Source: Bacilli bacterium (GTDB taxonomy: Bacteria; Bacillota_I; Bacilli_A; RF39; UBA660). Taken from it: a stretch of DNA of 64,000 nt. The stretch is taken from NCBI GenBank assembly GCA_028694645.1, contig JAQVKM010000004.1, forward strand, positions 79,365 through 143,364, written 5' to 3'. Within the stretch, counting starts at the first letter, position 1. The number at the start of each line of letters is the position of its first letter. Of this stretch, positions 1 through 64,000 are shown piece by piece. The translations under genes and the position numbers were made by a program. The notes under the pieces are model-generated. The model did not search any database, was not told where the DNA came from, and worked only from the letters and a program-made list of their open reading frames with translations.

Positions 1-1172
1 AAACTGGAGAAATTAATTTAGTTAGTGGAAAAACAATTAGAATCGTAAAAGAAGAAGTTTTAGGAAATGAAGAAAGAATATCTGTAAATCATCCTCAAGC
101 CGTAGCTTCATTACAAGTTGGAAATGTTGTATTACTTGAAAACGGGTTAATGAGCATTAAAGTTATATCAAAAGAAGAAGATGGTGTAACTTGTGAAATA
201 ATTAATGGTGGAGTTTTAGGAAACAAAAAAAGTTTAAGTGCTCCTGGTGTCAAATTAGATATTCCATTTGTTAGTGAACAAGATAAAGAAGATATTATTT
301 ATGCTTGTGAACATGAAGGAGATTTTATTGCACTATCATTTGTATCATCAGTAGAAGACTTACATGATGCAAAAAAAATAATTAATGAATGTAATAGTGA
401 TATCAAAATAGTTTCAAAAATTGAAAGCACAACAGGAATTGAAAATATTGATTCAATAATAGCAGAATCAGATGGTATTATGGTAGCTCGTGGAGATTTA
501 GGTGTAGAAGCTCCTATGGAAGAATTACCATATTTACAAAAAATGATTATTAAAAAATGTCGTGAACAAGGTAAATTTTGTATTGTTGCAACAGAAATGT
601 TAGAATCAATGAAAAAAAATGCTAGACCTACAAGAGCAGAAGTATCAGATATTTCAAATGCCGTTATGGATGGAACTGATGCAGTTATGTTAAGTGGAGA
701 AACAACAATGGGAAAATTCCCAATTGAAACCGTTAAATTTATGGCTGATATTTGTGAAAGTACAGAAAAATATTTAGAATATGCAATAAATATTAATAAT
801 GTTAAAAAAGATGTTGTTGGAGCTATAGCTAATAGTGTAGTAGAAGCTGCAAATTTATTAGATGCTAAATTAATAGTAGCAGCTACAATGAGTGGAGCAA
901 CAGCTAGATTGATTAGTAATTTAAAACCAAAATGTCCAATTTTAGCAACATGTACTGAAAGTAAAGTAGCTCGTTCTTTAGCTCTAAATTGGGGAGTATA
1001 CCCAGTTATAACAAAAGCTTATGAATCAACAGATGAAATAATAACAGATGGAAAAGAAAAAGCTAATAATTTTGTTAAATTAGAAAAAGAAGATGTTTTA
1101 TTAATAACAGGTGGATTTGTTACTACAGAAGATGCTAAAATTACAAATTTCATGAAAATTGAAAAAATATAA
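1..1172 (+). CDS. pyk: pyruvate kinase, C-terminal ~390 aa (5' end lies upstream of window)
   Basis: ORF is open in-frame from the window edge. Motifs MVARGDLGVE and DGTDAVMLSGETT match the PK barrel and C-terminal domain. Confidence 0.9.
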   Translation, partial: TGEINLVSGKTIRIVKEEVLGNEERISVNHPQAVASLQVGNVVLLENGLMSIKVISKEEDGVTCEIINGGVLGNKKSLSAPGVKLDIPFVSEQDKEDIIYACEHEGDFIALSFVSSVEDLHDAKKIINECNSDIKIVSKIESTTGIENIDSIIAESDGIMVARGDLGVEAPMEELPYLQKMIIKKCREQGKFCIVATEMLESMKKNARPTRAEVSDISNAVMDGTDAVMLSGETTMGKFPIETVKFMADICESTEKYLEYAININNVKKDVVGAIANSVVEAANLLDAKLIVAATMSGATARLISNLKPKCPILATCTESKVARSLALNWGVYPVITKAYESTDEIITDGKEKANNFVKLEKEDVLLITGGFVTTEDAKITNFMKIEKI

Positions 1173-1245
1173 TATAATATTAAAAAAGCTTTTATAAAAA
1201 GCTTTTTTTTGATAAAATATATATGTATATGAAAGGAATGATTAA

Positions 1246-3741
1246 ATGAAATTTTTTACTAAAATATTTGATCATGAATATAAAGAATTAGAAAAATTTA
1301 AAAAAATAGCAGATCAAGTAATGGAATTAGAATCAGTAATTGCAAAATTAACTGATCAAGAATTAAAAGAAAAAACAGAAGAATTTAGAAATAGATTAAA
1401 AAATGGGGAAACATTAGAAGATATCAAAGTAGAAGCTTTTGCCGTAGCTAGAGAAGCAGCTTATCGCGTAATAGGAGAAAAACCGTATTATGTTCAAATA
1501 TTAGGTGGACTTGCGATTCACTATGGTAATATAGCTGAAATGAAAACAGGTGAAGGAAAAACTTTGACTGCAACCATGCCAGCTTATTTAAATTCTTTAA
1601 CTGGACTTGGAGTTCATATAATAACAGTAAATGAGTATCTTGCTGGAAGAGATGCTTCTTGGATGGGAGAAATTTATCGTTTTTTAGGATTAACAGTTGG
1701 AATTAATTATAGAGAAAACACTCATAGCGAAAAAAGATTAGCATATGAATGTGATATCATGTATACAACAAATAACGAATTAGGATTTGATTATTTAAGA
1801 GATAACATGGTTGTTAAAGCAGCAGATAGAGTTCAAAGAAAATTAAACTTTGTTATAATTGATGAGGTTGATTCAGTTTTAATTGATGAAGCAAGAACAC
1901 CGCTTATTATATCAGGAGGACATGTTGAATCAGCTAATCTATATTTAGAAGCAGATCGTTTTGCTAAATCATTAAAAGAAAATGATGGATATATATATGA
2001 TGAAAAAACAAAATCTGTAACCTTAGATGATAAAGGAATTAAAGAAGGAGAAAAATTCTTTAAATTAAACAATCTATATGATATAAATAACACTAATTTA
2101 GTACATTATATTAATCAAGCTTTAAAAGCAAATTATGCTATGAAAGCCGATGTTGATTATGTAGTACAAGATAATAAAATAGTTATTGTTGATCAATTTA
2201 CTGGGCGTTTAATGGCAGGAAGAAATTTCTCAGAAGGATTACATCAAGCTATTGAAGCTAAAGAAGAAGTAACAATTCAAAGAGAAACTAAAACTTTAGC
2301 AACAATAACATTCCAAAATTTATTTAGAATGTATAATAAATTATCAGGTATGACAGGAACTGCAAAAACAGAAGAAGAAGAATTTAGAGAAATATATAAT
2401 ATGTATGTTATACAAATTCCTACAAACAAACCTGTTATTAGAAGTGACTATGGAGATTTAGTATTTGCTACTAAAAAAGGTAAATATAAAGCTATAGTTG
2501 AAGAAATAAAAGAAAAACATGCTAAAGGACAACCAGTATTAGTAGGTACTATAGCTGTTGAAACAAGTGAATTAATAAGTTCCTTGTTAAAAAAAGAACA
2601 CATTCCACATGAAGTATTGAATGCTAAAAATAATGCTAGAGAAGCAGAAATTATAGCTAAAGCTGGTGATAAAGGTGCAGTAACAATTGCAACAAACATG
2701 GCTGGACGTGGAACAGATATTAAGCTAACAGATGAAATTAAAGCTCTTGGAGGGCTTTGCGTTATTGGGACTGAAAGACATGAATCAAGACGTATTGATA
2801 ATCAATTAAGAGGACGTTCAGGTCGTCAAGGAGATCCAGGTTATTCACAATTCTGTGTATCATTTGAAGATGAATTAATGGTTCGTTTTGGAACAGATAG
2901 AGCTAAATCTTTATTAGCAAGAGCTGGATTTGGAGAAGACGCTTCAATTAGAGTTGGAATGTTGACTAAATCAATTGAATCAGCACAAAAAAGAGTTGAA
3001 GGTAATAATTTTGATATTCGTAAAACTTTATTACAATATGATGATGTTATTAATAATCAAAGAGAATATATTTATGATATTAGAAATCAAATATTAGATT
3101 CTGATTCAATTCATGAAAAAGTATTAGAAAATATGAATAACTTTATTAAACAATTAGTTGATAGTCATATTATGCCAGAAGGATATTTAACAGATAATGA
3201 TTTATCTGAGATAATTGAATTTACAAATGAAAATTTACTTAGAAAAAATCAACTAAGAATTGAGCAAATTAACAATAAATCTTCAGAAGAAGTTTCTCAA
3301 ATTATTTTTGAAATAGTAGTTGAGGAGTATAATGAAAAATTAAGTCAAATTCCTCAAGAAATAGCTAATGAATTTGAAAAAGCTATAACATTAAGAGTGA
3401 TTGATACACATTGGATGAATCACATTAATACAATGTCTCATTTAAGAGAAGGTATTGGACTTAGAAGTTATGCACAAGAAAATCCTCTTCGTGCCTATAC
3501 TACTGAAGGATTTCAATTATATGATGATTTATTAAATACAATTGATAAAGAAGTTACAATTTATTTGGTTAAATCTGAAATAAGACAAAATATTGAAAGA
3601 AAACAAGTAATAAAAGGAGAAGCTGTTATAGATAGTAATAAAACAAAAAAAGCATCACCTAAGAAAGTAGAAAAAGTAGGAAGAAATGAATTGTGTCCAT
3701 GTGGCTCAGGGAAAAAATATAAACAATGTTGTGGTAAATAA
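1246..3741 (+). CDS. secA: preprotein translocase ATPase SecA
   Basis: 831 aa with Walker A MKTGEGKT, DEVD helicase box and a C-terminal zinc finger CPCGSGKKYKQCCGK. Confidence 0.95.
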   Translation: MKFFTKIFDHEYKELEKFKKIADQVMELESVIAKLTDQELKEKTEEFRNRLKNGETLEDIKVEAFAVAREAAYRVIGEKPYYVQILGGLAIHYGNIAEMKTGEGKTLTATMPAYLNSLTGLGVHIITVNEYLAGRDASWMGEIYRFLGLTVGINYRENTHSEKRLAYECDIMYTTNNELGFDYLRDNMVVKAADRVQRKLNFVIIDEVDSVLIDEARTPLIISGGHVESANLYLEADRFAKSLKENDGYIYDEKTKSVTLDDKGIKEGEKFFKLNNLYDINNTNLVHYINQALKANYAMKADVDYVVQDNKIVIVDQFTGRLMAGRNFSEGLHQAIEAKEEVTIQRETKTLATITFQNLFRMYNKLSGMTGTAKTEEEEFREIYNMYVIQIPTNKPVIRSDYGDLVFATKKGKYKAIVEEIKEKHAKGQPVLVGTIAVETSELISSLLKKEHIPHEVLNAKNNAREAEIIAKAGDKGAVTIATNMAGRGTDIKLTDEIKALGGLCVIGTERHESRRIDNQLRGRSGRQGDPGYSQFCVSFEDELMVRFGTDRAKSLLARAGFGEDASIRVGMLTKSIESAQKRVEGNNFDIRKTLLQYDDVINNQREYIYDIRNQILDSDSIHEKVLENMNNFIKQLVDSHIMPEGYLTDNDLSEIIEFTNENLLRKNQLRIEQINNKSSEEVSQIIFEIVVEEYNEKLSQIPQEIANEFEKAITLRVIDTHWMNHINTMSHLREGIGLRSYAQENPLRAYTTEGFQLYDDLLNTIDKEVTIYLVKSEIRQNIERKQVIKGEAVIDSNKTKKASPKKVEKVGRNELCPCGSGKKYKQCCGK

Positions 3742-3786
3742 CTCGCAAACTCCGATAAAATAAGGGGAAACGCGAGTTTTTCTTTT
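3699..3786 (+). repeat. 88-bp direct repeat copy 1 (secA last 13 codons plus terminator)
   Basis: Identical base-for-base to 4641..4728. Confidence 0.9.
3741..3786 (+). terminator. putative secA terminator (short stem ACTCGC..GCGAGT plus T-run)
   Basis: Inverted repeat followed by TTTTTCTTTT. The stem is short with a long loop. Confidence 0.4.
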
Positions 3787-3893
3787 TATCAAAAAATAGC
3801 TCAAAATAAGAGCTAGAGCCACTTTAGATACCTTTTTCCGTTATTTTTGAAAGATAAAAAATATGATATAATTATTTATAGGAGTTGATAATA

Positions 3894-4472
3894 ATGAAAA
3901 TGGAAACAGAAATTACTGTATTAGTTAAGAGTACTTATAATGACCTAAAAAAGGAATTAGAAAAGAATGGCTTTCAAATAAAGGAGGAATATGAATTAAG
4001 GGATGACTATATGATTAATAATGATATTGACTTATCAAAATTATCAAAATTAGAAATTCTTCAAAATTGTATTCTGGTTAGAGATATAGTTAATATAAAA
4101 AAAGAATTACTTTATAAATATAAAAAGTATGCTTCTAATGGAGATATATTAGAACAAGGTAAAGTAGAATGTCCTGTTACGGATATTGATAAAGCTGTCA
4201 AATTTATGGAATCAATAAATTATAAAAAAATATTTAATATATATGATAAATGCATAGTGTTTGCAAATAGAGAAACTGAGCTAGTAGTACAATTAGTAAA
4301 TAATAAATATATTTTTATAGAAATGGAATCTGAATGTGAACATATAGATAGAAAATATGAATCTGCTGAAGAATTAAAGAAAGATTTAAATAGGTATAAT
4401 TTACCAATTGATAATTCCAATTATTTTGTAAAAAAAGCTGAATTAATATTAAGTGAAACATTAAAAATATAG
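3894..4472 (+). CDS. CYTH-like (class IV adenylyl cyclase / triphosphate tunnel) domain protein, putative
   Basis: ~190 aa. N-terminal ETEITVLV resembles the CYTH EIERKFLV strand. AGGAG RBS 9 nt upstream. Lies between the two 88-bp repeats. Confidence 0.4.
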   Translation: MKMETEITVLVKSTYNDLKKELEKNGFQIKEEYELRDDYMINNDIDLSKLSKLEILQNCILVRDIVNIKKELLYKYKKYASNGDILEQGKVECPVTDIDKAVKFMESINYKKIFNIYDKCIVFANRETELVVQLVNNKYIFIEMESECEHIDRKYESAEELKKDLNRYNLPIDNSNYFVKKAELILSETLKI

Positions 4473-4640
4473 TCTTTGCTAAAAAATTTCGAAAAAGTAT
4501 TAAAAGAGTATTTTAGATACCTTTTTAGATACCTTCTGGTCAAACTCTGGGGTGCTGTCGGAAGCTACCAAGTGCATTCAATAGCCCAAAAGAGCTACAA
4601 AATACTCTCAAGAACTCCCAAAAACCCCAAATTACAAGCT

Positions 4641-4728
4641 ATGTGGCTCAGGGAAAAAATATAAACAATGTTGTGGTAAATAACTCGCAAACTCCGATAA
4701 AATAAGGGGAAACGCGAGTTTTTCTTTT
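4641..4728 (+). repeat. 88-bp direct repeat copy 2 (relic secA 3' end LCGSGKKYKQCCGK* plus terminator)
   Basis: Identical to 3699..3786. The two copies diverge immediately outside. Confidence 0.9.
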
Positions 4729-4865
4729 GTGATAAAATATCTAAAAAATGACTTTAGATCCATTTAAGATCCACTAATTTAAAATAGGTAAAATAAGGGA
4801 AGATTTAAGTATAATAATAAAAAACAGTAATTTCATGTTATAATTATATATAGTAGAGGTGGGCA

Positions 4866-6068
4866 ATGATGGAAATAAAAGAAGTTTTATTAAATATTGA
4901 TGGGATGAATGAAAGATTTGCAACATTAATTTTAAAATATATAGATGCATATATAAATATGAGTAGTAATAAAGCAGTTGTTGCAAATAATATCGTGCAA
5001 CAAATAAAAAGAAATGTTACTGGAATAAGATTTAAAAGTTTAGATGGCGTTAGTGGTGCAGTTAGTAATTTAGGTACGGTTATAACATTGGATGATACAT
5101 TAGATGAAAGAAATCTAGACAATACTTTTTTACACGAATTTACTCATCTAATTTCTAGAAATGAATATATGGATGATAATGAGTTGATACAACCTAATTG
5201 TGGTTTTAAAGTTGGTCAAGATGATAGAATGGACTTTACTGCAGGCTTTAGATTGACGCAATGGGAAATTGATGGTAATAACTATGCTTATAATAAAGGA
5301 ATTGAAACTTTCGATGAATGGGTGACAGAGTGGTTAGCTAATAAAATGTCAGGTTTTCAAAATGTTGAAGTAAAAGAAGATGCTAATGGATTCTTTAGAA
5401 AAAAAATAAGTCATGGATATGATGGCTCAAATGTTATGAATTTATTAGAACTTGTTTATGGTAGTGGAAATATAGCTTATTTGATAACAGGATTTGATTT
5501 AACAGAAGAAGAAAGGAAGTCTGTTATTCCAATAAAAGAAATACACAAATTGAATCAGATGATTGATAGTGAATCAATATTGACTGAAGAAGAAAAAGAT
5601 ATATTTAAAAATCTTCAACCACCATATATGAAAACACCTAATATAACAGGGTTAATAACTTATTATATTTCTGAATATCAAAAACAAAATGACTTACAAG
5701 ACTATAATTTATATTTGCAAAAAATGCAAAATGTTTTAGTAAGAGCTTATAGCGTTAGCTTTGCTAACAGGATAAATGAATGTAATAGTATGAATGATTT
5801 AAGAAACATTTATAGAGATTTATCTATTATACAAAATTCAATGATTTGGACTGAGGATTTAAATAAGTTAACCTCTTTAGAAACTTTCCAAATATTTGAA
5901 AAAATGAAACAAGACTTTTCTTCTAGAACAACTATGTTAAATGCTAATATGGAAGAATTTTCAAGTTTATATTTATCTCCTTCTCAATTATTAGAAAAGT
6001 TTAGAAACGAAGAAACAAAAGTTCAAAGATTAAGTCAAACAAATGTAGAAACAGCACAGAAAAAATAA
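4866..6068 (+). CDS. hypothetical protein with HExxH zinc-metallopeptidase motif
   Basis: 400-aa ORF with GGTGGG RBS. HEFTHLISRNEYMDDNE contains HExxH plus a downstream Glu. Confidence 0.55.
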   Translation: MMEIKEVLLNIDGMNERFATLILKYIDAYINMSSNKAVVANNIVQQIKRNVTGIRFKSLDGVSGAVSNLGTVITLDDTLDERNLDNTFLHEFTHLISRNEYMDDNELIQPNCGFKVGQDDRMDFTAGFRLTQWEIDGNNYAYNKGIETFDEWVTEWLANKMSGFQNVEVKEDANGFFRKKISHGYDGSNVMNLLELVYGSGNIAYLITGFDLTEEERKSVIPIKEIHKLNQMIDSESILTEEEKDIFKNLQPPYMKTPNITGLITYYISEYQKQNDLQDYNLYLQKMQNVLVRAYSVSFANRINECNSMNDLRNIYRDLSIIQNSMIWTEDLNKLTSLETFQIFEKMKQDFSSRTTMLNANMEEFSSLYLSPSQLLEKFRNEETKVQRLSQTNVETAQKK

Positions 6069-6083
6069 AATAGTGGAGGTATT

Positions 6084-6518
6084 ATGGAATTATATAAAGG
6101 TAAGAATTGGAATGTTATTTTTGGAGATTGGTGTCAAGATCATCCGGGATATTGTATTATTGGTAATAATAAAGAATCATTAAGCGAATTAACTGCTGAA
6201 GATTGGGTAGAATTAGGGCAATTAGAAAAAGAGTTAGAAAGAGTATGTAAGAAAGTATTCGGAGCAACAATGTTTAATTTTTGTTGTTTAATGAATAATG
6301 CTTATAGAGATAAAGAAAAACCAAAAGTTCATTATCACTTTGTGCCAAGATATAAAAACGAATTAAAATTATTTGGAAAAGTATATAAAGATAGGCATTT
6401 TGGTTATAATTTTTGGAAATGGAATTTAAGTAAATTTAAATGTCAAAAAGACCCTTATACTCAAGAGGAAAGATTAAAAATATTTGAAATAATGAAAGAA
6501 GAATTTAATTTAAAATAA
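6084..6518 (+). CDS. HIT-like / nucleotide hydrolase-transferase superfamily protein, putative
   Basis: 144 aa. HYHFVPR resembles the histidine-triad motif. GGAGG RBS. Confidence 0.4.
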   Translation: MELYKGKNWNVIFGDWCQDHPGYCIIGNNKESLSELTAEDWVELGQLEKELERVCKKVFGATMFNFCCLMNNAYRDKEKPKVHYHFVPRYKNELKLFGKVYKDRHFGYNFWKWNLSKFKCQKDPYTQEERLKIFEIMKEEFNLK

Positions 6519-6536
6519 CATTAGGAGAGTGATTTA

Positions 6537-6705
6537 ATGACTACAATATATTTTATAAGGCATTCAGCACCTTTTGTTGAAATTGATAATTATCAAGATT
6601 ATGAAAATGTTTTATGGTCTGAATACAATAGAAATATGATTTTATCTGTAAAAGGGGAAGATGGATCTCTATCAAGTTTTCAGACACGTTTTTCTGACGA
6701 AATCA
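6537..6705 (+). pseudogene. small ORF interrupted by IS insertion (N-terminal fragment; C-terminal remnant ~7881..8063 in same frame)
   Basis: ORF runs into the IS inverted repeat at ~6681. The same frame reopens after the IS and ends at 8063. N-term IYFIRHS is reminiscent of a histidine-phosphatase RHG motif, but the total length is only ~100 aa. Confidence 0.35.
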
Positions 6706-7623
6706 TTAAGCTAAAGATAGCAAATAATTATTATACTTCTCATTAGGAGTCATATAATCTATTTTACTATGTATTCTTGTGTTATTGTACCAACTTTCAA
6801 TAAAATTAAACAATATAAGTTTTGTATTTTCTAAATTATCATAGCTACTTAAATTTACTTCTTCTTTTTTTAATATGGCATTGAAGCTTTCCATACTAGC
6901 ATTATCGTAGGGATAACCTTTTTTACTGTATGAATGTTTTATATTCAATATTTCTAACATTTCTTCAAGTCTGATAGATGTATATTGACTACCTCTATCA
7001 GAATGTAATATGCAATCATTTTCTCTATCTCTATTAATTACAGCTCTACTAAGAGCTGTAATAACAAGATAAGTATCTATTTTTTTGCCATATGTCCAAC
7101 CAATAACCTTTAAATCAAATAAATCAATAATCACAGCTAAGTATGTCCAACCTTGTTCTTTTGTATAAATATACGTTATATCTGAAACACATTTTAATCC
7201 TGGTTTATCCGCAGTAAATTCTTGGTTTAATAAGTTAGGATAATCTTTATTAATATTAGGACTTTTACTATTATGAGGTCTAAATTTTCTATTAATAATA
7301 CTTCTTATTCCAAGAAGTTTCATTCTTTTAGAAACTCTATTTTGACATGCTTTAATTCCTTTTTTCTTTAACAAAAAAGTTATTTTAGGTGCACCATATC
7401 TATTTTTAGAATTTTTATATATTTCTTTTATTTCTTCATCTAATATCTTATTGGCTTCTTTATACATATTAGTTTGATGGTTTATATGATAATAATAAAC
7501 TGATCTATTTACTTCTAAACATTTACATAAAAGTTTAATAGAATAAATTTCTTTATTTCTGTCTATAAATTTAAGTTTATCTTCTAATCTTTCGAGAATA
7601 TGGCGACTGCTTTTTTTAATATT
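6706..7623 (-). CDS. IS3-family transposase OrfB (DDE integrase core); frame open to 7623, first ATG at 7467
   Basis: Motifs LHSDRGSQYTS and YDNASMESFN. The upstream in-frame extension reads IKKSSRHILERL. Confidence 0.8.
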   Translation of the reverse strand, partial: NIKKSSRHILERLEDKLKFIDRNKEIYSIKLLCKCLEVNRSVYYYHINHQTNMYKEANKILDEEIKEIYKNSKNRYGAPKITFLLKKKGIKACQNRVSKRMKLLGIRSIINRKFRPHNSKSPNINKDYPNLLNQEFTADKPGLKCVSDITYIYTKEQGWTYLAVIIDLFDLKVIGWTYGKKIDTYLVITALSRAVINRDRENDCILHSDRGSQYTSIRLEEMLEILNIKHSYSKKGYPYDNASMESFNAILKKEEVNLSSYDNLENTKLILFNFIESWYNNTRIHSKIDYMTPNEKYNNYLLSLA

Positions 7624-7855
7624 TCATTTTCCAATTGAACTTTCTTAAGTTCTTTTTTAATTTATCAACTTCATCATTGGTAGTATTTTTACCTGATGGA
7701 GTAGTGATTTTTTGATATTTATTAATCCAATTTGTAATTGTACTATGTCCTACGCCATATTCTCTTTCAAGTTCACTTATTGTTTTTCCATTCTCGTATA
7801 ATTTTACTATAGTCCTTATATATTCTTCATCAAACTTATTATAACTTCTTGTCAT
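7616..7855 (-). CDS. IS3-family transposase OrfA (HTH); apparently truncated
   Basis: HTH region GKTISELEREYGVGHSTITNW. Ends at TAA immediately before an A7 run. Confidence 0.75.
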   Translation of the reverse strand: MTRSYNKFDEEYIRTIVKLYENGKTISELEREYGVGHSTITNWINKYQKITTPSGKNTTNDEVDKLKKNLRKFNWKMKY

Positions 7856-8181
7856 AGAACACCTTCCTTTTTCTAAGTAATATTATTATATCACTTCGTC
7901 AGATTTTTGTGTCCTAATACCTATTATAGATCCAAAAATAGATTCATTAGAAAAAGCAAAAAATGCTCCATGTATTTTTAATAACTGGGCTAACTTCTAT
8001 AAAGGTGAATTTGTTTCAAATACAATTTTAAATGCAAATTCATTTGATAAATTAATTAAATAAAAAATTACAATTTGTAAAATAGCCTAGATAACTTTTT
8101 AGATACAAATATTTGAAAACGAGTTATAAAATTGATATAATATAAATCAAATATAAATAGAAATTTGGCGGGAGATAATTT

Positions 8182-8433
8182 ATGGAAGATAAATTAATAT
8201 TACTTAATAATATTGATAAAGTACATACTACAAAAATGGGTATTAATAGAATTAAGAAAAATCTTGAATTAGATAGTAATGATGTCATTGAATACTGTAA
8301 AAATAAAGTTTTAGATAAAGGTTGCAATATATATAAAAAAGGAAAAAATTGGTATTGTGAAATCGATAATACAAAGATAACAATCAATTCATATAGCTAT
8401 ACAATTATAACAGCACATAAATTTAAAGGGTAA
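8182..8433 (+). CDS. DUF3781 family protein
   Basis: 83 aa. NIDKVHTTKMGINRIKKNL...KGKNWYCE...SYTIITAHK matches my recollection of the DUF3781 pattern. Confidence 0.55.
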   Translation: MEDKLILLNNIDKVHTTKMGINRIKKNLELDSNDVIEYCKNKVLDKGCNIYKKGKNWYCEIDNTKITINSYSYTIITAHKFKG

Positions 8434-8508
8434 AAATAAGATATTTTAAAATAAATTTTACATTATTATTTATTATTACATGATATAATGTAGCTAGGAG
8501 ATGATAGT

Positions 8509-8922
8509 ATGGGCAATAGAATGAACAAAGAAGAATTAATTGAATTGATTAAGACTTTAAAAATCGATAAAGAAGAATTTTGGGTTATATCTTCTGGAGC
8601 TTTAGTTTTAAGAGACATCTTTCCAAATGCTGGTGACTTAGATATAGCGGTTACAAACAAAGGTTTAGAACAATTAAAAAACAATTATAATTTAATTTTG
8701 AAAGATAATGGTTTTTACATTGTAAATGAAATGGTTGAATGTGTTTGTAATGGTGAAAAACAAAATTTACAATATCAGCCAGAAAAGGCAGGAGACTATT
8801 ATGTTCAAAATATAAATGAATATTTAAACTATTTGAAATCAAGTTCTAGAGAAAAAGATAAATCGAGAATTCCAATTGTTGAAGCATATATTGAAGAACA
8901 AAAAATAACTTATAATAAATAA
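8509..8922 (+). CDS. nucleotidyltransferase-fold protein, Lnu/LinA-like (possible lincosamide/aminoglycoside nucleotidyltransferase)
   Basis: 137 aa. FWVISSGALVLRDIFPNAGDLDIAV resembles the LnuA/LnuC FWVDGGWAVD...HDIDI motif. Confidence 0.45.
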   Translation: MGNRMNKEELIELIKTLKIDKEEFWVISSGALVLRDIFPNAGDLDIAVTNKGLEQLKNNYNLILKDNGFYIVNEMVECVCNGEKQNLQYQPEKAGDYYVQNINEYLNYLKSSSREKDKSRIPIVEAYIEEQKITYNK

Positions 8923-8930
8923 AATGAAAT

Positions 8931-8970
8931 AACTCGCAAACCAATATAAATAAAAGGCGTGCGAGTTTTA
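8931..8970 (+). terminator. putative terminator (ACTCGCA..TGCGAGT plus T-run)
   Basis: Same AACTCGCAAAC stem start as the secA terminator. Confidence 0.4.
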
Positions 8971-9075
8971 ATTTTATATATTGATATTTTATAAAAAATA
9001 TTAAGTAGATAAAATTAGCATACTTTACTAAATTACATTTTTAATATATAATTTGGTTATGAGGTTGTGATATTT

Positions 9076-10311
9076 ATGCCAGCATGCAAAACACATGAAG
9101 CAATAGCTAGAATAATAAACAAAGATTATAATATGGACGACATTTTATTAAGAGTTGGATCTGTTGCTCCTGATTGTTGGAGAAACGCAAAAGAATTTGG
9201 TTTTGAAGACAAATATTTAAGTCATTTTTGGGATTTTAGAAAATCAGGTATAGCAAATGATTATGATGAGTTTTATTTGAAATATTATAACGAAATAAAT
9301 AATCCATTTTATTTTGGATATTTATTACATTTAATCACTGATCAATATTGGAAAACTTATATTGATCCAAAATATGAAATAACGATAAATGGAATTAAAG
9401 GTTATAAATTAAGAGATGGAAGTTTTAAAGAAAATATAAAGGGAGAGTATTTTTATTATCATGATGATTCTATTTTACAGGTTCTTTTAGCTAATCATTT
9501 TGATTTAGGAGAATTACCAATTAATCAAGATGATTTAGCTAATTTTAAATGTAATATAGATGAATTAGATTTAACAGGGCTATTTGGAGAAAATTGTACA
9601 TTGGATTTTGCCAATAACTTTAAAAAACAAAAATTTAATGAAACATCACAAATTTTTGATTTAGACGTAGTTATAAAAGATCTATTCAAAACCTGCGATT
9701 TTATAAAAAAAGAGATAAAAAGACTTGAATTGATGAAAATTAAATATGATCAAAGCATTAAAATAGCTATTGATATAGATGATACAATGTTATCAACAAC
9801 GGAATTGCAAAGTTATTATGAGAATGTATTTCTAAATGAAAATCCTCAATACACAAGAAGTGATTTAGATTGGGGAAAAGAAGGATGTATTAAATTTTGG
9901 GATAAGTATAGGCCATTAATTGCATTTGGTAGTCCAAAAGAAAATGCAGATAAGGCTATAAAATGGTTTAAAGGAAAAGGCTATTTAACTGATGCATTAT
10001 CAGCTCGCCCGTTAAAAAATTATGCTCCATTAAAATCTGACTTAGTTCATCACTTGGATAAAAATGGATTATGCGTTGATCACATATATTTAGGATTTCA
10101 TTCAAAATCACAATTTTTAAAAGATCACAATTATGATATATTAATTGATAATGATATTAAAAATGTTGAACAAGCAAATTATGTAGGTGTAAGTGGCATT
10201 TTATATGGAGAATATAATCCAAATTATTTAGGATATCAAACGAATGATTGGGAAGAAATGCCTTTTTTAGTCCAAAAAATCATTAATAATAAAATAAAAC
10301 AATTGCAATGA
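9076..10311 (+). CDS. two-domain protein: N-terminal metal-dependent hydrolase-like domain fused to C-terminal HAD-family (5'-nucleotidase-like) domain
   Basis: C-terminal half has the HAD motif I AIDIDDTM. N-half has His/Asp clusters (HLITDQYW). GAGG RBS 11 nt before the ATG at 9076. Confidence 0.5.
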   Translation: MPACKTHEAIARIINKDYNMDDILLRVGSVAPDCWRNAKEFGFEDKYLSHFWDFRKSGIANDYDEFYLKYYNEINNPFYFGYLLHLITDQYWKTYIDPKYEITINGIKGYKLRDGSFKENIKGEYFYYHDDSILQVLLANHFDLGELPINQDDLANFKCNIDELDLTGLFGENCTLDFANNFKKQKFNETSQIFDLDVVIKDLFKTCDFIKKEIKRLELMKIKYDQSIKIAIDIDDTMLSTTELQSYYENVFLNENPQYTRSDLDWGKEGCIKFWDKYRPLIAFGSPKENADKAIKWFKGKGYLTDALSARPLKNYAPLKSDLVHHLDKNGLCVDHIYLGFHSKSQFLKDHNYDILIDNDIKNVEQANYVGVSGILYGEYNPNYLGYQTNDWEEMPFLVQKIINNKIKQLQ

Positions 10312-10378
10312 TATTAAATATTAAGTATAATAAGAGCAATTAGAAAAAATATAGTGATTATAGAAAGTAGGTATAAAT

Positions 10379-10840
10379 ATGGAAGGCCTTATATATAAAG
10401 AAGAAGACATATATAAAAAACTAAAAGAATTTAAATACAAATTTCCAATGACTGTTTGCTGGAGACTTAGAAAACATGCACAAATAATAGCTCTTCACTT
10501 AAATCCGGGAGAACATATAAAATATATATTTGCAGCTCAAAAAAATGATAACCCATTTGATATAATTTCAACATATGCTGTTGTTTTAACAAATAAAAGG
10601 ATTTTGTTAGCATCAAAAAGAATGTTGTTTGGATACTTTTTTACAGCTATTACACCAGATATGTTTAATGATATTGAAGTTAAAATGGGACTTATTTGGG
10701 GAAAAGTAGTTATAGATACAGTAAAAGAAGTTGTTACATTATCAAATATCCAAAGAGAAGCATTAGATGATATAGAAACAAATGTAACAGAATATATGAT
10801 GGATGAAAAACAAAAATATTTTGGAAAGAGTCGTTGTTGA
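10379..10840 (+). CDS. bacterial PH-domain (YokE/YdbT-like) protein, putative
   Basis: 153 aa. The pattern TNKRILLASKRMLFGYF...VKMGLIWGKVVIDT is typical of bPH_2. Confidence 0.4.
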   Translation: MEGLIYKEEDIYKKLKEFKYKFPMTVCWRLRKHAQIIALHLNPGEHIKYIFAAQKNDNPFDIISTYAVVLTNKRILLASKRMLFGYFFTAITPDMFNDIEVKMGLIWGKVVIDTVKEVVTLSNIQREALDDIETNVTEYMMDEKQKYFGKSRC

Positions 10841-10886
10841 TTCTTTTTTTTATGAAAATATGATATAATTTAGGCAAGGTGATATT

Positions 10887-11912
10887 ATGGAAAAGAAAAC
10901 AATATTAACAGGAATAAGACCAACTGGTAATTTGCACTTAGGTCATTACTTTGGTGCTGTAAAAAATTGGGTATTATTACAAGATGAATATGAGTCATAT
11001 ATTGAAATAGCTGATGTTCAAGGATTAACAGATAATTTTAACAATCCTGAAAAAGTAAAAATAAATGTTAAAGAATTAACTATGGATTTGCTAGCAGTTG
11101 GAATAAATCCTGATAAAGCAACACTTTTTATACAATCAATGATTCCAGAAATAGCAGAACTTACAATTTACTACTCAAATTTAGTAACAGTATCAAGACT
11201 TTTTCGTAATCCGACAGTTAAAACAGAAGTAAAGCAAAAAAAAGAATTGTTTGGAGAAAATGGAGAAAGTATTACATATGGTTTTCTTGGATATCCAGTA
11301 AGTCAAGCTGCCGATATCACAGCATTTAATGGGCAATTAGTTCCGGTAGGAGAAGATCAATTACCATTAATCGAACAATGTAGAGAAATAGTAAGAAAAT
11401 TTAATTCAATATATGGTGCAACATTAAATGAACCAGAAGCATTACTTAGCAAAAATGCTAGAATAAAAGGATTAGATGGAAATGAAAAAATGGGAAAAAG
11501 TTTAGGCAACGCTATTAATTTGATTGATAAAGAAGATGTGATTTCAAAAAAAATAATGAGTGCAGTAACAGATCCAAACAAAATTAAAAAAGATGATCCT
11601 GCTAATCCAGAAATTTGTATGGTATATTATTATCATAAATTAATGGAAAGTGAAAATATAGAAAATATATGTAGCGAATGTAAAAATGGTCTTAGAGGTT
11701 GTGTTGCATGTAAAAAAGAATTAATAAATGAAATGCTAGATTTTTTAAAACCAATTCAAGAAAAAAGAGAATATTATGAAAATAATCCAGAAATTGTAGA
11801 TCAAATATTAATTGATGGAACAAACAAAGCGAGAAACAAAGCTAAAAAAACGATAGAAGAAGTTAAAAACAATATGCGAATAAACTATTTTAAAAAAAGC
11901 AACATTTTATAA
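10887..11912 (+). CDS. trpS: tryptophanyl-tRNA synthetase with C-terminal Cys cluster
   Basis: Class I HIGH-like TGNLHLGH and KMSKS-like KMGKS. 341 aa. Confidence 0.9.
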   Translation: MEKKTILTGIRPTGNLHLGHYFGAVKNWVLLQDEYESYIEIADVQGLTDNFNNPEKVKINVKELTMDLLAVGINPDKATLFIQSMIPEIAELTIYYSNLVTVSRLFRNPTVKTEVKQKKELFGENGESITYGFLGYPVSQAADITAFNGQLVPVGEDQLPLIEQCREIVRKFNSIYGATLNEPEALLSKNARIKGLDGNEKMGKSLGNAINLIDKEDVISKKIMSAVTDPNKIKKDDPANPEICMVYYYHKLMESENIENICSECKNGLRGCVACKKELINEMLDFLKPIQEKREYYENNPEIVDQILIDGTNKARNKAKKTIEEVKNNMRINYFKKSNIL

Positions 11913-12078
11913 AAATGATTATATTTAAAATAAATATCAATATAATACCGACATTAATTTAAAAATATAATATAAATTGTAAAACAAAAATCAAATTTCT
12001 TACAATAAAATTATTTGATATTGAAAAAACAACAACAAATTTGATATAATGTTATAAGAATAAAAAGGAGCTGTAAAT

Positions 12079-12819
12079 ATGGAAAAAATTTTTGTGTATG
12101 ATGCAAGCGATAATAAAGTAGAAGTTGATCTTGTAAAATATTTTAAACATAAATATACTGAATATTTCATATATACGGTTCACGAAAAAGATGAAAAAGG
12201 TTATGTGAAATTATATGTTGTTAAAATAATGAAAGAATTAGGTATAACAGTAAGTCAAAATATTACAGAAGAAGATGATTGGAATTTATTGGAAAGCATA
12301 GTTAAACAAATGATAAAAGAAATAAAAAAAGATAAAATAAAATCATTTGTTGATTTAAATAGTGAAAAATTAAATAATATAAGAATTAAGAAAGCTCGCT
12401 TTTTTAAACTAGATCCTAAATTAGTAGAAATGTTAAATACAAATCAATTTGAAAAAGCCAATAAAGAAGAAACTGAAAAAATAATTAATGAAATGAAAAC
12501 AAATGATTTATTTGATAATCAAAATCAAGATTTTGAATTATTATATTTAAATATAAAAAAAGAAAAAGATACTTTGGATGTTGTGTTATCAAATATGTTA
12601 ATGAAATTAACAGAATATCGATTAAAATATGGAAGAATAGATATTAGTGAAAAAGAAATACCTAAAATAGAAATTAAAGATCTAAAAGAACCAATAAGTG
12701 AAGATGATTACGAAACTAAATATGTAAAAATAAAAAAAGAAAAAGAAGCGTTAGATGTTGTATTAGCCAATATGTTAATGCAATTAACAGAATATCGATT
12801 AAAATATGAAAATAAGTAA
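12079..12819 (+). CDS. hypothetical protein with internal 26-aa tandem repeat
   Basis: Extended -10 promoter plus AAAGGAG RBS. The unit IKKEK..LDVVL.NMLM.LTEYRLKY occurs twice. Confidence 0.6.
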   Translation: MEKIFVYDASDNKVEVDLVKYFKHKYTEYFIYTVHEKDEKGYVKLYVVKIMKELGITVSQNITEEDDWNLLESIVKQMIKEIKKDKIKSFVDLNSEKLNNIRIKKARFFKLDPKLVEMLNTNQFEKANKEETEKIINEMKTNDLFDNQNQDFELLYLNIKKEKDTLDVVLSNMLMKLTEYRLKYGRIDISEKEIPKIEIKDLKEPISEDDYETKYVKIKKEKEALDVVLANMLMQLTEYRLKYENK

Positions 12820-12820
12820 A

Positions 12821-12841
12821 AGAGTGAGAACTCTTTTTTTG
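12821..12841 (+). terminator. rho-independent terminator
   Basis: AGAGTgagaACTCT stem followed by T7. Confidence 0.6.
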
Positions 12842-12856
12842 TTAAAAATATTTAAC

Positions 12857-12885
12857 TTGACTATAATATATTAGAATATTATAAT
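12857..12885 (+). promoter_or_regulatory. sigma-A type promoter (TTGACT-17-TATAAT) for PFOR gene
   Basis: Consensus hexamers with 17-nt spacing ~30 nt upstream of the ATG. Confidence 0.5.
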
Positions 12886-12911
12886 ATACTTATATAGAAA
12901 GAAGGGAATAT

Positions 12912-15900
12912 ATGAAAAAAATAATGGATGGAAATAAAGCATGTAGTAGAGTTGCATATTTATTTACAGAAGTTTCAGGAGTATATCCAATTACACCATC
13001 ATCACCAATGGCAGAAAACATCGAAGAATTAAGTAGTGATGATGAAAAAAATTTGTTTGATGATAAAGTAAAAGTAATTCAAATGCAAAGTGAAGCCGGC
13101 GCAGCAGGAATGATGCATGGTTCTTTACAAGCTGGAGCTTTAACATCAACATATACAGCTTCACAAGGATTATTACTCATGATTCCAAATATGTATAAAA
13201 TTGCGGGGGAAATGTTACCGGGAGTTATGCATGTTGCAGCTAGAAGTTTATCGACACATGCTCTTTCAATATTTGGAGATCATCAAGATATATATGCAAC
13301 AAGACAAACAGGATTTGCCATTTTAGCTTCCTCATCAGTTCAACAAGTTGCAGATTTAACATCAGTAGCACATACGTCAGCTTTAAAATCATCATTACCG
13401 TTTTTACATTTTTTTGATGGTTTTAGAACATCGCATGAATTACAAAAAATCGAAATAATTGATAAAGATGATTATAAAAATTTACTTGACAGTGAAGATG
13501 TTAAAAAATTTAGAAATAAAGCTTTAAATCCTCTTAATCCTCAAACAAAAGGTACAGCTCAAAATGATGATATATATTTTCAAGCAACTGAAGTTAGAAA
13601 TAAGGATTATGAATCATTAGCTGATATAGTTAATTTAGAGCTGGAAAAAATAAACAAAATTCGTAATACTGAATATAAACCCTTCAATTATTATGGAAAC
13701 CCAACAGCTACAAAAATAATAATAGCAATGGGTTCTGTTTGTGAAACAATAAAAGAAACAATAGATAAATTAGATGATAGTATTGGTTTAATTGAAGTTC
13801 ATCTTTATCGACCATTTAGCAGTAAATATTTAAAACAAATATTACCACAAACAGTTAATAAAATAGCTGTTTTAGATAGAACAAAAGAAGCTGGATCAAG
13901 TGGAGAACCATTATATTTAGATATAGTTAATTGCTTAAAAGATTCAAATATTGAGATAGTTGGCGGAAGATATGGTCTTTCAAGTAAAAATACAACTCCA
14001 GCTATGATAAAAGCAGTATATGATATGTTAAATCAACCAAAAAACAATTTTACAATTGGTATAGATGATGATGTAACAAATTTAAGCTTAAAATATGATG
14101 AAAATTATATTTTAAAAAATAGCCGTGAAATATTAATATATGGATATGGGTCAGATGGAATGGTTACAGCAGCTAAATCTATAATTGAATTAATAGGAGA
14201 AAATACAGAACAATATGTTCAAGGTTATTTTCAATATGATTCAAAAAAATCAGGTGGAGTAACTGTTTCACATTTAAGGTTTAGTGATAAAGAAATTAGA
14301 TCGACTTATTATGTGGAAAATCCAAGTGTTGTGGTTCTAACAAAAGAAAGTTATTTAAATAATATAGATGTTTTAGAAAAAATAGAAGAAAATGGTATAT
14401 TTATACTTAATACAAATAAAAGTCCAGAAATATTGTGGCAAGAATTAAGTGAAAACATTAAAAATATTATTATAAAAAGAAAAATCAATTTATATACTAT
14501 AGATGCTAACAAAATAGCACAAAAAAATAATATTAAAAATAAAATTAGTTTAATTATGGAAACTGCTATTATTAAAATTACTGATTTATTAGAATACGAT
14601 GAATATGAAAAAGATATATATAATTACTTATTAAAAAAATTCAAAAATAAAGATTATAAAATAGTTGAATATAATATGAAAGCTATAGAAGAAACAAAAA
14701 ACGAAATTAAAAAAATTAATATTAATTATGAAGATGAAAAATCAAATTATGATAACAAAATGCTTAATTTTATGGAAATGGTTAATAATAGAAAAGGCGA
14801 TAATTTAAAAGTTTCGGCATTTTTAGATAAAAAAAATGGTACTTTTGAAGCTGGAACAAGCGATTATGAAAAAAGAATGATAAGTGAGAAAGTCCCTAAA
14901 TATTTAAAAGAAAACTGCATTCAATGTAATCAATGCTCATTTGTATGCCCTCATGGTGTAATTAGACCGTATATGTTGACAGAAGAAGAATATAATTTAG
15001 CTCCTTCTTATGTTAAAGAAAAATGTATTAAAGCATTAGATATTAATTATCCAAATCATTATTTTGTTATTGGAATTTCAATTAAAGACTGTACAGGATG
15101 TGGACTTTGTGTTAATGTTTGTCCAGGCAAAAGAGGTGAAAAAGCCTTAATGTTTGCAGATATTCTAAGCGAAATTGATAATAATTCAGATAAAGTATTT
15201 GAGTATTTATCAAATAACATAAAACCAAAAAACAATTTAAATTTAAATACAATTAAAGGAACACAGTTTAAAGAGCCAAAATTTGCATTTAGTGGAGCAT
15301 GCGCAGGCTGTGGAGAAACCCCATATATTAAACTATTAACGCAAATGTTTGGTGAAAGTATGATTATAGCTAATGCAACTGGATGCTCATCAATTTATGG
15401 TGCAAGTGTTCCATCAACACCATATAAAGTTCCTTGGGCATCTTCACTATTTGAAGACAATGCTGAATATGGATATGGGATTTTGATAGGTAATAATGTA
15501 ATTAGAGATAGAATAAAAAATATAATGAAAAAACCAACTCAAAATGAAAAAAACAATCAACTTTTTGAAGAATGGTTAAATAATATTAATGATTATCAAA
15601 TTACAAAAAAAGTATATGATGAATTAAACTATGATGATGTTTCAGAAGAGTTAATAAAATTAAAAGATTATATACCATATAGAATGGTATTTACAATAGG
15701 AGGAGATGGATGGGCTTACGATATTGGTTATGGGGGAATAGATCATGTTCTATCTTCTAATGACAATATTAATATTTTAGTATTAGATACTCAAGTATAT
15801 TCTAATACAGGAGGACAATCATCTAAATCAACACCAGAAGCTAGTATTGCAGTATTCAATTCCAAAGGTAAAAATCAAAATAAAAAAGATTTAGCCAAGA

Positions 15901-16328
15901 TGGCTTTAGCTTATCCTCATGTATATGTAGCTCAAGTTTCATTAGGATATAATGGAGCTCAATTAATAAAATCATTTAATGAAGCAGCAAAATATGACGG
16001 ACCATCTATAATAATTGCATATTCTCCATGTATTGAACATGGTATTGAAGGCGGAATGGAAAACAGTATTTACATGGAAAAGTTAGCAACAGAATCAGGG
16101 TATTTTCCAATTTTTAGATATAATCCACAAAATAAAAAATTTACTTTAGATAGTAAAAATGTTAATTTTGACTTATATAATGAATTTTTAAATAAACAAA
16201 GTAGATTTAAAATGTTAAAACAAATAAATCCAAATTATGCTGATGAATTAATAAAATTAAATATTGAAAATGCTAAGATAAGATATGAATATTATCAAAA
16301 ACTTGATAAGGAGAGTAACAATGAATGA
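12912..16328 (+). CDS. nifJ: pyruvate:ferredoxin (flavodoxin) oxidoreductase
   Basis: 1138 aa. Ferredoxin-type CxxCxxCxxxCP motifs are present twice. TPP-binding GGDGWAYDIGYGG. Confidence 0.95.
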   Translation: MKKIMDGNKACSRVAYLFTEVSGVYPITPSSPMAENIEELSSDDEKNLFDDKVKVIQMQSEAGAAGMMHGSLQAGALTSTYTASQGLLLMIPNMYKIAGEMLPGVMHVAARSLSTHALSIFGDHQDIYATRQTGFAILASSSVQQVADLTSVAHTSALKSSLPFLHFFDGFRTSHELQKIEIIDKDDYKNLLDSEDVKKFRNKALNPLNPQTKGTAQNDDIYFQATEVRNKDYESLADIVNLELEKINKIRNTEYKPFNYYGNPTATKIIIAMGSVCETIKETIDKLDDSIGLIEVHLYRPFSSKYLKQILPQTVNKIAVLDRTKEAGSSGEPLYLDIVNCLKDSNIEIVGGRYGLSSKNTTPAMIKAVYDMLNQPKNNFTIGIDDDVTNLSLKYDENYILKNSREILIYGYGSDGMVTAAKSIIELIGENTEQYVQGYFQYDSKKSGGVTVSHLRFSDKEIRSTYYVENPSVVVLTKESYLNNIDVLEKIEENGIFILNTNKSPEILWQELSENIKNIIIKRKINLYTIDANKIAQKNNIKNKISLIMETAIIKITDLLEYDEYEKDIYNYLLKKFKNKDYKIVEYNMKAIEETKNEIKKININYEDEKSNYDNKMLNFMEMVNNRKGDNLKVSAFLDKKNGTFEAGTSDYEKRMISEKVPKYLKENCIQCNQCSFVCPHGVIRPYMLTEEEYNLAPSYVKEKCIKALDINYPNHYFVIGISIKDCTGCGLCVNVCPGKRGEKALMFADILSEIDNNSDKVFEYLSNNIKPKNNLNLNTIKGTQFKEPKFAFSGACAGCGETPYIKLLTQMFGESMIIANATGCSSIYGASVPSTPYKVPWASSLFEDNAEYGYGILIGNNVIRDRIKNIMKKPTQNEKNNQLFEEWLNNINDYQITKKVYDELNYDDVSEELIKLKDYIPYRMVFTIGGDGWAYDIGYGGIDHVLSSNDNINILVLDTQVYSNTGGQSSKSTPEASIAVFNSKGKNQNKKDLAKMALAYPHVYVAQVSLGYNGAQLIKSFNEAAKYDGPSIIIAYSPCIEHGIEGGMENSIYMEKLATESGYFPIFRYNPQNKKFTLDSKNVNFDLYNEFLNKQSRFKMLKQINPNYADELIKLNIENAKIRYEYYQKLDKESNNE

Positions 16329-17172
16329 TGTAATAGTAATTGGAGCAGGCCCTGCTGGAGTATCTATCAGCTTATATTTAAAAAGAAGCAATAAAAAAGT
16401 GTTGGTTTTTGATTCTAAAGAAAGTAACTTATTCAAAGCACATCAAATTGAAAATTACTATGGAATAAAAAGTATTAGTGGAAAAGATTTATATCAAGAA
16501 GGAATAAATCAATTAAACAATTTAGAAATTCCAATTAAATTTGAGGAAGTTGTTAAATTAGAAAAAGAAGAAAACTTTAAAATATATACAAATAATGGTG
16601 AATACGAAAGTAAAGCAGTTGTAATAGCTACAGGATTAAAAAGAGGAAATTCTAATTTAAATGCAAAAGAATATGAAGGAAAAGGACTTAGCTATTGTGC
16701 AACATGTGATGGCTTTTTCTATAAAAATAAAAAACTCGCAGTTGTTGGAAATTCTAGTCTCGCATATGATGAAATAAAGTATTTAAAAAATATAACAAAT
16801 AATATAGTTTTATTAACAAATAATAAAGAACAAAAAGAAAATTTTAATGAACTAAATATTGAAATAGTTACTGATGAAATAAAAAATATAATCGGTGCTG
16901 AAAAAGTTCAAGGGATAATGCTTAAAAATGAAGAAGTTGTACAAGTTGATGGCATTTTCATTGCAGAAAGTTTATCCGCTACTGTTTTTAATAGGACTCT
17001 AGGATTAGAAATGAATAAGAATTATATTAAAGTTGATGATACATATCAAACAAACATAACAGGTTTATATGCTATTGGAGACATAATTGGTGAGCCTCTT
17101 CAAATTGGTAAGGCAGTAAGCGATGGAATAAAGGCGAGTAGTTTCATATCTAAATTCTTAAAAGAGAAATAA
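16321..17172 (+). CDS. trxB: thioredoxin-disulfide reductase-like flavoprotein
   Basis: FAD motif VIVIGAGPAG and redox CATCDG. AGGAG RBS 9 nt upstream of the ATG at 16321. Confidence 0.75.
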   Translation: MNDVIVIGAGPAGVSISLYLKRSNKKVLVFDSKESNLFKAHQIENYYGIKSISGKDLYQEGINQLNNLEIPIKFEEVVKLEKEENFKIYTNNGEYESKAVVIATGLKRGNSNLNAKEYEGKGLSYCATCDGFFYKNKKLAVVGNSSLAYDEIKYLKNITNNIVLLTNNKEQKENFNELNIEIVTDEIKNIIGAEKVQGIMLKNEEVVQVDGIFIAESLSATVFNRTLGLEMNKNYIKVDDTYQTNITGLYAIGDIIGEPLQIGKAVSDGIKASSFISKFLKEK

Positions 17173-17174
17173 AC

Positions 17175-17441
17175 ATGAAAAAAGATGTAAAAGAATTAAC
17201 AAGAATATTTGATGTTTTATCCAATGAAGTTAGATTATGTATTTTGCTAAAATTAATGAATGAAGAGGAAAAAAATGTAACATATTTACAACAATGTACT
17301 AATGTTTCACAATCTATGGTCTCACAACAATTAGCCAAATTAAAAGCACAAGGAATTATAACTTGCAAAAAACAAGGAAATGAAGTACATTATCGAATAA
17401 AAGATAATAAAATTAAAGATATGTTAAAAATGTTTGTATAA
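17175..17441 (+). CDS. ArsR/SmtB-family transcriptional regulator
   Basis: 88 aa with winged-HTH; LSNEVRLCILLKL...VSQQLAKLKAQGII. Confidence 0.75.
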   Translation: MKKDVKELTRIFDVLSNEVRLCILLKLMNEEEKNVTYLQQCTNVSQSMVSQQLAKLKAQGIITCKKQGNEVHYRIKDNKIKDMLKMFV

Positions 17442-17488
17442 TAAAGATACAAGTTAATTAAATGCTTATTTAAAATATAATAATATTA

Positions 17489-17512
17489 AAACTTACATAT
17501 GTAAGTTTTTTT
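17489..17512 (+). terminator. rho-independent terminator
   Basis: Perfect palindrome AACTTACATATGTAAGTT followed by a T-run. Confidence 0.65.
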
Positions 17513-17558
17513 AATATATTGAATGGCCATCACGCATAAAATTTAATGAGGTGAATAT

Positions 17559-18458
17559 ATGAAAAATGAAATACAATACTATTATGGTATTATTGCAGAT
17601 AATATTCGCCTATCAAATGATAACTATGAATTTGTATCAAATGAACAATATTATGTTTTATATCGTTGTGAAGAAACATATAATCTTGAAAAAATATATA
17701 ACATAAATCAATTATTAATAAATCAAAATATATATAACCATATAATAGTAAAAAATATTAATAATCAAATTATAACAATAATTAATAATAAAAACTATGT
17801 TTTAATGAAGATGTATGATGATATGAAAAAAAAAATAACATTAGAAGATATAATTAAATTTAACTATATAACTACATCTTTACAAAAAGAAAATGTAAAT
17901 TGGAAAAATTTATGGAGCAACAAGATTGATTATTTTGAACAACAAGTAAATCAAGCTGGAATAAAATATCCATTAATCAGAGAAAGTATAAGTTATTATA
18001 TAGGTTTAGCTGAAACAGCTATTTCATTAATGAACCAGATAAACAAAGTATCTTTTTGTATTTGCCATAGAAGAATAAATAAAGATAGTACATTTTTTGA
18101 TTTATTCAATCCATTTAATCTTATATTTGACACAAAAGTTCGCGATGTTTGTGAATATTTTAAAAGTCTTTTCTTTAATAAAGAAAGTGATAAAGAAAAA
18201 ATAATTTTATATATTTTAAATTATTTAAAATCATCTAATTTAGATATAGAAGAAATACAACTTTTCTTTATTCGCATGTTATATCATACACCATATTTTG
18301 ATCTTTATGAAAAAATCATTGATCAAAGTATTGAAGAAACAGAAATAACAACAATAATCAATTCAAACTTAGAATATGAAAAAATAATTAAAGATATATA
18401 TATTTATATAAGAAAAAAAAATATACTACCAGAAATAGAGTGGATAAAAAAAATATAG
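17559..18458 (+). CDS. hypothetical protein (possibly CotS/YutH-like kinase-fold spore-coat family; weak)
   Basis: 299-aa ORF with GAGGTGA RBS. No decisive motifs. Confidence 0.45.
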   Translation: MKNEIQYYYGIIADNIRLSNDNYEFVSNEQYYVLYRCEETYNLEKIYNINQLLINQNIYNHIIVKNINNQIITIINNKNYVLMKMYDDMKKKITLEDIIKFNYITTSLQKENVNWKNLWSNKIDYFEQQVNQAGIKYPLIRESISYYIGLAETAISLMNQINKVSFCICHRRINKDSTFFDLFNPFNLIFDTKVRDVCEYFKSLFFNKESDKEKIILYILNYLKSSNLDIEEIQLFFIRMLYHTPYFDLYEKIIDQSIEETEITTIINSNLEYEKIIKDIYIYIRKKNILPEIEWIKKI

Positions 18459-18460
18459 GC

Positions 18461-18706
18461 CTAACCTATATTTATAACTTCTATAACTGATGGAACTTCT
18501 TCTTTAATTGCCATTTCAATGCCATCTTTTAGTGTTAAACTAAGCATTTCACAATTTGCACAAGCGCCTTTCATTTTAATATATACAATATTATCTTCAT
18601 ATTTGATAAATTCAATATTACCTCCATCATTTACCAAAAAAGGTCTTAATTTATCAATTATTTCAATAATTTTAGTTGTATTTTCATTTATTAATTTTTC
18701 TTCCAT
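18461..18706 (-). CDS. NifU-like (Nfu) Fe-S cluster assembly domain protein
   Basis: 81 aa. GGNIEFIKYEDNIVYIKMKGACANCEMLSLTLK matches the Nfu C-terminal domain. Confidence 0.75.
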   Translation of the reverse strand: MEEKLINENTTKIIEIIDKLRPFLVNDGGNIEFIKYEDNIVYIKMKGACANCEMLSLTLKDGIEMAIKEEVPSVIEVINIG

Positions 18707-18800
18707 TTAAATCACCTAATACAATTATAACTTATAACATTGTTTTAGTAAACTCTTTTTATTTATTAATAATTATGTTATAATTCTTTTGGGTGGTGCT

Positions 18801-19181
18801 ATGAAGACATATGAAATAGGAAATACCATAAAAGTAACTGTTAGTGGAATGGAAACGTATGGTATTTTCGTTAAAACAAACGATGATTGGACAGGATTGA
18901 TTCATATATCTGAAATATCAACAAAGTATGTTAGAAATATTAGTGACTATGTTAAAGAAGATGAAATTATTAAGGCTAAAATAATAGATGTTGATAACGA
19001 TAAAAAGAAATTAACTTTAAGCATAAAAGATGTGCCATATAAGTTTAGAACAAAATATCATTCAAGTAAAATTATTGAAACTAAGCTTGGTTTTAAAACT
19101 TTAGCTTATAAGTTACCGTTTTGGATTGAAGAAAATTTAAAAAACAGTAAAAAAAAAATAAATTCTATTGACAAACAATAA
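18801..19181 (+). CDS. S1 RNA-binding domain protein (YugI / general stress protein 13-like)
   Basis: S1 fold GNTIKVTVSGMETYGIFVK...GLIHISEIS. GGGTGGTG RBS before the ATG at 18801. Confidence 0.8.
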   Translation: MKTYEIGNTIKVTVSGMETYGIFVKTNDDWTGLIHISEISTKYVRNISDYVKEDEIIKAKIIDVDNDKKKLTLSIKDVPYKFRTKYHSSKIIETKLGFKTLAYKLPFWIEENLKNSKKKINSIDKQ

Positions 19182-19215
19182 TGAAGATGGTATATTTATA
19201 ACTGTCTAGTGAAAA

Positions 19216-19292
19216 GGGCGATTAGCTCAGTTGGTTAGAGCACCTGCCTTACAAGCAGGGGGTCATAGGTTCGAGTCCTATATCGCCCACCA
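19216..19292 (+). tRNA. tRNA-Val(TAC)
   Basis: Cloverleaf with anticodon loop CTTACAA. CCA is encoded. Confidence 0.9.
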
Positions 19293-19296
19293 TTTT

Positions 19297-19372
<76 letters not shown>

Positions 19373-19379
19373 TTATTTT

Positions 19380-19463
19380 GGAAGGGTAGCGAAGAGGTTA
19401 AACGCGGCAGACTGTAAATCTGTTCCTTCGGGTTCGATGGTTCGAATCCATCTCCTTCCACCA
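19380..19463 (+). tRNA. tRNA-Tyr(GTA)
   Basis: Anticodon loop CTGTAAA. Long variable arm. CCA end. Confidence 0.9.
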
Positions 19464-19475
19464 TAATTTTTTTAT

Positions 19476-19551
19476 TGCCTCGTAGCCAAGTGGTAAGGCA
19501 CCACACTTTGACTGTGGCATTTCGCTAGTTCGAATCTAGCCGAGGCAGCCA
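19476..19551 (+). tRNA. tRNA-Gln(TTG)
   Basis: Anticodon loop CTTTGAC. CCA end. Confidence 0.85.
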
Positions 19552-19576
19552 TTTTGAAATATTTAAATAATAATAT

Positions 19577-19652
19577 GTCTCGTTAGCTCAGCCGGTAGAG
19601 CATCTGACTTTTAATCAGAGGGTCGTGAGTTCGAATCTCGCACGAGACACCA
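19577..19652 (+). tRNA. tRNA-Lys(TTT)
   Basis: Anticodon loop CTTTTAA. CCA end. Confidence 0.9.
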
Positions 19653-19655
19653 GAT

Positions 19656-19744
19656 GCCTGAGTGGCGAAATTGGTAGACGCACAGGACTTAAAATCCTGC
19701 GAGAGTCAAATCTCGTGCCGGTTCAAGTCCGGCCTTAGGCACCA
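19656..19744 (+). tRNA. tRNA-Leu(TAA)
   Basis: Anticodon loop CTTAAAA. Long variable arm. CCA end. Confidence 0.9.
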
Positions 19745-19756
19745 ATATGAATATAA

Positions 19757-19778
19757 TCGAACAAATATGTTCGGTTTT
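19757..19778 (+). terminator. terminator after first tRNA block
   Basis: CGAACAaatatgTTCG stem followed by GTTTT. Confidence 0.5.
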
Positions 19779-19832
19779 ATTTTGTTAATTTTAATAATGA
19801 ATAAAAAAAATATAAAAAATTAATAAAATCTA

Positions 19833-19861
19833 TTGAAAATATATAAAATAACTGATATAAT
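19833..19861 (+). promoter_or_regulatory. promoter TTGAAA-17-TATAAT (extended TGn) for second tRNA block
   Basis: Consensus hexamers ~45 nt upstream of tRNA-Ser. Confidence 0.55.
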
Positions 19862-19908
19862 CATATACGTACTCGTAAATCTTTATATTTTCGAGATTAC
19901 AATTATAT

Positions 19909-19997
19909 GGAGAAATACCCAAGTGGTTGAAGGGTCCGGTCTTGAAAACCGGTAGGTCGGAAACGGCGCTAGGGTTCGAATCCCTATTTCTCCGCCA
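19909..19997 (+). tRNA. tRNA-Ser(TGA)
   Basis: Anticodon loop CTTGAAA. Long variable arm. CCA end. Confidence 0.9.
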
Positions 19998-20005
19998 TCT
20001 AATAT

Positions 20006-20082
<77 letters not shown>

Positions 20083-20085
20083 AAT

Positions 20086-20161
20086 GGTCCCGTAGTGTAG
20101 CGGTTATCACGTCTGCCTGTCACGCAGAAGATCGCGAGTTCGATTCTCGTCGGGACCGCCA
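20086..20161 (+). tRNA. tRNA-Asp(GTC)
   Basis: Anticodon loop CTGTCAC. CCA end. Confidence 0.9.
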
Positions 20162-20170
20162 TTTATTTTT

Positions 20171-20246
20171 GGCTCTGTAGCTCAGTCGGTAGAGCAAGGG
20201 ACTGAAAATCCCTGTGTCGATGGTTCGATTCCATTCGGAGCCACCA
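20171..20246 (+). tRNA. tRNA-Phe(GAA)
   Basis: Anticodon loop CTGAAAA. CCA end. Confidence 0.9.
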
Positions 20247-20357
20247 TTTTATAAGAAAAGAACAATAAGTTCACTAAAAATATATTAAATAAGATTCCAA
20301 TAATGATTGTTGGTTTTTTTATTAAAAAAAATAAATTTAGAAAATTTTAAAAAAATA

Positions 20358-20386
20358 TTGCTAAAACAATAATATTGTGGTAATAT
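20358..20386 (+). promoter_or_regulatory. promoter TTGCTA-17-TAATAT with extended TG for tRNA-Arg/Pro
   Basis: Hexamers at the correct spacing ~40 nt upstream of tRNA-Arg. Confidence 0.5.
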
Positions 20387-20426
20387 TATACTTGTATTTG
20401 TTGAGTTTTCTCAACAATAAAGTATC

Positions 20427-20503
20427 GCGCTCGTAGCTCAGCTGGATAGAGTGTTTGGCTACGAACCAAAAGGTCAGGGGTTCGAATCCCTTCGAGCGCA
20501 CCA
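20427..20503 (+). tRNA. tRNA-Arg(ACG)
   Basis: Anticodon loop CTACGAA. CCA end. Confidence 0.9.
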
Positions 20504-20514
20504 TAATAATTTTT

Positions 20515-20591
20515 CGGGATGTGGCTCAACTTGGTAGAGCACTTGGTTTGGGACCAAGGGGTTGCAGGTTCAAATCCTGTCATCCCGACCA
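20515..20591 (+). tRNA. tRNA-Pro(TGG)
   Basis: Anticodon loop TTTGGGA. CCA end. Confidence 0.9.
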
Positions 20592-20601
20592 TTTAAAATT
20601 T

Positions 20602-20627
20602 AACTCTTATAAAATAAGAGTTTTTTG
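20602..20627 (+). terminator. rho-independent terminator after tRNA-Pro
   Basis: ACTCTTATaaaaATAAGAGT stem followed by T6. Confidence 0.7.
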
Positions 20628-20797
20628 ATGCTACAAAAAAAAAGTTTTTCTTAAAATGATCTTAATTTTTTTGAATTTTACAAAGGTTGAAGAGACAAGA
20701 AGTAATTAATGAAGATTTTACAAAAATATAGAATTATATACATTTTTTAAATATAATGTTATAATAAAAATTATTTCATGGAGTGATGCCATGAGAA

Positions 20798-20823
20798 ATT
20801 ATTATTATTATTATTATTATTAT
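20798..20823. repeat. (ATT)8 trinucleotide microsatellite
   Basis: Perfect ATT x8 in an otherwise ORF-free intergenic region. Confidence 0.9.
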
Positions 20824-20937
20824 GAATATAAAGTTATTGAAATATGGTGATATATTTTTAAATTCAAAAAAATGTGATGTGATTTGGCAATCATTATAAT
20901 AAAGATAATAAACTTTCATTCACTAAGAAAGGATAAT

Positions 20938-21414
20938 ATGATTAATATGACATATGACGAAGACGAGTTTTTACTTACCACTGAAGACAATGAATTTTTA
21001 ATAAAGAGAATAATTGAAATAGTTGATTTAAATAAACAAAGTGATGACTGTGTAACAATATTTTGTCATTACATTGATTGTAACATTGAAATATATTATG
21101 ATGGGTATATTTTAGATGGGTATATTTTCTTTATTGAAATTTGTAATCATAAGCAACCGTTATTAAAAAGATGCGTGAAATTTGCAAATAAATCTGAGAT
21201 GATAGCCTTAGCAGTTTTAATTTATGATAAATTTAAAGAAAATTTTGGAGAAGCTGGTTTTAGTTACAGAGATGATTCAATTGGCAGATGTTTTGCTTCT
21301 GGAAGTGTAAATTTTGATTTAGAAAAAGGTACTGGAATAAACTATGTTTGTTATGGAATAGATTATTGTGAATTTGTTAAAACAAATACAAAAGTTAAAT
21401 ATTTTATCAAATAA
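20938..21414 (+). CDS. hypothetical Cys-containing protein (upstream partner of radical SAM gene)
   Basis: AAAGGA RBS before the ATG at 20938 (the ORF track extends to 20884). ~158 aa with 8 Cys. No recognisable domain. Confidence 0.5.
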   Translation: MINMTYDEDEFLLTTEDNEFLIKRIIEIVDLNKQSDDCVTIFCHYIDCNIEIYYDGYILDGYIFFIEICNHKQPLLKRCVKFANKSEMIALAVLIYDKFKENFGEAGFSYRDDSIGRCFASGSVNFDLEKGTGINYVCYGIDYCEFVKTNTKVKYFIK

Positions 21415-21434
21415 ATATTACATATGGAGGATAT

Positions 21435-22268
21435 ATGAATAAAGAAATAATTAGTATATGCTATGAATTGAATAAAGAATGTAATCTTAAATGTGATTAC
21501 TGTATTACAAGTGATAATGAAAATAAACAAGTAGATTATAAATTAATTATAAAATATATTGTATCTTTAAATCCTAAGCGAATAGTAATATCTGGGGGTG
21601 AACCATTTCTTGATCCAGATTTAATAAAAAAATTAACAATTATTAGAAATTTATGTCCAGATACTTATATTTCATTGAGTACAAATGGGACAATAGATTA
21701 TAATTATAAATTAATAGCAAATATTGTAGATTGTGTTGATGTTAGTATACCAAGTTTATGCTCAGAAACTTACAAATTAATGAGAGGTAAAAATTTAATA
21801 TTAAATGTAAAACAAAATCTAGAAAAATTAAAAACAAATAGTTTTGATTTAAGATTAAGTTTTATGTTAACAAAAGTTAATAAACACGAGGTTCTAGATT
21901 TTTTAGATTATGCTAAAAATTTAGGAGTAGAAGAAGTTAGGATTGGAAGATATTTTCCTTTTCGTGGCGGAAATAAAAATTCAGCTAAATATGAGTTAAC
22001 ATCAGAAGAGATAGATGAAGTTATAAGTAATATTGATATTAAATTATATCCATTTAAAATAGTTTTCCCAATAGGTAATTTACAAATAATGAGTGATAGT
22101 TATCTTACTATTAACCATTTAGGTCAAGTTTCAACGCCTAAAAATGATGGAAAAAATATATTACTTAATTTAGATGAGAATATTTCATTCGATTCAAATT
22201 TAGATATAGGAAATCAAAGTGATATTTTTAAAAAAGTAAAGCTTAAAGAAAATAAGCAAAATAAATAA
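21435..22268 (+). CDS. radical SAM protein (single CxxxCxxC cluster, no SPASM extension)
   Basis: CNLKCDYC at residues 16-23 and ISGGEPFL at 53-60. 277 aa. Confidence 0.8.
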   Translation: MNKEIISICYELNKECNLKCDYCITSDNENKQVDYKLIIKYIVSLNPKRIVISGGEPFLDPDLIKKLTIIRNLCPDTYISLSTNGTIDYNYKLIANIVDCVDVSIPSLCSETYKLMRGKNLILNVKQNLEKLKTNSFDLRLSFMLTKVNKHEVLDFLDYAKNLGVEEVRIGRYFPFRGGNKNSAKYELTSEEIDEVISNIDIKLYPFKIVFPIGNLQIMSDSYLTINHLGQVSTPKNDGKNILLNLDENISFDSNLDIGNQSDIFKKVKLKENKQNK

Positions 22269-22413
22269 TAATTCAATAAAATATTATAAAAACATTATAT
22301 ACTTTTAAGGCTAGTATATAATGTTTTTTTGTTAATTGTCTAAACTCAACTAATAGTTTGTTGCTTTTTTAATTTAGTTAATTATATAATTATGATAATA
22401 GGAGGAAAAAAAT

Positions 22414-23328
22414 ATGGATTATCAAAAGATAGGAACATTAATTTCAAATTTACGAAAAGAAAAAGGATTCACCCAAAAAGAATTAGCAGATAAATTAGGA
22501 ATAACAGATCGTGCGGTTTCAAAGTGGGAAAGGGGACATGGATGTCCAGATGTCTCATTATTAGATGATTTATCAAGAATATTAGATATTTCTATAATTG
22601 AAATATTAAAAGGCAGAAAATTAGATACAGATGAATTAGTAAATAATAAAGATTTGATTGAATCAATGAATTATTCTAAAGAAAGTTTTAAAAACAGAAT
22701 AAGAAAATATGTTAATATAGCTGCAATATTTATAATAATATTTATAATATTGTCTCAAATATTTTATATGGCAAAAAGTTTTTATTATCTTAATATAAAA
22801 TATCCTAAAAGTTTTGATAGTGAGCAAATTCTAAATCAAGTAGAAGAATTTAATAAAAACATTAGTATAATTAAAGCAAATCAAGGTATTTTTAATGATG
22901 AAGAATATAATAAAATTTTAGATTATATATCAAAATTAGAAAAGAGAGAAAATCTTGAAAATAATGATTTTTATATTAATAAAACAAAATTTTCATATTT
23001 AGAAATAATTGAATTTTATCGTTTACATGATATAGGCATTAATTATACTTATTATTTTTATCAATCTGAATTTGATGATTCAATTTATGCCATTTTAAGT
23101 AAACATGATATTAGCAAAATACCAAATATAATTGATTATTATAATCGCTTCAATCAATTGCGCTCTGGTTATGAATTGCTTTTTGAACAAATAACAGTTC
23201 CATATTATAATAATAAAACTATACAATACTATTTTATGGATAGTATGTATATGTCAATTTTTTATGAATATTATAATGATAATATTTTGTTAAATGACAT
23301 AATAGAAGTTGGTGGTATAAGTGAATAA
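22414..23328 (+). CDS. XRE-family HTH transcriptional regulator with transmembrane segment and C-terminal domain
   Basis: N-term LISNLRKEKGFTQKELADKLGITDRAVSKWERG is a Cro/C1 HTH. A hydrophobic segment IAAIFIIIFIILSQIF follows. Confidence 0.75.
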   Translation: MDYQKIGTLISNLRKEKGFTQKELADKLGITDRAVSKWERGHGCPDVSLLDDLSRILDISIIEILKGRKLDTDELVNNKDLIESMNYSKESFKNRIRKYVNIAAIFIIIFIILSQIFYMAKSFYYLNIKYPKSFDSEQILNQVEEFNKNISIIKANQGIFNDEEYNKILDYISKLEKRENLENNDFYINKTKFSYLEIIEFYRLHDIGINYTYYFYQSEFDDSIYAILSKHDISKIPNIIDYYNRFNQLRSGYELLFEQITVPYYNNKTIQYYFMDSMYMSIFYEYYNDNILLNDIIEVGGISE

Positions 23329-23914
23329 ACGAGGAATATTAAAATTTGTCTTATTATTATTTTCCTCATTTGCAACTTTTAAATTTCTTATGAATGCAGA
23401 TGAAACAGGTTTTATAACTGTAAATGGGCACTTGTTATTTATTGGATTTGTTGTTGCTGGGACTATATTTATGTATTGTAAAAAGAATAAAATAAAGAAA
23501 TTTAAATTTGTATATGATGTTGTATTAATGTTAATGATGTTATTTGTTGGTTTATTCATTGCATACTTTATATATGCAAATATAGTTACCTTTTTTAATC
23601 CATCATATGAAATGGAATTTAATATATTTTTAATCGAAATATATCCAGTAATACTTTGGTTAATAATTTTATTTAGCATTGAAGATATTTTTAAAAAAAC
23701 CAATAAAACTAATGATTATTTAACAATTGCAATTTCAATTACAATAATAATATTAATTTTAAGATATTATATTGATCCAACAATGCCTCATAATGTTGAA
23801 AGTACAAGCTTATTTTCTAGTTGTGCTTACGAATATATGATACAAAATTTACCTTCCTTTATAATCATGTATATATTACTTTTAATTCACCATGCAATTA
23901 ACAAAGAAAAATAA
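23321..23914 (+). CDS. polytopic membrane protein, hypothetical
   Basis: Overlaps the previous gene by 8 nt. 5-6 hydrophobic helices. Confidence 0.5.
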   Translation: MNKRGILKFVLLLFSSFATFKFLMNADETGFITVNGHLLFIGFVVAGTIFMYCKKNKIKKFKFVYDVVLMLMMLFVGLFIAYFIYANIVTFFNPSYEMEFNIFLIEIYPVILWLIILFSIEDIFKKTNKTNDYLTIAISITIIILILRYYIDPTMPHNVESTSLFSSCAYEYMIQNLPSFIIMYILLLIHHAINKEK

Positions 23915-23980
23915 AATAATAATTTTACTTAATCGAAAAAAAGATGTATAATTAAATTACTTAGTAGATAGGAGGATATT

Positions 23981-24361
23981 ATGAAACTATATAGATGTAA
24001 TATTTGTGGAAACATAGTAGTAAAAATTGTTAATGGCGGAGGAAAACTTGTTTGTTGCAATGAACCTATGGAAGAACTAGTTCCAAAAACACAAGATATG
24101 GGAACAGAAAAACATTTGCCAGTAGCGACTATGGAAGATGGGAAATTAAATATTAAAGTTGGTAGTATTGAACATCCAATGGAGGAAAATCATTTTATTG
24201 AATTTATAGCAGTATATTATAATAATAAATATCAAATTAAAAAATTAAATTATACTGATAAACCAGAATGTACATTTATTATTGAGGAAGATGTAAGTGA
24301 GATAGAAATTTATGAGTATTGCAATATTCATGGATTATGGAAAACAGTAATAAATAAATAA
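23981..24361 (+). CDS. dfx: desulfoferrodoxin (superoxide reductase, 2Fe-SOR)
   Basis: 126 aa. N-terminal desulforedoxin-like YRCNICGNIV...CC. C-terminal neelaredoxin-like EKHLPV...H...C..H. Confidence 0.85.
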   Translation: MKLYRCNICGNIVVKIVNGGGKLVCCNEPMEELVPKTQDMGTEKHLPVATMEDGKLNIKVGSIEHPMEENHFIEFIAVYYNNKYQIKKLNYTDKPECTFIIEEDVSEIEIYEYCNIHGLWKTVINK

Positions 24362-24387
24362 AAGAAAGGCAAGCCTTTCTTTTTTTG
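24362..24387. terminator. bidirectional terminator between convergent genes
   Basis: AAAGAAAGGCaagcCTTTCTTT stem with a T-run. Confidence 0.6.
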
Positions 24388-24388
24388 A

Positions 24389-24649
24389 TTATTTTAATTT
24401 TGAGGCTAAGAATTTTTCAAAAGCAGGAAGTCCATACTCATTATTATAATAATTTGGGAATTCATTTAAATGAGCAAGAGCTATCTTTGCTGTTAGTAAT
24501 AAATTATCATTTGTTACATTTGTGTTTGGATTTATCAATCCATGTTCTAGTTCAATATTTATTCCGGTTAAAAAATCATTAATATTAAAATTATTAAAAT
24601 CAACATTTAAGATTTTAGAGATGTACAGAACATCATCTAAATTATACAT
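24389..24649 (-). CDS. small hypothetical protein
   Basis: 86-aa ORF convergent with dfx. No clear motif. Confidence 0.4.
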   Translation of the reverse strand: MYNLDDVLYISKILNVDFNNFNINDFLTGINIELEHGLINPNTNVTNDNLLLTAKIALAHLNEFPNYYNNEYGLPAFEKFLASKLK

Positions 24650-24746
24650 ATAATCACCATTACATTATATGAAAATTGAACATATAAATGAAAAAATAAT
24701 GATGTTAAATTTATTTAAAAAGTGTTATAATTGATATGGTGATAAT

Positions 24747-25253
24747 ATGGAAAATAGAAAAACAAAAAAAGAAATTGTAAAGATGCTTTTAAATCAAAAT
24801 ATTCAAGTTGAAAATGAAGATGAATTAATTGATTTATTACTTAATGAACATTTGGCTGTAGATGTTGATAAAGAAGATGAGGTAAATGCTAAATTAGGAG
24901 ATAAAGTATCAGATAAATTAACTTCTATGGCTGGAAGCTGGAGATTTATAATATGTTTTGGTTTATTTTTAGCTGTATGGATAATATTAAATATTACAGT
25001 ATTTGATAATGTTGATCCTTATCCATTCATTTTATTAAATTTATTATTATCTTGTTTAGCTGCCATTCAAGCCCCTGTAATAATGATGAGTCAAAATAGA
25101 CAATCAAAAAAAGATAGTTTAAGAAGCAGAAATGACTATAAGACTGACTTAAAAAGTGAATTAATTCTGGAAGAATTACATTATCAAATGGATGAAATTC
25201 TTGCTAATCAAAAGAAAATATTAAAAGAATTAGAAAAAAATAACATAAGCTAA
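24747..25253 (+). CDS. DUF1003 family membrane protein
   Basis: WRFIICFG...DPYPFILLNLLLS..AAIQAPVIMMSQNRQ fits the DUF1003 core. Confidence 0.6.
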   Translation: MENRKTKKEIVKMLLNQNIQVENEDELIDLLLNEHLAVDVDKEDEVNAKLGDKVSDKLTSMAGSWRFIICFGLFLAVWIILNITVFDNVDPYPFILLNLLLSCLAAIQAPVIMMSQNRQSKKDSLRSRNDYKTDLKSELILEELHYQMDEILANQKKILKELEKNNIS

Positions 25254-25305
25254 TGTTATTTTTTATTTAAAAAACATAAAATGAAATAAAAACACATATA
25301 TATCA

Positions 25306-25334
25306 TTGACTTTTACTGTATTTTTTTATATAAT
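25306..25334 (+). promoter_or_regulatory. promoter TTGACT-17-TATAAT for rplM-rpsI
   Basis: Consensus hexamers. Leaves a ~77-nt leader. Confidence 0.55.
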
Positions 25335-25419
25335 CTAAATTGGTACATTTTCTATATCCCACGAAATATGTGCTGGGAACACATGTTTCTGATATAAAAT
25401 ATAGAAAGGAAAATGTTTT

Positions 25420-25854
25420 ATGAAAAACACATATATGCAAAAAAAAGAAGAAATCGTACGTAATTGGTACGTAATTGATGCTGAAGGAAAAAATCTTGGT
25501 CGTGTAGCTTCAAAAGCAGCACACATCTTAAAAGGTAAACACAAACCAACATTTACACCACATATCGATTGTGGAGATAATATTATCATAATTAATGCCA
25601 AAAAAGTTAATTTAACTGGTAATAAGTTAGATGACAAAATTTATTATAATCATAGTGGATACACTGGTGGTTTAAGAGAAAGAACAGCAAGAGTTATGAG
25701 AGAAAGCTATCCAATCGAAATGATGGAAAGAGCTGTTAAAGGAATGCTTCCAAAAGGAAGATTAGGACGTCAAATGTACAAAAAATTATTTGTTTATGAA
25801 GGTAGTGAACATCCACACATAGCTCAAAAACCAATTGAGCTAAAGATGGATTAG
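25420..25854 (+). CDS. rplM: 50S ribosomal protein L13
   Basis: [17 protein letters not shown]...[11 protein letters not shown] is typical of L13. Confidence 0.9.
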
Positions 25855-25864
25855 GAGGTTTTGA

Positions 25865-26275
25865 ATGAAAAAATTATTTATTGGAACAGGTAGAAGAAAA
25901 TCATCTGTAGCACAAGTAAAAATGACATCAGGAAAAGGTATCATTACTGTTAATGGTAGAGATGTTAAAGACTTCTTCCCATATGAATTAAATATTATGA
26001 ATTTAAAACAACCATTAGTAGCAACTAATAATGAAAATACATTTGATATTACAGTTAAAGTAAATGGTGGAGGATTTTCTGGACAAACTGAAGCTATTCG
26101 TTTAGGTATAACTAGAGCTTTATTACAATATGATGAAGCAAACGAAGGTAGTGAAAATAGTTACAGAACAATTCTTAAAAGAGCAGGATTTGTAACTAGA
26201 GATTCTAGAAGCAAAGAACGTAAAAAACCAGGACTTAAAGCAGCACGTAGAGCACCACAATTCAGTAAAAGATAA
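25865..26275 (+). CDS. rpsI: 30S ribosomal protein S9
   Basis: C-terminus [17 protein letters not shown]. Confidence 0.9.
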
Positions 26276-26286
26276 TATGCATATAG

Positions 26287-26310
26287 AGCTAGATTTATTT
26301 CTAGCTTTTT
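26287..26310 (+). terminator. rho-independent terminator after rpsI
   Basis: AGCTAGAtttatTTCTAGCT stem followed by TTTT. Confidence 0.65.
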
Positions 26311-26375
26311 CTTTGTTTTATAAATATTTAGTTTATTAATATTCATATATTTGATATAATGTTAATGGTGATTTT

Positions 26376-27248
26376 ATGAAAAAAAGTAATAATTGGACAG
26401 ATTATAAAATATTAGATGCAGGTAACGGAGAAAAAATAGAAAGCTGGAATGGGATAATTTTAAGAAGACCTGATCCACAAGCTATATGGCCTGTCAATAA
26501 AACAAATATATGGAATAAATATGATGGATTTTATCATCGTAGTAATAAAGGTGGAGGAAACTGGGAATTTAATAAAAAATTACCTGAATATTGGACAGTA
26601 AAATATAATGATTTAGTTTTAAAAGTTAGCCCAACAAATTTTAAACACACAGGGTTATTTCCAGAACAAGCGGCAAATTGGGATTATATGATGGAAAAGA
26701 TAAAACAAGCAAATAGACCAATTAAAGTTTTAAATTTATTTGCATATACAGGGGCTGCTACAATGGCATGTTCAAGTGCAGGTGCAGAAGAAGTTATTCA
26801 CGTGGATGCAGCTAAAGGTATGGTTGATTGGGCAAAAGAAAATATGCATTTATCTAACTTAAATAATAATAAAATAAGATTTATTGTAGATGATTGTTTG
26901 AAATTTGTTTTGCGTGAAAAAAGAAGAGGAAATAAATATGATGCTATCATAATGGATCCTCCATCATTTGGAAGAGGACCTTCTGGTGAAATTTGGAAAT
27001 TTGAAGAAAGAATTTGTGAACTTATAGAAGCATGTTTAGATATATTAAGTGATAATCCTTTATTTTTCACCGTTAACGCATATACAACAGGAATATCAAA
27101 AACAGTTTTGGAAAATATACTAAAATTAACAGTATTAGAAAAATATCCAAATGGAAAAATTGAAGGTGATGAAATTGGATTGCCAATTGAAAATAACAAT
27201 TTGATATTACCATGTGGAATATATGCTAGATGGGATTCAAATAATTAA
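26376..27248 (+). CDS. class I SAM-dependent RNA methyltransferase (RlmI/YwbD-like)
   Basis: SAM-binding LFAYTGAATMA and the DPPSF motif. Confidence 0.6.
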   Translation: MKKSNNWTDYKILDAGNGEKIESWNGIILRRPDPQAIWPVNKTNIWNKYDGFYHRSNKGGGNWEFNKKLPEYWTVKYNDLVLKVSPTNFKHTGLFPEQAANWDYMMEKIKQANRPIKVLNLFAYTGAATMACSSAGAEEVIHVDAAKGMVDWAKENMHLSNLNNNKIRFIVDDCLKFVLREKRRGNKYDAIIMDPPSFGRGPSGEIWKFEERICELIEACLDILSDNPLFFTVNAYTTGISKTVLENILKLTVLEKYPNGKIEGDEIGLPIENNNLILPCGIYARWDSNN

Positions 27249-27326
27249 ATCAGCTACTAAATGTAGTTTTTTTATTTGTAAACAAAACCTTATCATGCTA
27301 TAATTATTTAAACAGGGGGATTAGTT

Positions 27327-27929
27327 ATGAATGAGTATATTAATATAATGGAAAAACAATTTATAGAATCAGGTTCAAAAGACGATTTTTCCAATTGGCT
27401 TAAAAAAATAGAAATAAATCTAGAAAGATATTATGTATTACTTAAATATATGGATTTGGATTTTGCTAAATCAATTATCGAACTTAATAAGGGTTCATAT
27501 AATAATCTTGCAAAGGTAATTGAAAAAAATAAAAAAATCATTGAAATAAGTCCATATGCAGATACAATTTCAAGCAGAAGAGCTATTCCAATTAAGGGGA
27601 AAATTATTGTTAATGAAATACCATCAATTATATCTATGAAAAATGAAAAAATAGATTTTATTATAAAAAACGAAATTTATTTAATGAATCTACCATTATC
27701 AATGGGTGAAAAAATAACAATTGAGGCTTTAATTGCATTTAAAAAAGATTTATATGTAGGTATATATGGATCAAATGATGATATAAATAAACAAATAAAA
27801 CTTAAAAAATTAAATGATTTAAAAGTAAGAATAAATTCTTTTAACTCAAATTTGGAAATAAAAGAAGAAAATATCTCAATCTATGATAGTTATACAAGTA
27901 TTATAAAAATAAAATCTAAAATACAATAA
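27327..27929 (+). CDS. hypothetical protein
   Basis: 200-aa ORF with GGGGGA RBS. No motif recognised. Confidence 0.45.
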   Translation: MNEYINIMEKQFIESGSKDDFSNWLKKIEINLERYYVLLKYMDLDFAKSIIELNKGSYNNLAKVIEKNKKIIEISPYADTISSRRAIPIKGKIIVNEIPSIISMKNEKIDFIIKNEIYLMNLPLSMGEKITIEALIAFKKDLYVGIYGSNDDINKQIKLKKLNDLKVRINSFNSNLEIKEENISIYDSYTSIIKIKSKIQ

Positions 27930-27986
27930 AAGATATATATCTTTTTTTATATTTATTAAATTTTAACATATAATTAATTAGGTGAT

Positions 27987-28652
27987 TTGATGCATAAATA
28001 TCAATTAACTGTTATTATAGTTTTTTTTATATTACTATATTCAACTAGTTATGTATATGCTAAAACAAGACAATTAGAGTTGCTTGGAAAAGTTATTTAC
28101 ATCGATTGTGGACATGGTGGAAGTGATCCTGGAGCAATGTATAAAGATATAATGGAAAAAGATATTAATCTCAAAATCGGTCAAAACTTAGAAAAAAAAT
28201 TAACAGAATTAGGTGCAATAGTTTATATGACAAGATATGGTGATTATGATTTATCAGTTACATATACAAATAATAACAAAAGAAGTGATTTATCAAGAAG
28301 AGCAAATTTAATAAATAGTTCTAAGGCAGATATGTTTATATCCATACATCTTAATGCTGAAAATACAGGACTATGGAAAGGGTCGCAAGTTTTTTATAAT
28401 AATAAAAATAAAAAAAATGAACTTTTAGCTCAAATTTTTCAAAATAATTTTAAAAAAATATTACATAGTAAAAGAAAATCAAAAATAAATAATGATTTGT
28501 ATTTGCTAAAACGAATAAAGCAACCAGGTATACTTCTAGAACTAGGGTTCTTAAGTAATGGAAATGATCGTTACTTATTAAAACAAGCTACTTATCAAGA
28601 TAAAATAGTTAATACAATAATATTAGGAATTAAACAATTTTTTGAATTATAA
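27987..28652 (+). CDS. cwlD: N-acetylmuramoyl-L-alanine amidase, CwlD-type (germination-specific)
   Basis: N-terminal TM, then VIYIDCGHGGSDPGA and ADMFISIHLNA (Amidase_3). Confidence 0.75.
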   Translation: MMHKYQLTVIIVFFILLYSTSYVYAKTRQLELLGKVIYIDCGHGGSDPGAMYKDIMEKDINLKIGQNLEKKLTELGAIVYMTRYGDYDLSVTYTNNNKRSDLSRRANLINSSKADMFISIHLNAENTGLWKGSQVFYNNKNKKNELLAQIFQNNFKKILHSKRKSKINNDLYLLKRIKQPGILLELGFLSNGNDRYLLKQATYQDKIVNTIILGIKQFFEL

Positions 28653-29306
28653 TACTTTATCACAAGATTCAACTTCTTTGTTTAATTCATTTGTTAATGA
28701 AAACTTCTTATTCAAAATTTCTTTTTTAAAATATTCATATTCTTTTTGAATACCAATAGTATATCCTTTTAATCTATTTAAAATAGTATTATTTAAATCA
28801 AATTCATTAAAATTTGGTTTATAATTATTATATTCTTCAAAATTAACTCTTCTATAAATAAAATTTCCTTTTTCTTTATATAAGCATAAATATACAACTT
28901 CTATTTGCTTGTCATTTATTTTTAAATTACCATTATAAATGATTGATTCATCATTTTTATTTCTAAAGTCAAATTGAGCTAAATCATCATATGTAGGGTT
29001 AATTTTTAATGCAACAAGACGTGTTTGAAAATCTAAATTAATGCATAAATCTTCAATAGAAGGAACTCCAGCAAAGAAAAACGTTTTTCTTTGACCATAA
29101 GATTTAAATACACCTGAACTTTTAAGATGCCCTGATTCCATTATTTTTTCGATATTATTTATATTTGTTATATGATATAGTCCTTCGTTAAAACATTTTA
29201 AAAAAAGGTCGTGATTATCCAATATTTTTTTGTGACTCATTTTTGTTAAATAAATAATTGGAGACATAACAATAGCCCCAATAAGTTTGTTACCTTCAAT
29301 ATCCAT
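28647..29306 (-). CDS. hypothetical protein (divergent neighbour of Abi gene)
   Basis: 219-aa ORF. No motif recognised. Confidence 0.45.
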   Translation of the reverse strand: MDIEGNKLIGAIVMSPIIYLTKMSHKKILDNHDLFLKCFNEGLYHITNINNIEKIMESGHLKSSGVFKSYGQRKTFFFAGVPSIEDLCINLDFQTRLVALKINPTYDDLAQFDFRNKNDESIIYNGNLKINDKQIEVVYLCLYKEKGNFIYRRVNFEEYNNYKPNFNEFDLNNTILNRLKGYTIGIQKEYEYFKKEILNKKFSLTNELNKEVESCDKVL

Positions 29307-29468
29307 AATTTACACACAATCTAATTATTATACAATAGTGAATTAGAATCCTTTCAACTTAAATTATTATTTTATATCAATTTTATTATAACATAATAGT
29401 TAATATTTATTAAAAATATTTCTAATTTTAAAGCGATATATGTTATAATTGATACAATAGGTGATAAT

Positions 29469-30404
29469 ATGAAAAAGAACAAAATATTTAAAACGTTAGA
29501 TGAACAAATTGAAATATTAAAATCTAAAGGATTAATAATAGAAGATGTAATTGAAACAAAAGAAATTTTATTTAGAGAAAATTACTTTTTTATAAGTGGA
29601 TATAGACATTTATTTATGCAATCTTATAATGATACACATTTTATAAGAGGAACAACGTTTGATGAATTATATGCAACTTTTCTATTTGATCGAAATATAA
29701 GAAATATTATATTTAAATATTTATTAACAGTAGAAAATAATATTAAATCAATATTAAGTTATCAAATGTCAAAGCAATATGGATATAGAGAAAAAGAATA
29801 TTTAAATCCAAAAAATTTCACACAAGATAATATTAAAGTAAGGCAAGTATATGATGTTTTAAATAAAATGCGTAGACAAATAAGAGTAAATGGGCGTCAA
29901 CATACAGCAACTAGTCATTATTTAAATAATTATGGATATATTCCAATGTGGATTTTAGTTAAAGTTTTATCATTTGGTATAATCTCTGAGTTATATAATA
30001 TTTTAAAGGTAGAAGATCAAATGAATATATCAGAATATTATAATTTGGATTCAGAATCACTGGGCATATATTTATCTTTGCTATCTAATTTTAGAAACTT
30101 ATGTGCACATGAAGATATTTTATATGATCATAGAACACAAAGAGGAATTCCAGATACAAAATATCATTATAAATTAAATATAGAAATGACTGATGATGAA
30201 TATAATTATGGGAAAAATGATTTATATGCTGTTATAATAATTCTTAAACAAATGTTAACTGAAGAAGAGTTTAGAGGGCTAACTTTTGAAATTGGATATG
30301 AAATAGATGTTCTAGATGGTAGAGTTGATACAGTTAAATTAAATTTAATATTAAATAAAATAGGATTTCCAAGCAATTGGAGAGATATTGAAGATATTGA
30401 TTAA
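29469..30404 (+). CDS. Abi_2-family abortive-infection protein (AbiD/AbiF-like)
   Basis: N-term KTLDEQIEILKSKGLIIED, NYFFISGYRHLF and mid-protein YIPMWILVKVLSFG match the Abi-like family pattern. 311 aa. Confidence 0.65.
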   Translation: MKKNKIFKTLDEQIEILKSKGLIIEDVIETKEILFRENYFFISGYRHLFMQSYNDTHFIRGTTFDELYATFLFDRNIRNIIFKYLLTVENNIKSILSYQMSKQYGYREKEYLNPKNFTQDNIKVRQVYDVLNKMRRQIRVNGRQHTATSHYLNNYGYIPMWILVKVLSFGIISELYNILKVEDQMNISEYYNLDSESLGIYLSLLSNFRNLCAHEDILYDHRTQRGIPDTKYHYKLNIEMTDDEYNYGKNDLYAVIIILKQMLTEEEFRGLTFEIGYEIDVLDGRVDTVKLNLILNKIGFPSNWRDIEDID

Positions 30405-30429
30405 AAAGATTGCAAAGCAATCTTCTTTT
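30404..30429 (+). terminator. rho-independent terminator after abi gene
   Basis: AAAGATTGCaaaGCAATCTT stem followed by a T-run. Confidence 0.6.
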
Positions 30430-30517
30430 TGTCTAACTATGTAAAATTTGAAATACTTTTGTTTTTTTAAAACAAAAAAATGATATAATATAATTGTAAA
30501 ATAATGGAGGTAATGCT

Positions 30518-32743
30518 ATGAAAGAATGGAATGAATTTGCTTGTGGGAATTGGTGTCATAAAATAGATGTAAGAGATTTCATCAATAAAAATTATACTTT
30601 ATATTTGGGAGATGATTCTTTTTTAGAATCAATATCAAATAAAACAAAAAATGTTTGGAATAAATGTAGTGAGCTTTTAAAAGAGGAATTGAAACATCAA
30701 GTCTTAGATATTGATGTAAATCATATTTCAGGAATTAATTCTTTTGAACCTGGATATATAGATAAAAATAATGAAGTGATTGTCGGTTTACAAACGGATA
30801 AACCATTAAAAAGAATGATTAATCCATATGGTGGAATGAGAATGGTAGAAAGTTCTTTAAAAGCATATAATTATAAATTAAATCCAGAAATAGAAAAATA
30901 TTTTAATCAATTTAGAAAAACTCATAATGATGGAGTTTTTGATGTATATACACCACAGATTAAATTGGCTCGCAAAGTTGGTTTATTAACAGGGCTTCCA
31001 GATGCTTATGGTAGAGGAAGAATAATTGGTGACTATAGAAGAGTTGCTTTATATGGTATTGATTATTTGATAAAATCTAAAGAAGAAGATTATGATAATC
31101 TTACAGGACCTATGATAGAAGATACTATAAGATTAAGAGAAGAAGTAATGACTCAAATTAGAGCATTAAATGAAATGAAAGAAATGGCTTTAAAATATGG
31201 TTATGATATTTCTAAACCAGCGTCTAATGCAAAAGAAGCAGTACAATGGTTATATTTTGGTTATTTAGCTGCAGTTAAAGAAAATAATGGTGCTGCTATG
31301 AGTTTAGGAAGAGTTGATTCATTTTTAGATATTTATATTGAAAGAGACATTAAAAATAATGTATTAAATGAAAAAGAAGCACAAGAACTTATAGACCAAT
31401 TTATAATTAAACTTAGATTAGTTAGACATTTAAGAACTCCTGATTATGATGAATTGTTCTCAGGAGATCCTACTTGGGTAACTTGTTCTTTAGGTGGTAT
31501 TAATTTGGATAATAAACCACTAGTTACTAAAAGTTCGTATAGAATTTTACATACACTAACTAATCTAGAACCAGCTCCAGAACCAAATATGACTGTTTTA
31601 TGGAGTAAAAATTTACCAGAGAATTATAAAAATTATTGTGCTAAAATGTCTATTGAAACAGATGCAATTCAATATGAAAATGATGATGTTATGAGACCAA
31701 TATATGAAGATGATTACGCTATTGCTTGTTGTGTTTCAGCTATGAAACTCGGAAAACAAATGCAATTTTTTGGAGCTAGAACTAATTTAGCTAAAGCATT
31801 ATTGTATTCTATTAATGGTGGAATAGATGAAATTGAAAATATTAAAGTAATTGATAATTTTGAAATAATGACAGATGATGTTTTGGATTATGATAAAGTT
31901 AAAACTCAATATTTCAAAATGCTAGAAAAAGTAGCAGAAATATATGCAAATACAATGAATATTATTCATTATATGCATGATAAATATGCTTATGAGGCTG
32001 GGCAATTAGCACTTCATGATACTTATGTTGAAAGATTAGTAGCTTATGGAGTAGCTGGTATTTCTGTAGTTGCAGATTCATTATCAGCTATAAAATATGC
32101 TAAAGTAAAACCAATTAGGAATGAAAATGGAATAGCTGTTGATTTTGAGATAGAAGGAGATTTTCCTAAATTTGGAAATGATAATGATGAAGTAGATCTT
32201 ATAGCTAAAGAAGTTTTAGAAAAAATGAATTTAGAATTATCTAAGCATGAAACATATCGAAATGCAATACCAACATTATCTGTATTAACGATAACTTCAA
32301 ATGTTGTTTATGGCGCTAAAACAGGATCAACTCCAGATGGAAGAAAAAAAGGAATTCCTTTTGCTCCTGGAGCAAATCCAATGCATGGAAGAGATACTAG
32401 TGGAGCATTAGCGTCTTTAAATTCTGTAGCAAAATTTAATTATGCTAGCTGCTGTAGAGATGGAATATCAAATACCTTTTCAATTGTTCCATCAACATTA
32501 GGTCATGATAAAAAAACACAAATTGAAAATCTAGTTTCGGTTTTAGACGGATATTTTATTCAAAAGGCACATCATTTGAATGTTAATGTTTTAACAAAAG
32601 AAATACTTATTGATGCAATGAATAATCCTGAGGCATATCCACTACTTACAATAAGAGTGTCTGGATATGCTGTACGCTTTAACAGATTAACAAAAAAACA
32701 ACAAGAAGAAGTTATATCTAGAACTTTTCATGGAAAAATGTAA
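30518..32743 (+). CDS. pflB: formate C-acetyltransferase (pyruvate formate-lyase)
   Basis: 741 aa. Glycyl-radical motif RVSGYAV near the C-terminus. Active-site CC. Confidence 0.95.
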
Positions 32744-33453
32744 TGACAAAAGGTAGTGTAGATTCAATTGAATCATTTGGATTAATAGATGGCCCAGGAA
32801 TAAGAATGGTTGTTTTTCTTAATGGATGTAAATTAAGATGTAGATATTGTCATAATCCAGAAATGTGGTTAAAAAAAGAAGACAATTATTTGCCAGAGGA
32901 TATATTAAAAAAAGCTATTAAATTAAAACCATATTTTAAAAAAAATAATGGTGGAGTTACTTTTTCAGGAGGAGAACCACTACTTCAAAGTCAATTTCTT
33001 TTAGAAACATGTAAATTACTTAAAAAAGAACAAATTAATATTACATTAGATACAGCGGGTGTCGGTAATGACTATGATGAACTACTTGATTATATTGATT
33101 TAGTACTATTTGACATCAAAGCTGTAAAGCCAGATGAATATAAAAAAATAACTAATTATGATATACAAAAGTCACTTGAATTTCTAAATAAATGTCAAGA
33201 AAAAAACAAAAAGTTATGGATTAGACAGGTTATTGTACCAGGTATTAATGACAATGAAGAAAGTATATATGAATTAAATAAATTTATAAAAACAATTAAA
33301 AATGTTAAAAAGATAGAATTATTACCATATCATACAATGGCAATAAATAAATATGAAAAATTAAATATTGAATATCCGTTATCTGGTGTTCCAGATATGG
33401 ATATTGATAAATGTAAACAATTAGAAGAAATAATAACAAAAAAGATATCTTAA
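32743..33453 (+). CDS. pflA: pyruvate formate-lyase activating enzyme (radical SAM)
   Basis: GCKLRCRYCHN CxxxCxxC motif. Translationally coupled to pflB. Confidence 0.9.
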   Translation: MTKGSVDSIESFGLIDGPGIRMVVFLNGCKLRCRYCHNPEMWLKKEDNYLPEDILKKAIKLKPYFKKNNGGVTFSGGEPLLQSQFLLETCKLLKKEQINITLDTAGVGNDYDELLDYIDLVLFDIKAVKPDEYKKITNYDIQKSLEFLNKCQEKNKKLWIRQVIVPGINDNEESIYELNKFIKTIKNVKKIELLPYHTMAINKYEKLNIEYPLSGVPDMDIDKCKQLEEIITKKIS

Positions 33454-33468
33454 TAAAGATATCTTTTC

Positions 33469-34275
33469 TTATAAGAATATAATTACTAATAAACCAACAA
33501 CTAAACAATAATATGAAAAATAAATTAGTTTACCTTCATTAACTATTTTTCTAAACCATTTTGTAGCATAATAAGTCATTATTCCTGCTACTATAGTAGC
33601 AAGCAAACAATAAATCCACATAATAGTTGAAATATTTGAAGCAACGACGTCTTTTATTTCTAATAATGTTGCTGCAAAACTAATCGGTATATACATCATA
33701 AAAGAGAATTTGAATGCATCATCTCTTTTTAATTTAGTAAACATTCCTCCAACAATAGTAGATCCACTTCTACTAACTCCTGGAAGTAATCCTAATATTT
33801 GAAAAGCACCAACTTTTAATGCATCTTTTGGCATCATCGTGTTAGATGTTTTTTTGCCATCAAAATTTCTAACTAGATATAATAAAGTAGCTGTTATTAA
33901 TAAAGAAACACCAACTATTTTAACATTATCCTCTAAAAAATCTAAAACTCCAAATTTTTTTACAAGTACACCAGCTAGACCAGCAGGAATACAACCTATG
34001 ATAACTAATAAACAATATTTAAAATCATTTTTATATTGATTTTCTTTAGTTTTTATATATTTAAAAAAGCTATTCAATAAATTAATAATATCTTTTTTAA
34101 AGAAAAACATTATAGCAATCAAACTACCAAAATTCGTTATAATCGCTAAAGTGTCAAAATCTATATTAGCTTGTAAAAGAGTTTTAAATATTAATAAATG
34201 TCCACTAGACGAAATAGGTAAAGCTTCTGTTAACCCCTGAACAAATCCTAAAAATAAATATTTAATTAATTCCAT
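33469..34275 (-). CDS. uppP: undecaprenyl-diphosphate phosphatase
   Basis: N-term FVQGLTEALPISSSGHL. 8 TM helices. Confidence 0.9.
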   Translation of the reverse strand: MELIKYLFLGFVQGLTEALPISSSGHLLIFKTLLQANIDFDTLAIITNFGSLIAIMFFFKKDIINLLNSFFKYIKTKENQYKNDFKYCLLVIIGCIPAGLAGVLVKKFGVLDFLEDNVKIVGVSLLITATLLYLVRNFDGKKTSNTMMPKDALKVGAFQILGLLPGVSRSGSTIVGGMFTKLKRDDAFKFSFMMYIPISFAATLLEIKDVVASNISTIMWIYCLLATIVAGIMTYYATKWFRKIVNEGKLIYFSYYCLVVGLLVIIFL

Positions 34276-34354
34276 ATTATCACCATAATTAATTATATAC
34301 TATATTTTATAAATAATAAATATAAAAATTAAATAAAATTAAATAGGTGATAAT

Positions 34355-34576
34355 ATGTTACTTCGAATTTTCTTTTTTTTAATAGGTTTTGGACTAACAA
34401 TAATTGGCTTTATATATATAATAAGTTACTTAAATTTAATATCAATTGGGTATAATTTTTCTGAATATGTAAACTTTATTATTAAAAGGGTTGAATGTTA
34501 TTATTCGATAATTGGAATAATAATTATAATTTTAGATATCTTTATACCAGGAGGTAATTATGAACTACATTTATGA
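34355..34576 (+). CDS. small membrane protein, hypothetical
   Basis: 73 aa with two hydrophobic helices. AGGTGA RBS. Confidence 0.4.
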   Translation: MLLRIFFFLIGFGLTIIGFIYIISYLNLISIGYNFSEYVNFIIKRVECYYSIIGIIIIILDIFIPGGNYELHL

Positions 34577-35189
34577 TATTCTACTAAATTTTAATGATGA
34601 GCCTTATGACTTTTATGATTGGAACGAATTAGATGAAATATTACATATCAGAAGAATTCCATTATATAAAATAAACTCTATTGATTTTTTTAATATAAAA
34701 AATAATATAATACAGTTTGACTCTAACTTTTTAAATGAAATAAAAAATAAAACAGAAATTTTTATAAATAAAAATATAAAAAAAATAGAGTATAGCTTTT
34801 TAATAACTGATGAATTAGAAGTAATGGCTATTAATATAAAAAAAAATAATAATGAATATTCCAAATTATTAATTGATGAAGAGATAGATATAATTGATGT
34901 AAGTAAAAAAATGAAAGAAAAAACAATTGATTATAAAATTATTAAAGAAAAACAAAAATTACCTCTTAAAACAAGAAAAGAAATTGAAATAACTAATTAT
35001 GTGAATAAGCAATTGCAGAGTATTTTTAAAGAAAAAAATATTCAAAAATTAAAATATTTATATTATGAAATATTTAATGAAAAAATAACTGAAAATAGCT
35101 TAATTAAAATAAAAGATGAATTTATTTTTAATTTAAATGATGAAAAAAAACTTTATGATATATTAAAATTAATGCATAATCATAAATAA
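34560..35189 (+). CDS. hypothetical protein
   Basis: 209-aa ORF with GGAGG RBS. Confidence 0.5.
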   Translation: MNYIYDILLNFNDEPYDFYDWNELDEILHIRRIPLYKINSIDFFNIKNNIIQFDSNFLNEIKNKTEIFINKNIKKIEYSFLITDELEVMAINIKKNNNEYSKLLIDEEIDIIDVSKKMKEKTIDYKIIKEKQKLPLKTRKEIEITNYVNKQLQSIFKEKNIQKLKYLYYEIFNEKITENSLIKIKDEFIFNLNDEKKLYDILKLMHNHK

Positions 35190-35237
35190 TGTATAAATTA
35201 AAAAAAAATAATAACAATAATATGTAGGAGGCAATAT

Positions 35238-35783
35238 ATGAAAAAAATATTAGTAATATTATCTATAGCAGTATTAATTACAGGATGTGGAGTTAAAAAT
35301 ATAATGAATACACCAACTAAAAAAGTGGAAATGTTTTTTGAAAATTATCAAACATTAAATGATGATGTGATGTCACAATTAAATACAACTGTTGATAATG
35401 AAGAAAGATTTAATGAACAACAAAAAGAAGATTATAAAAGTTTAATGAAAAGACATTATCAAAATTTAACTTATGAAATAAAAGATGAAGTAATTGATGG
35501 TGACACAGCTACAGTAACAGTTGAAATAAATGTCTTTGATTATTCAAAAGCTATGAAAGAGTCAGATGTTTATTTACAAAACAATAAGAATGAATTCTTA
35601 GATGAAAATCAAAATTATGATGAAAAATTATTTATGACATATCAATTAAATAAATTAATAGAGGTAAAAGATAAAGTTAAATTTACTTTAGAGTTAACAT
35701 TATCAAAAATAAATGATGAATGGAAAATTGATGATATAAGTGATGAAAATCAACAAAAAATTAACGGTATATTTAATTATTAG
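35238..35783 (+). CDS. putative lipoprotein
   Basis: Signal peptide with lipobox LITGC. Confidence 0.6.
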   Translation: MKKILVILSIAVLITGCGVKNIMNTPTKKVEMFFENYQTLNDDVMSQLNTTVDNEERFNEQQKEDYKSLMKRHYQNLTYEIKDEVIDGDTATVTVEINVFDYSKAMKESDVYLQNNKNEFLDENQNYDEKLFMTYQLNKLIEVKDKVKFTLELTLSKINDEWKIDDISDENQQKINGIFNY

Positions 35784-35827
35784 GACTATAGATGTCCTTT
35801 TTTTCATATAAATTAATAGGTGAGAAA

Positions 35828-36910
35828 ATGAAAAAACTCGTTTTTTTAATTATATTTTTAATATTAGTAATACCAAGTAATATAAAAGCAATAACAACAG
35901 AAGCTTCATCAGTAATTTTAATGGATATAAATAGCAAAAGAATATTATATGCAAAAAATATTCATGATGTGCGTAGTGTTGCATCTATATCTAAAATTAT
36001 GACCGCAATATTAACAATAGAAAATGTAGATATAAAAAAAAAAGTGATTATAAAAGATGAAATAGATAAATCATATGGTTCAGGAATTTATATAAAAAAA
36101 GAAGAACAATTGACAATAAAAGATTTATTATATGGACTTATGTTAAGAAGTGGCAATGATGCTTCTTATTCATTAGCTGTAAATACATTTAAAACAGAAG
36201 TTGAATTTGTTAAACAAATGAATATATTAGGCAAAAAAATAGGAATGAAAAATACTACTTTTAATAACCCAAACGGATTAGATGAGATAAAGGGAAATTA
36301 TTCAACTGCATATGATATGGCTTTACTTGGTAGTTATGCTTATCAAAATAAAGTATATAGAAAAATAACATCAACCAAAAAATATAAATTAAAAACGAAT
36401 ATGAATACTTATATTTGGTATAATAAAAATAAATTATTAACATCATATAAATATACAACAGGAGGTAAAACAGGATATACTAAAGTAGCTAAAAGAACTT
36501 TATTAACAACAGCAAGTCAAAATAATTTAAATTTAATAGTAGTAACATTAAATGATGGTAATGATTTTAATGATCATAAAAATTTATTTGAATATGGATT
36601 TAAAAATTATCAAAATTATAATATTTTAAAAAAAGGAAAACTAACAATTCAAAATAATTATTATAAAGATTATGAATTATATATAAAAGATGATTTTAAT
36701 TATCCTTTGTTACAAGAAGAAAAAAATGCTATAAAAATAGAATATGAAATGAAAAAAGTTAGAAAAATAAAAAATAATATGATTGTTGGTAAAGCTAAAA
36801 TATATTTAAATGAAGAATTAATTCATGAAAAAACAATATATGTAAAAGTTATTAAAAAAGAAACTTTTTTTAATAAAATAATTGATTGGATAATGAAACA
36901 TGATAAATAA
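35828..36910 (+). CDS. dacB: D-alanyl-D-alanine carboxypeptidase (sporulation-type PBP5)
   Basis: SxxK (SISKIMT), SGN (LRSGNDAS) and KTG (GGKTGYT) motifs. Followed by spmA and spmB. Confidence 0.8.
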   Translation: MKKLVFLIIFLILVIPSNIKAITTEASSVILMDINSKRILYAKNIHDVRSVASISKIMTAILTIENVDIKKKVIIKDEIDKSYGSGIYIKKEEQLTIKDLLYGLMLRSGNDASYSLAVNTFKTEVEFVKQMNILGKKIGMKNTTFNNPNGLDEIKGNYSTAYDMALLGSYAYQNKVYRKITSTKKYKLKTNMNTYIWYNKNKLLTSYKYTTGGKTGYTKVAKRTLLTTASQNNLNLIVVTLNDGNDFNDHKNLFEYGFKNYQNYNILKKGKLTIQNNYYKDYELYIKDDFNYPLLQEEKNAIKIEYEMKKVRKIKNNMIVGKAKIYLNEELIHEKTIYVKVIKKETFFNKIIDWIMKHDK

Positions 36911-37481
36911 AATTTGGTTCTTTTTTATAATAGTCGGTTCTTTATTTTGTTTATTTACAAATAATATAGAGCTTTTAAATAAAGAGATACTAAATAGTGC
37001 TAAAAGCTCTTTGGAAATGATAACGAAAATATTTCCAGTAATTGCCTTGTGGCTAGGATTAATGAATATTGCAACAAAATCAGGTTTATTAAAAAAATTA
37101 TCGCATCTTCTTTCTCCTGTATTGTATAAATTATTTCCAGAAATTCCTAAAAATCATGAATCAATTGACTTTATAGCTACTAATGTTATTTCTAATATGT
37201 TTGGGCTTGGTAGTGCAGCAACTCCTTCAGGACTAAAAGCAATGAAATCATTACAAACATTAAATAAAAAAAAAGATACTGCCTCAAGAAGTATGATTAC
37301 TTTTTTAGTTTTAAATACAAGTGGTGTAACATTAATTTCAACGACAATAATATCACTTAGAATTATGCATAATAGTAAAAATCCAACAGAAATAGTTTTT
37401 GCATGTATTTTAGCAACTTTTTTATCGACTTTGTCTGGATTAATTATGGATAGATTATTATCTAGAAAGAACAAAATATGA
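36900..37481 (+). CDS. spmA: spore maturation protein A
   Basis: 193-aa nucleoside-transporter/Gate-domain membrane protein in the conserved dacB-spmA-spmB order. Confidence 0.75.
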   Translation: MINKIWFFFIIVGSLFCLFTNNIELLNKEILNSAKSSLEMITKIFPVIALWLGLMNIATKSGLLKKLSHLLSPVLYKLFPEIPKNHESIDFIATNVISNMFGLGSAATPSGLKAMKSLQTLNKKKDTASRSMITFLVLNTSGVTLISTTIISLRIMHNSKNPTEIVFACILATFLSTLSGLIMDRLLSRKNKI

Positions 37482-38002
37482 TAAATATGATTTCTAATTT
37501 GGCATTACCTATTATAGTAATAACTATTGTTACATATGGTGTATATAAAAAAATAGATGTTTATGATGTTTTTATTGAAGGAGCTAAAGAAAGTTTTGAT
37601 ATGATTTTTACTATGTTTCCCTGCTTATTGGGAATGATATTTGCAGTAAATATATTTATATCAAGTGGCATATTAAATTATGCCTATATATTTTTAGAAC
37701 CTCTACTTAATTTTTTAAAAATTCCAGCACAAATAATTCCAATGATTATTATGAGACCAATATCTGGAAGTTCTTCATTGGTTATTTTAAATAACATTTT
37801 TCAAAATTATGGACCAGATAGTTTAATTGGTAAAATGGCATCAGTTATACAAGGATCAACCGATACTACTTTTTATATTTTAACTTTATATTTTGGAAGT
37901 ATTAAAATAAAAAAAATAAGATATTCTTTAATAGCAGGTTTATTTGCTGATTTAATAGGAATAACCTCAGCAATTATAATTGTTAATTACTTATTTGGTT
38001 AA
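37478..38002 (+). CDS. spmB: spore maturation protein B
   Basis: 174-aa membrane protein. Overlaps the spmA stop (ATGA). Confidence 0.75.
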   Translation: MINMISNLALPIIVITIVTYGVYKKIDVYDVFIEGAKESFDMIFTMFPCLLGMIFAVNIFISSGILNYAYIFLEPLLNFLKIPAQIIPMIIMRPISGSSSLVILNNIFQNYGPDSLIGKMASVIQGSTDTTFYILTLYFGSIKIKKIRYSLIAGLFADLIGITSAIIIVNYLFG

Positions 38003-38053
38003 AACCATAGCTTTTAATTGATATTTTTGATACAATAACTAAAGGTGATTTTA

Positions 38054-38764
38054 ATGGAAAGATTACAAAAAGTTATAGCAGCTTCTGGATATACTTCTAG
38101 AAGAAAAGCAGAAGAATTAATTTTAGCTGGAAAAGTTAGAGTAAATGGAAAAACAATATATGAACTTGGCACAAAAGTAAATGAAAGTGATGATATATTC
38201 GTTGATGGTAAATTAATTAATAAACAAATTAAAGAATATTATTTATTAAATAAACCAAGAAATGTAATAACTTCAACAACAGATGATAAAAATCGAGAAA
38301 CAGTTGTTGATTTAATAAAAACAACAAAAAGAATATATCCGGTAGGAAGATTAGATTATGATACTACGGGAGCATTACTTTTAACTAATGATGGAGAGCT
38401 AACTAATATATTGACGCATCCATCTAATAATGTTGATAAAGTTTATATAGCTAAAATTAAAGGATTAATCGGTAAAGATCAATTAAAAACTTTGGAAAGA
38501 GGAGTATTAATTGATAATGTTAAAACTAGCAGATCTAAAGCAAGAATAATGAAATACGATAAAAAAACAGATTCTTCAATAGTAGAACTAATAATTCATG
38601 AAGGAAGAAATCATCAAGTTAAAAGAATGTTTGAAGCTATTGGATATGAAGTTTTAAAATTAAAAAGAGAAAGATATGCATTTTTAGACTTAACTGGTTT
38701 AAAATCAGGAGAATACCGAAAATTAAATCCAAAAGAAGTTAAAAAATTATATAGTTTGAAATAA
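38054..38764 (+). CDS. rluB: 23S rRNA pseudouridine synthase (RluB/RsuA family)
   Basis: S4 domain at the N-terminus. Catalytic GRLDYDTTGALLLTNDG. Confidence 0.8.
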   Translation: MERLQKVIAASGYTSRRKAEELILAGKVRVNGKTIYELGTKVNESDDIFVDGKLINKQIKEYYLLNKPRNVITSTTDDKNRETVVDLIKTTKRIYPVGRLDYDTTGALLLTNDGELTNILTHPSNNVDKVYIAKIKGLIGKDQLKTLERGVLIDNVKTSRSKARIMKYDKKTDSSIVELIIHEGRNHQVKRMFEAIGYEVLKLKRERYAFLDLTGLKSGEYRKLNPKEVKKLYSLK

Positions 38765-38792
38765 TAAACGTAATATATTGGAGGAAGAATAA

Positions 38793-39716
38793 ATGAAAAA
38801 AAAGGGATTTACTTTAATAGAGTTACTAGCTGTTATAGTTGTATTAGCACTAATAGCGCTGATATCTGTACCACTTATTTTAGGCATAATTGAAAAAGCA
38901 AAAAAAGGAGCATTGACTTCTACTGCTAATGGATTATTAGAAAGTGCAACATTATATTATGCTAAAAATTTAGCTCAAGTATCTGAAAATCAAGTATTTT
39001 TATTTGATGAAACACATGAAGGAGAAACATTAACTGGTTTAAAACTATCATATAAAGGTGATTTTAATGGAACTGGAACACTTAGAATATATAAAGATGG
39101 AAAATCAGCAATTTGTATTCAAGAGGGAAATTATTTTGCACTGAAAAACGTAGAAGATACAAAAGTTATAACAGGAACAGGTTTATGTTCATATGATGAA
39201 ACAACAAATTCTTATTTGTCTATTAATTTAGTAAGCCAAGAAATTGTAGATGAATTACAATCTAGAATTAATGAGTTAGAAGCAGGCAAAGAAGCTGTTA
39301 CAAATGCATTAATAAATAAAGGTGTATCAATTACATTAGATGATGATTTAAATACTATTGCAGATATATTGAATAATACAACAATAGGTAAAAGAATGAT
39401 TAGTTTGGGAGCAGGGACAAGTTTTGATTTGAAAACAAATTATGCAACATATGGACTATCAGCTACTGACTATCAAAGTTTAACAGCAGATAACTTTATA
39501 ATTTCTGTACAAACAATAAATGCAAGTGGTTATTGTACAGAATTGAGTTGGTCTGGAAGTAGTTCAGCATCAGCAAATGTAAATAAATCATACAATAACA
39601 CTACAGGAGTTTTAACAGTATCAAATATCTCAGCATCAGGTGGATATAGCGGTAGTAAATATGGCTCTGGTGGATATGGAACAACACTTGTAATTAATAC
39701 GTATATAGTTTATTAA
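38793..39716 (+). CDS. type IV prepilin-like protein (class III signal peptide)
   Basis: MKKKGFTLIELLAVIVVLALIA prepilin cleavage/methylation motif. 307 aa. Gly/Ser/Tyr-rich C-terminus. Confidence 0.6.
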   Translation: MKKKGFTLIELLAVIVVLALIALISVPLILGIIEKAKKGALTSTANGLLESATLYYAKNLAQVSENQVFLFDETHEGETLTGLKLSYKGDFNGTGTLRIYKDGKSAICIQEGNYFALKNVEDTKVITGTGLCSYDETTNSYLSINLVSQEIVDELQSRINELEAGKEAVTNALINKGVSITLDDDLNTIADILNNTTIGKRMISLGAGTSFDLKTNYATYGLSATDYQSLTADNFIISVQTINASGYCTELSWSGSSSASANVNKSYNNTTGVLTVSNISASGGYSGSKYGSGGYGTTLVINTYIVY

Positions 39717-39718
39717 AA

Positions 39719-39756
39719 AAAAGAAGATTTAGATAATTCATAAATCTTCTTTTTTA
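39719..39756. terminator. bidirectional terminator
   Basis: AAGAAGATTTA...TAAATCTTCTT stem followed by TTTT. Confidence 0.55.
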
Positions 39757-39783
39757 TGTGAACTATTTAAGGTTCACTTAATA

Positions 39784-40002
39784 TTAAATTTCTTTTTCTT
39801 CGATATAAATAGCTCCAACTGGACAACCTTCTAAAGCATCTGTTACAGCTTCTTTATTCTCATCATTTAATTTTTCAAATTCATCATTAGTTTCTAAAGC
39901 TTTTGCATATCCGTTATCATCAAATTCAAAAACTTCACTAGCAATAGCAGTGCATGCACCACAACCGATACAAATATCAGTATTAACAATTATCTTTTTC
40001 AT
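39784..40002 (-). CDS. ferredoxin (single-cluster, Cys-x2-Cys-x2-Cys...Cys-Pro)
   Basis: 72 aa. CIGCGAC...CPVGAI. Confidence 0.8.
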   Translation of the reverse strand: MKKIIVNTDICIGCGACTAIASEVFEFDDNGYAKALETNDEFEKLNDENKEAVTDALEGCPVGAIYIEEKEI

Positions 40003-40103
40003 ATATTGCCTCCTAATAATATTATAAAAAAACTTATCAATAAATGCAAGTAATTGTTTAAAAAAATAAAATAATATGATATTATTATAGTGAGGTGATA
40101 GGT

Positions 40104-40907
40104 ATGACTAGTCGTATGGATAGATATTATAAACCAGAAACTAATATAAAAAAAAGAAGTCAAAAAAATGAACAGTTGTACCGTAATATATATGAAAATG
40201 CTGAATATAGTAATATCGAAGGAATAGCTACTATAGAAAAAGGCAACGAAATAGATATCAATAAAGTTAAAAACATGATTAAAAATAGAGAAGACTATTT
40301 AAAACAAAGAGAAATCAAGGGAATATTGTCTTCAACTAAAGAATCAGTTTCAATTAAAGAAATAGAAGATATTGAAGAAAAAAATTATGACATTAGAGAC
40401 ATATTAGATAAAGCTAAAATAAATAAAAATACGGAAGATAAATATCGTACTTTAAATAATACTAATTATGATATATTCAAAGACTTAAGAGATAAACGCC
40501 GTAAAGAAATAGAAAAAGAAGGCGAAACAGAAAACGAATTAAGAGAATTAATTGATACAATAACAAGTACAAGCGCTCTTAATAAAATGGAAGATAAAGA
40601 ATTAAGCCTAGATTTGCTTGATGATTTAAAATCAACTGGAAACACTACAATAACAGCTAAAGATTCAATTAAGGCTTTATTAGAAGAAGCTAGAAATTTA
40701 GATAAAGCTAAAGATCACACAAAACCAGAAATGGATAAATCTTTTTATACATCTAGTTTAAATTTTAAAGATGATGATTTTGAACAATTAGCTAATTTAA
40801 ATAACAATTTGAAAAAAAACAACGTTTTAATGAAAACAATATTATTTATTGTTTTAGCTTCAATAGCTTTAATAATTATAATATCTGTATTTAATATGAC
40901 TAAATAA
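40104..40907 (+). CDS. hypothetical protein with C-terminal transmembrane anchor
   Basis: GAGGTGA RBS. Charged, K/E-rich. C-terminal ILFIVLASIALIIIISVF. Confidence 0.5.
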   Translation: MTSRMDRYYKPETNIKKRSQKNEQLYRNIYENAEYSNIEGIATIEKGNEIDINKVKNMIKNREDYLKQREIKGILSSTKESVSIKEIEDIEEKNYDIRDILDKAKINKNTEDKYRTLNNTNYDIFKDLRDKRRKEIEKEGETENELRELIDTITSTSALNKMEDKELSLDLLDDLKSTGNTTITAKDSIKALLEEARNLDKAKDHTKPEMDKSFYTSSLNFKDDDFEQLANLNNNLKKNNVLMKTILFIVLASIALIIIISVFNMTK

Positions 40908-41001
40908 TAGACTTTTAAGTCTTTTTATTTTATTCATTTAAGATATACTTTTTTTAATAAAATAAATTTGATATAATTAATATAGTTAAGGAATTGATAA
41001 T

Positions 41002-42300
41002 ATGAATAAAATAAATGACTTTTTATTAAAAAACATAAATATAATAATTATAATATTTCTTTTTTTAGGTCCTTTATTTGATTTATTATCTTCATTATTT
41101 ATAAATGTATTTAAAATTGAATTTAATTTTATAATATTATTTAAAATATCATTTATGTTTCTTTCAATATACTATTTATTTTTTATAAGTAAAACTAAAT
41201 ATAAAAAAATAAGTATATTTTATATATTATTAATTTTATTATATAGTTTGATATATATAGTTATAACAATCTATACAAAAGATATATCAGTTTTATTATA
41301 TGAAATACAAAATTTAATAAGAAATTTATTTTTTCCTATATGTTTAATTTCATTAATTAATATTTATGAAGAAAAAAAGTTTGAAATAAATTATAAAGAT
41401 TTATCAAAAATACTGATTATTTATCTAATATTAATATTTATTCCAATGATAACTAAAACTAGTTTTAATAGTTATGCTTATAGTAAAGTTGGAAGTATTG
41501 GATGGTTTAATTCAACAAATGAAATTGGTGGAATATTATCAATTTTATTACCTTTTTTACTACTATATATTTTTACATTTAAAAAAAAGATTTATAAATT
41601 TATATCTTTAATCGTAATATTGTTTATTTACTTTTCATTAGGAAGTAAAGTACCAGTATTATCAATTATGATTATTACAAGCATATATTTAATTATTTAT
41701 ATATATAAAATAATTAATTCAAAATCATATCAAAAACTATTATATATAATTGTTGCTTTAATAATTGGATTAGTTTTATCATTTGTAATAATACCTAAAA
41801 CGTCTTTTTATAAAAATATAGTTATTCATTTAGAATTTTTAGAGGTTAATCAATTAACTGATTTATTTACAATAGAAAAAATAGATCATTTTGTTTTTTC
41901 ATCAAGAATTAAATTTCTTCAAGAAACAAGAGATAATTATATTAACGCTTCAAATATAGAAAAATTATTTGGGATAGGTTATATTGAACAATATGGAACG
42001 GATAATGCAAATATCAAAACAATTGAAATGGATTATTATGATATTTTTTATCGAAATGGAATAATTGGATTTATACTTATTTTTGCTCCTGTTATTTATT
42101 TGATTAAAAATTATTATAAGAAAATAAGTATAATTAAATTTGATTCAATAAAGAAAAATATAATGATTAGTTTGTTATTAATATTTATATTATCTTTATT
42201 CTCCGGTCATATATTAACAGCTCCATCTGTAAGTATTTATGCAATAATAGTTATGTTATATTTTAATCAGGAGGTTTTATGCAAACAGGATTCATTATAG
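41002..42300 (+). CDS. polytopic membrane protein, Wzy/O-antigen-polymerase-like
   Basis: 432 aa with ~10-12 hydrophobic helices. First gene of the glycan locus. Confidence 0.45.
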   Translation: MNKINDFLLKNINIIIIIFLFLGPLFDLLSSLFINVFKIEFNFIILFKISFMFLSIYYLFFISKTKYKKISIFYILLILLYSLIYIVITIYTKDISVLLYEIQNLIRNLFFPICLISLINIYEEKKFEINYKDLSKILIIYLILIFIPMITKTSFNSYAYSKVGSIGWFNSTNEIGGILSILLPFLLLYIFTFKKKIYKFISLIVILFIYFSLGSKVPVLSIMIITSIYLIIYIYKIINSKSYQKLLYIIVALIIGLVLSFVIIPKTSFYKNIVIHLEFLEVNQLTDLFTIEKIDHFVFSSRIKFLQETRDNYINASNIEKLFGIGYIEQYGTDNANIKTIEMDYYDIFYRNGIIGFILIFAPVIYLIKNYYKKISIIKFDSIKKNIMISLLLIFILSLFSGHILTAPSVSIYAIIVMLYFNQEVLCKQDSL

Positions 42301-43139
42301 TTAATTACAATGATTATAAAACAACACAAAAATTAATCAATAACATAATTGATTACAAAATTATAAATAAAATAGTAGTAGTTGATAATGCTTCTACTGA
42401 TGACTCATATCAAAAATTAATTAAAATAAATAATGATAAATTGATTGTTTTAAAAAACACAGATAATAAAGGTTATGGTTCTGGAATAAATGTTGGAGCT
42501 AAATATTTGAAAAAAATTTTTCATAATTGGAATATTATAATTAGTAATGCTGATATCATAATTAATGATGAAAATGATTTAATAAAATTAATTGATAATT
42601 TATCAGATGATAATATTGGTGTAATAGCTCCTGTAATTAATGAACATGGCACTTTAAATAGAGGCTGGATTATTCCATCTCCAAAGACTGATGTTTTATT
42701 AAACTTACCATATTTTTATAAACATTTTAAAAATAAATTATTACTATATAAAAATGATTATTATAAAAGCGATATGACTGAGGTAGAAGTTGTATCAGGA
42801 TGCTTTTTTTTAACTAAATTAGATATTTTAGAAAAAATCGATTATTTTGATGAAAATGTATTTTTGTATTATGAAGAAAATATATTGGCGTCTAAATTAA
42901 AAAAAATTAATAAAAAAACTTTTATTAATAATAAAATACAAGTTATACATGATCATTCTGTTACTATTGATAAAAGTATTAACAAAATAAGAAAATATAA
43001 AATATTGAAAAAAAGTCAATTTTATTTTCAAACTAAATATAATAAAGCTAATGTAATTGATAAATTTTTATTATATATATCTATTAAATTGGGCATATTT
43101 ATTCAATATTTGATTGGTATGAAAAGAGGTAAAAAATGA
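42279..43139 (+). CDS. glycosyltransferase family 2
   Basis: IIVNYND...VVDNASTDDS GT-A N-terminus. Confidence 0.75.
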   Translation: MQTGFIIVNYNDYKTTQKLINNIIDYKIINKIVVVDNASTDDSYQKLIKINNDKLIVLKNTDNKGYGSGINVGAKYLKKIFHNWNIIISNADIIINDENDLIKLIDNLSDDNIGVIAPVINEHGTLNRGWIIPSPKTDVLLNLPYFYKHFKNKLLLYKNDYYKSDMTEVEVVSGCFFLTKLDILEKIDYFDENVFLYYEENILASKLKKINKKTFINNKIQVIHDHSVTIDKSINKIRKYKILKKSQFYFQTKYNKANVIDKFLLYISIKLGIFIQYLIGMKRGKK

Positions 43140-43921
43140 AAATATCATTAATAACTGTTTGTTATAATTCTTCTAAAACAATTGAAGAAACTCTAAAATC
43201 AGTTTTAGAGCAAACTTATGATAACTATGAATATATAATAGTTGATGGTTTATCAAAAGATAATACACTAGAAATAATAAAAAAATTTGAAGATAAATTT
43301 AATGGCAAATTAAAATATATTAGCGAAAAAGATAAAGGACTTTATGATGCTATGAATAAAGGAATATTATTAGCAAAAGGAGATATTGTTGGAATTTTGA
43401 ATTCTGATGATATTCTAGCTAATAAACATGTATTTGAAAAAATAATTAGTAAATTTGATAAAGATATTGATGGGATTTATTCTGATTTAGTATTTTTAGA
43501 CGAAAGCACAATGAGCATTCCTACGAGAAACTTTATTGCAGGTAAAAGCTCTAAAAAATTAGGTTGGCATCCACCACATCCAACATTATATTTAAGAAAA
43601 GAAGTATATAATAAAATTGGGGTATTTGATTTAAATTATAGAATTGCAGCTGATTATGATTTTATGTTAAGAATGCTAAATAAAAAAGTTAATCTTTTAT
43701 ATATAAAAGAATACTTAATTAAAATGCGTTCTGGTGGAGTTAGTACTAATGGATTAAAAGGATATATAAAAAATTTAGAAGAAGCACACAATGTTTTGAA
43801 AAAAAATAACATTAAATTTAAATTGTTGAGTAGTTTTTTAAGAATTATTAAAACTTTTAAACAAGGTATAAGTGCTAAAATAAGTAAAACAAAAATATTA
43901 AAAAAACTTAACACATATTAA
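43136..43921 (+). CDS. glycosyltransferase family 2
   Basis: ISLITVCYNS...YIIVDGLSKDNT. DxD present as SDD. Confidence 0.8.
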   Translation: MKISLITVCYNSSKTIEETLKSVLEQTYDNYEYIIVDGLSKDNTLEIIKKFEDKFNGKLKYISEKDKGLYDAMNKGILLAKGDIVGILNSDDILANKHVFEKIISKFDKDIDGIYSDLVFLDESTMSIPTRNFIAGKSSKKLGWHPPHPTLYLRKEVYNKIGVFDLNYRIAADYDFMLRMLNKKVNLLYIKEYLIKMRSGGVSTNGLKGYIKNLEEAHNVLKKNNIKFKLLSSFLRIIKTFKQGISAKISKTKILKKLNTY

Positions 43922-43987
43922 TGTGTTTTTTTATGAAAAATTAATAAATTATGATATAATTGATATATATTATGGCAATTTTGCTTA

Positions 43988-44737
43988 TTGGAGGAATTTA
44001 TGATAAAAAATGATAATGCAATTGAAGTTAAAAATATGACTAAATGTTTTAAGATATACTCTGATAAACCAAGTACATTAAAAGAAAGATTGGTTTTTTG
44101 GAATAATAATAATAAAGAAATAAGAACAGTATTAAAACATATAAATTTAAATATTAAAAAAGGTGAAACAGTTGCTTTGATAGGAACTAATGGAAGTGGG
44201 AAATCAACTCTTTTAAAATTAATGACTAAAATAATTTATCCTACAAAAGGATCTATTAAAACTGAAGGTAAATTAACTTCATTACTTGAATTAGGAGCTG
44301 GATTTCATCCTGATTTTACAGGTAGGGAAAACATATATTTTAATGCTTCTATATTTGGCTTAACAAGAAAAGAAATCGAAAAAAGAATAGATGATATTAT
44401 TAAATTCTCAGAACTAGAAGAATTCATAGACAATCCAGTTAGAACATATTCCTCTGGAATGTATATGAGATTAGCTTTTTCTGTGGCCATAAATGTTGAT
44501 GCAGAAATATTATTAATTGATGAAATATTAGCTGTAGGAGATCAACATTTTCAAGATAAATGCTTTGATAAACTTCAAGAACTAAGTAAAAGCGAAAAAA
44601 CAATTGTTATTGTTAGTCATAGCTTGGATGCTATAAAAAAACTATGTAGTAGAGCAATTTGGATTTATGATGGTGAGCTTAGATTAGATGGTAAACCAGA
44701 AGAAGTAATAGAAGAATACTTGAGTATTTGTGGGTAG
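43988..44737 (+). CDS. polysaccharide/teichoic-acid export ABC transporter ATP-binding protein (TagH/Wzt-like)
   Basis: Walker A GTNGSGKST, signature YSSGMYMRL and Walker B LLIDE. Confidence 0.8.
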   Translation: MEEFMIKNDNAIEVKNMTKCFKIYSDKPSTLKERLVFWNNNNKEIRTVLKHINLNIKKGETVALIGTNGSGKSTLLKLMTKIIYPTKGSIKTEGKLTSLLELGAGFHPDFTGRENIYFNASIFGLTRKEIEKRIDDIIKFSELEEFIDNPVRTYSSGMYMRLAFSVAINVDAEILLIDEILAVGDQHFQDKCFDKLQELSKSEKTIVIVSHSLDAIKKLCSRAIWIYDGELRLDGKPEEVIEEYLSICG

Positions 44738-44745
44738 GTGTAATT

Positions 44746-45516
44746 ATGATAAAAAATTTATATGATTATAGAGAATTACTTAAGAGTAATGTAAAAAAAG
44801 AAATAAGAGGAAAATATAAAGGCTCTTTTTTAGGCGTGTTATGGTCTTTTGTAAATCCTCTTTTATCTGTATTAGTTTATGCAATTGTTTTTCCGATTAT
44901 CTTAAAACAAAGTCAAGATAATTATGTAACTTTCTTAATAATAGGAATATTACCTTGGACATTTTTTACAACTGTAATTAATCAAGGAACGTTTACTATT
45001 GTTGGAAATGCTGGAATCATTAAAAAAGTTTTTTTTCCAAGAGAAATACTGCCTATATCAGTAGTTACTAGTGGTTTAGTTAACTTTTTAATATCTTGTT
45101 TAATTATATTCATTTTCCTTATTTTTGGTGGAATAGGTTTTAGTTCATATATATTGTTATTGCCACTAATAATAATTACGCAATATATATTATCACTAGG
45201 GATTGTATTTATAACTAGTGCTATAAATGTTTATGTAAGAGATGCAGAATATATAATAAATTTCTTTATAATGATGTTGTTTTATGCAACACCAATATTG
45301 TATTCTTCAGAATTATTTGAAGGAACAAAATTTGCATGGATACTAAAATTAAATCCAATGGCATCTATTATTAATTCATATCGTGATATATTATTTTATC
45401 AACAAATGCCAGATTTAAAGACTATGTTAATTGTTCTAATAGGTAGTATTGCTTTATTATTTATTGGAATTCATGTATTTAAAAAATTAGAAAAAGGTTT
45501 TGCAGAAGAGGTGTAA
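44746..45516 (+). CDS. ABC-2 type transporter permease (TagG/Wzm-like)
   Basis: 6 TM helices. Immediately follows the ATPase. Confidence 0.75.
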   Translation: MIKNLYDYRELLKSNVKKEIRGKYKGSFLGVLWSFVNPLLSVLVYAIVFPIILKQSQDNYVTFLIIGILPWTFFTTVINQGTFTIVGNAGIIKKVFFPREILPISVVTSGLVNFLISCLIIFIFLIFGGIGFSSYILLLPLIIITQYILSLGIVFITSAINVYVRDAEYIINFFIMMLFYATPILYSSELFEGTKFAWILKLNPMASIINSYRDILFYQQMPDLKTMLIVLIGSIALLFIGIHVFKKLEKGFAEEV

Positions 45517-45517
45517 A

Positions 45518-47662
45518 GTGAAAAAATATGATTTTATTGGTATAAAAGAACAAACAATATATGGAGTTAAGAATCCATTATTACATATACAAGGAACAAT
45601 AAAATTAGAACATTATGATTTTATTGTTTATGCAGATACTGAAGAAATAAAATTTGAACTTACTATGCTAGGTGAAAAAGATAATTTCTTGTTAACTGCA
45701 AAATTACCAAACAAAACAAAAAATGTAAAAGTATTTATTAAATATGACGATAAATTAAAACTAATTAGCTCTTTAAATAATAAATTGCTAGGAAGATTAT
45801 ATAGAAAAATAAAAACTACTGCAAGAAGAATTTACTTAAAAATAAAATTGGCAATTATAATGATTTTTAGAGGAATTAAATTTTTATGGAGGGAACATCA
45901 TTTCTTAGTTCCACCAGCATTATGGAAAAAATATATTAAATATTATGTAGATAAAATTAAAAGTGGTATTGTGAATAATTTTTATGATCCATTTAGACAA
46001 AATGAATATTTAAATTGGATAAAAGAAAATGAGTGCGAAGAAACAATAATAAATTTTGAATATAATCCACTTATATCTATATTGATTCCAGTTTATAATA
46101 TTGGTGAAAAATATTTAACTGAATGTATTGAATCAATATTAAATCAATCTTATCAAAACTTTGAAATATGTTTAGTTGATGATGCATCAACTAAAGAAGA
46201 AACAATTAAAACTTTAAAAAAATATGAAGATAATTCTAAAATAAAAATAAAATATAGAGATAAAAATGGACATATTTCAAGAACAACAAATGATGCTTTA
46301 GAATTATCTAGTGGTGAGTTTGTAGCTTTAGTAGACAATGATGACTTATTATCAAAAAATGCCCTATATGAAGTTGTAAAAGTTTTAAATGAAAATAAAA
46401 ATCTAGATATGATTTATAGTGATGAAGATAAGATAGATTTTAAAGGTAATAGATGTGATCCTCACTTTAAACCTGATTTTTCTCCAGATACTTTACTTAG
46501 TTTAAATTATATATGTCATTTGGCTGTTTTAAGAAAAACTATTGTGGATGAAATTGGTGGATTTACAGTTGGACTTGAGGGAGCTCAAGATCATGATTTG
46601 TTTTTAAGATTTACCGAAAAAACAAATAAAATACATCATATATCAAAAATATTATATCATTGGCGTAAAATAGAAGGTTCTACTTCTGTTTCAATTGATA
46701 ACAAAAATTATGCAAATGATTTAGGCAAAAAAGCAATAGAAGAAGCACTTAAAAGAAGAAATATAAAAGGTCATGTTGAAAAAGATGTTAAAAGCACTTA
46801 TTATAAAGTTACATATGAATTTGAAAAAGAACCATTAGTATCTTTAATAATACCAACTAGAGATTATGCAGAAACATTAAAAACATGTTTAGATTCTATT
46901 TATGAAAAAACAACTTATAAAAATTATGAAATAATTATTGCAAATAACAATAGTGAAAAAAAAGAAACTTTTGATTTGTTTGATGATTATAAAAATAAGC
47001 ATGATAATTTTAAAGTTATAGATGTTAATACAGAATTTAATTATTCTCATATTAATAATGTTGCTGTAAAAGAATCAAATGGTGAGTATATAGTTTTACT
47101 AAATAATGATACTGAAATAATTACTGAAGATTGGTTAACAATATTAATCGGATATGCTTCACAATCACATATTGGAGCTGTTGGACCTAAACTGTTGTAT
47201 CCAGATTATTCTGTTCAACATGGTGGAGTTATATTAGGTTTAGGAGGAGTAGCATCACATGCGTATATTGGATCTTCAAGAGAAGATTTAGGTATGTATG
47301 GGAGATTATCTGTTCCATACAATTATTCAGCTGTAACAGCTGCTTGTTTAGCGATTTCAAGAAAAAAATTTGATGAAGTTAATGGTTTAGAAGAAGAATT
47401 AAAAGTTGCATATAATGATATTGACTTTAACATAAAACTATTACAAAAAGGATATTATAATGTATTTGTTCCACAAGTTGAAATAATACATTTTGAATCA
47501 AAATCAAGAGGATTAGATACAACTAGTGAAAAATATAAGAGATTTTTAATAGAATCAGATTATATGTATACTAAATGGAAATTGGATACAGATCGATTCT
47601 ATAACCCAAATTTCAGTAAAAAAGGATGGTTTGTCCTAGATAAAAAAAATAAAGAAAAGTAG
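45518..47662 (+). CDS. tandem two-domain family 2 glycosyltransferase
   Basis: Two GT-A modules (ISILIPVYN...LVDDAST and LVSLIIPTRD...). GTG start after a GAGGTG RBS. Confidence 0.7.
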   Translation: MKKYDFIGIKEQTIYGVKNPLLHIQGTIKLEHYDFIVYADTEEIKFELTMLGEKDNFLLTAKLPNKTKNVKVFIKYDDKLKLISSLNNKLLGRLYRKIKTTARRIYLKIKLAIIMIFRGIKFLWREHHFLVPPALWKKYIKYYVDKIKSGIVNNFYDPFRQNEYLNWIKENECEETIINFEYNPLISILIPVYNIGEKYLTECIESILNQSYQNFEICLVDDASTKEETIKTLKKYEDNSKIKIKYRDKNGHISRTTNDALELSSGEFVALVDNDDLLSKNALYEVVKVLNENKNLDMIYSDEDKIDFKGNRCDPHFKPDFSPDTLLSLNYICHLAVLRKTIVDEIGGFTVGLEGAQDHDLFLRFTEKTNKIHHISKILYHWRKIEGSTSVSIDNKNYANDLGKKAIEEALKRRNIKGHVEKDVKSTYYKVTYEFEKEPLVSLIIPTRDYAETLKTCLDSIYEKTTYKNYEIIIANNNSEKKETFDLFDDYKNKHDNFKVIDVNTEFNYSHINNVAVKESNGEYIVLLNNDTEIITEDWLTILIGYASQSHIGAVGPKLLYPDYSVQHGGVILGLGGVASHAYIGSSREDLGMYGRLSVPYNYSAVTAACLAISRKKFDEVNGLEEELKVAYNDIDFNIKLLQKGYYNVFVPQVEIIHFESKSRGLDTTSEKYKRFLIESDYMYTKWKLDTDRFYNPNFSKKGWFVLDKKNKEK

Positions 47663-47677
47663 AAAGGCAAATTTAAT

Positions 47678-49333
47678 ATGAAATTAACAAATAAAAAACA
47701 AATTTTTTATACTACTATTTTGCTGATAACTTATTTAATAATATTCTTTACAAATAATTATAATTATTTAGTTTTATTATTTTCAATAATTGCTATATTT
47801 TCATACTTAATAGGGACAAAAATTGATAGTGAAAAACTTGATAGGTTATTGGAATTTTTTGACAAAAAAAAAGTAACTTTTATCTTACAATTTATTATAT
47901 CATTGGTATTTGTAATTGGAATATATAAATTGGTGTATATTAGTTCATATAATAATTATATTTCAAAATATTATTTAATATTAACTTCGGTTTCTTTAGA
48001 AATTTTATGCATATTTTTATCCAGAAAATTAAAAAAAATAGCAATTGAAAAATTATTTATTTTAATTGCTATACCTATAGGGTTAGCATATTTAGTTTTT
48101 ATTATACCAAATCATGTGCCAGACGAGAATTGCCATTATTATTCAAGTTATAATTTTTCTAACGGAAACTTATTTTCAAATGAATTAAATGGCAATATTC
48201 CTAAGCAAATATTAATAAATGATATTAATAAGATAAATACATATAAAAATTTGGATGATGCTTTAAGATTAGAAGCAAATTATGATGATACAACAGATGT
48301 ATCAGTTTCAGCATATAATATATTTGTTTATTTTCCTGGGACTATTGGTATAGAAATAGGCAAAATACTAAATTTGCCAATATATTTAGGATTTTATTTT
48401 GCTAGAATATTGTGTTTTATAACTTATTTAATAATAGCTTATTATATTATTAAAATTTTGCCGGTAGGTAAAAATATTGCATTTGTATATATGTTGAACC
48501 CTATGATGATGCAACAATCAATTTCCTTATCGGCTGATAATTTGATTAATTTATATTGTTTACTATTTATAGCATATGTTATTAAATTAAAATATCAAAA
48601 AGAATATTTAAGTAAAAAAGAATTACTTGTTTTAGGTATATTGATGTTTTTAATAGCAATATCTAAATATGTTTATATTCCTATTGTCTTATTGTCTATT
48701 ATATTATTTTCAAAATCAAAAAAAAATAAGAAGAATTTAATTATTTTAATTATTGTTGCAATTATTTTATGTTGCCTAACATATGGGTATACATCCTTCT
48801 TTACAAAATCAACCCCAAATCCATATGTCATTGAAAACAATATAAGCACAACAGAACAATTAAAAAATATAATAAAGAGTCCATTAGTACTTTTGAAAAT
48901 GTATTATTATACTTTTATAAACTTAGGAGATTACTTCTTAGAAACTTTTATTGGAGCGAAACTAGGTTGGTTAAATATAGGTGTAAATGGATTAGTAATC
49001 AAGATATATATGATGCTGCTGATATTATCACCTTTTTTATTTAAAGAAGAAAATAGGTTAAATAAAAAAGAAAAATATTTATTTGTTGGTGTATCAATAG
49101 TTATTTTTTTACTAATAATACTTGGGTTATACTTATCTTGGACTGGTGTAGGACAATTAGTTGCTCTTGGTATACAAGGGAGATATTTTATACCTTTTGC
49201 AATATTGTTATTTATAGTATTATGTGATAAAAATAGATATCTAAGTTTTAAGAATGTTCTTAAAATAGAAACTTTTATATTGTTAGTATTACATAGCTCT
49301 GTTATAATGACAATAATTAATTTTTTTATATAA
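47678..49333 (+). CDS. large polytopic membrane protein (possible GT-C-fold glycosyltransferase)
   Basis: 551 aa with >10 TM helices. Adjacent to a GtrB-like gene. Confidence 0.45.
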   Translation: MKLTNKKQIFYTTILLITYLIIFFTNNYNYLVLLFSIIAIFSYLIGTKIDSEKLDRLLEFFDKKKVTFILQFIISLVFVIGIYKLVYISSYNNYISKYYLILTSVSLEILCIFLSRKLKKIAIEKLFILIAIPIGLAYLVFIIPNHVPDENCHYYSSYNFSNGNLFSNELNGNIPKQILINDINKINTYKNLDDALRLEANYDDTTDVSVSAYNIFVYFPGTIGIEIGKILNLPIYLGFYFARILCFITYLIIAYYIIKILPVGKNIAFVYMLNPMMMQQSISLSADNLINLYCLLFIAYVIKLKYQKEYLSKKELLVLGILMFLIAISKYVYIPIVLLSIILFSKSKKNKKNLIILIIVAIILCCLTYGYTSFFTKSTPNPYVIENNISTTEQLKNIIKSPLVLLKMYYYTFINLGDYFLETFIGAKLGWLNIGVNGLVIKIYMMLLILSPFLFKEENRLNKKEKYLFVGVSIVIFLLIILGLYLSWTGVGQLVALGIQGRYFIPFAILLFIVLCDKNRYLSFKNVLKIETFILLVLHSSVIMTIINFFI

Positions 49334-49447
49334 TATATTCATTAAATGATAAATAAAAAATATTAATTTATATTAAATTTAAACTAGAAACATCTAGTTT
49401 TTTTTATAACTTGTATGTTATAATTATAAAAGAAAAGTGGTGTTAAT

Positions 49448-50161
49448 ATGAATAAAATATTACTTATTATACCAGCGTATAATGAAGAAGAAAATATATT
49501 GAAAACTTACAAAACAATTACAAACTATTGTAAAAGAGAAAAAGTAAAATATGATGTCATCGTTATTAATGATGGTTCAACAGATGATACAAAAGAAATA
49601 TGTGAAAATAATAAAATTCCAACAATTAATTTAATTAATAATTTAGGAATTGGAGGAGCTGTTCAAACAGGATATAAGTATGCTTTTCAAAACAATTATG
49701 ATATAGCAATTCAGTTTGATGGAGACGGTCAACATGATGTAAGATATGTTGAGAAAATAATAGCTCCAATTCTAAAAAAAGAATCAGATTTAGTAATTGG
49801 ATCCCGTTTTATTGATAAAAATACTGATGGATTTAAATCAACACTATCAAGAAGAATAGGTATTAAATTAATTTCTTGGTTGATTAATATTGTTTGTAAA
49901 AAGAGAATATTTGATACAACCTCAGGATTTAGAGCTTGTAATAAAAAAATAATAGAGGAATTTGCAAATTCATATCCAGTTGAATATCCTGAACCAATAA
50001 CAACAGTAGAGGTTATAAAAAAAGGATATAACGTGAAAGAAGTTACAGTTAAAATGGCAGAAAGAATTGGTGGAGAATCATCAATTAAAGCATGGAAATC
50101 AGTTTATTATATGATTAATGTTTTTCTTTCAATAATAATAGTAGGGACAAGGAGGTATTAA
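49448..50161 (+). CDS. polyprenol-phosphate glycosyltransferase (GtrB/DPM1-like GT2)
   Basis: LLIIPAYNEEENI...VIVINDGSTDDT...QFDGDGQHD. Confidence 0.75.
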   Translation: MNKILLIIPAYNEEENILKTYKTITNYCKREKVKYDVIVINDGSTDDTKEICENNKIPTINLINNLGIGGAVQTGYKYAFQNNYDIAIQFDGDGQHDVRYVEKIIAPILKKESDLVIGSRFIDKNTDGFKSTLSRRIGIKLISWLINIVCKKRIFDTTSGFRACNKKIIEEFANSYPVEYPEPITTVEVIKKGYNVKEVTVKMAERIGGESSIKAWKSVYYMINVFLSIIIVGTRRY

Positions 50162-50162
50162 T

Positions 50163-50504
50163 ATGTCATTGAAAATAAAATTGGGGATGTTTTTCTTTTC
50201 AATAATTCTTGCATTATTTGTAAGTTACATATTAAAAAAAGAAAAAATGCCAGTTAAATATTCTATTGTTTGGTACCTAGCAGCATTTATTATATTATTG
50301 GCAGCAATTGTTCCAAACTTTTTAATATCAATATCAAGTTTTCTAGGTTTTGAAGCATTATCTAGTATGATAACTGGGCTAATGATAATTATTTTACTTT
50401 CAATTTCAATGGTGTTAACAGTAATTATATCGAATCAAAAAAGAACTATAGTTAAATTAATTCAAGAAGTGTCAATTATAAAGGGAAAAATAAATGAGGA
50501 ATAA
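50163..50504 (+). CDS. small membrane protein (DUF2304-like)
   Basis: 113 aa with 3 TM. Typical partner of GtrB-like genes. Confidence 0.4.
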   Translation: MSLKIKLGMFFFSIILALFVSYILKKEKMPVKYSIVWYLAAFIILLAAIVPNFLISISSFLGFEALSSMITGLMIIILLSISMVLTVIISNQKRTIVKLIQEVSIIKGKINEE

Positions 50505-51711
50505 AAATTTTTTTTGGAATATGATAGGCTCAACATTTAATGCATTTAATTCACTGTTTTTTATGGTTGTTGTAATAAGAATCAATGGCAGTGCTGATGC
50601 TGGTGTTTTTACATATTCATATTCAGTAGCTTGCCTCTTATATTATATTGGTATATATTTTGGAAGAACCTATCAAGTTACAGATACAAAAAAAGATTTC
50701 AGTGATAAAGATTATATATTCAATAGGTATATATCCATTTTTATAATGGTTATAATTTCAATAATATTTGTTGTAATAATGAAATTTGATAATTATAAAT
50801 CTTTAATTTTAATTTTATTAACTATTTATAGGGCAGTTGATGCATTAGCTGAAGTTTATTATGGTATTCTTCATAAAAATGAAAAATTGTATCTAGTTGG
50901 AATTTCTATGACATTAAAATCTTTATGTGGTTTAATATTATTTATTTTGGGTGATATTATATTCAAAAATATAATTTTAGCGTGTATATTTACCATATTA
51001 TTTAATTTAATTATTACAATTTTGAATGACAAAAGAAGGAGCAAAAAATATTTAGAAGAAGGAAATTCAAATTTTAAAAGTATTACAAGCATATATTTAA
51101 AATCATTTTTTGTATTTGCCTTTTCATTCTTGTCAATGTATATAGTGTCTGTTCCAAAATATTCAATGGTTAATTTACCGAATGAAGAACAGGCAATATT
51201 TGGAATAATAATGATGCCGGCAACTTTTGTTAGTTTGTGTGGATATTATATTATTAATCCATATTTAAATAAATTAACAGAATTTTATAAGAATAAAGAT
51301 AAAATAAATTTTGAATTGATTGTAAAAAAAATTTTACTATTTGTATTAGGAATTGGGGTGTTTGCTGAATTATGTGTATTTTCAGTAGCTATACCAATAT
51401 TAAATTTTGTGTTTAAAATAAATTTAAATGACTTCAAATTACAATTAGGAATAATAATTTTAGGTGCTGTTTTCTACACGGCAGGATTGGTATATTCAAA
51501 TGTATTGACAATATTCAGAAAGACCTTTGTTCAATTTATTATTTATGGTATAACTGCACTTGTTGGACTAGCTGTTTCTGTTGTTCTAATTTCTAATTAT
51601 TATCTGTTTGGAGGGACAATGTCATATTTTATTATAATGTCATTGCAATTATTATTGTATACAATAGTAACTAAAAGTATTATGAAAGAGGTTTTTAAAA
51701 ATGATAGATAA
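50494..51711 (+). CDS. Wzx-like oligosaccharide flippase (MOP superfamily)
   Basis: 405 aa with ~12 TM helices. Confidence 0.55.
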
Positions 51712-52285
51712 GATTGACTTAGTATTAAATGAACAAATAAACAATTTGAATGAATTGAAAAATAATAACTATAAAAATAAAATTATGGAAATCAGCAATT
51801 TGATTATTAATGCCATGAAAAATGGTAATAAAATTTTGATAGCTGGTAATGGTGGTTCAGCTGCAGATGCACAACATTTCGCAGCGGAATTAGTTGGAAG
51901 ATTTTGTTTAGAAAGAAAGGGACTACCGGCTATTGCATTAACAACCGATTCTTCTATTCTAACTTGTATGGGTAATGATTATGGATATGATTTTGTCTTT
52001 TCAAGACAAATTGAGGCACTTGGTAAAGCTGGTGATATTTTTATAGGAATATCAACAAGTGGAAATTCTAAAAATATTATTAATGCAACTTTAGAAGCAA
52101 ATAAAAATGGCATTATTTCAATATCTATGACAGGAAAAGATGGTGGAATAATTAAAGAAATAAGTGACTTTAATTTAAATTTTAATTATAAAGAAACAGC
52201 TAGAGTTCAAGAACATCACATAATGTCTATTCATTTAATTTGTGAGGCTGTAGAAAAAAAAATGAAGATATTTCAGGAGGGATAA
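51701..52285 (+). CDS. gmhA: D-sedoheptulose-7-phosphate isomerase
   Basis: SIS domain [19 protein letters not shown]...GISTSGNS. Confidence 0.8.
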
Positions 52286-52286
52286 A

Positions 52287-53516
52287 ATGAAACAAGGAAA
52301 TTATTTATCCAATAATTTTAGAAAAATATATGGTGTATTTCAGAAAAATTTATTCCTAAGAGATTTTAAAAATATTCTTTATTATGTTGATTTAATAATT
52401 CTGTTATTTATTGTTAAACCCAAAAAAATAAAATCACAAAAAAAGAAAATATTGGTTATTTATAATATGGCTTTTGGTGATGGCGTTATTTGGAGATGCA
52501 CATCTGTCCATTTAAACAAATTATACCCAAAGGAAAATTATGAGATAACTTTACTTTGTCAAAAAGGAATAAATAAATTGTATGAGAATGATGATACTTA
52601 CGATCATATTATTCCACTTGATTTTACGAAGGGAACTATTAGTTTGCCAGAGCGAATTAAAAACTTTAAAAAAATAAGAGAAGTATACTATGATTTAGTA
52701 ATTGACCCAATAGGAATAGTTGAGTGTACTACAAATGTTCTAATGACTAGAGCAGCTGTTGGAACAGAAAAAATTGGTTTAATTGATAAAGATGTTATTA
52801 TTCACTGTCCAAGACACATGACAAAAAAAATATATAATAAAATTATTGAAGTCAACGGCAAAGGAGTTTCTTTAATTGATTATTATGCAATATTTTTAAA
52901 GAAATTATCAAATGATAAATTAGATTTAAATGTTGGATATGAAAAAATAAAAACATATCCAACTAAAATAAAATTGCCAGAAAAATATTTTGTTGTATTT
53001 CCAAGTGCAAGTATGAAATTAAAAAGATGGGATATCTCCAAATACGTTGAATTATCTGGAAAAATACACGATAAAACAAAAATGCCAATTGTTTTAGTTG
53101 GTACAGTAGCTGATAAAGAAGCGATAGATCAATTCAAAAAGAATTTAAAAGTTCCCTTTGTTGATTTAGTTCAAAAAACAAATTTAAATGATTATATAAA
53201 TATAATTAAAAAGGCAGAGCTTGTTATAACTAATGACACTAGTGCTTATCATATCGCAGTAATTGAAGAAACCCCGGTTGCTATAATAACTGGTGGCTAT
53301 ACATATGATAGATATGTTGAATACAAATTTGAAAGAATGAATGAATTTAAAAAACCATGTATCATTGTAAATGAAATGAGCTGCTTCAATTGTGGAAATA
53401 GATGTCCTAATTTAAAAAAAGAGAACAGGAATTGGCCATGTTTAGAAAATATAACAGTTGATTTTGCTTGGAAAAAAATAGAAAAAATGATAAACGATGG
53501 AAAAATAGGAGAGTAA
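52287..53516 (+). CDS. glycosyltransferase family 9 (heptosyltransferase-like)
   Basis: C-terminal ITNDTSAYHIAV...ITGG matches the GT9 donor-binding motif. Confidence 0.6.
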   Translation: MKQGNYLSNNFRKIYGVFQKNLFLRDFKNILYYVDLIILLFIVKPKKIKSQKKKILVIYNMAFGDGVIWRCTSVHLNKLYPKENYEITLLCQKGINKLYENDDTYDHIIPLDFTKGTISLPERIKNFKKIREVYYDLVIDPIGIVECTTNVLMTRAAVGTEKIGLIDKDVIIHCPRHMTKKIYNKIIEVNGKGVSLIDYYAIFLKKLSNDKLDLNVGYEKIKTYPTKIKLPEKYFVVFPSASMKLKRWDISKYVELSGKIHDKTKMPIVLVGTVADKEAIDQFKKNLKVPFVDLVQKTNLNDYINIIKKAELVITNDTSAYHIAVIEETPVAIITGGYTYDRYVEYKFERMNEFKKPCIIVNEMSCFNCGNRCPNLKKENRNWPCLENITVDFAWKKIEKMINDGKIGE

Positions 53517-53517
53517 T

Positions 53518-54966
53518 ATGAATGTTGAAAAACTACGCGCAATAAATGATAAAAATATATTAGTTTTCGGTGATTATATGGTAGATAAGTATATTCTTGG
53601 AGATGTTAGCAGAATATCACCAGAAGCACCAGTTCCTGTTATACAAATGAGAGAAGAACAATGTAAAATTGGTGGAGCTGGCAATGTGATAAATAATATT
53701 ATTTCATTAGGTGCAAACGTAAAAGCTCTTGGTTGTGTTGGGGAAGATGAAGCCGGAAACTTCATAATTGATAATTTCAATAAAAATGATATTGATATTT
53801 TGCATTTTCGAAAAATGTCAAATATCAAGACTATATGTAAAACAAGAATTGTATCAAAAAAACAACAATTTTTAAGAATAGATGAGGAAAACATAAAGGA
53901 ATTACCATATGAATACTATGATTATTTAAATCAAAATATAGAAGATATTTTTAGTGAAATAAATCTTTTAATAATATCAGATTATGCTAAAGGAGCAGTT
54001 GTTGAAAAAACATCACAATTATTAATAAGAAAAGCCAAAGAAAAAAATATTCCTATAATTGTGGATCCTAAAGGCAATGACTACAGTAAATATTTTGGAG
54101 CAACAATTGTAACTCCGAATGTTAAAGAATTAAGTGACGTAGTTAAAAAAGAACTTTCAACAGAAGAGTCAATTATTATTGAAAGTGGTAAGTTATGTGA
54201 AAATTTTGGTTTTGACTATGTTATGTTGACGCGATCAGAAAAAGGTATAAGTTCAATTAATAAGGATTACGAGAAAAAAGATTTTCCTGCTGTTGCAAAG
54301 GAAATTATTGATGTTTCTGGAGCTGGAGATACAGTTGTTGCCACCATGGCATTAACAATGACATTGGGATTTTCAATTGAAGAAATGTGTAGAATTGCAA
54401 ATATAGCTGCATCAATCGTTGTATCAAAATTTGGAACTAGCACAGTGAATCTAAATGAATTAGTAAGCAATATATCAATTACAAGAGAGTTTAAATTATT
54501 AACTTCTGAAACAGCTGATTATATAATTGAATACTTAAGAGAAAATGGAAAAAAAATAGTTTTTACAAATGGGTGTTTTGATTTATTACATGCAGGTCAT
54601 TTATCCTCATTTAAAAAAGCCAAAGAATTTGGCGATGTTTTGATTGTTGCAGTCAATAGCGATTTATCTATAAAGAGAATAAAAGGAGAATTACGACCAA
54701 TAATAAAGGAAAAAGATCGTATTGAAATGCTTTGTGCATTAGAATGTATCGATTATGTGATTTTAATGGAAGATGATAATCCAATTGAATTATTAAAAAA
54801 ATTAAAACCAGATGTATCCGTTAAAGGAAAAGATTGGGAGAATAAAAATGTAGTTGAAAAACCAGTAATAGAAGAATATGGTGGAAAAATAGAATTTATA
54901 GATTTAGAATCAGGAATATCTACAACTACAATTATTGAAAGAATATTAAGAGCATATAATGAATAA
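53518..54966 (+). CDS. hldE: bifunctional D-beta-D-heptose 7-phosphate kinase / heptose 1-phosphate adenylyltransferase
   Basis: N-terminal pfkB-like kinase domain. C-terminal cytidylyltransferase-like FTNGCFDLLHAGH. 482 aa. Confidence 0.85.
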   Translation: MNVEKLRAINDKNILVFGDYMVDKYILGDVSRISPEAPVPVIQMREEQCKIGGAGNVINNIISLGANVKALGCVGEDEAGNFIIDNFNKNDIDILHFRKMSNIKTICKTRIVSKKQQFLRIDEENIKELPYEYYDYLNQNIEDIFSEINLLIISDYAKGAVVEKTSQLLIRKAKEKNIPIIVDPKGNDYSKYFGATIVTPNVKELSDVVKKELSTEESIIIESGKLCENFGFDYVMLTRSEKGISSINKDYEKKDFPAVAKEIIDVSGAGDTVVATMALTMTLGFSIEEMCRIANIAASIVVSKFGTSTVNLNELVSNISITREFKLLTSETADYIIEYLRENGKKIVFTNGCFDLLHAGHLSSFKKAKEFGDVLIVAVNSDLSIKRIKGELRPIIKEKDRIEMLCALECIDYVILMEDDNPIELLKKLKPDVSVKGKDWENKNVVEKPVIEEYGGKIEFIDLESGISTTTIIERILRAYNE

Positions 54967-55486
54967 AGTTATATTTTTAGATAGAGATGGAACTATTAAT
55001 TTTGATTCTGGTTATTTACATGAAATAGAAAAATTTAAGTTTTTACCGGGGGTTATTGATGGATTAAAATCTCTTCAAAATATGGGATTTAAGCTTATTA
55101 TTGTTACAAACCAATCTGGAATTGAAAGAGGATTTTTTAATGAATTTGACTATAAAATCTTAACTGATTATATGCTAAATGAATTAGAAAAAGAAGGAAT
55201 TAAAATAGAAAAGGTATATTATTGTCCTCATTTTTTTAGTAATTGTAATTGTCGAAAACCAAAATTAGAACTTTTTTATAAGGCAAAGGATGAATATGAT
55301 ATAGATTTTTCAAAGTCATATGCCATAGGAGATAAGAAAAGGGACTTGTCGATTTGCGAAAAAGAAAAAACAAAAGGAATACTTATTTCCTCTGAATTTG
55401 AGTCAATACAACTACAAGGGAATATAGCATTAGTCAAAAATTTTAAAGAAGCTGTTTTGCTTATACAAAAAAATGAAACAAATTAA
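54959..55486 (+). CDS. gmhB: D-glycero-D-manno-heptose 1,7-bisphosphate phosphatase
   Basis: HAD motif FLDRDGTIN. 175 aa. Confidence 0.8.
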   Translation: MNKVIFLDRDGTINFDSGYLHEIEKFKFLPGVIDGLKSLQNMGFKLIIVTNQSGIERGFFNEFDYKILTDYMLNELEKEGIKIEKVYYCPHFFSNCNCRKPKLELFYKAKDEYDIDFSKSYAIGDKKRDLSICEKEKTKGILISSEFESIQLQGNIALVKNFKEAVLLIQKNETN

Positions 55487-55504
55487 ATAATAATAAAAGT
55501 TAAG

Positions 55505-55545
55505 ACCACATGGTAATATAAATATTTACAAATGTGGTTTTTATT
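55505..55545 (+). terminator. terminator hairpin after gmhB
   Basis: CCACATGGTAA..TTACAAATGTGG stem followed by a T-run. Confidence 0.5.
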
Positions 55546-55579
55546 TATTTTTTATTGTATAATATGCATAGGTGGTAAT

Positions 55580-57496
55580 GTGAAAAAGAAATATAAATTT
55601 TTATTATTTGCTATTTTATTAATAGTGTTGAAACAAATTTTAATTAATAATTTGCCTATTTATGCAATTGGCAATAGTTCATGTGATGATCAATTAATGA
55701 TTATGATGGAGGCAAATTTATTAAAATTAAACTGGTTAGGAGATTTTAATAGTTTAACTTTAGTTAAAGGAATTTTTTTTCCATTTTTTCTTGCCGTTAA
55801 TGCCTTTTTGGGTATATCATATATAAATGGAATTACACTTTTTTACTCAATTGCATGTCTGATTTTTGTATATAGTATTAGAAAAATATTTCATAAAGAA
55901 TGGCCTATTTATTTAATATTTTTATTATTGCTATTTAATCCAATTATGTTTTCATTGGAAACAGCACAAAGGGTTTATAGGAATTCATTAACTCCGGGTC
56001 AAGTTTTATTAATTATGGCATCTATATTTGCTATGTTTATTAATAGAAAAAATAACAAGAATATATTATGGTGGTCTATATTTGGAGGAATATCATTAGC
56101 GACATTTTGGAATACTAGAGAAGATGCTATATGGATATTACCTTTTATTTTAGTTTTTACTATGATAATGATAGTAGAACATATTGTTACAAATAAAAAT
56201 AAATTTCAATTAAAAAAAATAATAATATTTATATTACCATTAATAATTCTTCAAACATTTAATATTGGTATTTCAACTATTAATTATATGAAATATGGTG
56301 TTTTTACGAGAGTTGATTTGAGTAATACTAATTTTAGTGAAGCTATTGAGGCGATATATTCTGTTCCAACTTATGATAATATAGAATATACTTCTGTTAC
56401 TAAAGAAAAACTTGAAAGACTATATGATATTAGTCCATCACTTAATAGCATTTCAGAAGAATTAAATGCTATTTCCATTTCAATGGATCAAAATGGTAGA
56501 ATTCCGAGTGATGAGCAAATAGAAGATGGATGGTTTTGGTGGGCACTAAGATTTGCAGCTGAAGCAAAAGGCTATTATGAGAATGCTATTAAAGCGGAGA
56601 ATTTTTTTGGAGATATAGTTAATGAAATAGAAACTGCACAAAAAAATGGTTTGATTGAAAAGCAGTCTACTATGCCATCAGCATTGATGAGCCCTTGGCG
56701 AGAAGGTTATTTAAAAAAATTATTTAATACTAGTCTTGAAATAATAAAATATACAAACAATTATACTGATGTTAATGCAATTGCTATGGAAAGTGTTGGT
56801 AGTTATAATTCAATTAAATTTTTCGAAATAGCTACCAATGATACAGCAATATATCCAGCTCAACTTTCAAATATTGAAGGATGGTATAGATATAATTATG
56901 AAGATTATTATATAATAGCAAATGTTAATAATGAAGCTTTAAAAAGAATAAATTGTAAAAAACAAGAAAATTGTGAAATAAATATAGATTTTAATATTAG
57001 CCAAAGTGATGAAACAATTAGTTTGAAAATATTTAATATAAATGATAGTTTGATTAAACAAATAAATATAGTTGACGATATAACATCTGAAATTGGAGAT
57101 AATTATTCTTATAATATTAATTTATCAAAAATTACTGATCCAAACATGCTTCAAAAAGAATTTTTGAATGTTTATGTTGGACGACTAAATATAATAGGAC
57201 TTCTTTATAAAAAAACAGGAATAATTTGTGGGATAATAGGACTTGTTTCATATATTGGAGTTACCATTATTGCTTTATTTAAAAATAAAAAAATTATAGA
57301 TAAATGGTTAATTTTGAGTAGTATTTTGGCTACATATTTGGTATTATGTATAGGAGTTTCATATAATCATATTTCATCTTGCCATTCCATTAGCTCTATG
57401 TATTTATCTGCTGCCTATTCATTAATAATAATTTTTTGGTCAATGTCTATATTTGTTTTGATTGATTATATAAAAGAAAAAAAATTAAATAATTAA
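55580..57496 (+). CDS. large polytopic membrane protein (possible GT-C-type glycosyltransferase)
   Basis: AGGTGG RBS then GTG. N-terminal ~10 TM helices, a soluble middle and a C-terminal TM pair. Confidence 0.45.
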   Translation: MKKKYKFLLFAILLIVLKQILINNLPIYAIGNSSCDDQLMIMMEANLLKLNWLGDFNSLTLVKGIFFPFFLAVNAFLGISYINGITLFYSIACLIFVYSIRKIFHKEWPIYLIFLLLLFNPIMFSLETAQRVYRNSLTPGQVLLIMASIFAMFINRKNNKNILWWSIFGGISLATFWNTREDAIWILPFILVFTMIMIVEHIVTNKNKFQLKKIIIFILPLIILQTFNIGISTINYMKYGVFTRVDLSNTNFSEAIEAIYSVPTYDNIEYTSVTKEKLERLYDISPSLNSISEELNAISISMDQNGRIPSDEQIEDGWFWWALRFAAEAKGYYENAIKAENFFGDIVNEIETAQKNGLIEKQSTMPSALMSPWREGYLKKLFNTSLEIIKYTNNYTDVNAIAMESVGSYNSIKFFEIATNDTAIYPAQLSNIEGWYRYNYEDYYIIANVNNEALKRINCKKQENCEINIDFNISQSDETISLKIFNINDSLIKQINIVDDITSEIGDNYSYNINLSKITDPNMLQKEFLNVYVGRLNIIGLLYKKTGIICGIIGLVSYIGVTIIALFKNKKIIDKWLILSSILATYLVLCIGVSYNHISSCHSISSMYLSAAYSLIIIFWSMSIFVLIDYIKEKKLNN

Positions 57497-57556
57497 TTAT
57501 TTACAAATGTGGTTTTTATTTTATATTTAATATATAATAATATTAGGTGATAAAAT

Positions 57557-58360
57557 ATGAAAAAATTTAGTATAATATTGCTAATAATAATTTTATTATT
57601 TATTACCACAACAAATATTAATGCAAAAAGTTTTATAACATTGCCAAATCAAATAAATTTGGTAGGTAAGAAAATATATCAAGAACAAAACAGATTTATT
57701 AAAATGAAAGAAAAAAACAATTTTTATTTTGAAAACAAAAATTTTTATAATTCAATTACGGGATTGCTAACTACAAATGGAAAAAAAATAATAGATATTT
57801 CCTCACATCAAAAAGATATAAATTGGGATATAACAAGAAGATTTGTTGATGGAGTTATATTAAGAATTGGATATGGCAGTAAAAATATTGATAAAAATTT
57901 TGAACAAAATATAATTGAAATAAAAAAATATAATATTCCTTATGGAATATATTTATATAGTTATGCTGAAAATAGATGGGATACTTTAGAAGAAAATAAA
58001 TTTATATTAAAAATTATAAATGATTATAATTTAAATCCTAAACTAGGAATATACTATGATATAGAAGAGTTTTATATGAACAATCAAAAAATTAAAATAA
58101 GTTCAGAAACTTATGATAAAATAATAGATGAATTTATAAGTTTCTTTCATAATAAAAGATACTTTAATATAGGAATATATACTAATAATAGATTTTATAA
58201 ATATAATATAAATAGAGAATCAAAAAAATATGTAAGATGGATAGCTCAGTACAATTGTTATTTTAATTGGCAAAATAATTTTAAAATTTGGCAGTTTACA
58301 GATAAAGGAGCCATTCCTGGAATAAGTACTAATGTAGATATAAATGTAATGTTTAATTAA
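57557..58360 (+). CDS. GH25-family muramidase (lysozyme), secreted
   Basis: Signal peptide. DISSHQKDINW and GVILRIGYGS match GH25 motifs. Confidence 0.7.
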   Translation: MKKFSIILLIIILLFITTTNINAKSFITLPNQINLVGKKIYQEQNRFIKMKEKNNFYFENKNFYNSITGLLTTNGKKIIDISSHQKDINWDITRRFVDGVILRIGYGSKNIDKNFEQNIIEIKKYNIPYGIYLYSYAENRWDTLEENKFILKIINDYNLNPKLGIYYDIEEFYMNNQKIKISSETYDKIIDEFISFFHNKRYFNIGIYTNNRFYKYNINRESKKYVRWIAQYNCYFNWQNNFKIWQFTDKGAIPGISTNVDINVMFN

Positions 58361-58416
58361 AATGCTTTATTTAAAGTATTTTTTTTAGTATAATGTAATT
58401 ATCAAGGAGTGGTTTT

Positions 58417-59343
58417 ATGGATAAAATAGCAGTACTAATACCATGCTATAATGAATCAAAAACGATAGAAAAAGTAGTAAAAGATTATAAAGAAGTATTG
58501 CCTGAGGCAACAATATATGTATATGATAATAATTCAAAAGATAAAACTGATGAAATAGCTTTATCTGCAGGAGCTGTTGTTCGTTATGAATATAAACAAG
58601 GTAAAGGAAATGTTATTCGAAGTATGTTTCGAAAAATAGATGCTGAGTGTTATATTATGATTGATGGAGATGATACATATCCAGCAGAAAATGCTAGAGA
58701 AATGGTAGATTTAATTTTAAGTGGTAAAGCTGATATGGTAATAGGCGATAGATTATCATCAACATATTTTACTGAAAATAAAAGACCATTTCATAACTTT
58801 GGAAATAAAATTGTAAGACTTTTAATTAATAAATTATTTAATAATAACGTTAAAGATATTATGACAGGATATAGAGCTTTTAGCTACGAATTTGTTAAGA
58901 GTTTTCCTATATTATCAAAAGGATTTGAAATTGAAACAGAAATGACTATTCATGCAGTTGATAAAAATTTTAAATTAGTTGAAATACCAGTTACGTATAG
59001 AGATCGCCCAGTTGGAAGCGTATCAAAATTAAACACTTATAAAGATGGTATGAAAGTTTTAAAAACAATTTTTAATTTGTTTAAAGAATATAAACCAGCT
59101 TCCTTTTTTAATATTGTTTCATTGATAATATTATTATTTTCATTGGCTCTTGGAATGCCCGTTATTATAGAATATTTAAAAACAGGATTAGTTCCAAGAT
59201 TTCCGTCATTAATTGTTTCTTGTATTTTGCTAGTTTTAACATTTATTTTATTTGCAACAGGAACAATATTGCAAGTTATTGTAAAAAAACATAAACAATT
59301 ATATGAATTATTTTTAAACAATTTATATAATAAAGAGAAATAA
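58417..59343 (+). CDS. polyprenol-phosphate glycosyltransferase (GtrB/CsbB-like GT2) with C-terminal TM helices
   Basis: IAVLIPCYNESKTI...YVYDNNSKDKT. Two C-terminal TM segments. Confidence 0.75.
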   Translation: MDKIAVLIPCYNESKTIEKVVKDYKEVLPEATIYVYDNNSKDKTDEIALSAGAVVRYEYKQGKGNVIRSMFRKIDAECYIMIDGDDTYPAENAREMVDLILSGKADMVIGDRLSSTYFTENKRPFHNFGNKIVRLLINKLFNNNVKDIMTGYRAFSYEFVKSFPILSKGFEIETEMTIHAVDKNFKLVEIPVTYRDRPVGSVSKLNTYKDGMKVLKTIFNLFKEYKPASFFNIVSLIILLFSLALGMPVIIEYLKTGLVPRFPSLIVSCILLVLTFILFATGTILQVIVKKHKQLYELFLNNLYNKEK

Positions 59344-59344
59344 A

Positions 59345-59752
59345 ATGAAAAATAAAATCAGAAATTTAAAAAATCAAAAATTATTAAAACAAATATTCAA
59401 ATTTGGAATAGTTGGTGGATTAGCTTTTATAATAGACTATGCTTTATTATTTATATTAACAAAAATAATAAAAATGTATTATTTAGATGCATCAATTATT
59501 TCATTTGTTGTTTCATTAATATTCAATTATATAGCTAGTATTAAGTTTGTTTTTGATGTTAAGAAAAAACAAACAATAAAAGAAATATTTATTTTTGTTT
59601 TATTAAGTGTAATTGGACTTGGAATAAATCAAGTAATATTATATATAACTGTTGATTTAATATTAATAGATGTTATGATTGGTAAAATATTTGCAACAGC
59701 AATAGTAATGATATGGAATTTTATAACAAGAAAAATATTTATTGAAAAATAG
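59345..59752 (+). CDS. GtrA-family membrane protein
   Basis: 135 aa with 4 TM. KFGIVGGLAFIIDYALLFIL. Confidence 0.7.
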   Translation: MKNKIRNLKNQKLLKQIFKFGIVGGLAFIIDYALLFILTKIIKMYYLDASIISFVVSLIFNYIASIKFVFDVKKKQTIKEIFIFVLLSVIGLGINQVILYITVDLILIDVMIGKIFATAIVMIWNFITRKIFIEK

Positions 59753-59897
59753 TTATCGCTTGATAACTTTTTGTTTGATTAAAAATTATCATTAAAAGTG
59801 TAAAAAAAAGTAAACAAATACATTGTAATGTTTGATAATTAAAACAAAAAGTGTTATACTAAAAATGTATAAGTATTAATGTAAGGTGGTGAAGGTA

Positions 59898-60089
59898 ATG
59901 AAAGAAGCTGCTGGAGAAGCAAATATGACTGTAGTAACTATCATCTTAATAGGGATTATAGTTGCAGTTGTAACACCAATAATCAACAGTATGATGACAA
60001 GCACAGAAAAAAAAGCTTGTTGTATGAACAATGGTGGAACTTGGGAAAATGGTGGATGTGTTGGAGCAAGTTCTGAATGTGAAGAATAA
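59898..60089 (+). CDS. small membrane-anchored Cys-rich peptide (pilin-like?)
   Basis: AGGTGG RBS. 63 aa. Short charged N-term, one TM helix, then C-terminal KKACCMNNGGTWENGGCVGASSECEE. Confidence 0.45.
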   Translation: MKEAAGEANMTVVTIILIGIIVAVVTPIINSMMTSTEKKACCMNNGGTWENGGCVGASSECEE

Positions 60090-60106
60090 TTAAGAGGTGT
60101 TAGATT

Positions 60107-60559
60107 ATGAGACAAGCTATTGGAAGTGTACCAATGTACAATATAATAATGGTTTTTATAGTAATAACTTTCGGTTTCTTGTCTGCAACCTTAAGTTATA
60201 TGAAAGCTTTTAAAGTGAATGGTAGAATTGCAAAAGCATTAGAAAATTATGAAGGCTATAATATTCTTTCAAATAACGAAATAACTGAAACTTTATCTAA
60301 TATAGGATATAAAATAGGAGATGCAAGTAGTTATTCTTGTCCAACAAGAGATAACAAAGCAGCCGTTCAAGCTATAACAGGTAAAAATCATGTTTATTGT
60401 TTGTATGAATTAGATTATTATCAAAATGGAACAACAAAAACAAGATATTTTAATTATGGTATTGTAAGCTATATTTTTATAGATCTTCCTATAATTGGTG
60501 AAACAATAAAAGTTCCAGTTTATTCAGAAACAGAAAAAATATTTAGATTTTCTGCTTAA
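60107..60559 (+). CDS. N-terminally anchored secreted protein, TadE/pseudopilin-like (paralog 1)
   Basis: 150 aa with N-terminal TM helix. Conserved CP.R.N...YC.Y pair shared with the next ORF. Confidence 0.5.
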   Translation: MRQAIGSVPMYNIIMVFIVITFGFLSATLSYMKAFKVNGRIAKALENYEGYNILSNNEITETLSNIGYKIGDASSYSCPTRDNKAAVQAITGKNHVYCLYELDYYQNGTTKTRYFNYGIVSYIFIDLPIIGETIKVPVYSETEKIFRFSA

Positions 60560-60574
60560 TTAGGAGTTGATTAA

Positions 60575-61033
60575 ATGAAAGAATCTATAGGAAATGCCTT
60601 TATAATGGGAATAGTTATAACATTTATAATTATTTTCATGATTTTTTTTGCAAGTTCATTAGCATACACTAAGGCTTTTAAAGCAAAAAACAAAATAGTT
60701 GAAATAATCGAAAAATATGATGATATTTTAAGTCAAAGTGCATCAGAAAATTCTGTTTTAATTAATGCAGTTGAAGCAGAAATAAATGAGACTTTGTCTG
60801 GTATGGGATATCGTATTAGCCCTACTTCTAATAATTGTCCATCTAGAAATAATGTTTCAGCTGTTAGAAAACAAGAAACAGCAAATTATGAATATTGTGT
60901 ATACAAATATACAACAACTAAAGGAAATTATTATGGAGTAACAGCTTATATGTATTTTGAAATTCCTATAATAGGGGTTGGACTTAGATTTCCAGTTTAC
61001 GGAGAAACTAAGATAAGTGGAATTTTAGGTTAG
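60575..61033 (+). CDS. N-terminally anchored secreted protein, TadE/pseudopilin-like (paralog 2)
   Basis: 152 aa. Same architecture and Cys pair as the previous ORF. Confidence 0.5.
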   Translation: MKESIGNAFIMGIVITFIIIFMIFFASSLAYTKAFKAKNKIVEIIEKYDDILSQSASENSVLINAVEAEINETLSGMGYRISPTSNNCPSRNNVSAVRKQETANYEYCVYKYTTTKGNYYGVTAYMYFEIPIIGVGLRFPVYGETKISGILG

Positions 61034-61043
61034 GAGGAATTAG

Positions 61044-62048
61044 ATGAACGTAATTATTGCTAACAAATATCAATCGATGCTAGAAACATTAGAAATTGAT
61101 GTTATAAAAAAACTAGAAGGTGAATTTGAAGTTGAAGATATAATAAATCAATTTCAAAATTTTTTCTTTCAAAGAATGATTTTGGATATCACAGCTATTA
61201 AAGATTATCGTGATATTAAAACCTTACAAAAATTATCTATTTCATTAGATATGGATAAAGTTATATTATTATTAGACGATTCATCTGAGGGAACTTCTAA
61301 TGATTATTTATCAAAATTGATTTCAATGGGAATATATAATTTTACTAAGAACATAGAAGGAATAATGTATTTATATAATAATCCTAATTCATATCGTGAT
61401 GTTGCACATATACAACAATTAGATATGACATCAGGAGAAGAAGTTATTATAGAAAAATATGAACAAGCAGTAGTTGGAACTAGAATTATTGGTATTAAAA
61501 ATGTTACTAAACAGTCTGGTGCAACAACATTATCTTATATGATAAAAAATCAGTTAAAACAAAATTATTCAGTAGTGGCTATAGAAGTAAATAAAAGTGA
61601 CTTTAGATATTTTGGTGATAAATCACTTATATCTACAACTAATTTTGAAATAGGAAATCAAATTTCAAAATATAGTGATAATGATGTTATTATTGTAGAT
61701 ATAAATGATTCAAAACAAGCAGAAGATTTATGTCATGATGTTATTTATTTAGTAGAACCATCTATCATTAAATTAAATAAATTGATGCTAGTTAATAGTG
61801 GAGCATTTAAAGATTTAGCTAAAAGAGATGCAAAAGTAGTTTTAAATCAAAGCTTATTAAATTCAAAAGATGTTTTAGATTTTGAATATGAGTCTGGAGC
61901 TAAAGTATTTTATAATATGCCACCACTTGATGAAAGAGAAAAAAGTATATTCGCTTTAAATTCGTTTTTAGTTAGATTAGGATTTAATAAGCAAAAAGAA
62001 GAACAACAAGAAAAAAAGAAATCGCTTTTAAGCTTATTTAGCAAATAA
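61044..62048 (+). CDS. TadZ/CpaE-like protein: receiver-like N-domain plus degenerate ParA/MinD-like ATPase domain
   Basis: IGIKNVTKQSGATTLS is a degenerate deviant Walker A. The N-terminal ~120 aa have a REC-like pattern. Confidence 0.4.
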   Translation: MNVIIANKYQSMLETLEIDVIKKLEGEFEVEDIINQFQNFFFQRMILDITAIKDYRDIKTLQKLSISLDMDKVILLLDDSSEGTSNDYLSKLISMGIYNFTKNIEGIMYLYNNPNSYRDVAHIQQLDMTSGEEVIIEKYEQAVVGTRIIGIKNVTKQSGATTLSYMIKNQLKQNYSVVAIEVNKSDFRYFGDKSLISTTNFEIGNQISKYSDNDVIIVDINDSKQAEDLCHDVIYLVEPSIIKLNKLMLVNSGAFKDLAKRDAKVVLNQSLLNSKDVLDFEYESGAKVFYNMPPLDEREKSIFALNSFLVRLGFNKQKEEQQEKKKSLLSLFSK

Positions 62049-62124
62049 AAGTTGACTTTTTTTATTAAATAAAGTATTATATGATTGTAATGTTTAATTG
62101 TTTTAAACAAAGAGGAGGTTTATT

Positions 62125-62487
62125 ATGTTAGATATTTTAACTTGTACAGTTGGTGGAGTAGGAATGAGCAATGAAGCTTATGTAATAATTCCAAAAATTA
62201 CTGTTATGGTAGTTAATGTTATTAAAATCGTTATACCAATAATGTTAATAATATTTGGTATGCTTGATTTAGCTAAAGCTGTAATGACTAACGATGAAAA
62301 AGAAATGAAGGGTGCTCAAACAAAATTAATGAAAAGAGCAATCTATGCCGTTTTAGTATTCTTAGTTATCGCAATTGTACAATTATTGTTTGGCGCATTA
62401 GCTGGTTCTGCAGATAGTGATAGTGTTGATGGAAGTACTATTCAAGGATGTATCAGTTGTTTTGTTTCACAAACAAAAGATTGCTAA
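62125..62487 (+). CDS. membrane protein with TM-(D.K..K.A...LMKR)-TM module and Cys-rich tail
   Basis: AGGAGG RBS. The module is shared with the next two ORFs. Confidence 0.45.
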   Translation: MLDILTCTVGGVGMSNEAYVIIPKITVMVVNVIKIVIPIMLIIFGMLDLAKAVMTNDEKEMKGAQTKLMKRAIYAVLVFLVIAIVQLLFGALAGSADSDSVDGSTIQGCISCFVSQTKDC

Positions 62488-62584
62488 TATTAATATAGAA
62501 ATTATATGGAATTTATTCCATATTTTTTTTTATTATGATATAATGTATTTGTAAAAAAATATTTTTTAGCGTGGAGTGATATTT

Positions 62585-63637
62585 ATGAAAAAAATTATGT
62601 ATACATTTATATTAGTACTATTAGGATTTACATCTTTTAGTCATGTGAAAGCAGCGGCAATGTGTTCAACAAGGAATATAGATAGTTCAAAATGGTCTTA
62701 TGTTGAGACGATAACAAATAACAATCAACAATATTCAACAGTTGAAACATCAACTGAAAAAAGGGTTTGTTGTACAACAGGTTCTGGACAGACTTTACAA
62801 TATTATTGTGACAAATATTCTATTGTAGAAAATTATACTGCTCCTGAAGTTGAGGAAGAAATTACTTCCAATGATTTAGGAACATATGATATGCAATGTA
62901 ATACTATTAAGGGATTAGATTCAGAATGGAAATTTGATAAATGTGTTTGGTATTATCCTGCTTCTGCACCTTCTAATAAAGAAGTAATGGGTGTAGAAAA
63001 AGTATACTGTACAGTAGTTGGCTCAGGAGCAACTCAAAGAAGTCAATGTGATTATTTTACTTGGGAAGGGGATTTTGATTTTACTCAAAAACCAAGTAAT
63101 GCTATAGATACACCATTTGGAGCATGTGGAAATGTTGGTAATGATTGGACTTTTAATTATGCTATAACAAGTTCAACAAACATAACAACACAAACAGATA
63201 ATAGTAAAGTATGTTGTAATCAAACAGGAACTGGTGCAGGGACAACATACTTGTGTGATGTTTATGTAGATACTGAATATTATAATGATAAAAATGGTGA
63301 TGAAGATGAAGATATAGATACTTCTGTATGTTCAATTTTAGGTGGAGAAAACAGTGATACAATATTAATTATTAGAGAAATATATAATTATTTTACATGG
63401 ATCATCCCAGTATTAATAGTTGTTTTAAGTATTTTAGATTTTGTTAAAGTAATAGGCTCTGGGGATGACAAAGACTTAAAAGCTGCTGGAAACAATTTAA
63501 TAAAAAGAATTATAGTTGGGGTTGCTTTTTTCCTTGTTCCTTTATTAGTTAAATTATTTATTAATATTAGTGGAATTACTGAAAATATTACTGATGGAGA
63601 TAGTATTGTTGCAATAATAAGTTGCGTTTTAAAATAG
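62585..63637 (+). CDS. secreted Cys-rich repeat protein with C-terminal TM-(DDKDLKAAGNNLIKR)-TM module
   Basis: Signal peptide. Two copies of a VCC..G.G...Y.CD.Y repeat. C-terminal module as in the flanking ORFs. Confidence 0.5.
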   Translation: MKKIMYTFILVLLGFTSFSHVKAAAMCSTRNIDSSKWSYVETITNNNQQYSTVETSTEKRVCCTTGSGQTLQYYCDKYSIVENYTAPEVEEEITSNDLGTYDMQCNTIKGLDSEWKFDKCVWYYPASAPSNKEVMGVEKVYCTVVGSGATQRSQCDYFTWEGDFDFTQKPSNAIDTPFGACGNVGNDWTFNYAITSSTNITTQTDNSKVCCNQTGTGAGTTYLCDVYVDTEYYNDKNGDEDEDIDTSVCSILGGENSDTILIIREIYNYFTWIIPVLIVVLSILDFVKVIGSGDDKDLKAAGNNLIKRIIVGVAFFLVPLLVKLFINISGITENITDGDSIVAIISCVLK

Positions 63638-63648
63638 GAGATGATTAA

Positions 63649-64000
63649 ATGAACGATAAAGTAGGATTAGATATTATTAGATCAATATCTTCTGTTTTAG
63701 ATAAAGCAGTGTATTGGATAATAAGTATTGCATATGAAATAATAACTGAATTAGCACAAATAGATATATTTAAAGATACAACTGTTAGTGATTTTTCAAC
63801 AAGAATATATACTTTAATTGGTTTATTTATGATATTTAAAATATCGTTTGTATTAATCAATTATGTAATTAATCCGGGAAATATAACGGATAAAGAAAAA
63901 GGTGGAGCTAATTTAATCAAAAGAATTGTAATTACTTTTGTACTTATTATAATGGCCCCACAACTTTTTTCATTAATGACAAGAGCACAAAATGCTATAT
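63649..64000 (+). CDS. membrane protein carrying the same TM-(DKEKGGANLIKR)-TM module (3' end beyond window)
   Basis: ORF is open to the window end. GGAG RBS. Confidence 0.45.
   Translation, partial: MNDKVGLDIIRSISSVLDKAVYWIISIAYEIITELAQIDIFKDTTVSDFSTRIYTLIGLFMIFKISFVLINYVINPGNITDKEKGGANLIKRIVITFVLIIMAPQLFSLMTRAQNAI

Follow-up and report, generated by a model that had tools for sequence, protein, structure and literature searches.

CIMEs (cis-mobilizable elements) and the ICESt1/ICESt3-type elements of Streptococcus thermophilus reside at the 3′ end of fda and are described by the accretion-mobilisation model. In staphylococci, SCC and pseudo-SCC islands occupy the 3′ end of rlmH (orfX), use large serine recombinases (Ccr) and have repeats of about 15-20 bp. 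Tycheposons of Prochlorococcus are tyrosine-recombinase elements that use a few conserved target genes (tRNA genes), carry their own integrase with cargo and replication modules and leave partial target copies behind; newcomers push older elements inward, and integrase fragments and extra partial targets mark the older events (bioRxiv 10.1101/2020.12.28.424599).

The locus presented here lies behind secA in a stretch of 64,000 nt (64 kb) of Bacilli DNA, the whole of which is called the window. Two direct repeats at this locus are, with a probability of roughly 80%, attL- and attR-type junctions of a 942-bp integrase-less mobile cassette that was inserted site-specifically at the secA end. The integration mechanism is of a conventional kind; no earlier description seems to exist of the secA target, of the host lineage or of the mini-cassette design. 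A literature search on secA as an integration target, which was of incomplete coverage and is weak evidence of novelty, gave nothing relevant, and its one co-occurrence with secA concerned SecA2 as cargo and not as a target site.

The repeat and the cassette at the secA 3′ end

The following features, all on the + strand, were located at the secA end:

1246-3741, + strand: secA, 831 aa (ORF list, SecA Pfam domains, 100% match to the SecA MDD3453339.1 of the NCBI metagenome-assembled genome)
3698-3704, + strand: CATGTGG, putative crossover (overlap) region of the left junction (conservation edge, cassette-end alignments)
3699-3786, + strand: repeat copy 1, probable attL-type junction, with a secA-end mimic (3699-3741) and a terminator hairpin with T-run (3740-3786)
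3813-3832, + strand: box pair CTAGAGCC...TTTAGATACC of the gene-proximal (P′) arm, candidate sites for an integrase arm-binding domain (alignments)
3864-3884, + strand: expression signals, extended -10 TGATATAAT at 3864-3872 and RBS AGGAG at 3880-3884 (sequence reading)
3894-4472, + strand: cargo gene, 192 aa, triphosphate-tunnel-metalloenzyme / CYTH fold (AlphaFold, Foldseek)
4476-4640, + strand: distal (P) arm, about 165 nt, which has TTTAGATACC twice (boxes 4512-4521 and 4524-4533) and after them a stretch of about 105 nt up to ...AAATTACAAGCT
4641-4728, + strand: repeat copy 2, probable attR-type junction made of a pseudo secA end, now displaced, and its terminator; it doubles as the left end of the module that follows

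An earlier note on this DNA had described an exact 88-bp repeat that spans the secA 3′ end (final 13 codons and stop) together with a terminator hairpin, the second copy of which keeps an in-frame pseudo secA C-terminus, and each of these points was confirmed. Repeat search and direct reading of the sequence both showed 88/88 identical positions between 3699-3786 and 4641-4728, with a start-to-start spacing of 942. The window has no further copy, and two sub-patterns of the repeat occurred twice each with 0 expected in shuffles. The repeat comprises one base, 13 secA codons (CGSGKKYKQCCGK), the stop and 45 nt past it, as follows from the secA coordinates. Copy 1 supplies the in-frame final 13 codons and the stop of secA, and copy 2 reads ...L-CGSGKKYKQCCGK followed by a stop. 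The hairpin past the secA stop (3740-3778; -13.4 kcal/mol, z = -2.8) is followed by the T-run UUUUUCUUUU. It was missed by a simple terminator scan because its loop is long, and a consensus scan called no promoter at 3864 because the -35 is poor; promoter and terminator of the cassette, having no automatic-scan call, were checked by eye and by folding.

The interior between the repeats is 854 nt (3787-4640) and, as had been claimed, bears its own extended -10, RBS and gene, the first two being conserved in all aligned cassette copies. Its gene content is a single 192-aa CYTH-fold gene, with no integrase and no transfer genes. CATGTGG at 3698-3704 falls within zinc-motif codons of secA (P-C-G), and its counterpart at the right junction is located at 4641-4646. 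The box pair at 3813-3832 is a hybrid of a GAGCC-type and a GATACC-type box, while TTTAGATACC is present in three copies in the 64 kb, all within cassette arms (0.19 expected). Both box pairs and both arms are intact. The distal arm is 96-98% identical in L082-L090 and serves other cassettes in L048, L081 and L084. Its RNA fold is no better than that of shuffles (z = -0.8), and a small-RNA reading of its GC-richer stretch of about 105 nt was dropped on that ground; the Rfam scan scored only the tRNA cluster, with no match in the repeat or the arms.

The window derives from a metagenome-assembled genome, and the identity of the two copies could partly reflect assembly consensus. Its SecA is present on one contig only in the collection, the next-best SecA being 87% identical in a homology search, and exact look-ups of SecA and of the next ORF matched no second contig of the species.

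The cargo protein

The AlphaFold model of the cargo has a pLDDT of 93.7. Foldseek aligned it, with TM values of 0.73-0.79, to 7nsd and other triphosphate tunnel metalloenzymes and to class IV adenylate cyclases; thiamine triphosphatases were also matched, and the comparison with the S. acidocaldarius TTM gave E = 5e-10. The eight-stranded tunnel that characterizes CYTH proteins and triphosphate tunnel metalloenzymes is present in the predicted structure. Accordingly, the label "CYTH-like" given by the earlier note holds by fold, but is at most weakly backed by family profiles: the Pfam search gave no match, and TIGR00318 (cyaB) reached only 18 bits (E = 0.0019), below its cut-off of 58. A PDB profile search with the cargo also gave no match. 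The N-terminal motif is E4-x-E6-x-T8, compared with ExExK, and T8 is invariant in 25 homologues.

Spread of the cassette across hosts

The exact 192-aa protein was found on 162 contigs (indexed in 230 blocks). Seven contexts from at least six host lineages were compared, and the secA DNA upstream of the site is 59-72% identical among them, whereas the cassette body is 94-100% identical. In every case the cassette is established within an array 3′ of secA and has the same ends. The right end, ...AAATTACAAGC(C/T)ATGTGG or ...AAGCYATGTGG, is found in 8/8 contexts, with divergence starting immediately past it; on the left side, aligned cassette copies show that the sequence particular to each context extends no further than CATGTGG. 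Immediately to the right of CATGTGG, the mimic varies more between copies of one cassette than the cassette body does. The position in the array varies (first, second or fifth), and neighbours differ on both sides. A cassette with the same ends behind very different secA genes supports site-specific insertion with regeneration of the gene end, the first of the two origins that had been suggested for the repeat.

The second origin, a duplication-mediated capture, finds no support: in most other genomes the flanking copies of the cassette differ at about 8/42 positions, which is not what a local duplication would produce. A local tandem duplication in the window, or a repeat made or perfected by the metagenome assembler, would agree with the perfect identity of the copies and with their source in a metagenome-assembled genome, and graph assemblers can merge near-identical repeats. 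Such an origin is nevertheless most improbable, since ten independent assemblies have the same order of pseudo-end, cassette and pseudo-end, the ends differ in most of them, unlike a fresh duplication or an assembler product, and the interior is a foreign unit shared widely. Identical pairs are unusual in these arrays (4/40 within-array pairs). The 88/88 identity plausibly reflects a recent event or gene conversion, and an assembler that collapsed near-identical repeats would give a similar picture.

A phage or plasmid origin was rejected. The cassette had no match in phage records, a SEC-C coding motif was its sole match in plasmid records, and neither the cargo nor the integrases of the arrays described below had close relatives in IMG/VR.

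The array between secA and trpS

Downstream of the cassette, the window bears further modules:

3787-10378, + strand: whole variable array, from secA to the bPH-domain gene (comparison with relatives)
4753-4772, + strand: box pair TTTAGATCC / TTTAAGATCC of the next module (repeat family D11, alignment, reading)
8087-8106, + strand: decayed box pair CTAGATAAC / TTTTTAGATAC, before the DUF3781 gene (8182-8433)
8927-8969, + strand: decayed third end-plus-terminator module (AAATAACTCGCAAAC...GCGAGTTTT), after ORF 8509-8922

The next module holds two ORFs (4866-6068 and 6084-6518), and its left end at copy 2, AGATCC boxes included, recurs in another species as an internal junction (L047). The decayed box pair at 8087-8106 is likely an older cassette junction. 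Beyond the array, a bPH-domain gene (10379-10840) and trpS (10887-11912) are conserved; in relatives, their homologues follow secA as closely as about 0.1 kb (L030) or as far away as several kb, and the genes in between are unrelated. ORFs in the arrays are co-oriented (185 on the + strand vs 9 on the - strand). Many cassettes have paired boxes on both arms, and the box sequences differ by cassette family (TTTAGATACC, AGATCC, GGAGCC and TTTGTCCAC).

The arrays often contain integrase fragments and decayed junctions, and the window has decayed junctions of its own (8087-8106, 8927-8969). Both would be in line with the cassette being the decayed remnant of a larger integrase-bearing island that eroded in place, no longer a mobile unit itself and perhaps never one. 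We consider this improbable, as a 0.94-kb unit with identical ends recurs in at least six host lineages with differing neighbours and array positions, which makes independent erosion very unlikely, and its arms and box pairs are intact.

The secA end as an insertion hot spot

Extra pseudo secA ends were found in 25/81 loci. The 32 distinct pseudo ends have a sharp common left edge at CATGTGG, and their conservation is 3-nt periodic as far as the stop codon and not past it. The gene-end copy is generally 44 nt, compared with 88 nt in the window. In secA itself, nucleotide diversity over the last 42 nt is pi = 0.103 vs 0.004 in the rest of the gene, and all of the changes are synonymous, including TCN<->AGY serine switches; this 25-fold excess of synonymous diversity is the footprint of replaced secA ends.

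Occupied and empty target sites within a species were seen for other elements in two other species. Strains with an identical SecA (P0161) have elements present or absent between secA and a phosphodiesterase gene. In the second species, secA of L103 is followed directly by a CYTH homologue, with integrase elements in between in L101, L102, L105 and L106. Such presence and absence at one site is further support for site-specific insertion. Displaced and resident ends can also be matched: the displaced end of L094 equals the resident end of L097/L098 over all 42 nt, and the secA end of L091 joins the left half of an element-borne end to the right half of the resident end.

The mosaic end of L091 would also be expected from RecA-dependent exchange after transformation or transfer, guided by homology in the secA end and the arms, with no site-specific recombinase. 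The left end in the window, a hybrid with another cassette type joined inside the box pair, and the enrichment of identical core pairs within arrays (4/40 vs 0.9%) point in the same direction. As the origin of the cassette we give such exchange little credence. The left edge at CATGTGG is shared by 32/32 internal copies, the cassette ends are constant, and one integrase family with excisionase-like genes is consistently tied to the site. Moreover, no homology exists to the left of the CATGTGG edge, which means that each event must be non-homologous on one side at the least. The mosaic ends and the variable mimic do show that homologous exchange also shapes secA-end sites, in addition to the site-specific insertion favoured here.

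Integrases at the site and proposed mechanism

Tyrosine integrases (Arm-DNA-bind_4, Phage_int_SAM_3 and Phage_integrase domains) are encoded in many arrays of relatives; they belong to one family (38-69% identity) and lend further weight to site-specific insertion. Some are located beside HTH_17 excisionase-like genes, a Mob_Pre relaxase or DnaB-type helicases. In L085 the cassette directly adjoins an excisionase-integrase pair, as does a homologous cassette in L102, L105 and L106, and the integrase-bearing elements of relatives use the core that is present at both window junctions. No array-type integrase was detected in the 64-kb window by tblastn or family HMM in six frames. The integrases found in relatives have other boxes nearby, none adjoining TTTAGATACC-type arms.

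We propose that a tyrosine integrase of the array family (Arm-DNA-binding, SAM-like and catalytic domains) acts in trans to recombine the DNA at or beside CATGTGG, with the TTTAGATACC boxes as its likely arm-type sites. The cassette is ordered as secA-end mimic with stop, terminator, box arm, extended -10 with RBS, cargo and second box arm. As it brings the last 13 secA codons and the stop, SecA keeps its zinc-binding tail. A new insertion would displace the previous secA end downstream, giving rise to copy 2, and repeated insertions would build the module array between secA and the conserved bPH/trpS genes. Having no integrase, the cassette would most likely move between cells when a neighbouring element that bears an integrase or a relaxase is excised and takes it along, in the manner of the accretion and cis-mobilisation of CIMEs. 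A pattern search of JGI metagenome contigs for circular or tandem cassette junctions found none.

More tentatively, the secA end of these small-genome gut bacteria may be an integron-like gene-capture platform built from lambda-type parts, in which a dedicated integrase encoded elsewhere moves cassettes of about 1-2.5 kb individually; we doubt this, while giving it some room. Each cassette would then represent a complete, self-expressing attP (core, two box arms, coding mimic and terminator). Insertion, excision and reshuffling would be individual, instead of hitch-hiking with neighbours.

Significance of the landing site

Under site-specific insertion of integrase-less cassettes and larger integrase-bearing elements, mobile DNA has a common entry point at the secA 3′ end in these gut bacteria, which are abundant but uncultured; the target is the DNA for the conserved zinc-binding tail of SecA. 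An essential gene tolerates insertion here, each incoming unit supplying synonymous last 13 codons and a terminator. That hosts whose secA genes differ by 30-40% have a nearly unchanged cassette speaks for strong selection, for efficient transfer or for the two together. The secA end also offers a handle for cataloguing flexible genes in metagenomes and for finding the integrase that services integrase-less cassettes, and possibly a site for targeted gene delivery into bacteria that have not yet been grown or engineered.

Comparison with known systems

A transposon or IS with target duplication was rejected, as the cassette has no transposase, no inverted repeats are reported at its ends, and a repeat of 88 bp (generally 44 bp) that mimics coding sequence does not fit a target-site duplication. 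By contrast, target-restoring direct repeats and the same ends in unrelated genomes are both found, as in site-specific elements; an integrase of its own, a further mark of such elements, is not encoded by the cassette.

The array resembles integrons in its small, co-oriented, mostly one-gene cassettes, collected at one site and devoid of their own recombinase. Nevertheless, an integron was rejected: there is no IntI-type integrase by the array (no tyrosine recombinase in the window), and it is secA, not an integrase gene, that stands at the head of the array; what is repeated is a codon-periodic secA end and not an attC palindrome, the distal arm folding at z = -0.8; and the cassette carries its own extended -10 promoter, whereas integron cassettes are mostly without promoters. 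Unlike attC, the arms with their direct-repeat boxes resemble a lambda-type attP, with a core in the CATGTGG region between two such arms, about 280 bp once circularised, and the array integrases have an N-terminal arm-binding domain, as in lambda-type systems. The difference from lambda attP is that the box sequences vary among cassette families, the boxes being candidate sites.

SCC islands share with this locus an essential-gene 3′ end as a single att site, direct repeats of the gene end that bound each unit, and arrays that mix recombinase-bearing with recombinase-less units, those of SCC being movable in trans. They differ in recombinase and repeat length, as the present arrays have tyrosine integrases with arm-binding domains and a gene-end copy of 44 nt (88 nt in the window). 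With tycheposons the arrays have in common tyrosine recombinases, partial target copies, older units pushed inward by newcomers, and integrase fragments and extra partial targets as marks of older events; the DnaB-type helicases of L102 and L106 can be set beside the replication modules of tycheposons. Here, however, a protein-coding end must stay in frame, and many units have no integrase.

CIMEs and the ICESt1/ICESt3 elements are alike in having the 3′ end of a housekeeping gene as target, tandem arrangement with integrative elements and a possible co-excision route. As in CIMEs, the cassette has att sites related to those of integrase-bearing elements and lacks recombination and transfer genes of its own. 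It differs in its secA target, in its hosts (uncultured gut Mycoplasmatota-like Bacilli) and in its size (one gene, 0.94 kb), in carrying its own promoter, terminator and 13-codon coding mimic, and in that several mini-cassettes are stacked. The cassette is best read as a CIME-like, integrase-less element.

Repeat and Cassette behind secA

The earlier note described an exact duplication of the secA end flanking a one-gene cassette, and this description proved accurate. By repeat search and direct reading, copy 1 (3699-3786) and copy 2 (4641-4728) are identical at 88/88 nt with a spacing of 942 nt, and two sub-patterns of the repeat occur exactly twice each in the 64-kb window (0 expected by chance). 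As secA ends at 3741, copy 1 holds its last 13 codons and the stop. The secA end, the hairpin, the promoter and RBS motifs and the single ORF were all confirmed, and the cassette ORF is followed by a 165-nt non-coding tail. We judge the finding to be real and its first interpretation, a site-specific insertion at the secA 3' end that regenerates the gene end, to be right.

Features of the secA 3' region and the array behind it (positions within the window)
1246-3741, + strand: secA, from the ORF list
3699-3786: repeat copy 1; one base, the last 13 secA codons (CGSGKKYKQCCGK) with the stop, and the next 45 bases
3740-3778: hairpin followed by a U-run, beyond the secA stop (-13.4 kcal/mol, z = -2.8)
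3864-3872: TGATATAAT, in the 854-nt cassette interior
3880-3884: AGGAG, in the cassette interior
3894-4472: sole ORF of the cassette interior
4641-4728: repeat copy 2
4866-6068 and 6084-6518: ORFs of the next module, whose left end is copy 2 plus the AGATCC boxes behind it
6706-7855, - strand: IS3-family insertion sequence with orfA (7616-7855, HTH_Tnp_1) and orfB (6706-7467, rve integrase core)
8087-8106: decayed box pair CTAGATAAC / TTTTTAGATAC ahead of a DUF3781 gene; decayed cassette junction
8927-8969: decayed partial secA end and terminator module (AAATAACTCGCAAAC...GCGAGTTTT), after ORF 8509-8922

The 192-aa cargo protein is without a Pfam match; among sequence families it reaches only class IV adenylate cyclase, at a score below threshold, and a profile of its homologues has no match in the PDB. 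A confident structural model (pLDDT 93.7) aligns at TM up to 0.79 with triphosphate tunnel metalloenzymes, class IV adenylate cyclases and thiamine triphosphatases. The usual ExExK motif reads ExExT, and the threonine is invariant. Concerning other cargo, a box-flanked cassette in another genome (L048, 7702-9273) holds a 523-aa ORF resembling, by eye only, a class I aminoacyl-tRNA synthetase. The arrays of L097 and L098 contain a class II synthetase (tRNA-synt_2b), and trpS borders the array as well. Additional synthetase copies are a possible kind of cargo.

Host and Genomic Neighborhood

The window SecA has a 100% match to one NCBI entry, a "Bacilli bacterium" MAG, and the next-best SecA is 87% identical; the source MAG contig encodes proteins MDD3453339.1 and MDD3453340.1. 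The comparison set drew on species-representative genomes and comprised their 80 closest secA loci, all of them from uncultured gut "Bacilli," "Tenericutes" or Mycoplasmatota-like MAGs. None of the 80 has the cargo gene or its next neighbors within 6 kb. Homologues of the window genes at 10379-12819, including a bPH-domain protein and TrpRS, are present in many of these loci at varying distances behind secA. Since conserved anchors at varying spacing enclose it and the cassette genes are missing from these relatives, the stretch 3787-10378 is a variable region. Rearrangement between species affects the upstream side of secA as well, since the pyruvate kinase gene found there in the window (1-1172, truncated by the window start, frame open from base 3) adjoins secA in 0/80 relatives. 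Further downstream, 12 tRNA genes are clustered on the + strand at 19216-20588.

Within the variable array, the left end of the next module recurs as an internal junction in another species (L047), and the IS3-family element may have cut a gene, of which the 3' end is left at about 7916-8063. Array ORFs are co-oriented with secA in 185 cases and opposite in 9, a ratio of limited weight because such genomes have a strong strand bias in any case.

secA-End Copies in Related Genomes

With the repeat as query, many genomes were found to have extra out-of-context copies of the secA end behind secA, with a maximum of four in a single locus. At least one internal copy is present in 25 of 81 loci, giving 32 distinct internal copies. 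All 32 have a sharp left edge at C-A/T-TGTGG and a high conservation with the three-base period of coding sequence, including TCN/AGY serine switches, which reaches exactly to the stop codon; none of them shows conservation past it. In general, then, the copied part is the 44 nt from which the SecA tail can be restored, and the 88-nt identity in the window is this end plus a terminator module common to one sub-family of units.

Copies within one array usually differ at about 8/42 positions, as much as between genomes, and the 88/88 identity in the window is therefore unusual; identical within-array pairs are nevertheless enriched (4/40 vs. 0.9%). The identity indicates a recent event or local conversion, although an assembler that merged near-identical repeats may also have produced it.

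Mobility of the Cassette

In the assembly collection, 230 indexed blocks contain the exact cargo protein, which was seen on 162 contigs. In all ten places compared, its gene lies in an array behind secA, but not always with the same genes in front of it or in the same slot: it can come straight after secA, follow an HTH/TM2/Ltp module or a methylase, integrase and Fic block, or stand immediately behind an excisionase-integrase pair. Identity between contexts is 59-72% in the 700 nt of secA upstream of the site and 94-100% in the cassette body. The right end of the cassette reads ...AAATTACAAGC(C/T)ATGTGG in every context, with divergence from the very next base (right-end alignment A2), and on the left side the context-specific sequence stops at CATGTGG (left-end alignment A1). 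With constant ends on both sides, the mobile unit therefore spans one CATGTGG to the next. Judging from these comparisons, the cassette interior is most probably a horizontally mobile unit. A circularized unit would have a single core between two arms; the excised 942-bp circle would read ...AAATTACAAGCT-ATGTGG...TTTTCTTTT-TATCAAAAAATAGC and the empty site ...GAATTGTGTCC-ATGTGG...TTTTCTTTT-GTGATAAAATATC.

Presence and absence can be followed among close relatives. Ten contigs with an identical SecA protein (P0161) have common upstream genes and differing content behind secA: in some, secA is directly followed by a phosphodiesterase gene, in some an integrase-bearing element lies between the two, in one that element is accompanied by a further two-gene unit, and others have different module sets. 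The copy displaced to the far end of the L094 element matches the resident secA end of L097/L098 at all 42 nt, and the functional secA end of L094 is another synonymous version. In a second species, a CYTH homologue comes after secA in L103; L101, L102, L105, and L106 have integrase elements between these two genes, each with a secA-end copy at its end.

We infer an exchange at or next to CATGTGG, in which the whole 42-nt mimic (the cassette-borne replacement of the secA end) would travel on the left end of each unit, because of the common left edge, the constant cassette end and the comparison of L093 with L094. The coding-type conservation of the internal copies fits, because each becomes a working secA end once the preceding units leave. 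Across L091-L100, which share an identical SecA, nucleotide diversity is 0.103 in the last 42 nt of secA (positions 10452-10493) vs. 0.004 in the rest of the gene, and every change is synonymous, with serine TCN<->AGY switches among them. Such a footprint is expected if element-borne copies repeatedly replace the gene end, and the signature could reveal the hot spot from population data alone.

Three observations complicate this reading. Among copies of the window's cassette, the first 15-25 nt of the mimic are more variable than the cassette body; the secA end of L091 resembles a recombinant of element-borne and resident copies; and in the window the left end (88 nt + 33 nt) is similar to that of another cassette type, with its transition to the canonical cassette falling within the box pair. 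The many similar ends must therefore also undergo homologous exchange or gene conversion with one another.

Arms, Boxes and Recombinases

TTTAGATACC occurs three times in the window (0.19 expected), only in the cassette arms: once after the terminator, in the hybrid pair, and twice at the start of the distal arm. Many cassettes have paired boxes at equivalent places, with variants that change together within a pair, including AGATCC, GGAGCC, and AGATACG. Units with a left-end integrase have TTTGTCCAC or TTGTCATC boxes instead (L024 8310-8380; L002 8129-8200; L087 11449-11520; L093/L094/L096 10494-10600), which suggests that several integrase/arm specificities may share one core site.

The 64-kb window contains no integrase of the secA-array family. 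Array ORFs of 423-454 aa when intact, and fragmented in many cases, form a recurrent cluster in the relatives; these are tyrosine integrases whose domains are Arm-DNA-bind_4, Phage_int_SAM_3, and Phage_integrase. Some lie just behind secA and others at the far end of the element beside an HTH_17 excisionase-like gene, and both belong to one family (38-69% identity). By analogy, the candidate boxes and the arm-binding domain match a lambda-type attP layout.

Larger elements at the secA site in related genomes
L101, 1-4554: integrase, Mob_Pre relaxase and Bsp6I-type restriction-modification pair
L102 and L106, 1-4482: DnaB-type helicases, excisionase-like gene and integrase
L085, 1-5515: SMC-like and dnd-associated genes, PemK toxin, excisionase-like gene and integrase

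Further cargo at the secA site includes toxin, Fic, RhuM, and DNA-modification genes. Relaxase, helicase, toxin and restriction/modification cargo is typical of integrative mobilizable elements and defence islands.

Comparison with Known Systems

A literature search of incomplete coverage turned up no mention of secA as an attachment site. The only plasmid matches to the region (NZ_CP149720.1, NZ_CP022984.1, NZ_LR134420.1) are to the coding motif of the SEC-C metal-binding domain in other proteins; the DNA target is thus also present outside secA, where it could provide a secondary site.

The mechanism corresponds to that of classical integrative elements, which enter a conserved gene at its 3' end and bring along a replacement. 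For an integrase-less cassette flanked by functional-looking junctions, the best correspondence is with the cis-mobilizable elements (CIMEs) known beside ICESt-type elements. Tycheposons (bioRxiv 10.1101/2020.12.28.424599) and the staphylococcal SCC and pseudo-SCC islands resemble the secA array in their stacked units, partial target copies and broken integrases. The likeness to integrons is superficial and limited to the array, as the secA array fails the defining tests of an integron. The recombination chemistry is conventional, but the secA target, the host group and the recurrent design of self-expressing mini-cassettes, each equipped with a 13-codon mimic and a terminator, appear to be undescribed. 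The locus offers a useful way into a site for mobile genes that is widespread in uncultured gut bacteria.

What the first reader, a model, noticed from the sequence alone, without database searches (positions are those of the whole stretch)
7605..7660. IS3-family element: OrfA and OrfB are not connectable by a single -1 shift, probably a 1-nt deletion in an A-run
OrfA's frame contains the canonical slippery heptamer A AAA AAG (TTA AAA AAG, about 7648..7657). A -1 shift there reads ...KKELKKVQLENEILKKAVAIFSKD*, a motif I recall as typical of IS3 OrfA C-termini, and then stops. OrfB's frame opens only at 7623 across a second A7G run and is +1 relative to annotated OrfA. If the first run were A7 rather than A6, OrfA would read through to ENEILKKAVAIFSKD. 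OrfB would then be reached by a -1 slip on A AAA AAA G. So this copy appears to carry a homopolymer deletion that truncates OrfA. Alternatively it is a sequencing error.
Basis: partly seen in the sequence, partly recalled or inferred. Interest (0 to 1): 0.5.

Follow-up and report, generated by a model that had tools for sequence, protein, structure and literature searches.

The report
IS3 insertion sequence with one-base deletion
This is an ordinary IS3-family jumping gene in which one A is missing from a run of seven, splitting its small regulatory gene across two reading frames and probably disabling this copy.

Summary
A 1273-bp IS3-family insertion sequence lies on the minus strand at 6662..7934. 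The N-terminal 66 codons of OrfA, its C-terminal 24 codons and OrfB lie in three successive -1 frames.

All 16 close relatives (86-99% nucleotide identity, from at least 12 samples) carry one more base at the first run. They read TTAAAAAAAGAAC or TTAAAAAAGGAAC, where the window reads TTAAAAAAGAAC. Against the 98.8% group, this gap is the only indel in 1274 aligned columns. Adding the A gives a 90-aa OrfA that is 98% identical to real proteins. A -1 shift at the conserved A AAA AAA G then gives a 383-aa fusion that matches the IS3 transposase model over its full length (362 bits).

About 70 more distant relatives have a single-frame OrfA with OrfB at -1.

Whether the deletion is a real mutation or an assembly error cannot be settled without reads. 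A second assembly agrees, and the window shows no sign of homopolymer errors, so a real and recent mutation is more likely. The in-phase A AAA AAG is a by-product of the deletion, not an evolved signal. This is an ordinary decayed IS copy of low interest.

The parts
6662..7934 (-). Complete IS3-family insertion sequence. It is 1273 bp here and 1274 bp in intact relatives. Its termini are 5'-TGGATCT...AGATCCA-3'.
   Evidence: Similarity to 16 relatives inserted at different sites starts exactly at 7934 and ends at 6662. The OrfAB reconstruction matches NF033516 at 362 bits.
7890..7934 (-). Left imperfect terminal inverted repeat, about 45 nt with 31 of 45 positions matching the right repeat. 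It starts with TG.
   Evidence: Read directly from the sequence and compared with the reverse complement of the right end.
6662..6706 (-). Right imperfect terminal inverted repeat, ending in CA.
   Evidence: L088 and L089 share this end.
7616..7855 (-). OrfA as it stands: 79 aa, made of 66 native residues (helix-turn-helix) plus 13 out-of-frame residues, NLRKFNWKMKY plus stop. It is deposited in NCBI as MDD3453344.1.
   Evidence: The repaired version matches Pfam HTH_Tnp_1.
7652..7660 (-). First A-run, TTAAAAAAG (A6 at 7658..7653). This is the site of the 1-nt deletion. The deletion leaves an in-phase A_AAA_AAG heptamer.
   Evidence: Relatives read TTAAAAAAAG or TTAAAAAAGG here. It is the only indel in a 1274-column alignment.
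7584..7652 (-). Displaced C-terminal segment of OrfA, ELKKVQLENEILKKAVAIFSKD* (the leucine-zipper-like part). [quoted passage not shown]
   Evidence: It is identical to the C-terminus of P0001 and of the 90-aa cluster members.
7610..7617 (-). The family's real recoding site, A AAA AAA G. It is phased in the OrfA C-terminal frame, and a -1 shift here enters OrfB.
   Evidence: [CT]TAAAAAAAG is conserved in nearly all of about 85 loci. The fusion built at this site matches the IS3 model over its full length.
6706..7623 (-). OrfB frame: 305 open codons carrying the DDE integrase core (HTH_21, rve, rve_3). It has no internal stop. The first ATG is at 7467.

Best explanation
The element is a single copy of an IS3-family insertion sequence in an uncultured gut-type 'Bacilli bacterium' MAG.

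**How intact relatives work.** They encode a 90-aa OrfA with a helix-turn-helix followed by a leucine-zipper-like segment. They make the OrfAB transposase (about 383 aa, DDE/rve core) by a -1 frame change on the conserved A AAA AAA G near the end of orfA. The change could be ribosomal slippage or insertion of an extra A by RNA polymerase.

**What changed here.** One A has been lost from an upstream A7 tract (A7 to A6, at 7653..7658), most likely by replication slippage in the homopolymer.

- OrfA now ends after 66 native plus 13 aberrant residues and lacks its zipper segment.
- The transposase can be made only if two independent -1 events occur about 40 nt apart.
- Unstimulated slippage on such heptamers is below about 1% in E. 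coli. OrfAB output should therefore fall by roughly two orders of magnitude.
- This copy is in effect a recent pseudogene: non-autonomous, or at best very leaky.

**Shown.** The missing base relative to all relatives. The frame layout. The intact OrfB.

**Inferred.** That the deletion is real in the DNA, that it arose by slippage, and that it inactivates the copy.
For: - **Frame layout:**
- **Missing base:** sixteen relatives at 86-99% identity from different samples and insertion sites all have one more base at the first run. Against the 98.8% group, the A-run gap is the only indel, alongside 10 substitutions.
- **Repair restores known proteins:** the repaired OrfA is 98% identical to P0001. 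In the 90% cluster only this member is 79 aa. The repaired OrfAB scores 362 bits against NF033516 over the full profile.
- **Family rule:** single-frame OrfA, OrfB at -1, conserved A7G.
- **Deletion is probably real:** a second assembly (Logan, SRR22315504) is 100% identical over 6157 bp, including the A6 run. In the window, 325 A/T runs of 6 nt or more lie inside open ORFs of at least 150 codons that cover 82% of the window. The assembly is therefore not prone to homopolymer errors.
- **Deletion is recent:** OrfB is intact, and 4 of the 6 window-specific OrfB substitutions fall at third codon positions.
- **Homopolymer indels recur in this family:** L086 has lost an A from the second run.
- **Expected slippage rate:** without stimulators, frameshifting is 2-10 times a 0.069% background in E. 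coli (PMC4066793). No stable RNA structure follows either run.
- **Copy number (inference):** the copy assembles through in a 154.7-kb contig, whereas intact relatives sit on contigs of about 1-3 kb that break inside the IS. This suggests a lone copy here.
Against: - No raw reads were available. The Logan assembly may use the same reads as the MAG, so the two assemblies are not independent data.
- Only 64 kb of the genome was seen and the species is absent from the GTDB representative set. Other copies in the same genome could not be compared.
- The sequencing platform is unknown (one search found nothing).
- No experiment shows that the copy is inactive. It could be mobilised in trans by an intact copy.
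Confidence: 0.75

Rival explanations
1. Assembly or sequencing artefact. The real DNA has A7, the A6 is a homopolymer miscall or consensus error, and the element is a perfectly normal IS3 member.
For: - A single missing base in a homopolymer is the classic error type.
- It is the only indel against relatives that are 98.8% identical.
- OrfB shows no decay.
- The Logan contig may derive from the same run as the MAG and so may not be independent.
- The sequencing platform is unknown.
Against: - Two different assemblers give the identical sequence.
- The window has 325 A/T runs of 6 nt or more inside long intact ORFs, with 82% coverage by long ORFs, so systematic homopolymer error is not visible.
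- A k-mer-based Logan contig of 14.5 kb implies accurate reads.
Confidence: 0.2
2. Functional tandem recoding. The A6 form is a working, attenuated element that uses two successive -1 events. The first, at A_AAA_AAG, completes OrfA. The second, at A_AAA_AAA_G, makes OrfAB. Alternatively, the A7 tract acts as a hypermutable on/off switch.
For: - The first heptamer is in the correct phase, and a -1 slip there yields exactly the native OrfA sequence ...DKLKKELKK....
- A_AAA_AAG is among the most shift-prone motifs in bacteria with only tRNA-Lys(UUU) (PMC4066793). A tRNA-Lys(UUU) gene lies in the window.
- A small 6-bp hairpin, GAACUUAAGAAAGUUC, follows the first run.
Against: - The arrangement is unique to this copy. 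None of 16 close relatives or about 70 distant ones shows it, and only 1 of 9 OrfA cluster members is truncated.
- The in-phase heptamer is an automatic by-product of deleting one A from TTA AAA AAA GAA.
[quoted passage not shown] The fold is no more stable than shuffled sequence (z = 0.13).
- Only one insertion site with A6 is on record.
Confidence: 0.04
3. IS1447-like arrangement. OrfB really is in the +1 frame relative to OrfA and is reached by transcriptional slippage (loss of one A) in the A7 run, as in the Firmicutes IS1447 subgroup.
For: - Taken at face value, OrfB is +1 relative to the annotated 79-aa OrfA, and an A7 run lies at the junction.
- IS1447 needs at least A7 for its slippage (PMC6211511).
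Against: - The TAA stop of the truncated OrfA (7618..7616) uses the T and the first two As of the run, so removing an A from the run leaves the stop in place.
- The two frames are both open over only 5 nt (7623..7619).
- Such a product would carry 13 aberrant residues in place of the conserved ELKKVQLENEILKK segment.
- All relatives show the -1 arrangement.
Confidence: 0.01

Closest known systems
IS3 family insertion sequences using -1 programmed frameshifting on A AAA AAG or A AAA AAA (for example IS911, IS3, IS150)
   Same: - Two ORFs, with orfB at -1 relative to the end of orfA.
- OrfA has a helix-turn-helix followed by a heptad-leucine segment.
- OrfB has HTH_21 plus an rve DDE core.
- The termini are TG...CA and the length is about 1.27 kb.
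- The slippery heptamer is A AAA AAA G. A6G and A7 heptamers together make up 72% of heptamers in the IS1 and IS3 families (PMC4066793).
- NF033516 scores 362 bits against a cutoff of 160.
   Different: - This copy lacks one base in an upstream A7 tract, so orfA is split over two frames.
- No downstream stimulatory hairpin or pseudoknot is predicted.
- No target-site duplication is visible.
- Protein identity to annotated plasmid-borne IS3 members is only 42-44%.
Unnamed IS3-family elements of gut Bacilli, Tenericutes, Erysipelotrichaceae and Clostridium MAGs (loci L003-L097 here)
   Same: Nucleotide identity is 86-99% for the closest relatives (L004, L092-L097, L003, L088). OrfB identity is 43-67% for the GTDB representatives. 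They share the same ends, the same A7G site and the same spacing.
   Different: Their OrfA is a continuous 90-94 aa. The window is 1 nt shorter at the first run.
IS1447 subgroup of IS3 (Clostridium thermocellum; transcriptional slippage on A9, minimum A7; PMC6211511)
   Same: It is enriched in Firmicutes, belongs to the IS3 family, has an A-run at the orfA/orfB junction, and has recoding that depends on a homopolymer.
   Different: - In IS1447, orfB is truly in the +1 frame and is reached by loss of an A in the mRNA.
- Here the family arrangement is -1. The apparent +1 relation is a consequence of the deletion.

Membership tests
IS3 family | Transposase homologous to IS3 OrfAB (curated model NF033516, cutoff 160 bits) | tested here: met
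   The reconstructed 383-aa OrfAB scores 362.2 bits, E 3.4e-108, over profile positions 1-367 of 369.
IS3 family | OrfB carries a DDE integrase core (rve) preceded by an HTH_21 domain | tested here: met
   PF00665 at 5.1e-21, PF13276 at 4.4e-14, PF13683 at 8.3e-12. The frame is open for 305 codons.
IS3 family | [quoted passage not shown] | tested here: met
   The frame carrying ...ENEILKKAVAIFSKD* is followed by OrfB at -1 across TTA AAA AAA G (7617..7610). The same holds in nearly all relatives.
IS3 family | orfA is one continuous ORF (about 90-100 aa) with a helix-turn-helix and a leucine-zipper-like C-terminus | tested here: not met
   OrfA is split. Residues 1-66 lie in one frame and residues 67-90 in the -1 frame. 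This is a lesion of this copy. All 16 close relatives and the OrfA cluster have a continuous 90-aa OrfA. It marks a defective member, not a different family.
IS3 family | Imperfect terminal inverted repeats ending 5'-TG...CA-3', with a length of 1.2-1.6 kb | tested here: met
   The termini are TGGATCT...AGATCCA, the inverted repeats are about 45 nt (31 of 45 matching) and the length is 1273 bp. The boundaries are fixed by relatives at different insertion sites.
IS3 family | Target-site duplication of 3-4 bp | tested here: not met
   The flanks are TTT and TCT. The two flanks belong to unrelated gene fragments, which suggests an IS-associated deletion. L088 and L098 also show no duplication.
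IS3 family | RNA stimulator of frameshifting (downstream hairpin or pseudoknot, or upstream SD-like element). Common in the family but not universal. | tested here: inconclusive
   No fold is more stable than shuffled sequence downstream of either run (z = +1.1, +2.1 and +0.13). GGAG lies 11 nt upstream in many relatives, but it is GGAA here and in the closest relatives.
IS1447 subgroup (+1 arrangement, transcriptional slippage) | orfB truly in the +1 frame of orfA and joined by loss of one A within an A7-A9 run | tested here: not met
   The TAA of the truncated orfA sits at the start of the run, so an A deletion in the mRNA does not bypass it. Relatives are all in the -1 arrangement. The criteria are taken from PMC6211511.

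The most novel reading that the evidence does not exclude
The one-base loss has produced two in-phase -1 slippery heptamers about 40 nt apart: A_AAA_AAG, then A_AAA_AAA_G. In a host with a shift-prone tRNA-Lys(UUU), two successive slips could still yield native OrfA and a trickle of OrfAB. More generally, the A7 tract inside orfA, which is present in many relatives, could act as a hypermutable on/off switch for IS activity.
Probability: 0.05. Interest if true: 0.4.

Novelty: new member of a known kind. Interest (0 to 1): 0.1.

Why it matters
The result matters mainly for annotation. The public record lists this locus as two ordinary CDSs: a 79-aa 'transposase' and a 304-aa 'IS3 family transposase' given an ATT start. 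It is better described as one IS3 element with a frameshift lesion in orfA plus the normal programmed -1 site.

It is also a clean example of homopolymer slippage inactivating a mobile element in a very AT-rich genome (24.7% GC). It shows too that an in-phase slippery heptamer can be a by-product of a deletion and not an evolved signal. Nothing here challenges current understanding of IS3 biology.

Tried and rejected
- **Other copies in the window:** none. blastn of the IS against the 64-kb window found only itself.
- **Source species in GTDB representatives:** absent. The best OrfB identity was 65-67%, so other copies in the same genome could not be compared.
- **JGI metagenome scan, 45-nt pattern allowing A6 or A7:** no hits.
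- **JGI metagenome scan, IS left end:** one hit, a 172-bp miniature derivative with no coding region.
- **Literature search for SRR22315504 and the MDD accessions:** nothing found, so the sequencing platform is unknown.
- **Stimulatory RNA structures after either A-run:** none better than shuffled sequence.
- **Target-site duplication:** none found.
- **Single +1 event joining annotated OrfA to OrfB (IS1447-like):** rejected. The stop codon sits at the head of the run, and the two frames are both open over only 5 nt.
- **A6 as the ancestral state:** rejected. Outgroups at 86-88% nucleotide identity and at family level all have the longer spacing.

Full report
**1. Observation**

The element lies on the minus strand.

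- **OrfA as it stands.** It starts at ATG 7855 and stops at TAA 7618..7616. It is 79 aa and ends ...NDEVDKLKKNLRKFNWKMKY*.
- **First run.** TTAAAAAAG occupies 7660..7652, with the A6 run at 7658..7653. It is phased TTA AAA AAG, so an A_AAA_AAG heptamer is in phase.
- **-1 frame.** From that point it reads ELKKVQLENEILKKAVAIFSKD and stops at TAG 7586..7584.
- **OrfB frame.** It is one more -1 step away. It opens at 7623, after TGA 7626..7624. It crosses the second run, TTAAAAAAAG (A7 at 7617..7611, G at 7610). It stays open for 305 codons to TAA 6708..6706.

OrfA as it stands cannot be joined to OrfB by one -1 shift.

**2. Identity of the element**

- With one A restored, OrfA (90 aa) matches HTH_Tnp_1 at 1.6e-11.
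- OrfB matches HTH_21, rve, rve_3 and rve_2.
- The fusion was built by adding one A at the first run and making a -1 shift on A AAA AAA G. It matches NCBIfam NF033516 (IS3 family transposase) at 362 bits, against a cutoff of 160, over profile positions 1-367 of 369.
- The boundaries come from relatives inserted at different sites. The IS spans 6662..7934, 1273 bp, with termini TGGATCT...AGATCCA (TG...CA) and imperfect inverted repeats of about 45 nt.
- The window holds no other copy.

**3. Comparison with relatives**

A protein search with the repaired OrfA returned 419 hits. The top hits are 90 aa long and 98%, 90% and 87% identical over 100% of the query. The remainder are 90-94 aa at 60-72% identity.

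I fetched the DNA of 15 near relatives from at least 12 different samples.

| Group | Loci | Identity to window | First run |
|---|---|---|---|
| Closest | L004, L092-L097 | about 98.8% | TTAAAAAAAGAACT |
| Next | L003 | 91.5% | TTAAAAAAAGAACT |
| Next | L088-L091 | about 87-88% | TTAAAAAAAGAACT |
| Furthest of the near set | L005-L007 | about 86% | TTAAAAAAGGAACT |
| Window | - | - | TTAAAAAAGAACT |

The second run, ATATTAAAAAAAGCAG, is identical in all of them.

In a 1274-column alignment, the window differs from the 98.8% group by 10 substitutions and one gap, and that gap is at the A-run. Of the six OrfB substitutions, four are at third codon positions, so OrfB shows no sign of decay.

In the 90%-identity cluster of OrfA, seven members are 90 aa, one is 115 aa, and only this one is 79 aa.

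**4. Family-wide rule**

Eighty loci from GTDB representative genomes have OrfB 43-67% identical to the window's. They come mostly from gut MAGs labelled Bacilli, Tenericutes, Erysipelotrichaceae or Clostridium.

- In nearly all of the roughly 75 loci where OrfA is detectable, OrfA is one HSP in one frame and OrfB is in the -1 frame.
- [CT]TAAAAAAAG is conserved at the junction, and the spacing to the upstream K-K codons is fixed. The window alone is 1 nt short in that interval.
- Decayed copies are not rare:
  - L086 has lost an A from the second run.
  - L010 has a stop in OrfA.
  - L052, L074, L079, L080 and L087 have frameshifts in OrfB.

Homopolymer indels are thus an ordinary route of decay in this family.

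**5. Real mutation or artefact?**

The window comes from an NCBI MAG labelled 'Bacilli bacterium'. The locus is annotated there as MDD3453344.1 (79 aa) and MDD3453343.1 (304 aa, with an ATT start) on a 154.7-kb contig.

Points favouring a real deletion:

- A Logan assembly of run SRR22315504 gives a 14.5-kb contig that is 100% identical over 6157 bp, including the A6 run and the same neighbouring genes. Two assemblers therefore agree, although possibly on the same reads.
- The window has 407 A/T runs of 6 nt or more. Of these, 325 lie inside open ORFs of at least 150 codons, which together cover 82% of the window. The assembly is not prone to homopolymer errors.

I could not read raw data or learn the sequencing platform. 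I put a real deletion at about 0.75 and an artefact at about 0.2.

**6. Mechanism**

- **Intact element (from established IS3 biology and the data above).** OrfA is translated in frame. A minority of ribosomes shift -1 on A AAA AAA G, or RNA polymerase adds an A, and this gives the OrfAB transposase.
- **Frequency of such heptamers.** A6G and A7 heptamers account for 72% of the heptamers in IS1 and IS3 family members.
- **Expected rate.** Without stimulators, frameshifting in E. coli is only 2-10 times a background of 0.069% (PMC4066793).
- **RNA structure here.** I found none more stable than shuffled sequence after either run.
- **This copy.** The deletion removes the zipper-like C-terminus from OrfA and puts two -1 events between the start codon and OrfB. 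Expected OrfAB output is the product of two small probabilities.
- **The in-phase A_AAA_AAG.** It follows automatically from deleting one A from TTA AAA AAA GAA. It is not evidence of an evolved signal.
- **Residual possibility.** A -1 slip at that heptamer would restore exactly the native OrfA sequence, and tRNA-Lys(UUU) is encoded in the window. A trickle of rescue is therefore conceivable. This is the low-probability novel reading.

**7. Rivals rejected**

An IS1447-like +1 arrangement (PMC6211511) fits only superficially.

- The truncated OrfA's TAA uses the first two As of the run, so losing an A from the mRNA does not bypass it.
- The two frames are both open over only 5 nt.
- All relatives show the -1 arrangement.

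**8. Context**

The two flanks are fragments of unrelated genes, and no target-site duplication is present.

- One flank is a 41-codon N-terminal stub at 6537..6661.
- The other is the C-terminal YoaP-like domain at 7938..8063 (PF14268, 1.9e-17, profile positions 7-44 of 44).

This points to an IS-associated deletion or rearrangement at some time in the past.

The copy assembles through a long contig. Intact relatives sit on contigs of about 1-3 kb that break inside the IS. This suggests, by inference only, that the copy is alone in its genome.

**9. Verdict**

- The element is an uncharacterised but typical IS3-family member carrying a recent single-base homopolymer deletion, or less likely an assembly error.
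- Interest is low.

Noticed in passing
window 6537..6661 (+) and 7938..8063 (+): The two flanks of the IS are fragments of different genes. One is a 41-codon N-terminal stub (MTTIYFIRHSAPF...). The other is the C-terminal YoaP-like domain (PF14268, E 1.9e-17, profile 7-44 of 44) without its upstream part. No target-site duplication is present (TTT against TCT). This suggests an IS-mediated deletion or rearrangement, not a simple insertion.
   Followed up: partly
L098 4247..4420 (JGI contig Ga0172378_10032076): A 172-bp miniature derivative of this IS. It has 56 nt of the left end joined to about 130 nt of the right end, with both inverted repeats and no coding region. It is MITE-like.
   Followed up: partly
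L086 around 1495..1505; also L010, L052, L074, L079, L080, L087: Other decayed family copies. L086 has lost one A from the second (functional) run, reading TTAAAAAAGC, which puts OrfB at +1. L010 has an in-frame TAA in OrfA. The other five have frameshifts inside OrfB.
   Followed up: partly
first run in L003, L004, L008, L013-L020, L088-L097 and others: Many intact relatives carry a second in-phase A AAA AAA G inside orfA, 39 nt upstream of the real site. A -1 slip there would end OrfA after about 70 aa (..KKRT*), giving a form with only the helix-turn-helix. The tract is not conserved across the family, so it is probably incidental.
   Followed up: partly
window 7618..7620 (ATT) / MDD3453343.1: The public annotation gives OrfB a 304-aa product starting at an ATT codon just inside the A-run, and lists the truncated 79-aa OrfA as a normal CDS. 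Neither is flagged as a pseudogene or as a programmed frameshift.
   Followed up: yes
window 7626: A window-specific C-to-T change is synonymous in the OrfA frame (AAC to AAT). It creates the TGA that closes the OrfB frame upstream. In the closest relatives that codon is CGA and the OrfB frame opens further upstream.
   Followed up: partly
window 19216..20591 (+): A cluster of 12 tRNA genes: Val, Thr, Tyr, Gln, Lys(UUU), Leu, Ser, Met, Asp, Phe, Arg and Pro. Overall GC of the window is 24.7%.
   Followed up: no
L088 1293..1904 (-), L089 1268..1879 (-), L092 220..507 (+): In three relatives the IS sits directly next to a serine-recombinase (Resolvase, PF00239) gene. This hints that these copies may lie within a larger mobile element.
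   Followed up: no

Follow-up and report, generated by a model that had tools for sequence, protein, structure and literature searches.

A rare viperin-like radical SAM protein and its unrelated gene neighbours at a tRNA-linked spot in a Bacilli genome

Gene content and transcription units of the locus

The window analysed here is a 64,000-nucleotide stretch of contig JAQVKM010000004.1 from a Bacilli bacterium. Between positions 20938 and 23914 its + strand carries four open reading frames, here called A to D, which a preliminary description had taken for a four-gene cluster. All four are real and lie where they had been placed, but they do not form one unit: the region consists of three unrelated units, namely gene A, the radical SAM (rSAM) gene B, and a pair formed by C and D. 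On the left, the last tRNA of a 12-tRNA array, a tRNA-Pro, and its terminator hairpin (20602–20626) together occupy positions 20515–20626 of the + strand (ARAGORN) and mark the edge of a variable spot.

Genes A and B are separated by 20 nt without a terminator, and A is probably cotranscribed with the rSAM gene in the window, yet has no functional tie to it. The A-B transcription unit ends at an AT-rich intrinsic terminator hairpin with 16 bp and a T-run (about 22288–22331, + strand), which stands between B and C. RNA folding gives this hairpin a dG of −14.8 kcal/mol (z = −4.43), and none of 200 shuffled sequences was as stable; the consensus terminator scan overlooked it because that scan demands at least 3 G-C pairs. 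The terminator, combined with the conservation of C-D on its own, led us to reject a four-gene operon. A conserved four-gene module is also contradicted by the neighbourhoods of relatives, none of which keeps B next to either A or C-D. Upstream of A, B, and C, no riboswitch or leader RNA matched Rfam at E values up to 1. The practical outcome for the window is a corrected annotation of three independent units, with neither a four-gene module nor a peptide-modification system.

A membrane-anchored XRE regulator and its membrane partner

Gene C (22414–23328, + strand) encodes a 304-aa membrane-anchored regulator of the XRE family, with an HTH_3 domain scoring 59.8 bits against a Pfam gathering cut-off of 23, one predicted transmembrane segment at about residues 102–120, and a C-terminal domain of about 180 aa that has no family match. 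Gene D (23321–23914, + strand), which starts with GTG and overlaps C by 8 nt, encodes a 197-aa membrane protein with about 5 predicted transmembrane segments. We found 14 homologs of D, none with a Pfam domain. At two loci (L140 and L141) the same HTH protein of about 300 aa lies upstream of the D homologs, and the identical 8-nt overlap occurs once in L140 and twice, in tandem, in L141; neither locus has an rSAM gene close by. The recurrence of the pair without the rSAM or A speaks against the earlier proposal that these genes belong to an rSAM module; C and D are a separate conserved pair, independent of both, which would carry out its own conserved signal transduction. In having an N-terminal HTH_3 domain, a single transmembrane segment, and then an extracytoplasmic domain, C is like other membrane-anchored XRE regulators, as is the translational coupling to a small polytopic membrane protein. 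The pair differs from described families in that neither the C-terminal domain of C nor its partner D matches any of them, and no link to an rSAM was found.

Gene A, an orphan

Gene A (20938–21414, + strand) encodes an orphan soluble protein of 158 aa and is preceded by the ribosome-binding site AGAAAGGA; its homologs begin at the second methionine (20947). The protein has 8 cysteines (5.1% of its residues), among which there is no CxxC pair, and an alpha/beta domain is predicted rather than a leader-core peptide. The description of A as a Cys-rich protein of this length thus holds, while its suggested role as a conserved partner or substrate of the rSAM does not. Only two homologs exist, and both lack an adjoining rSAM: one (L011) is found with Fic, a 226-aa gene, and TetR, and the other (L012) lies on a contig without an rSAM and is followed by 140 nt that contain no rSAM start. 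Conversely, no A homolog occurs at any of the roughly 25 rSAM-family loci examined.

A functional pair, in which the rSAM would act on the Cys-rich A, or on a peptide, by a reaction of the RiPP or protein-maturation type, could be argued from the shared strand, the short gap without a terminator, the good ribosome-binding site of B, and the 5 cysteines of A that both homologs keep. We regard such a pair as highly improbable given the unlinked A homologs, the family loci that encode no A, the size and predicted fold of A, and an rSAM in which SPASM, twitch, and RRE domains are all missing. A or a peptide as substrate was rejected for these reasons.

Anatomy and subfamily placement of the radical SAM enzyme

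Gene B (21435–22268, + strand) encodes a stand-alone rSAM enzyme of 277 aa (MDD3453359.1) with the motifs CNLKCDYC (residues 16–23), ISGGEPFL, and STNGT, in which C16, C20, and C23 are the [4Fe-4S] ligands. The ORF is full length, and of the 32 residues that are invariant in the family it keeps every one, among them the cysteines of the cluster and GGEP, the SAM motif; besides the three ligands, C9, Y10, R49, K66, R117, R140, R169, and Y223 are invariant. Its cysteines lie at positions 9, 16, 20, 23, 74, 100, and 109, with none beyond, and PF13186 has no match, in agreement with the earlier view of a compact enzyme without a SPASM or twitch extension. A RiPP maturase of the SPASM/twitch type would also have a co-conserved precursor, and here A is unlinked.

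We compared B with curated NCBIfam models, against which it scored 75 bits for MoaA (cut-off 325), 57 for viperin (cut-off 180; NF038283, 56.7 bits before rounding), 39 for QueE (cut-off 260), and 33 for NrdG (cut-off 131, NrdG2). The identities MoaA, QueE, NrdG, PflA, and TatD-linked rSAM were each rejected as below the curated cut-off, and judged by sequence B falls in no housekeeping subfamily; membership in one, with the other genes unlinked in relatives, would have undercut the preliminary description. A glycyl-radical activase, also doubted there, is equally at odds with these scores and with the absence of a glycyl-radical partner: pflB (30518–32743) and pflA (32743–33453) are in the window, away from the rSAM as had been noted. 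The PADLOC pVip models gave 62–64 bits for B; in the comparison with viperin and pVips, a fused relative described below scored 61–66 bits.

The likeness to MoaA and viperin that had been suspected from the motif spacing is borne out, as these are the closest relatives by sequence and fold, viperin above all. By sequence profile, MoaA (GTP 3',8-cyclase) scores highest both in NCBIfam and, with 56 bits, against solved structures; its substrate is a nucleoside triphosphate, and its rSAM core and "TNG" strand are similar. In MoaA, three C-terminal cysteines hold an auxiliary [4Fe-4S] cluster that binds GTP. Unlike MoaA, B lacks these cysteines, the alignment ends at about residue 178, the scores of 65–75 bits compare with curated cut-offs of 231–325, and no Moco genes are nearby.

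Fold and active site compared with viperin

The AlphaFold2 model of B (pLDDT 90.2, pTM 0.89) shows, as in viperin, a partial (beta-alpha)6 rSAM barrel that a C-terminal extension closes, without an auxiliary cluster. Its top 16 Foldseek matches are all viperin or viperin-like (TM 0.71–0.75), and the profile-to-PDB alignment of the family spans viperin chain residues 30–300. We take the active site of mouse viperin to comprise the beta1 N-Y-H, K120, K220, N222, R245/K247, and Y302 of "SYL" (PDB 6Q2P). In the alignment, R49, R140, and S142 of the family pair with K120, K220, and N222, and Y223 of the family motif "gYLtIN" pairs with Y302 of viperin "DSYLILD"; all four are invariant or nearly so. 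The register of R169/R172 with R245/K247 was placed from strand position alone. A published account has the mouse viperin pocket lined by S124, K220, N222, and K247 (PMC11970327).

B shares with viperin and the prokaryotic pVips a single rSAM domain of about 280 aa, the N-terminal CX3CX2C and GGEP motifs, and an alignment that extends to the C-terminal "SYL" tyrosine and to basic residues that align with K120 and K220; like many pVips it is a single gene. The differences are considerable, in that identity is about 17–19% with the score far below the viperin cut-off, the beta1 NYH is replaced by C9-Y10-E11 with an invariant cysteine, and the family adds a nearly invariant cysteine at position 100. 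Given the change from NYH to CYE, the chemistry may differ from that of viperin, an antiviral enzyme whose product is 3'-deoxy-3',4'-didehydro-NTP.

Relatives linked to a nucleotidyltransferase and a Dgt domain

Outside the Bacilli lineage of the window, the rSAM directly follows a Pol-beta nucleotidyltransferase (NTase) in 12 loci, all of which also have a Dgt-type HD domain, either fused to the rSAM or next to it. The NTase carries the motif FGGxVRD...RDxDxV, with a PolyA_pol head scoring 26.9 bits (cut-off 23); no solved homolog was found for it, the best being a poly(A) polymerase with an E value of 0.55. At 8 loci a single ORF of about 780–800 aa, as in the 792-aa P0036, joins the rSAM to the HD domain. 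This C-terminal half can be aligned from end to end with both E. coli Dgt (216 bits) and the PADLOC dGTPase model (196–210 bits), and it retains RLTHSLEV and HDLGNPPFGH. The invariant rSAM residues are all common to fused and stand-alone forms. Known defence dGTPases are stand-alone proteins; the domain here is fused to, or lies right after, a viperin-like rSAM with an NTase before it. Both viperin/pVips and this family are tied to partners in nucleotide metabolism, pVips to kinases and this family to Dgt and NTase, although the CCA/PAP-type NTase and the fused Dgt dNTPase differ from reported pVip partners.

Searches with tblastn found no NTase or HD homolog in the 64-kb window, and the window gene is a member of the rSAM family and not of the NTase plus rSAM-Dgt multi-gene system; it has lost, or never had, the Dgt domain. 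The stand-alone gene might be read as a decaying, functionless remnant of that system, and several observations favour this: a single nonsense mutation can split a fused gene (L008 versus L149), L007 has an internal deletion in its HD part, two rSAM copies (L019 and L020) are truncated to 146 aa, and a neighbor-joining tree intersperses stand-alone with fused forms. We consider a remnant very unlikely in the window, as the ORF is intact with every family-invariant residue, no HD remnant lies 3' of it, and stand-alone forms are kept across 37–74% identity at a syntenic site in several Bacilli genomes, implying purifying selection.

Rarity, chromosomal setting, and a metabolic alternative

The rSAM family is very rare, uncharacterised, and closest to viperin. 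It occurs in about 10 of 185,579 species genomes and at 10 metagenome loci, and larger collections yielded 17 clusters with E below 1e-27 among 5.8 billion and 35 representatives with E ≤ 1e-30 among 1.84 billion. No description of the family or of the rSAM-Dgt fusion was found in the literature, the coverage of which was incomplete, leaving novelty unproven. Among the viral contigs of IMG/VR there is no family member (best match 28% identical), and a phage origin was rejected on this ground.

A block of about 55 nt, made of the last 20 nt of tRNA-Pro and the hairpin with the rest of the tRNA missing, recurs at three other loci (L006, L001, and L012), where it adjoins rSAM or gene-A homologs in an att-like manner; in the window we found no repeat of the tRNA-Pro 3' end that could mark out an island. 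In L018 as in the window, the rSAM is preceded by a 299-aa gene, NifU, S1, and the tRNA array, with only about 37% identity between the two rSAMs, and this synteny fits long vertical inheritance better than a fast-moving defence gene. These observations, together with a PFOR gene that lies upstream in L015 as it does in the window, the absence of the family from IMG/VR, and MoaA, a cofactor enzyme, as the best sequence match, favour a non-immune metabolic enzyme inherited vertically at a fixed site, acting, for example, in nucleotide salvage, cofactor synthesis, or nucleoside modification, with the Dgt and NTase partners elsewhere forming a biosynthetic or salvage pathway. A core function is hard to reconcile with the rarity of the family, and MoaA with the missing C-terminal cysteines. 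Each genome also has different genes right next to the rSAM, frequently of the toxin-antitoxin, Abi, or mobile kind, such as AbiEi/AbiEii, a Panacea antitoxin with DUF3800, RelB/ParE with transposases, and a serine recombinase with a tRNA. Truncated copies, and a nonsense-split copy in an identical cassette found in two different contexts, add to this. We judge the metabolic alternative fairly unlikely. At L001 and L003 a thymidylate synthase gene neighbours the rSAM; this link was set aside as probably chance, because these genes pass the ThyA cut-off and the window has no equivalent of them.

A proposed function and its wider reading

Our best reading is that B is a stand-alone, viperin-like enzyme that modifies nucleoside triphosphates at a variable, tRNA-linked spot, with a plausible role in defence. 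Of the roles suggested in the preliminary description, small-molecule modification or defence thus stays plausible. Most likely, a nucleoside triphosphate would be bound in the closed (beta-alpha)6 barrel, and a 5'-deoxyadenosyl radical generated from SAM at the C16/C20/C23 [4Fe-4S] cluster would abstract a hydrogen from the ribose. This would yield a modified nucleotide, through chemistry of the viperin type (3'-deoxy-3',4'-didehydro) or a variant using the family-specific invariant C9/Y10/Y223, and that nucleotide would likely act in defence as an antimetabolite or chain terminator. We infer the substrate from conserved basic residues and from relatives 42–49% identical to the window rSAM, in which Dgt, a dNTP triphosphohydrolase, is fused and the NTase adjacent, since the window itself lacks both; the radical chemistry and the defence role are likewise putative. 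For the account as a whole (three units: an orphan A, a viperin-like NTP-modifying rSAM with a defence role, and the XRE-membrane pair), our confidence is evenly balanced. Besides the fold, the alignment, and the partner genes, the mobile or defence-like surroundings of relatives, att-like tRNA-Pro fragments included, were counted in its favour. Counted against the rSAM part were the score well under the viperin cut-off, with CYE in place of NYH, the window gene without either partner gene, the syntenic position shared with L018, and the lack of family members among viral contigs.

The family and its Dgt fusion point to an undescribed nucleotide-modifying, possibly antiviral, system. Viperin belongs to the few immune enzymes found in animals, archaea, and bacteria alike, and what it produces provides leads for antiviral nucleotides. 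A second viperin-shaped family, with its distinct active-site signature of invariant Cys-Tyr-Glu for Asn-Tyr-His and relatives wired to a dNTPase and an NTase, would open up new radical chemistry on nucleotides and, possibly, new chain terminators or antimetabolites. More tentatively, with confidence well short of even, this may be a new branch of viperin-like immunity, in which a two-gene system of a CCA/poly(A)-polymerase-type NTase and a viperin-like rSAM fused to a Dgt triphosphohydrolase would act against phage, while the Bacilli of the window keep a single-gene version that still makes the modified nucleotide. In its two-gene form, the system would block phage replication or translation by way of a nucleotide modified through radical chemistry, which it would synthesise, process, or attach, for instance to RNA or tRNA 3' ends. 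The Dgt fusion provides a testable substrate hypothesis for an otherwise unannotated enzyme. One point we counted against our reading concerns the fusion itself: a triphosphohydrolase so placed would destroy a ddhNTP-type product.

Genomic setting and transcription units

The window has a G+C content of ~24%. Genes for PFOR, a thioredoxin-reductase-like protein, an unknown 299-aa protein, NifU and an S1-domain protein precede an array of 12 tRNA genes (19216-20591) that ends with tRNA-Pro (20515-20591), and an (ATT)8 microsatellite (~20800-20823) lies between this array and gene A. All four plus-strand ORFs of the preliminary description were found: A (20938-21414; protein MDD3453358.1, locus tag PHN42_03725), the radical SAM (rSAM) gene B (21435-22268; MDD3453359.1), C (22414-23328) and D (23321-23914). 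Beyond D come desulfoferrodoxin, DUF5661, DUF1003 and rplM/rpsI genes, then an amidase gene, an Abi_2 gene and pflB/pflA. The Abi_2 gene (29469-30404; AbiD/F-like abortive-infection family, 140.7 bits) is immediately 5' of pflB/pflA and is preceded by two unannotated genes and the N-acetylmuramoyl-L-alanine amidase.

The suggestion that A through D form a single four-gene cluster does not hold. A and B are separated by 20 nt. Between B and C, RNA folding shows a hairpin of 16 bp that leads into a T-run (dG -14.8 kcal/mol, z -4.4); an Rfam search of the A-D region returned no element. C (an HTH_3 domain and one TM segment) and D (~5 TM segments) overlap by 8 nt and are an independent conserved pair of membrane-anchored regulator and membrane protein. 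In two other contigs (L140 and L141) the D homolog comes after a gene for an HTH_3 protein of ~300 aa and overlaps it by 8 nt, as in the window, with neither an rSAM gene nor A nearby, and no C or D homolog occurs among the rSAM-family loci. None of the 14 D homologs has a Pfam domain. L141 carries two tandem paralogous pairs (749-2294 and 3109-4594), each with the 8-nt overlap. The proposed four-gene module is unsupported.

The 158-aa protein A is Cys-rich as described, with 8 Cys (5 conserved) and no CxxC pair, and searches of Pfam, NCBIfam, PADLOC and PHROGs placed it in no family. Only two homologs were found among 5.8 billion clusters. One (L011) has Fic, a 226-aa gene and TetR on its 3' side, and the other (L012) has no rSAM start within 140 nt on its 3' side; the rSAM homolog in that sample is on a separate contig, behind a small HD protein. 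The AlphaFold2 (AF2) model of A is weak (pLDDT 65), and a structure search with it gave nothing informative. A is therefore an orphan and not a conserved partner of B, and the idea that it is B's peptide substrate is unsupported.

A compact enzyme with a viperin-like fold

The earlier remarks on the rSAM itself were correct, and led to the interesting part of this finding. B is a compact protein of 277 aa with CNLKCDYC, GGEP and STNG motifs, whose Pfam matches are limited to Radical_SAM and Fer4_12; it has no SPASM or twitch domain, and its Cys residues are only at 9, 16, 20, 23, 74, 100 and 109. The true pflA adjoins pflB, 9 kb away. Among NCBIfam models MoaA scored highest (75 bits, cut-off 325), followed by tungsten-cofactor maturase (64, cut-off 380), viperin (57, cut-off 180), QueE (39, cut-off 260) and NrdG (33, cut-off 131). 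Every score is far under its cut-off, so B was rejected as a member of any of these groups, housekeeping subfamilies included. PADLOC pVip models gave 62-64 bits.

The likeness to MoaA and viperin noted at the outset holds, and structure prediction points to viperin. An AF2 model of B built with a 17-sequence alignment (pLDDT 90.2, pTM 0.89) retrieved viperin or viperin-like enzymes as all of its top 16 Foldseek matches (TM 0.71-0.75), and the family profile aligns to residues 30-300 of the viperin chain, C-terminal extension included. In this profile alignment R49 corresponds to viperin K120, R140 to K220, Y223 to Y302 (in 'SYL') and S142 to N222; R49, R140 and Y223 are invariant within the rSAM family and S142 is nearly so. 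We take viperin K120, K220, N222 and Y302 to line the nucleotide pocket (PDB 6Q2P). This lining has partial support in the literature (PMC11970327). There are real differences as well: viperins have NYH in beta1, where the rSAM family has an invariant C9-Y10-E11, and C100 is nearly invariant in the family. A study of viperin evolution (10.1101/2023.09.13.557418) delimits viperins with an HMM and takes MoaA as the outgroup; B fails this definition when judged with the NCBIfam model. Going by its predicted fold B is viperin-like, but it is not a viperin by the family sequence criterion.

The family is rare. Only 17 clusters among 5.8 billion had E < 1e-27, the next matches being rSAM/SPASM proteins of 411-426 aa at ≤77 bits, and searching 1.84 billion representatives with a profile found 35 proteins at E ≤ 1e-30. 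About 10 of 185,579 species genomes carry a member, mostly uncultured gut Bacilli and a few Clostridia, as do 10 metagenome loci; none was found in IMG/VR. A second tier of 290-300-aa rSAMs (P0045-P0063) scores 120-170 bits and falls under every curated rSAM cut-off. One such relative, with 30% identity, lies in a Bacteroidales contig (L021, 7022-9738) between a GT2 glycosyltransferase gene and one that encodes 322 aa, and the gene ends overlap. These neighbors hint at a different substrate for this sister group, perhaps a sugar nucleotide.

Association with a nucleotidyltransferase and a Dgt-type domain

Two kinds of neighborhood occur among the rSAM-family loci, NTase/Dgt-linked and stand-alone. 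A protein of 222-266 aa with the Pol-beta nucleotidyltransferase (NTase) motif FGGxVRD...RDxDxV (PolyA_pol head 26.9 bits, cut-off 23) is encoded immediately 5' of the rSAM in Clostridia, in a spirochaete-like contig and in several metagenome contigs, its gene end overlapping or abutting the rSAM start. A Dgt-type HD domain either follows the rSAM as a separate ORF (L005, L007, L008) or is fused with it in an ORF of ~780-800 aa (L014, L144-L149, L222). The whole of the HD part aligns with E. coli Dgt (216 bits), and it scores 196-210 bits against the PADLOC dGTPase model. L008 (4117-9099) and L149 (2065-7047) carry a 4983-nt cassette of NTase, rSAM-Dgt and a 367-aa gene with 99.98% identity, the sole mismatch being a CAA-to-TAA change that splits the fusion in L008; the left flanks differ, with phage tail (tape-measure) genes in L008 and guaA in L149. 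Two of these loci, L222 (6512-15491) and L005 (4204-10747), have a larger cluster in common: after the NTase and the fused or split rSAM and Dgt it encodes proteins of 127/128 aa, 842/850 aa (HD) and 674/694 aa (HD+CYTH). In L222 DDE transposases and a RelB/ParE pair lie on its flanks.

Dgt-type enzymes act on dNTPs. The fusion with such an enzyme, together with the adjoining NTase, is the strongest available clue to substrate and indicates that nucleoside triphosphates are what the rSAM family acts on. Arg residues conserved at positions that bind triphosphate in viperin and MoaA agree with such a substrate. On these two lines of evidence the most likely chemistry, to which we give an even chance, is a viperin-like one in which the rSAM would modify the ribose of an NTP by a radical mechanism. 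B would then represent a viperin-like, nucleotide-acting rSAM. The literature searched, which covered radical SAM enzymes and viperins in connection with dGTPases, triphosphohydrolases, NTases, HD domains and phage defence, gave no account of the family or the fusion.

Stand-alone relatives, synteny and the tRNA-Pro junction

In the low-GC Bacilli, including the window, where no NTase or Dgt homolog was found within the 64 kb, the rSAM stands alone and its 5' gene is different in each genome (A, GNAT-YoaP, a 671-aa unknown, a small HD protein, GNAT, Panacea antitoxin, DUF3800, ylxM or PFOR). All invariant residues are common to both kinds, and in a neighbor-joining tree without support values the two are interspersed, a tentative indication that they are mixed in the phylogeny. 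A GNAT acetyltransferase gene is immediately 5' of the rSAM in two Bacilli subclades (L001 4246-4986 and L016 2346-2816), one of the two with a YoaP-like C-terminal domain. In L009 (4642-9750) and L151 (3975-7097) an rSAM homolog and an 808-aa DUF87 (HerA-like) ATPase lie between ylxM and ffh. Two MAGs of Bacilli from rabbit gut have homologs cut to 146 aa on the 3' side of DUF3800 genes (L019 7992-8432, L020 2326-2766), which suggests pseudogenes.

A role in defence, one of the roles first proposed, would fit the Abi, TA and mobile neighbors, the extreme patchiness and the mobility of the cassette. Against it, B lies at a site syntenic with that in the distant relative L018, which shares the 299-aa gene, NifU, S1 and tRNA array in identical order despite only ~37% rSAM identity; this looks like vertical inheritance. 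We regard a defence role as possible but less likely than not, and less certain than viperin-like chemistry on the NTP ribose.

A ~55-nt block made up of the final 20 nt of tRNA-Pro and its terminator (window 20572-20626) recurs at three sites without the remaining tRNA, and no tRNA gene is present at any of them: 7 nt 3' of the rSAM stop in L006 (3529-3583), after the rSAM and a 225-aa gene in L001 (6543-6581), and ~145 nt 5' of the A homolog in L012 (994-1073). The window holds no second copy of the tRNA-Pro 20-mer. The blocks look like att-type scars of integration into tRNA-Pro and mark the spot 3' of this gene as a hotspot of recombination. No single simple insertion accounts for the gene orders at the blocks. 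The first ten tRNA genes of the window array follow the order of the 10-tRNA array of L018 (5786-6636), in which the final Arg and Pro tRNA genes are missing.

Follow-up and report, generated by a model that had tools for sequence, protein, structure and literature searches.

Pairings of Tad-like pilus genes with conjugation-type T4SS, homologous to the one described here, exist on Bacillus thuringiensis and Mycoplasmatota plasmids, as judged by sequence homology. The conjugative plasmids of the Bacillus cereus group (pBMB67; the pAW63/pXO2/pBT9727 backbone) carry both modules on one replicon, the Tad-like one being annotated in the literature only as 'VirB11' (PMC1196294), while the Mycoplasmatota bacterium zrk4 plasmid (CP074574.1) holds them in one contiguous block. 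Two further systems are also relevant: the chromosomally fixed MPF-FATA T4SS of Patescibacteria, a group that cannot adhere without type IV pili (PMC12102498), and a system of CpaF, PilC/GspF, DUF5411 and internalin-like proteins that Miller et al. (2022, PMC9523054) predicted in Roseburia, Ruminococcus and Eubacterium.

The seven genes studied here lie on the + strand between positions 59898 and 64000 of the window (the whole stretch of 64,000 nucleotides that was analysed), where all the co-oriented ORFs listed in the initial annotation were located. Measured against a 90%-identical relative, dN/dS was 0.08-0.27 in six of them and 0.54 in gene 6, and because these low ratios go together with a conserved gene order, the seven are real genes under purifying selection rather than chance ORFs. 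They form the middle of a ∼25-kb chromosomal cluster, kept in a group of uncultured Bacilli of gut type, in which a very divergent Tad-like pilus gene set is joined to a conjugation-type T4SS without a nearby relaxase gene. The initial annotation had proposed a single novel apparatus; the seven genes instead lie where two machines of known kinds meet. Its remark that none of them matches a family cleanly holds for genes 1-4, for which HMM searches found no Pfam or NCBIfam family, nor any HMM-level similarity to Flp, TadE or TadZ or to the canonical Tad set on the zrk4 plasmid. Genes 5-7, in contrast, are recognisable as parts of a monoderm conjugation-type T4SS.

Gene 1 (59898..60089) encodes a pilin-like peptide of 63 aa (pep63), a candidate major subunit consisting of the leader MKEAAG, a single hydrophobic TM helix (residues 11-29) and a short C-terminal loop containing cysteines, the four Cys residues noticed earlier being Cys41, 42, 54 and 61. 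No family match above cut-off was obtained in Pfam and NCBIfam HMM searches, but the N-terminus MKEA[AT]GEAN[ML]TV is near-invariant among 18 homologues, dN/dS is 0.18, and the gene is tandemly duplicated in two relatives (L005 and L009). The alignment of homologues also confirmed that the Flp G/XXXXEY motif is missing, the pilin leader having neither Glu+5 nor EY. A promoter-like site (TTGATA-17-TATACT, extended TG; 59832..59860, + strand) is found within the 145-bp gap upstream of the gene; its position is the argument for it, and the call is weak because such sites are no commoner in the region overall than in shuffled sequence. Genes 2 (p150, 150 aa, 60107..60559) and 3 (p152, 152 aa, 60575..61033; dN/dS = 0.16) are indeed paralogues, with 36% identity, tblastn cross-matches at E ∼1e-16, the same motifs and a Cys pair (Cys78 and Cys98) that is invariant in 52 family members. 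Genes 1-3 have in common an M-K/R-E/Q-A-x-G leader followed by a TM helix, and an AF2 model from this set is lollipop-shaped. Leader and model support the pilin-like layout that had been suggested, and p150 and p152 are accordingly treated as candidate minor pilins, p150 as a minor pilin or pseudopilin that may be TadE/F-like in role.

Gene 4 (61044..62048) encodes a 334-aa protein with a confident AF2 fold (pLDDT 90), in which a receiver-like N-terminal beta-alpha domain and a ParA/MinD-class P-loop domain are separated by a disordered linker (residues 127-142). Foldseek matched it to ParF, ParA, MinD, HypB, FlhG and BcsQ, the only full-length two-domain match in the PDB being the TadZ of E. 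rectale (3fkq); at the sequence level no match to Pfam or PDB was obtained, even with a 51-sequence profile. The P-loop reads K152-N-V-T-K-Q-S-G159-A-T-T and has no Walker lysine, a position occupied in 189 homologues by Ala (159), Ser (26) or Thr (4) and never by Lys. The proposed TadZ/CpaE architecture with a degenerate Walker A is thereby upheld, and the lysine-less P-loop is a trait of the whole family. Gene 4 is also the most conserved of the seven genes (58-90% identity, dN/dS 0.08). For TadZ itself, Denise et al. 2019 (PMC6668835) describe low ATPase activity, an atypical Walker A and a role as recruiting hub.

With gene 5 begins a monoderm (MPF-FATA-like) T4SS, opened by two VirB2-like hairpin pilins and a VirB6-like protein, an arrangement that fits the Gram-positive pilus model in which such hairpins adjoin VirB6 (ter Beek et al. 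2025). Gene 5 (62125..62487) encodes a 120-aa VirB2-like hairpin of two TM helices around a charged loop, which scores 16.4 bits against PF18895, under the gathering score. The product of gene 6 (62585..63637; 350 aa, or 353 aa from an alternative GTG start at 62576) combines a signal peptide, a Cys-rich ectodomain that evolves fast and, at the C-terminus, a VirB2-like hairpin, the latter matched by PF18895 over residues 262-328 (29.8 bits, cut-off 26.6) and detected by the gene 5-family HMM (E = 7e-15). The TM-loop-TM module attributed to the last three genes is therefore homologous in genes 5 and 6, but the same HMM did not detect gene 7 (63649..64000): its two N-terminal TM helices are part of a VirB6/TrbL-like polytopic protein cut by the window end after 117 aa. 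This fragment matches the NCBIfam pLS20_p028 family at E = 3.7e-8, below that family's cut-off. Its orthologue in the relative L001 (686 aa, 47% identity) matches TrbL_4 weakly and MMCAP2_0566 at E = 1.6e-8; that in L103, the 90% relative, is 649 aa long.

The gene order is kept in 15 species-level genomes as well as in metagenome contigs, and the locus is syntenic in every relative examined. In L001 and the 15 species-level genomes it runs from a big surface protein through DUF5411, a CpaB-like protein, an ATPase and proteins of 300 and 261 aa to (YfhO), pep63, p150, p152, the TadZ-like protein and two pilins, and on to VirB6, p106, VirB4N, VirB4 and hydrolases. As had been anticipated, the locus runs past position 64000: its continuation, seen in L103, comprises a VirB3-like protein, a split VirB4 and cell-wall hydrolases, and the VirD4-centred loci of more distant relatives terminate with a lipoprotein and VirD4. 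VirB4, the N-terminal part of which is on a separate gene, best matches a Mycoplasma ICE family (NF045975, E = 2e-103), and VirD4 scores above the curated cut-off of NF045973 and matches PF02534 at E = 9e-56. A TadA/VirB11-type ATPase was to be looked for past the window end; 14 relatives have a CpaF/VirB11-like ATPase upstream, where, together with a CpaB-like protein and two membrane proteins, it directly precedes gene 1. The two membrane proteins (300 and 261 aa) show no T2SSF (PF00482) match and no detectable paralogy to each other. The DUF5411 protein (E = 1.5e-47 in L001) carries an MKESFWG leader with a TM. In the window, a glycan locus occupies the place directly upstream of gene 1. 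The absence of TadA/B/C thus stands for the window, where the 60 kb upstream contain neither a CpaF-like ATPase nor a platform protein or a prepilin peptidase, and for L103 and L011, likewise without them in the readable 8-9 kb, but not for the 14 other relatives. The motor of genes 1-3 is therefore unseen in the window's genome.

Collectively, these observations are probably best explained by a chromosomally fixed composite cell-surface machine of a low-GC Bacilli lineage, combining a divergent Tad-like filament with a monoderm T4SS. Genes 1-4 would supply the subunits and the organiser of a filament that is Tad-like (type IVc-like) but very divergent, with pep63 as candidate Flp-sized major pilin, p150 and p152 as candidate minor pilins bearing the same short Gly-ended leader, presumably cleaved after Gly6, and the TadZ-like pseudo-ATPase as a probably nucleotide-binding, non-hydrolysing recruitment hub. 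In most relatives the filament motor would come from the upstream CpaB-like protein, CpaF/VirB11-family ATPase and two membrane proteins in platform position. The two VirB2-like hairpin pilins may assemble on a VirB6-like pentamer, in a T4SS completed by the VirB3-like protein, split VirB4, cell-wall hydrolases, lipoprotein and VirD4 coupling protein. The linkage of the two modules suggests that they work together: the filament and the large surface protein encoded upstream in relatives might make and tighten the contact with a partner cell, and the VirB2/VirB6/VirB4/VirD4 channel might then carry a macromolecule, be it DNA or protein, across the envelopes.

The cluster could also be an integrated plasmid, or an integrative conjugative element that is still active, with genes 1-4 encoding its mating pilus, for which the thin type IVb pilus of the IncI plasmid R64, and PAPI-1, provide a precedent (PMC12102498). 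In its favour, the T4SS belongs to the conjugative monoderm type, VirD4 coupling protein included, and homologous module pairs do occur on conjugative plasmids such as pBMB67 with its MobP3 relaxase. Yet we regard this as very unlikely. The examined loci, covering the cluster and the 10 kb downstream of VirD4, yielded no relaxase, no integrase and no repeat-bounded end, and the TadZ-like protein had no match in 72,556 plasmids. Rhodanese, RmuC, RNase R and SmpB come after VirD4 in most divergent loci, even where RNase R is only 63-73% identical (VirB4: 75-90%), the T4SS being as conserved as its neighbours; other arrangements also border housekeeping genes (iPGM, AlaRS, BipA, ProRS). Identities between genomes range from 30 to 90% and never approach the near-identity of a recent transfer. 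Because the same housekeeping neighbours recur in divergent genomes and relaxase and integrase are missing nearby, the cluster appears to be fixed in the chromosome and not to be mobile. It is improbable, too, that genes 1-4 are lineage-specific T4SS accessory parts, such as membrane-anchored stalk or adhesin subunits and a VirC1-like ParA-type positioning factor, with no separate type IV filament and no CpaF-type motor. Their lack of sequence similarity to Tad families would agree with this, as would the fact that they stay attached to the T4SS, under purifying selection, where the ATPase module is not adjacent (the window, L103 and L011). However, gene 1 directly follows the ATPase/platform module in 14 loci, the Gly-ended leader, TM helix and lollipop model are characteristic of type IV pilins, and the two-domain architecture matches 3fkq whereas VirC1 is single-domain. 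Moreover, on pBMB67 and zrk4 the small N-terminally hydrophobic proteins (assigned as Flp- and TadE-like for zrk4 only, not for pBMB67) and the ParA-type ATPase adjoin the ATPase genes, not VirB6/VirB4.

A last alternative keeps the same anatomy and changes the function, to nucleic-acid uptake (competence-like or scavenging) or episymbiosis instead of export or conjugation, with precedents in the archaeal Ced importer, the ComB system of H. pylori and the relaxase-less T4SS of Patescibacteria. We consider it somewhat unlikely. The cluster is chromosomal, lineage-wide and without a nearby relaxase, as in Patescibacteria (PMC12102498). VirB4 is weakly similar to CedD (NCBIfam), and fast-diverging surface parts suggest partner recognition, gene 6 having 40% aa identity (dN/dS 0.54) to a relative whose TadZ-like protein is 90% identical. 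Against it, the VirD4 coupling protein, which in known systems recruits cytoplasmic substrates for export and which ComB lacks, is kept and well conserved, and no linkage to ComEC or a nuclease was seen.

Returning to the composite machine, its parts and their order are those of canonical Tad/Flp (type IVc) systems, monoderm versions included: a Flp-sized pilin, two pseudopilin-like paralogues, a TadZ-architecture protein and, in the relatives, the CpaB-like protein, CpaF-like ATPase and two membrane proteins. It differs in the leader (M-K-E-A-x-G, with Glu at +1 in the small pilin, instead of the G/XXXXEY site), in leaving the Flp_Fap, TadE, T2SSF and CpaE models unmatched, in the replacement of the P-loop lysine by Ala or Ser (Thr in 4/189), and in having no prepilin peptidase found nearby. 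pBMB67 shares a large surface protein, a ∼134-aa gene, a SAF/CpaB-like protein (30% identity, E = 9e-26), a PilT/VirB11-family ATPase (E = 2e-34), two membrane proteins (E = 5e-10 and 2e-5) and small N-terminally hydrophobic proteins, and on the T4SS side a split VirB4, TrbL/VirB6, PrgI/VirB3 and a CD1115-type VirD4. This plasmid is mobile, however, and its ParA-type ATPase (278 aa) keeps the Walker lysine, has no N-terminal domain and precedes the motor ATPase; neither this ATPase nor the small proteins show significant similarity to their counterparts among genes 1-4. The zrk4 block contains a T4SS_pilin-like gene, a VirB3-like protein, a split VirB4 (29% identity, E = 2e-88) and a lipoprotein, together with SAF/CpaB, a ParA-type ATPase, CpaF, a T2SSF protein, two TadE-like proteins, a giant protein and two Flp pilins with Cys-containing tails, but it is plasmid-borne, has canonical pilins (G/SPSLEY, G/GVIFEY) and a reversed module order, and its small proteins and ATPase hub lack HMM-level similarity to the counterparts in genes 1-4. 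With the system predicted in Roseburia, Ruminococcus and Eubacterium the cluster has in common the DUF5411 protein, on which the MKESFWG+TM leader is noted here, a CpaF-type ATPase and a large surface protein, although that prediction included no T4SS. Finally, the Patescibacteria T4SS is likewise chromosomally fixed, of monoderm type, equipped with several VirB2-like PF18895 paralogues and without an associated relaxase, but belongs to another phylum; the Bacilli cluster always has VirD4 adjacent, and its filament module and T4SS genes form one physical unit.

The seven closely packed open reading frames at 59898-64000 (+ strand) lie on a chromosome of ~25% GC; the window was considered chromosomal because of a cluster of 12 tRNA genes at 19216-20588 (+ strand). 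Two proteins of the NCBI MAG "Bacilli bacterium", PHN42_03955 and PHN42_03965, are 100% identical to the window at the protein level. The seven genes are real. Compared with a relative that shares 90% identity in the gene 4 product (Logan contig L103), dN/dS ranged from 0.08 to 0.27, with the exception of gene 6 (0.54). Exact-sequence look-ups gave no contig for the 353-aa and 334-aa proteins of the window and a single 13.9-kb Logan contig for the 150-aa protein, ending inside gene 4, so that a direct extension of the contig was not possible and the 90% relative was used in its place. This relative carries the upstream glycan genes and the seven genes as in the window, and it bears out the initial annotation in that the locus had run off the window end: the window stops 117 codons into gene 7 and the cluster goes on in L103, with, in order, a 649-aa VirB6-like protein, a 107-aa protein with two transmembrane (TM) helices, a 182-aa "TraC-like" protein and a 594-aa VirB4-type ATPase, followed by an NlpC/P60 hydrolase, two small proteins and a glucosaminidase. 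Synteny across relatives was likewise found, as the same order recurs in a 470-kb JGI contig (L001) and in 15 species-level genomes labelled as uncultured Bacilli, Bacillales or Tenericutes, and loci centred on the next ATPase place the end of the cluster at a lipoprotein and a VirD4 coupling protein. A divergent subgroup (L071 and L073, positions 260-1200) has two p150-like genes directly followed by the VirB6-like gene, with no TadZ-like or VirB2-like gene at the usual place and a pilin-like gene farther downstream.

The absence of TadA, TadB and TadC noted previously holds for the window itself, where tblastn found no CpaF/TadA-type ATPase in 64 kb, but not for 14 relatives, in which an ATPase lies directly upstream. 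In these, gene 1 is preceded by genes for a large surface protein, a DUF5411 protein, a CpaB/RcpC-like protein, an ATPase of the PilT/VirB11/CpaF family, and two membrane proteins of 300 and 261 aa, with a YfhO glycosyltransferase sometimes inserted in this module; in the homologous locus L017 (6319-9049), the YfhO gene lies between the small pilin gene and a p150-like gene. The ATPase matches PF00437 (E = 9e-27), ties between CpaF (E = 2e-16) and VirB11 HP0525 (E = 1e-15) in the PDB, and falls below all NCBIfam cut-offs. Tested as TadB and TadC, the 300-aa and 261-aa proteins had no match to PF00482 (T2SSF), to NCBIfam or to the PDB, PDB profiles included; hhalign detected no paralogy between the two, and their homology is solely to unannotated proteins at the same position of the Bacillus thuringiensis plasmid pBMB67. 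This motor module was not found upstream of gene 1 in 60 kb of the window, nor in the readable 8-9 kb of L103 and of a further homologous locus, L011. Its relocation downstream of VirD4 was rejected, as there was no match in 80 metagenome loci. Where relatives have the motor module, the window carries a full ADP-heptose pathway and a heptosyltransferase in a Gram-positive-type genome (51701-55486, directly upstream of the seven genes): GmhA-like SIS, GT9, HldE-like PfkB+CTP_transf and GmhB-like HAD genes, according to Pfam matches on an identical Logan contig (L099). Between the heptose genes and a GT2/GtrA pair lies a gene for a secreted GH25 lysozyme-like protein (57557-58360).

Genes 1 to 3 encode candidate pilin-like proteins. 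The 63-aa gene 1 product (pep63) has the single TM helix and four cysteines attributed to it, as seen from the ORF and TM prediction, and the products of genes 2 and 3 (p150 and p152) are indeed paralogous (36% identical) and share an invariant Cys pair. The N-terminus of pep63, MKEA[AT]GEAN[ML]TV, is nearly invariant; a hydrophobic helix comes next and then a short tail, with a Cys pair in most homologues. Read as MKEA[AT]G-EAN[ML]TV, it has neither a Glu at +5 nor a Tyr at +6, in line with the reported lack of the Flp G/xxxxEY motif, and pep63 did not match the Flp/Fap pilin model PF04964 at E <= 1. The products of genes 2 and 3 start with M-[RK]-[EQ]-[AGS]-I-G-[SNT] before their TM helix (Gly6 in 118 of the 120 homologues), and the DUF5411 protein of the relatives with MKESFWG and a TM helix. 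Class III (prepilin) signals are laid out in this way, as a short charged leader ending in Gly ahead of a hydrophobic helix; judged by sequence, the leaders here would follow this layout, minus the Flp G/XXXXEY motif and the Glu at +5. A search of ORFs of 110 or more codons for the motif G.GD.K, a weak test, gave no prepilin peptidase candidate in the window or in 100 loci. Genes 1 to 4 belong to no Pfam or NCBIfam family, nor do 120 p150/p152 homologues or 51 proteins from the family of gene 4; p150 and p152 profiles had no match in the PDB, and Foldseek returned nothing significant for the p150 model. The small pilin-like gene is duplicated in tandem in two genomes (L005, 454-1173; L009, 8764-9116), and Cys is absent from the copies in L009.

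For the 334-aa product of gene 4, the proposed TadZ/CpaE architecture with a degenerate Walker A motif is upheld at the level of predicted fold and architecture, with two domains and the loop KNVTKQSGATT. In the AF2 model (pLDDT 90), the C-terminal domain resembles the SIMIBI-class proteins ParF, ParA, MinD, HypB, FlhG and BcsQ, and the sole structural match covering both domains is the TadZ of E. rectale (3fkq, E = 5.6e-4); profiles of the family built from 13 and 51 sequences retrieved nothing from the PDB and Pfam, so that membership in TadZ/CpaE has no sequence-level support. The position of the Walker A lysine is occupied by Ala, Ser or Thr and by Lys in none of 189 family members, and Glu181 and Asp219 (the Walker B position) are invariant. 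This is the most constrained of the seven genes by dN/dS, and its family is large (>6,000 clusters at 90% identity, ~480 at 50%). TadZ has been described as a recruitment hub whose ATPase activity is low and whose Walker A is atypical (PMC6668835). Compared to this description, the P-loop of the gene 4 family is more degenerate and its lysine wholly missing, and the family looks like a further step toward a pure pseudo-ATPase.

The remaining genes point to a type IV secretion system (T4SS). Gene 6 (~350 aa) matches PF18895 (T4SS_pilin) with 29.8 bits, above the gathering cut-off of 26.6; gene 5 (120 aa) reaches 16.4 bits, but an HMM comparison (E = 7e-15) shows it to be homologous to the C-terminus of gene 6. 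With a two-TM hairpin, a short charged loop and a position directly upstream of the VirB6-like gene, both are VirB2-like T4SS pilins. The TM-loop-TM module proposed for the last three genes thus stands for genes 5 and 6 (TM-charged loop-TM) but not for gene 7, which was discarded as a carrier of the VirB2-like hairpin as it gave no HMM match; gene 7 encodes a VirB6-like protein, of which the window holds the first 117 aa only. According to a recent preprint, Gram-positive conjugation depends on two-TM hairpins of this type (PrgF) as its VirB2-like pilins, which were modelled on a VirB6 pentamer (10.64898/2025.12.18.695078). The order of genes 5-7 fits this model. The Cys-rich ectodomain of gene 6 (~230 residues) shows 40% identity where neighbours are 75-90% identical, a fast evolution as would be expected of an exposed recognition surface. 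By eye, this ectodomain (62585-63400) contains three repeats with the motif [KR]V[CY]C..[TV]G[ST]G......C[DV]. The VirB4 model NF045975 (Mycoplasma ICE) is covered in its N-terminal part by a 183-aa gene and for the rest by the 594-aa gene. In L001 (14998-17333), VirB4 is in two genes, an ~180-aa N-terminal domain and a ~600-aa ATPase, the former weakly similar to the gene at the equivalent position of the Mycoplasmatota plasmid zrk4 (CP074574.1); in both zrk4 (L100, 14062-16764) and pBMB67 (L101, 13245-15824), a separate 227-295-aa gene comes just before the ~600-aa ATPase. A split VirB4 would be a trait common to this T4SS subgroup. VirD4 of the relatives matches PF02534 (E = 9e-56) and lies above the curated NF045973 cut-off. 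With VirB4, a VirB6-like protein, a hydrolase and VirD4 in the relatives, the 90% relative included, the system can be classified as a conjugation-type T4SS of monoderms (putatively MPF-FATA-like).

Such a T4SS could belong to an active ICE or be a resident of the chromosome. The genes downstream of VirD4 encode rhodanese, DedA, RmuC, RNase R and SmpB, in the same order in most of 15 divergent loci, and loci with other neighbours still have housekeeping genes there. Across the divergent loci, the T4SS proteins (VirB4 75-90% identity, VirD4 62-73%) appear as conserved as these housekeeping neighbours (RmuC 73-81%, RNase R 63-73%, SmpB 66-78%). In the loci examined, the stretches between the modules and the 10 kb following VirD4 showed neither a relaxase nor an integrase, which, together with the conserved housekeeping flanks, speaks against an active ICE, and the TadZ-like protein had no match among 72,556 plasmids. 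The recurring neighbours, the comparable conservation, the lack of a visible relaxase or integrase and the missing plasmid match of the TadZ-like protein argue for an old, vertically inherited chromosomal system.

VirB4 homologues are found on many Firmicutes plasmids, at identities of at most 29%, and two of these plasmids, zrk4 and pBMB67, were looked at in detail. The zrk4 plasmid combines, in one block, a T4SS_pilin-like gene, a VirB3-like gene and a split VirB4 with a lipoprotein, SAF/CpaB, a ParA-type ATPase, CpaF, a T2SSF protein, two canonical Flp pilins (G/SPSLEY and G/GVIFEY), two TadE-like proteins and a giant protein. Its Flp pilins (L100, 25185-25886) have Cys-containing tails like that of pep63, with no detectable sequence homology. 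The plasmid pBMB67 carries a relaxase and a T4SS together with a block of a big protein, a 134-aa protein, an SAF protein, a ParA-type ATPase, a T2SS/T4P-type ATPase, two membrane proteins and small proteins, of which the SAF protein (E = 9e-26), the ATPase (2e-34) and the membrane proteins (5e-10 and 2e-5) are homologous to those of L001. HMMs of genes 1-4 gave no signal against the canonical Tad proteins of zrk4, and marginal signals at most against pBMB67 (P-loop 12 bits; DUF4320 7 bits). As both plasmids pair a Tad-like module with a monoderm T4SS, this combination is a recurring plasmid design; the window cluster is a chromosomal, highly diverged version of it, whose small subunits and hub protein have, by all appearances, diverged past HMM detection. 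In the corresponding region of pAW63, "VirB11" was the sole annotation (PMC1196294); the comparison identifies the "VirB11" region on plasmids of the pAW63/pXO2 type as a Tad-like filament module.

The analysis shows which parts are present, to which folds or families they belong, how they are linked, that they are under selection and that they are fixed in the chromosome, and a working model can be built on this. Pep63, its leader removed at Gly6, would polymerise into a thin filament, primed or capped by p150, p152 and the DUF5411 protein; the CpaF/VirB11-like ATPase would drive this filament on the two membrane proteins, and the TadZ-like pseudo-ATPase would position its assembly. The filament and the large surface protein may hold a partner cell; DNA or protein could then be transferred through a VirB2-like tube that sits on VirB6, with energy from VirB4 and substrate supplied by VirD4. 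The retention of VirD4 favours export as the direction, and the lacking relaxase and an analogy with Patescibacteria (PMC12102498) leave room for uptake or episymbiosis.

The kinds of machine in this cluster are already known. What appears new are four uncatalogued protein families (genes 1-4), a non-canonical pilin leader, a TadZ without the Walker lysine, and, in these Bacilli, a fixed, apparently relaxase-less, fused Tad-like/T4SS arrangement. The cluster was not found described in the searchable literature, including that on this lineage. Four of the seven genes fall into large families without any curated model, and the leader and the lysine-less TadZ provide testable statements on how far type IV filament machinery diverges. 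The larger point is a conjugation-type T4SS joined to a Tad-like filament module and fixed in the chromosome with no relaxase nearby, in widespread gut and digester Bacilli without a cultured representative. Tentatively, and with clear doubt as to the whole, we propose that in an uncultured Bacilli lineage ("Tenericutes"/"Bacilli" records) a conjugation apparatus of the plasmid type, Tad plus T4SS, has been domesticated as a relaxase-less core chromosomal organelle for contact-dependent uptake or delivery. Its filament would have a prepilin signal not described before (M-K-E-A-x-G, without Glu+5), and its TadZ would be an obligate pseudo-ATPase. Such an organelle would be the Firmicutes counterpart of the T4SS/T4P episymbiosis toolkit of Patescibacteria, and the parallel to the recent report on these bacteria suggests that the co-option of conjugation machines for other cell-to-cell functions may be more general.
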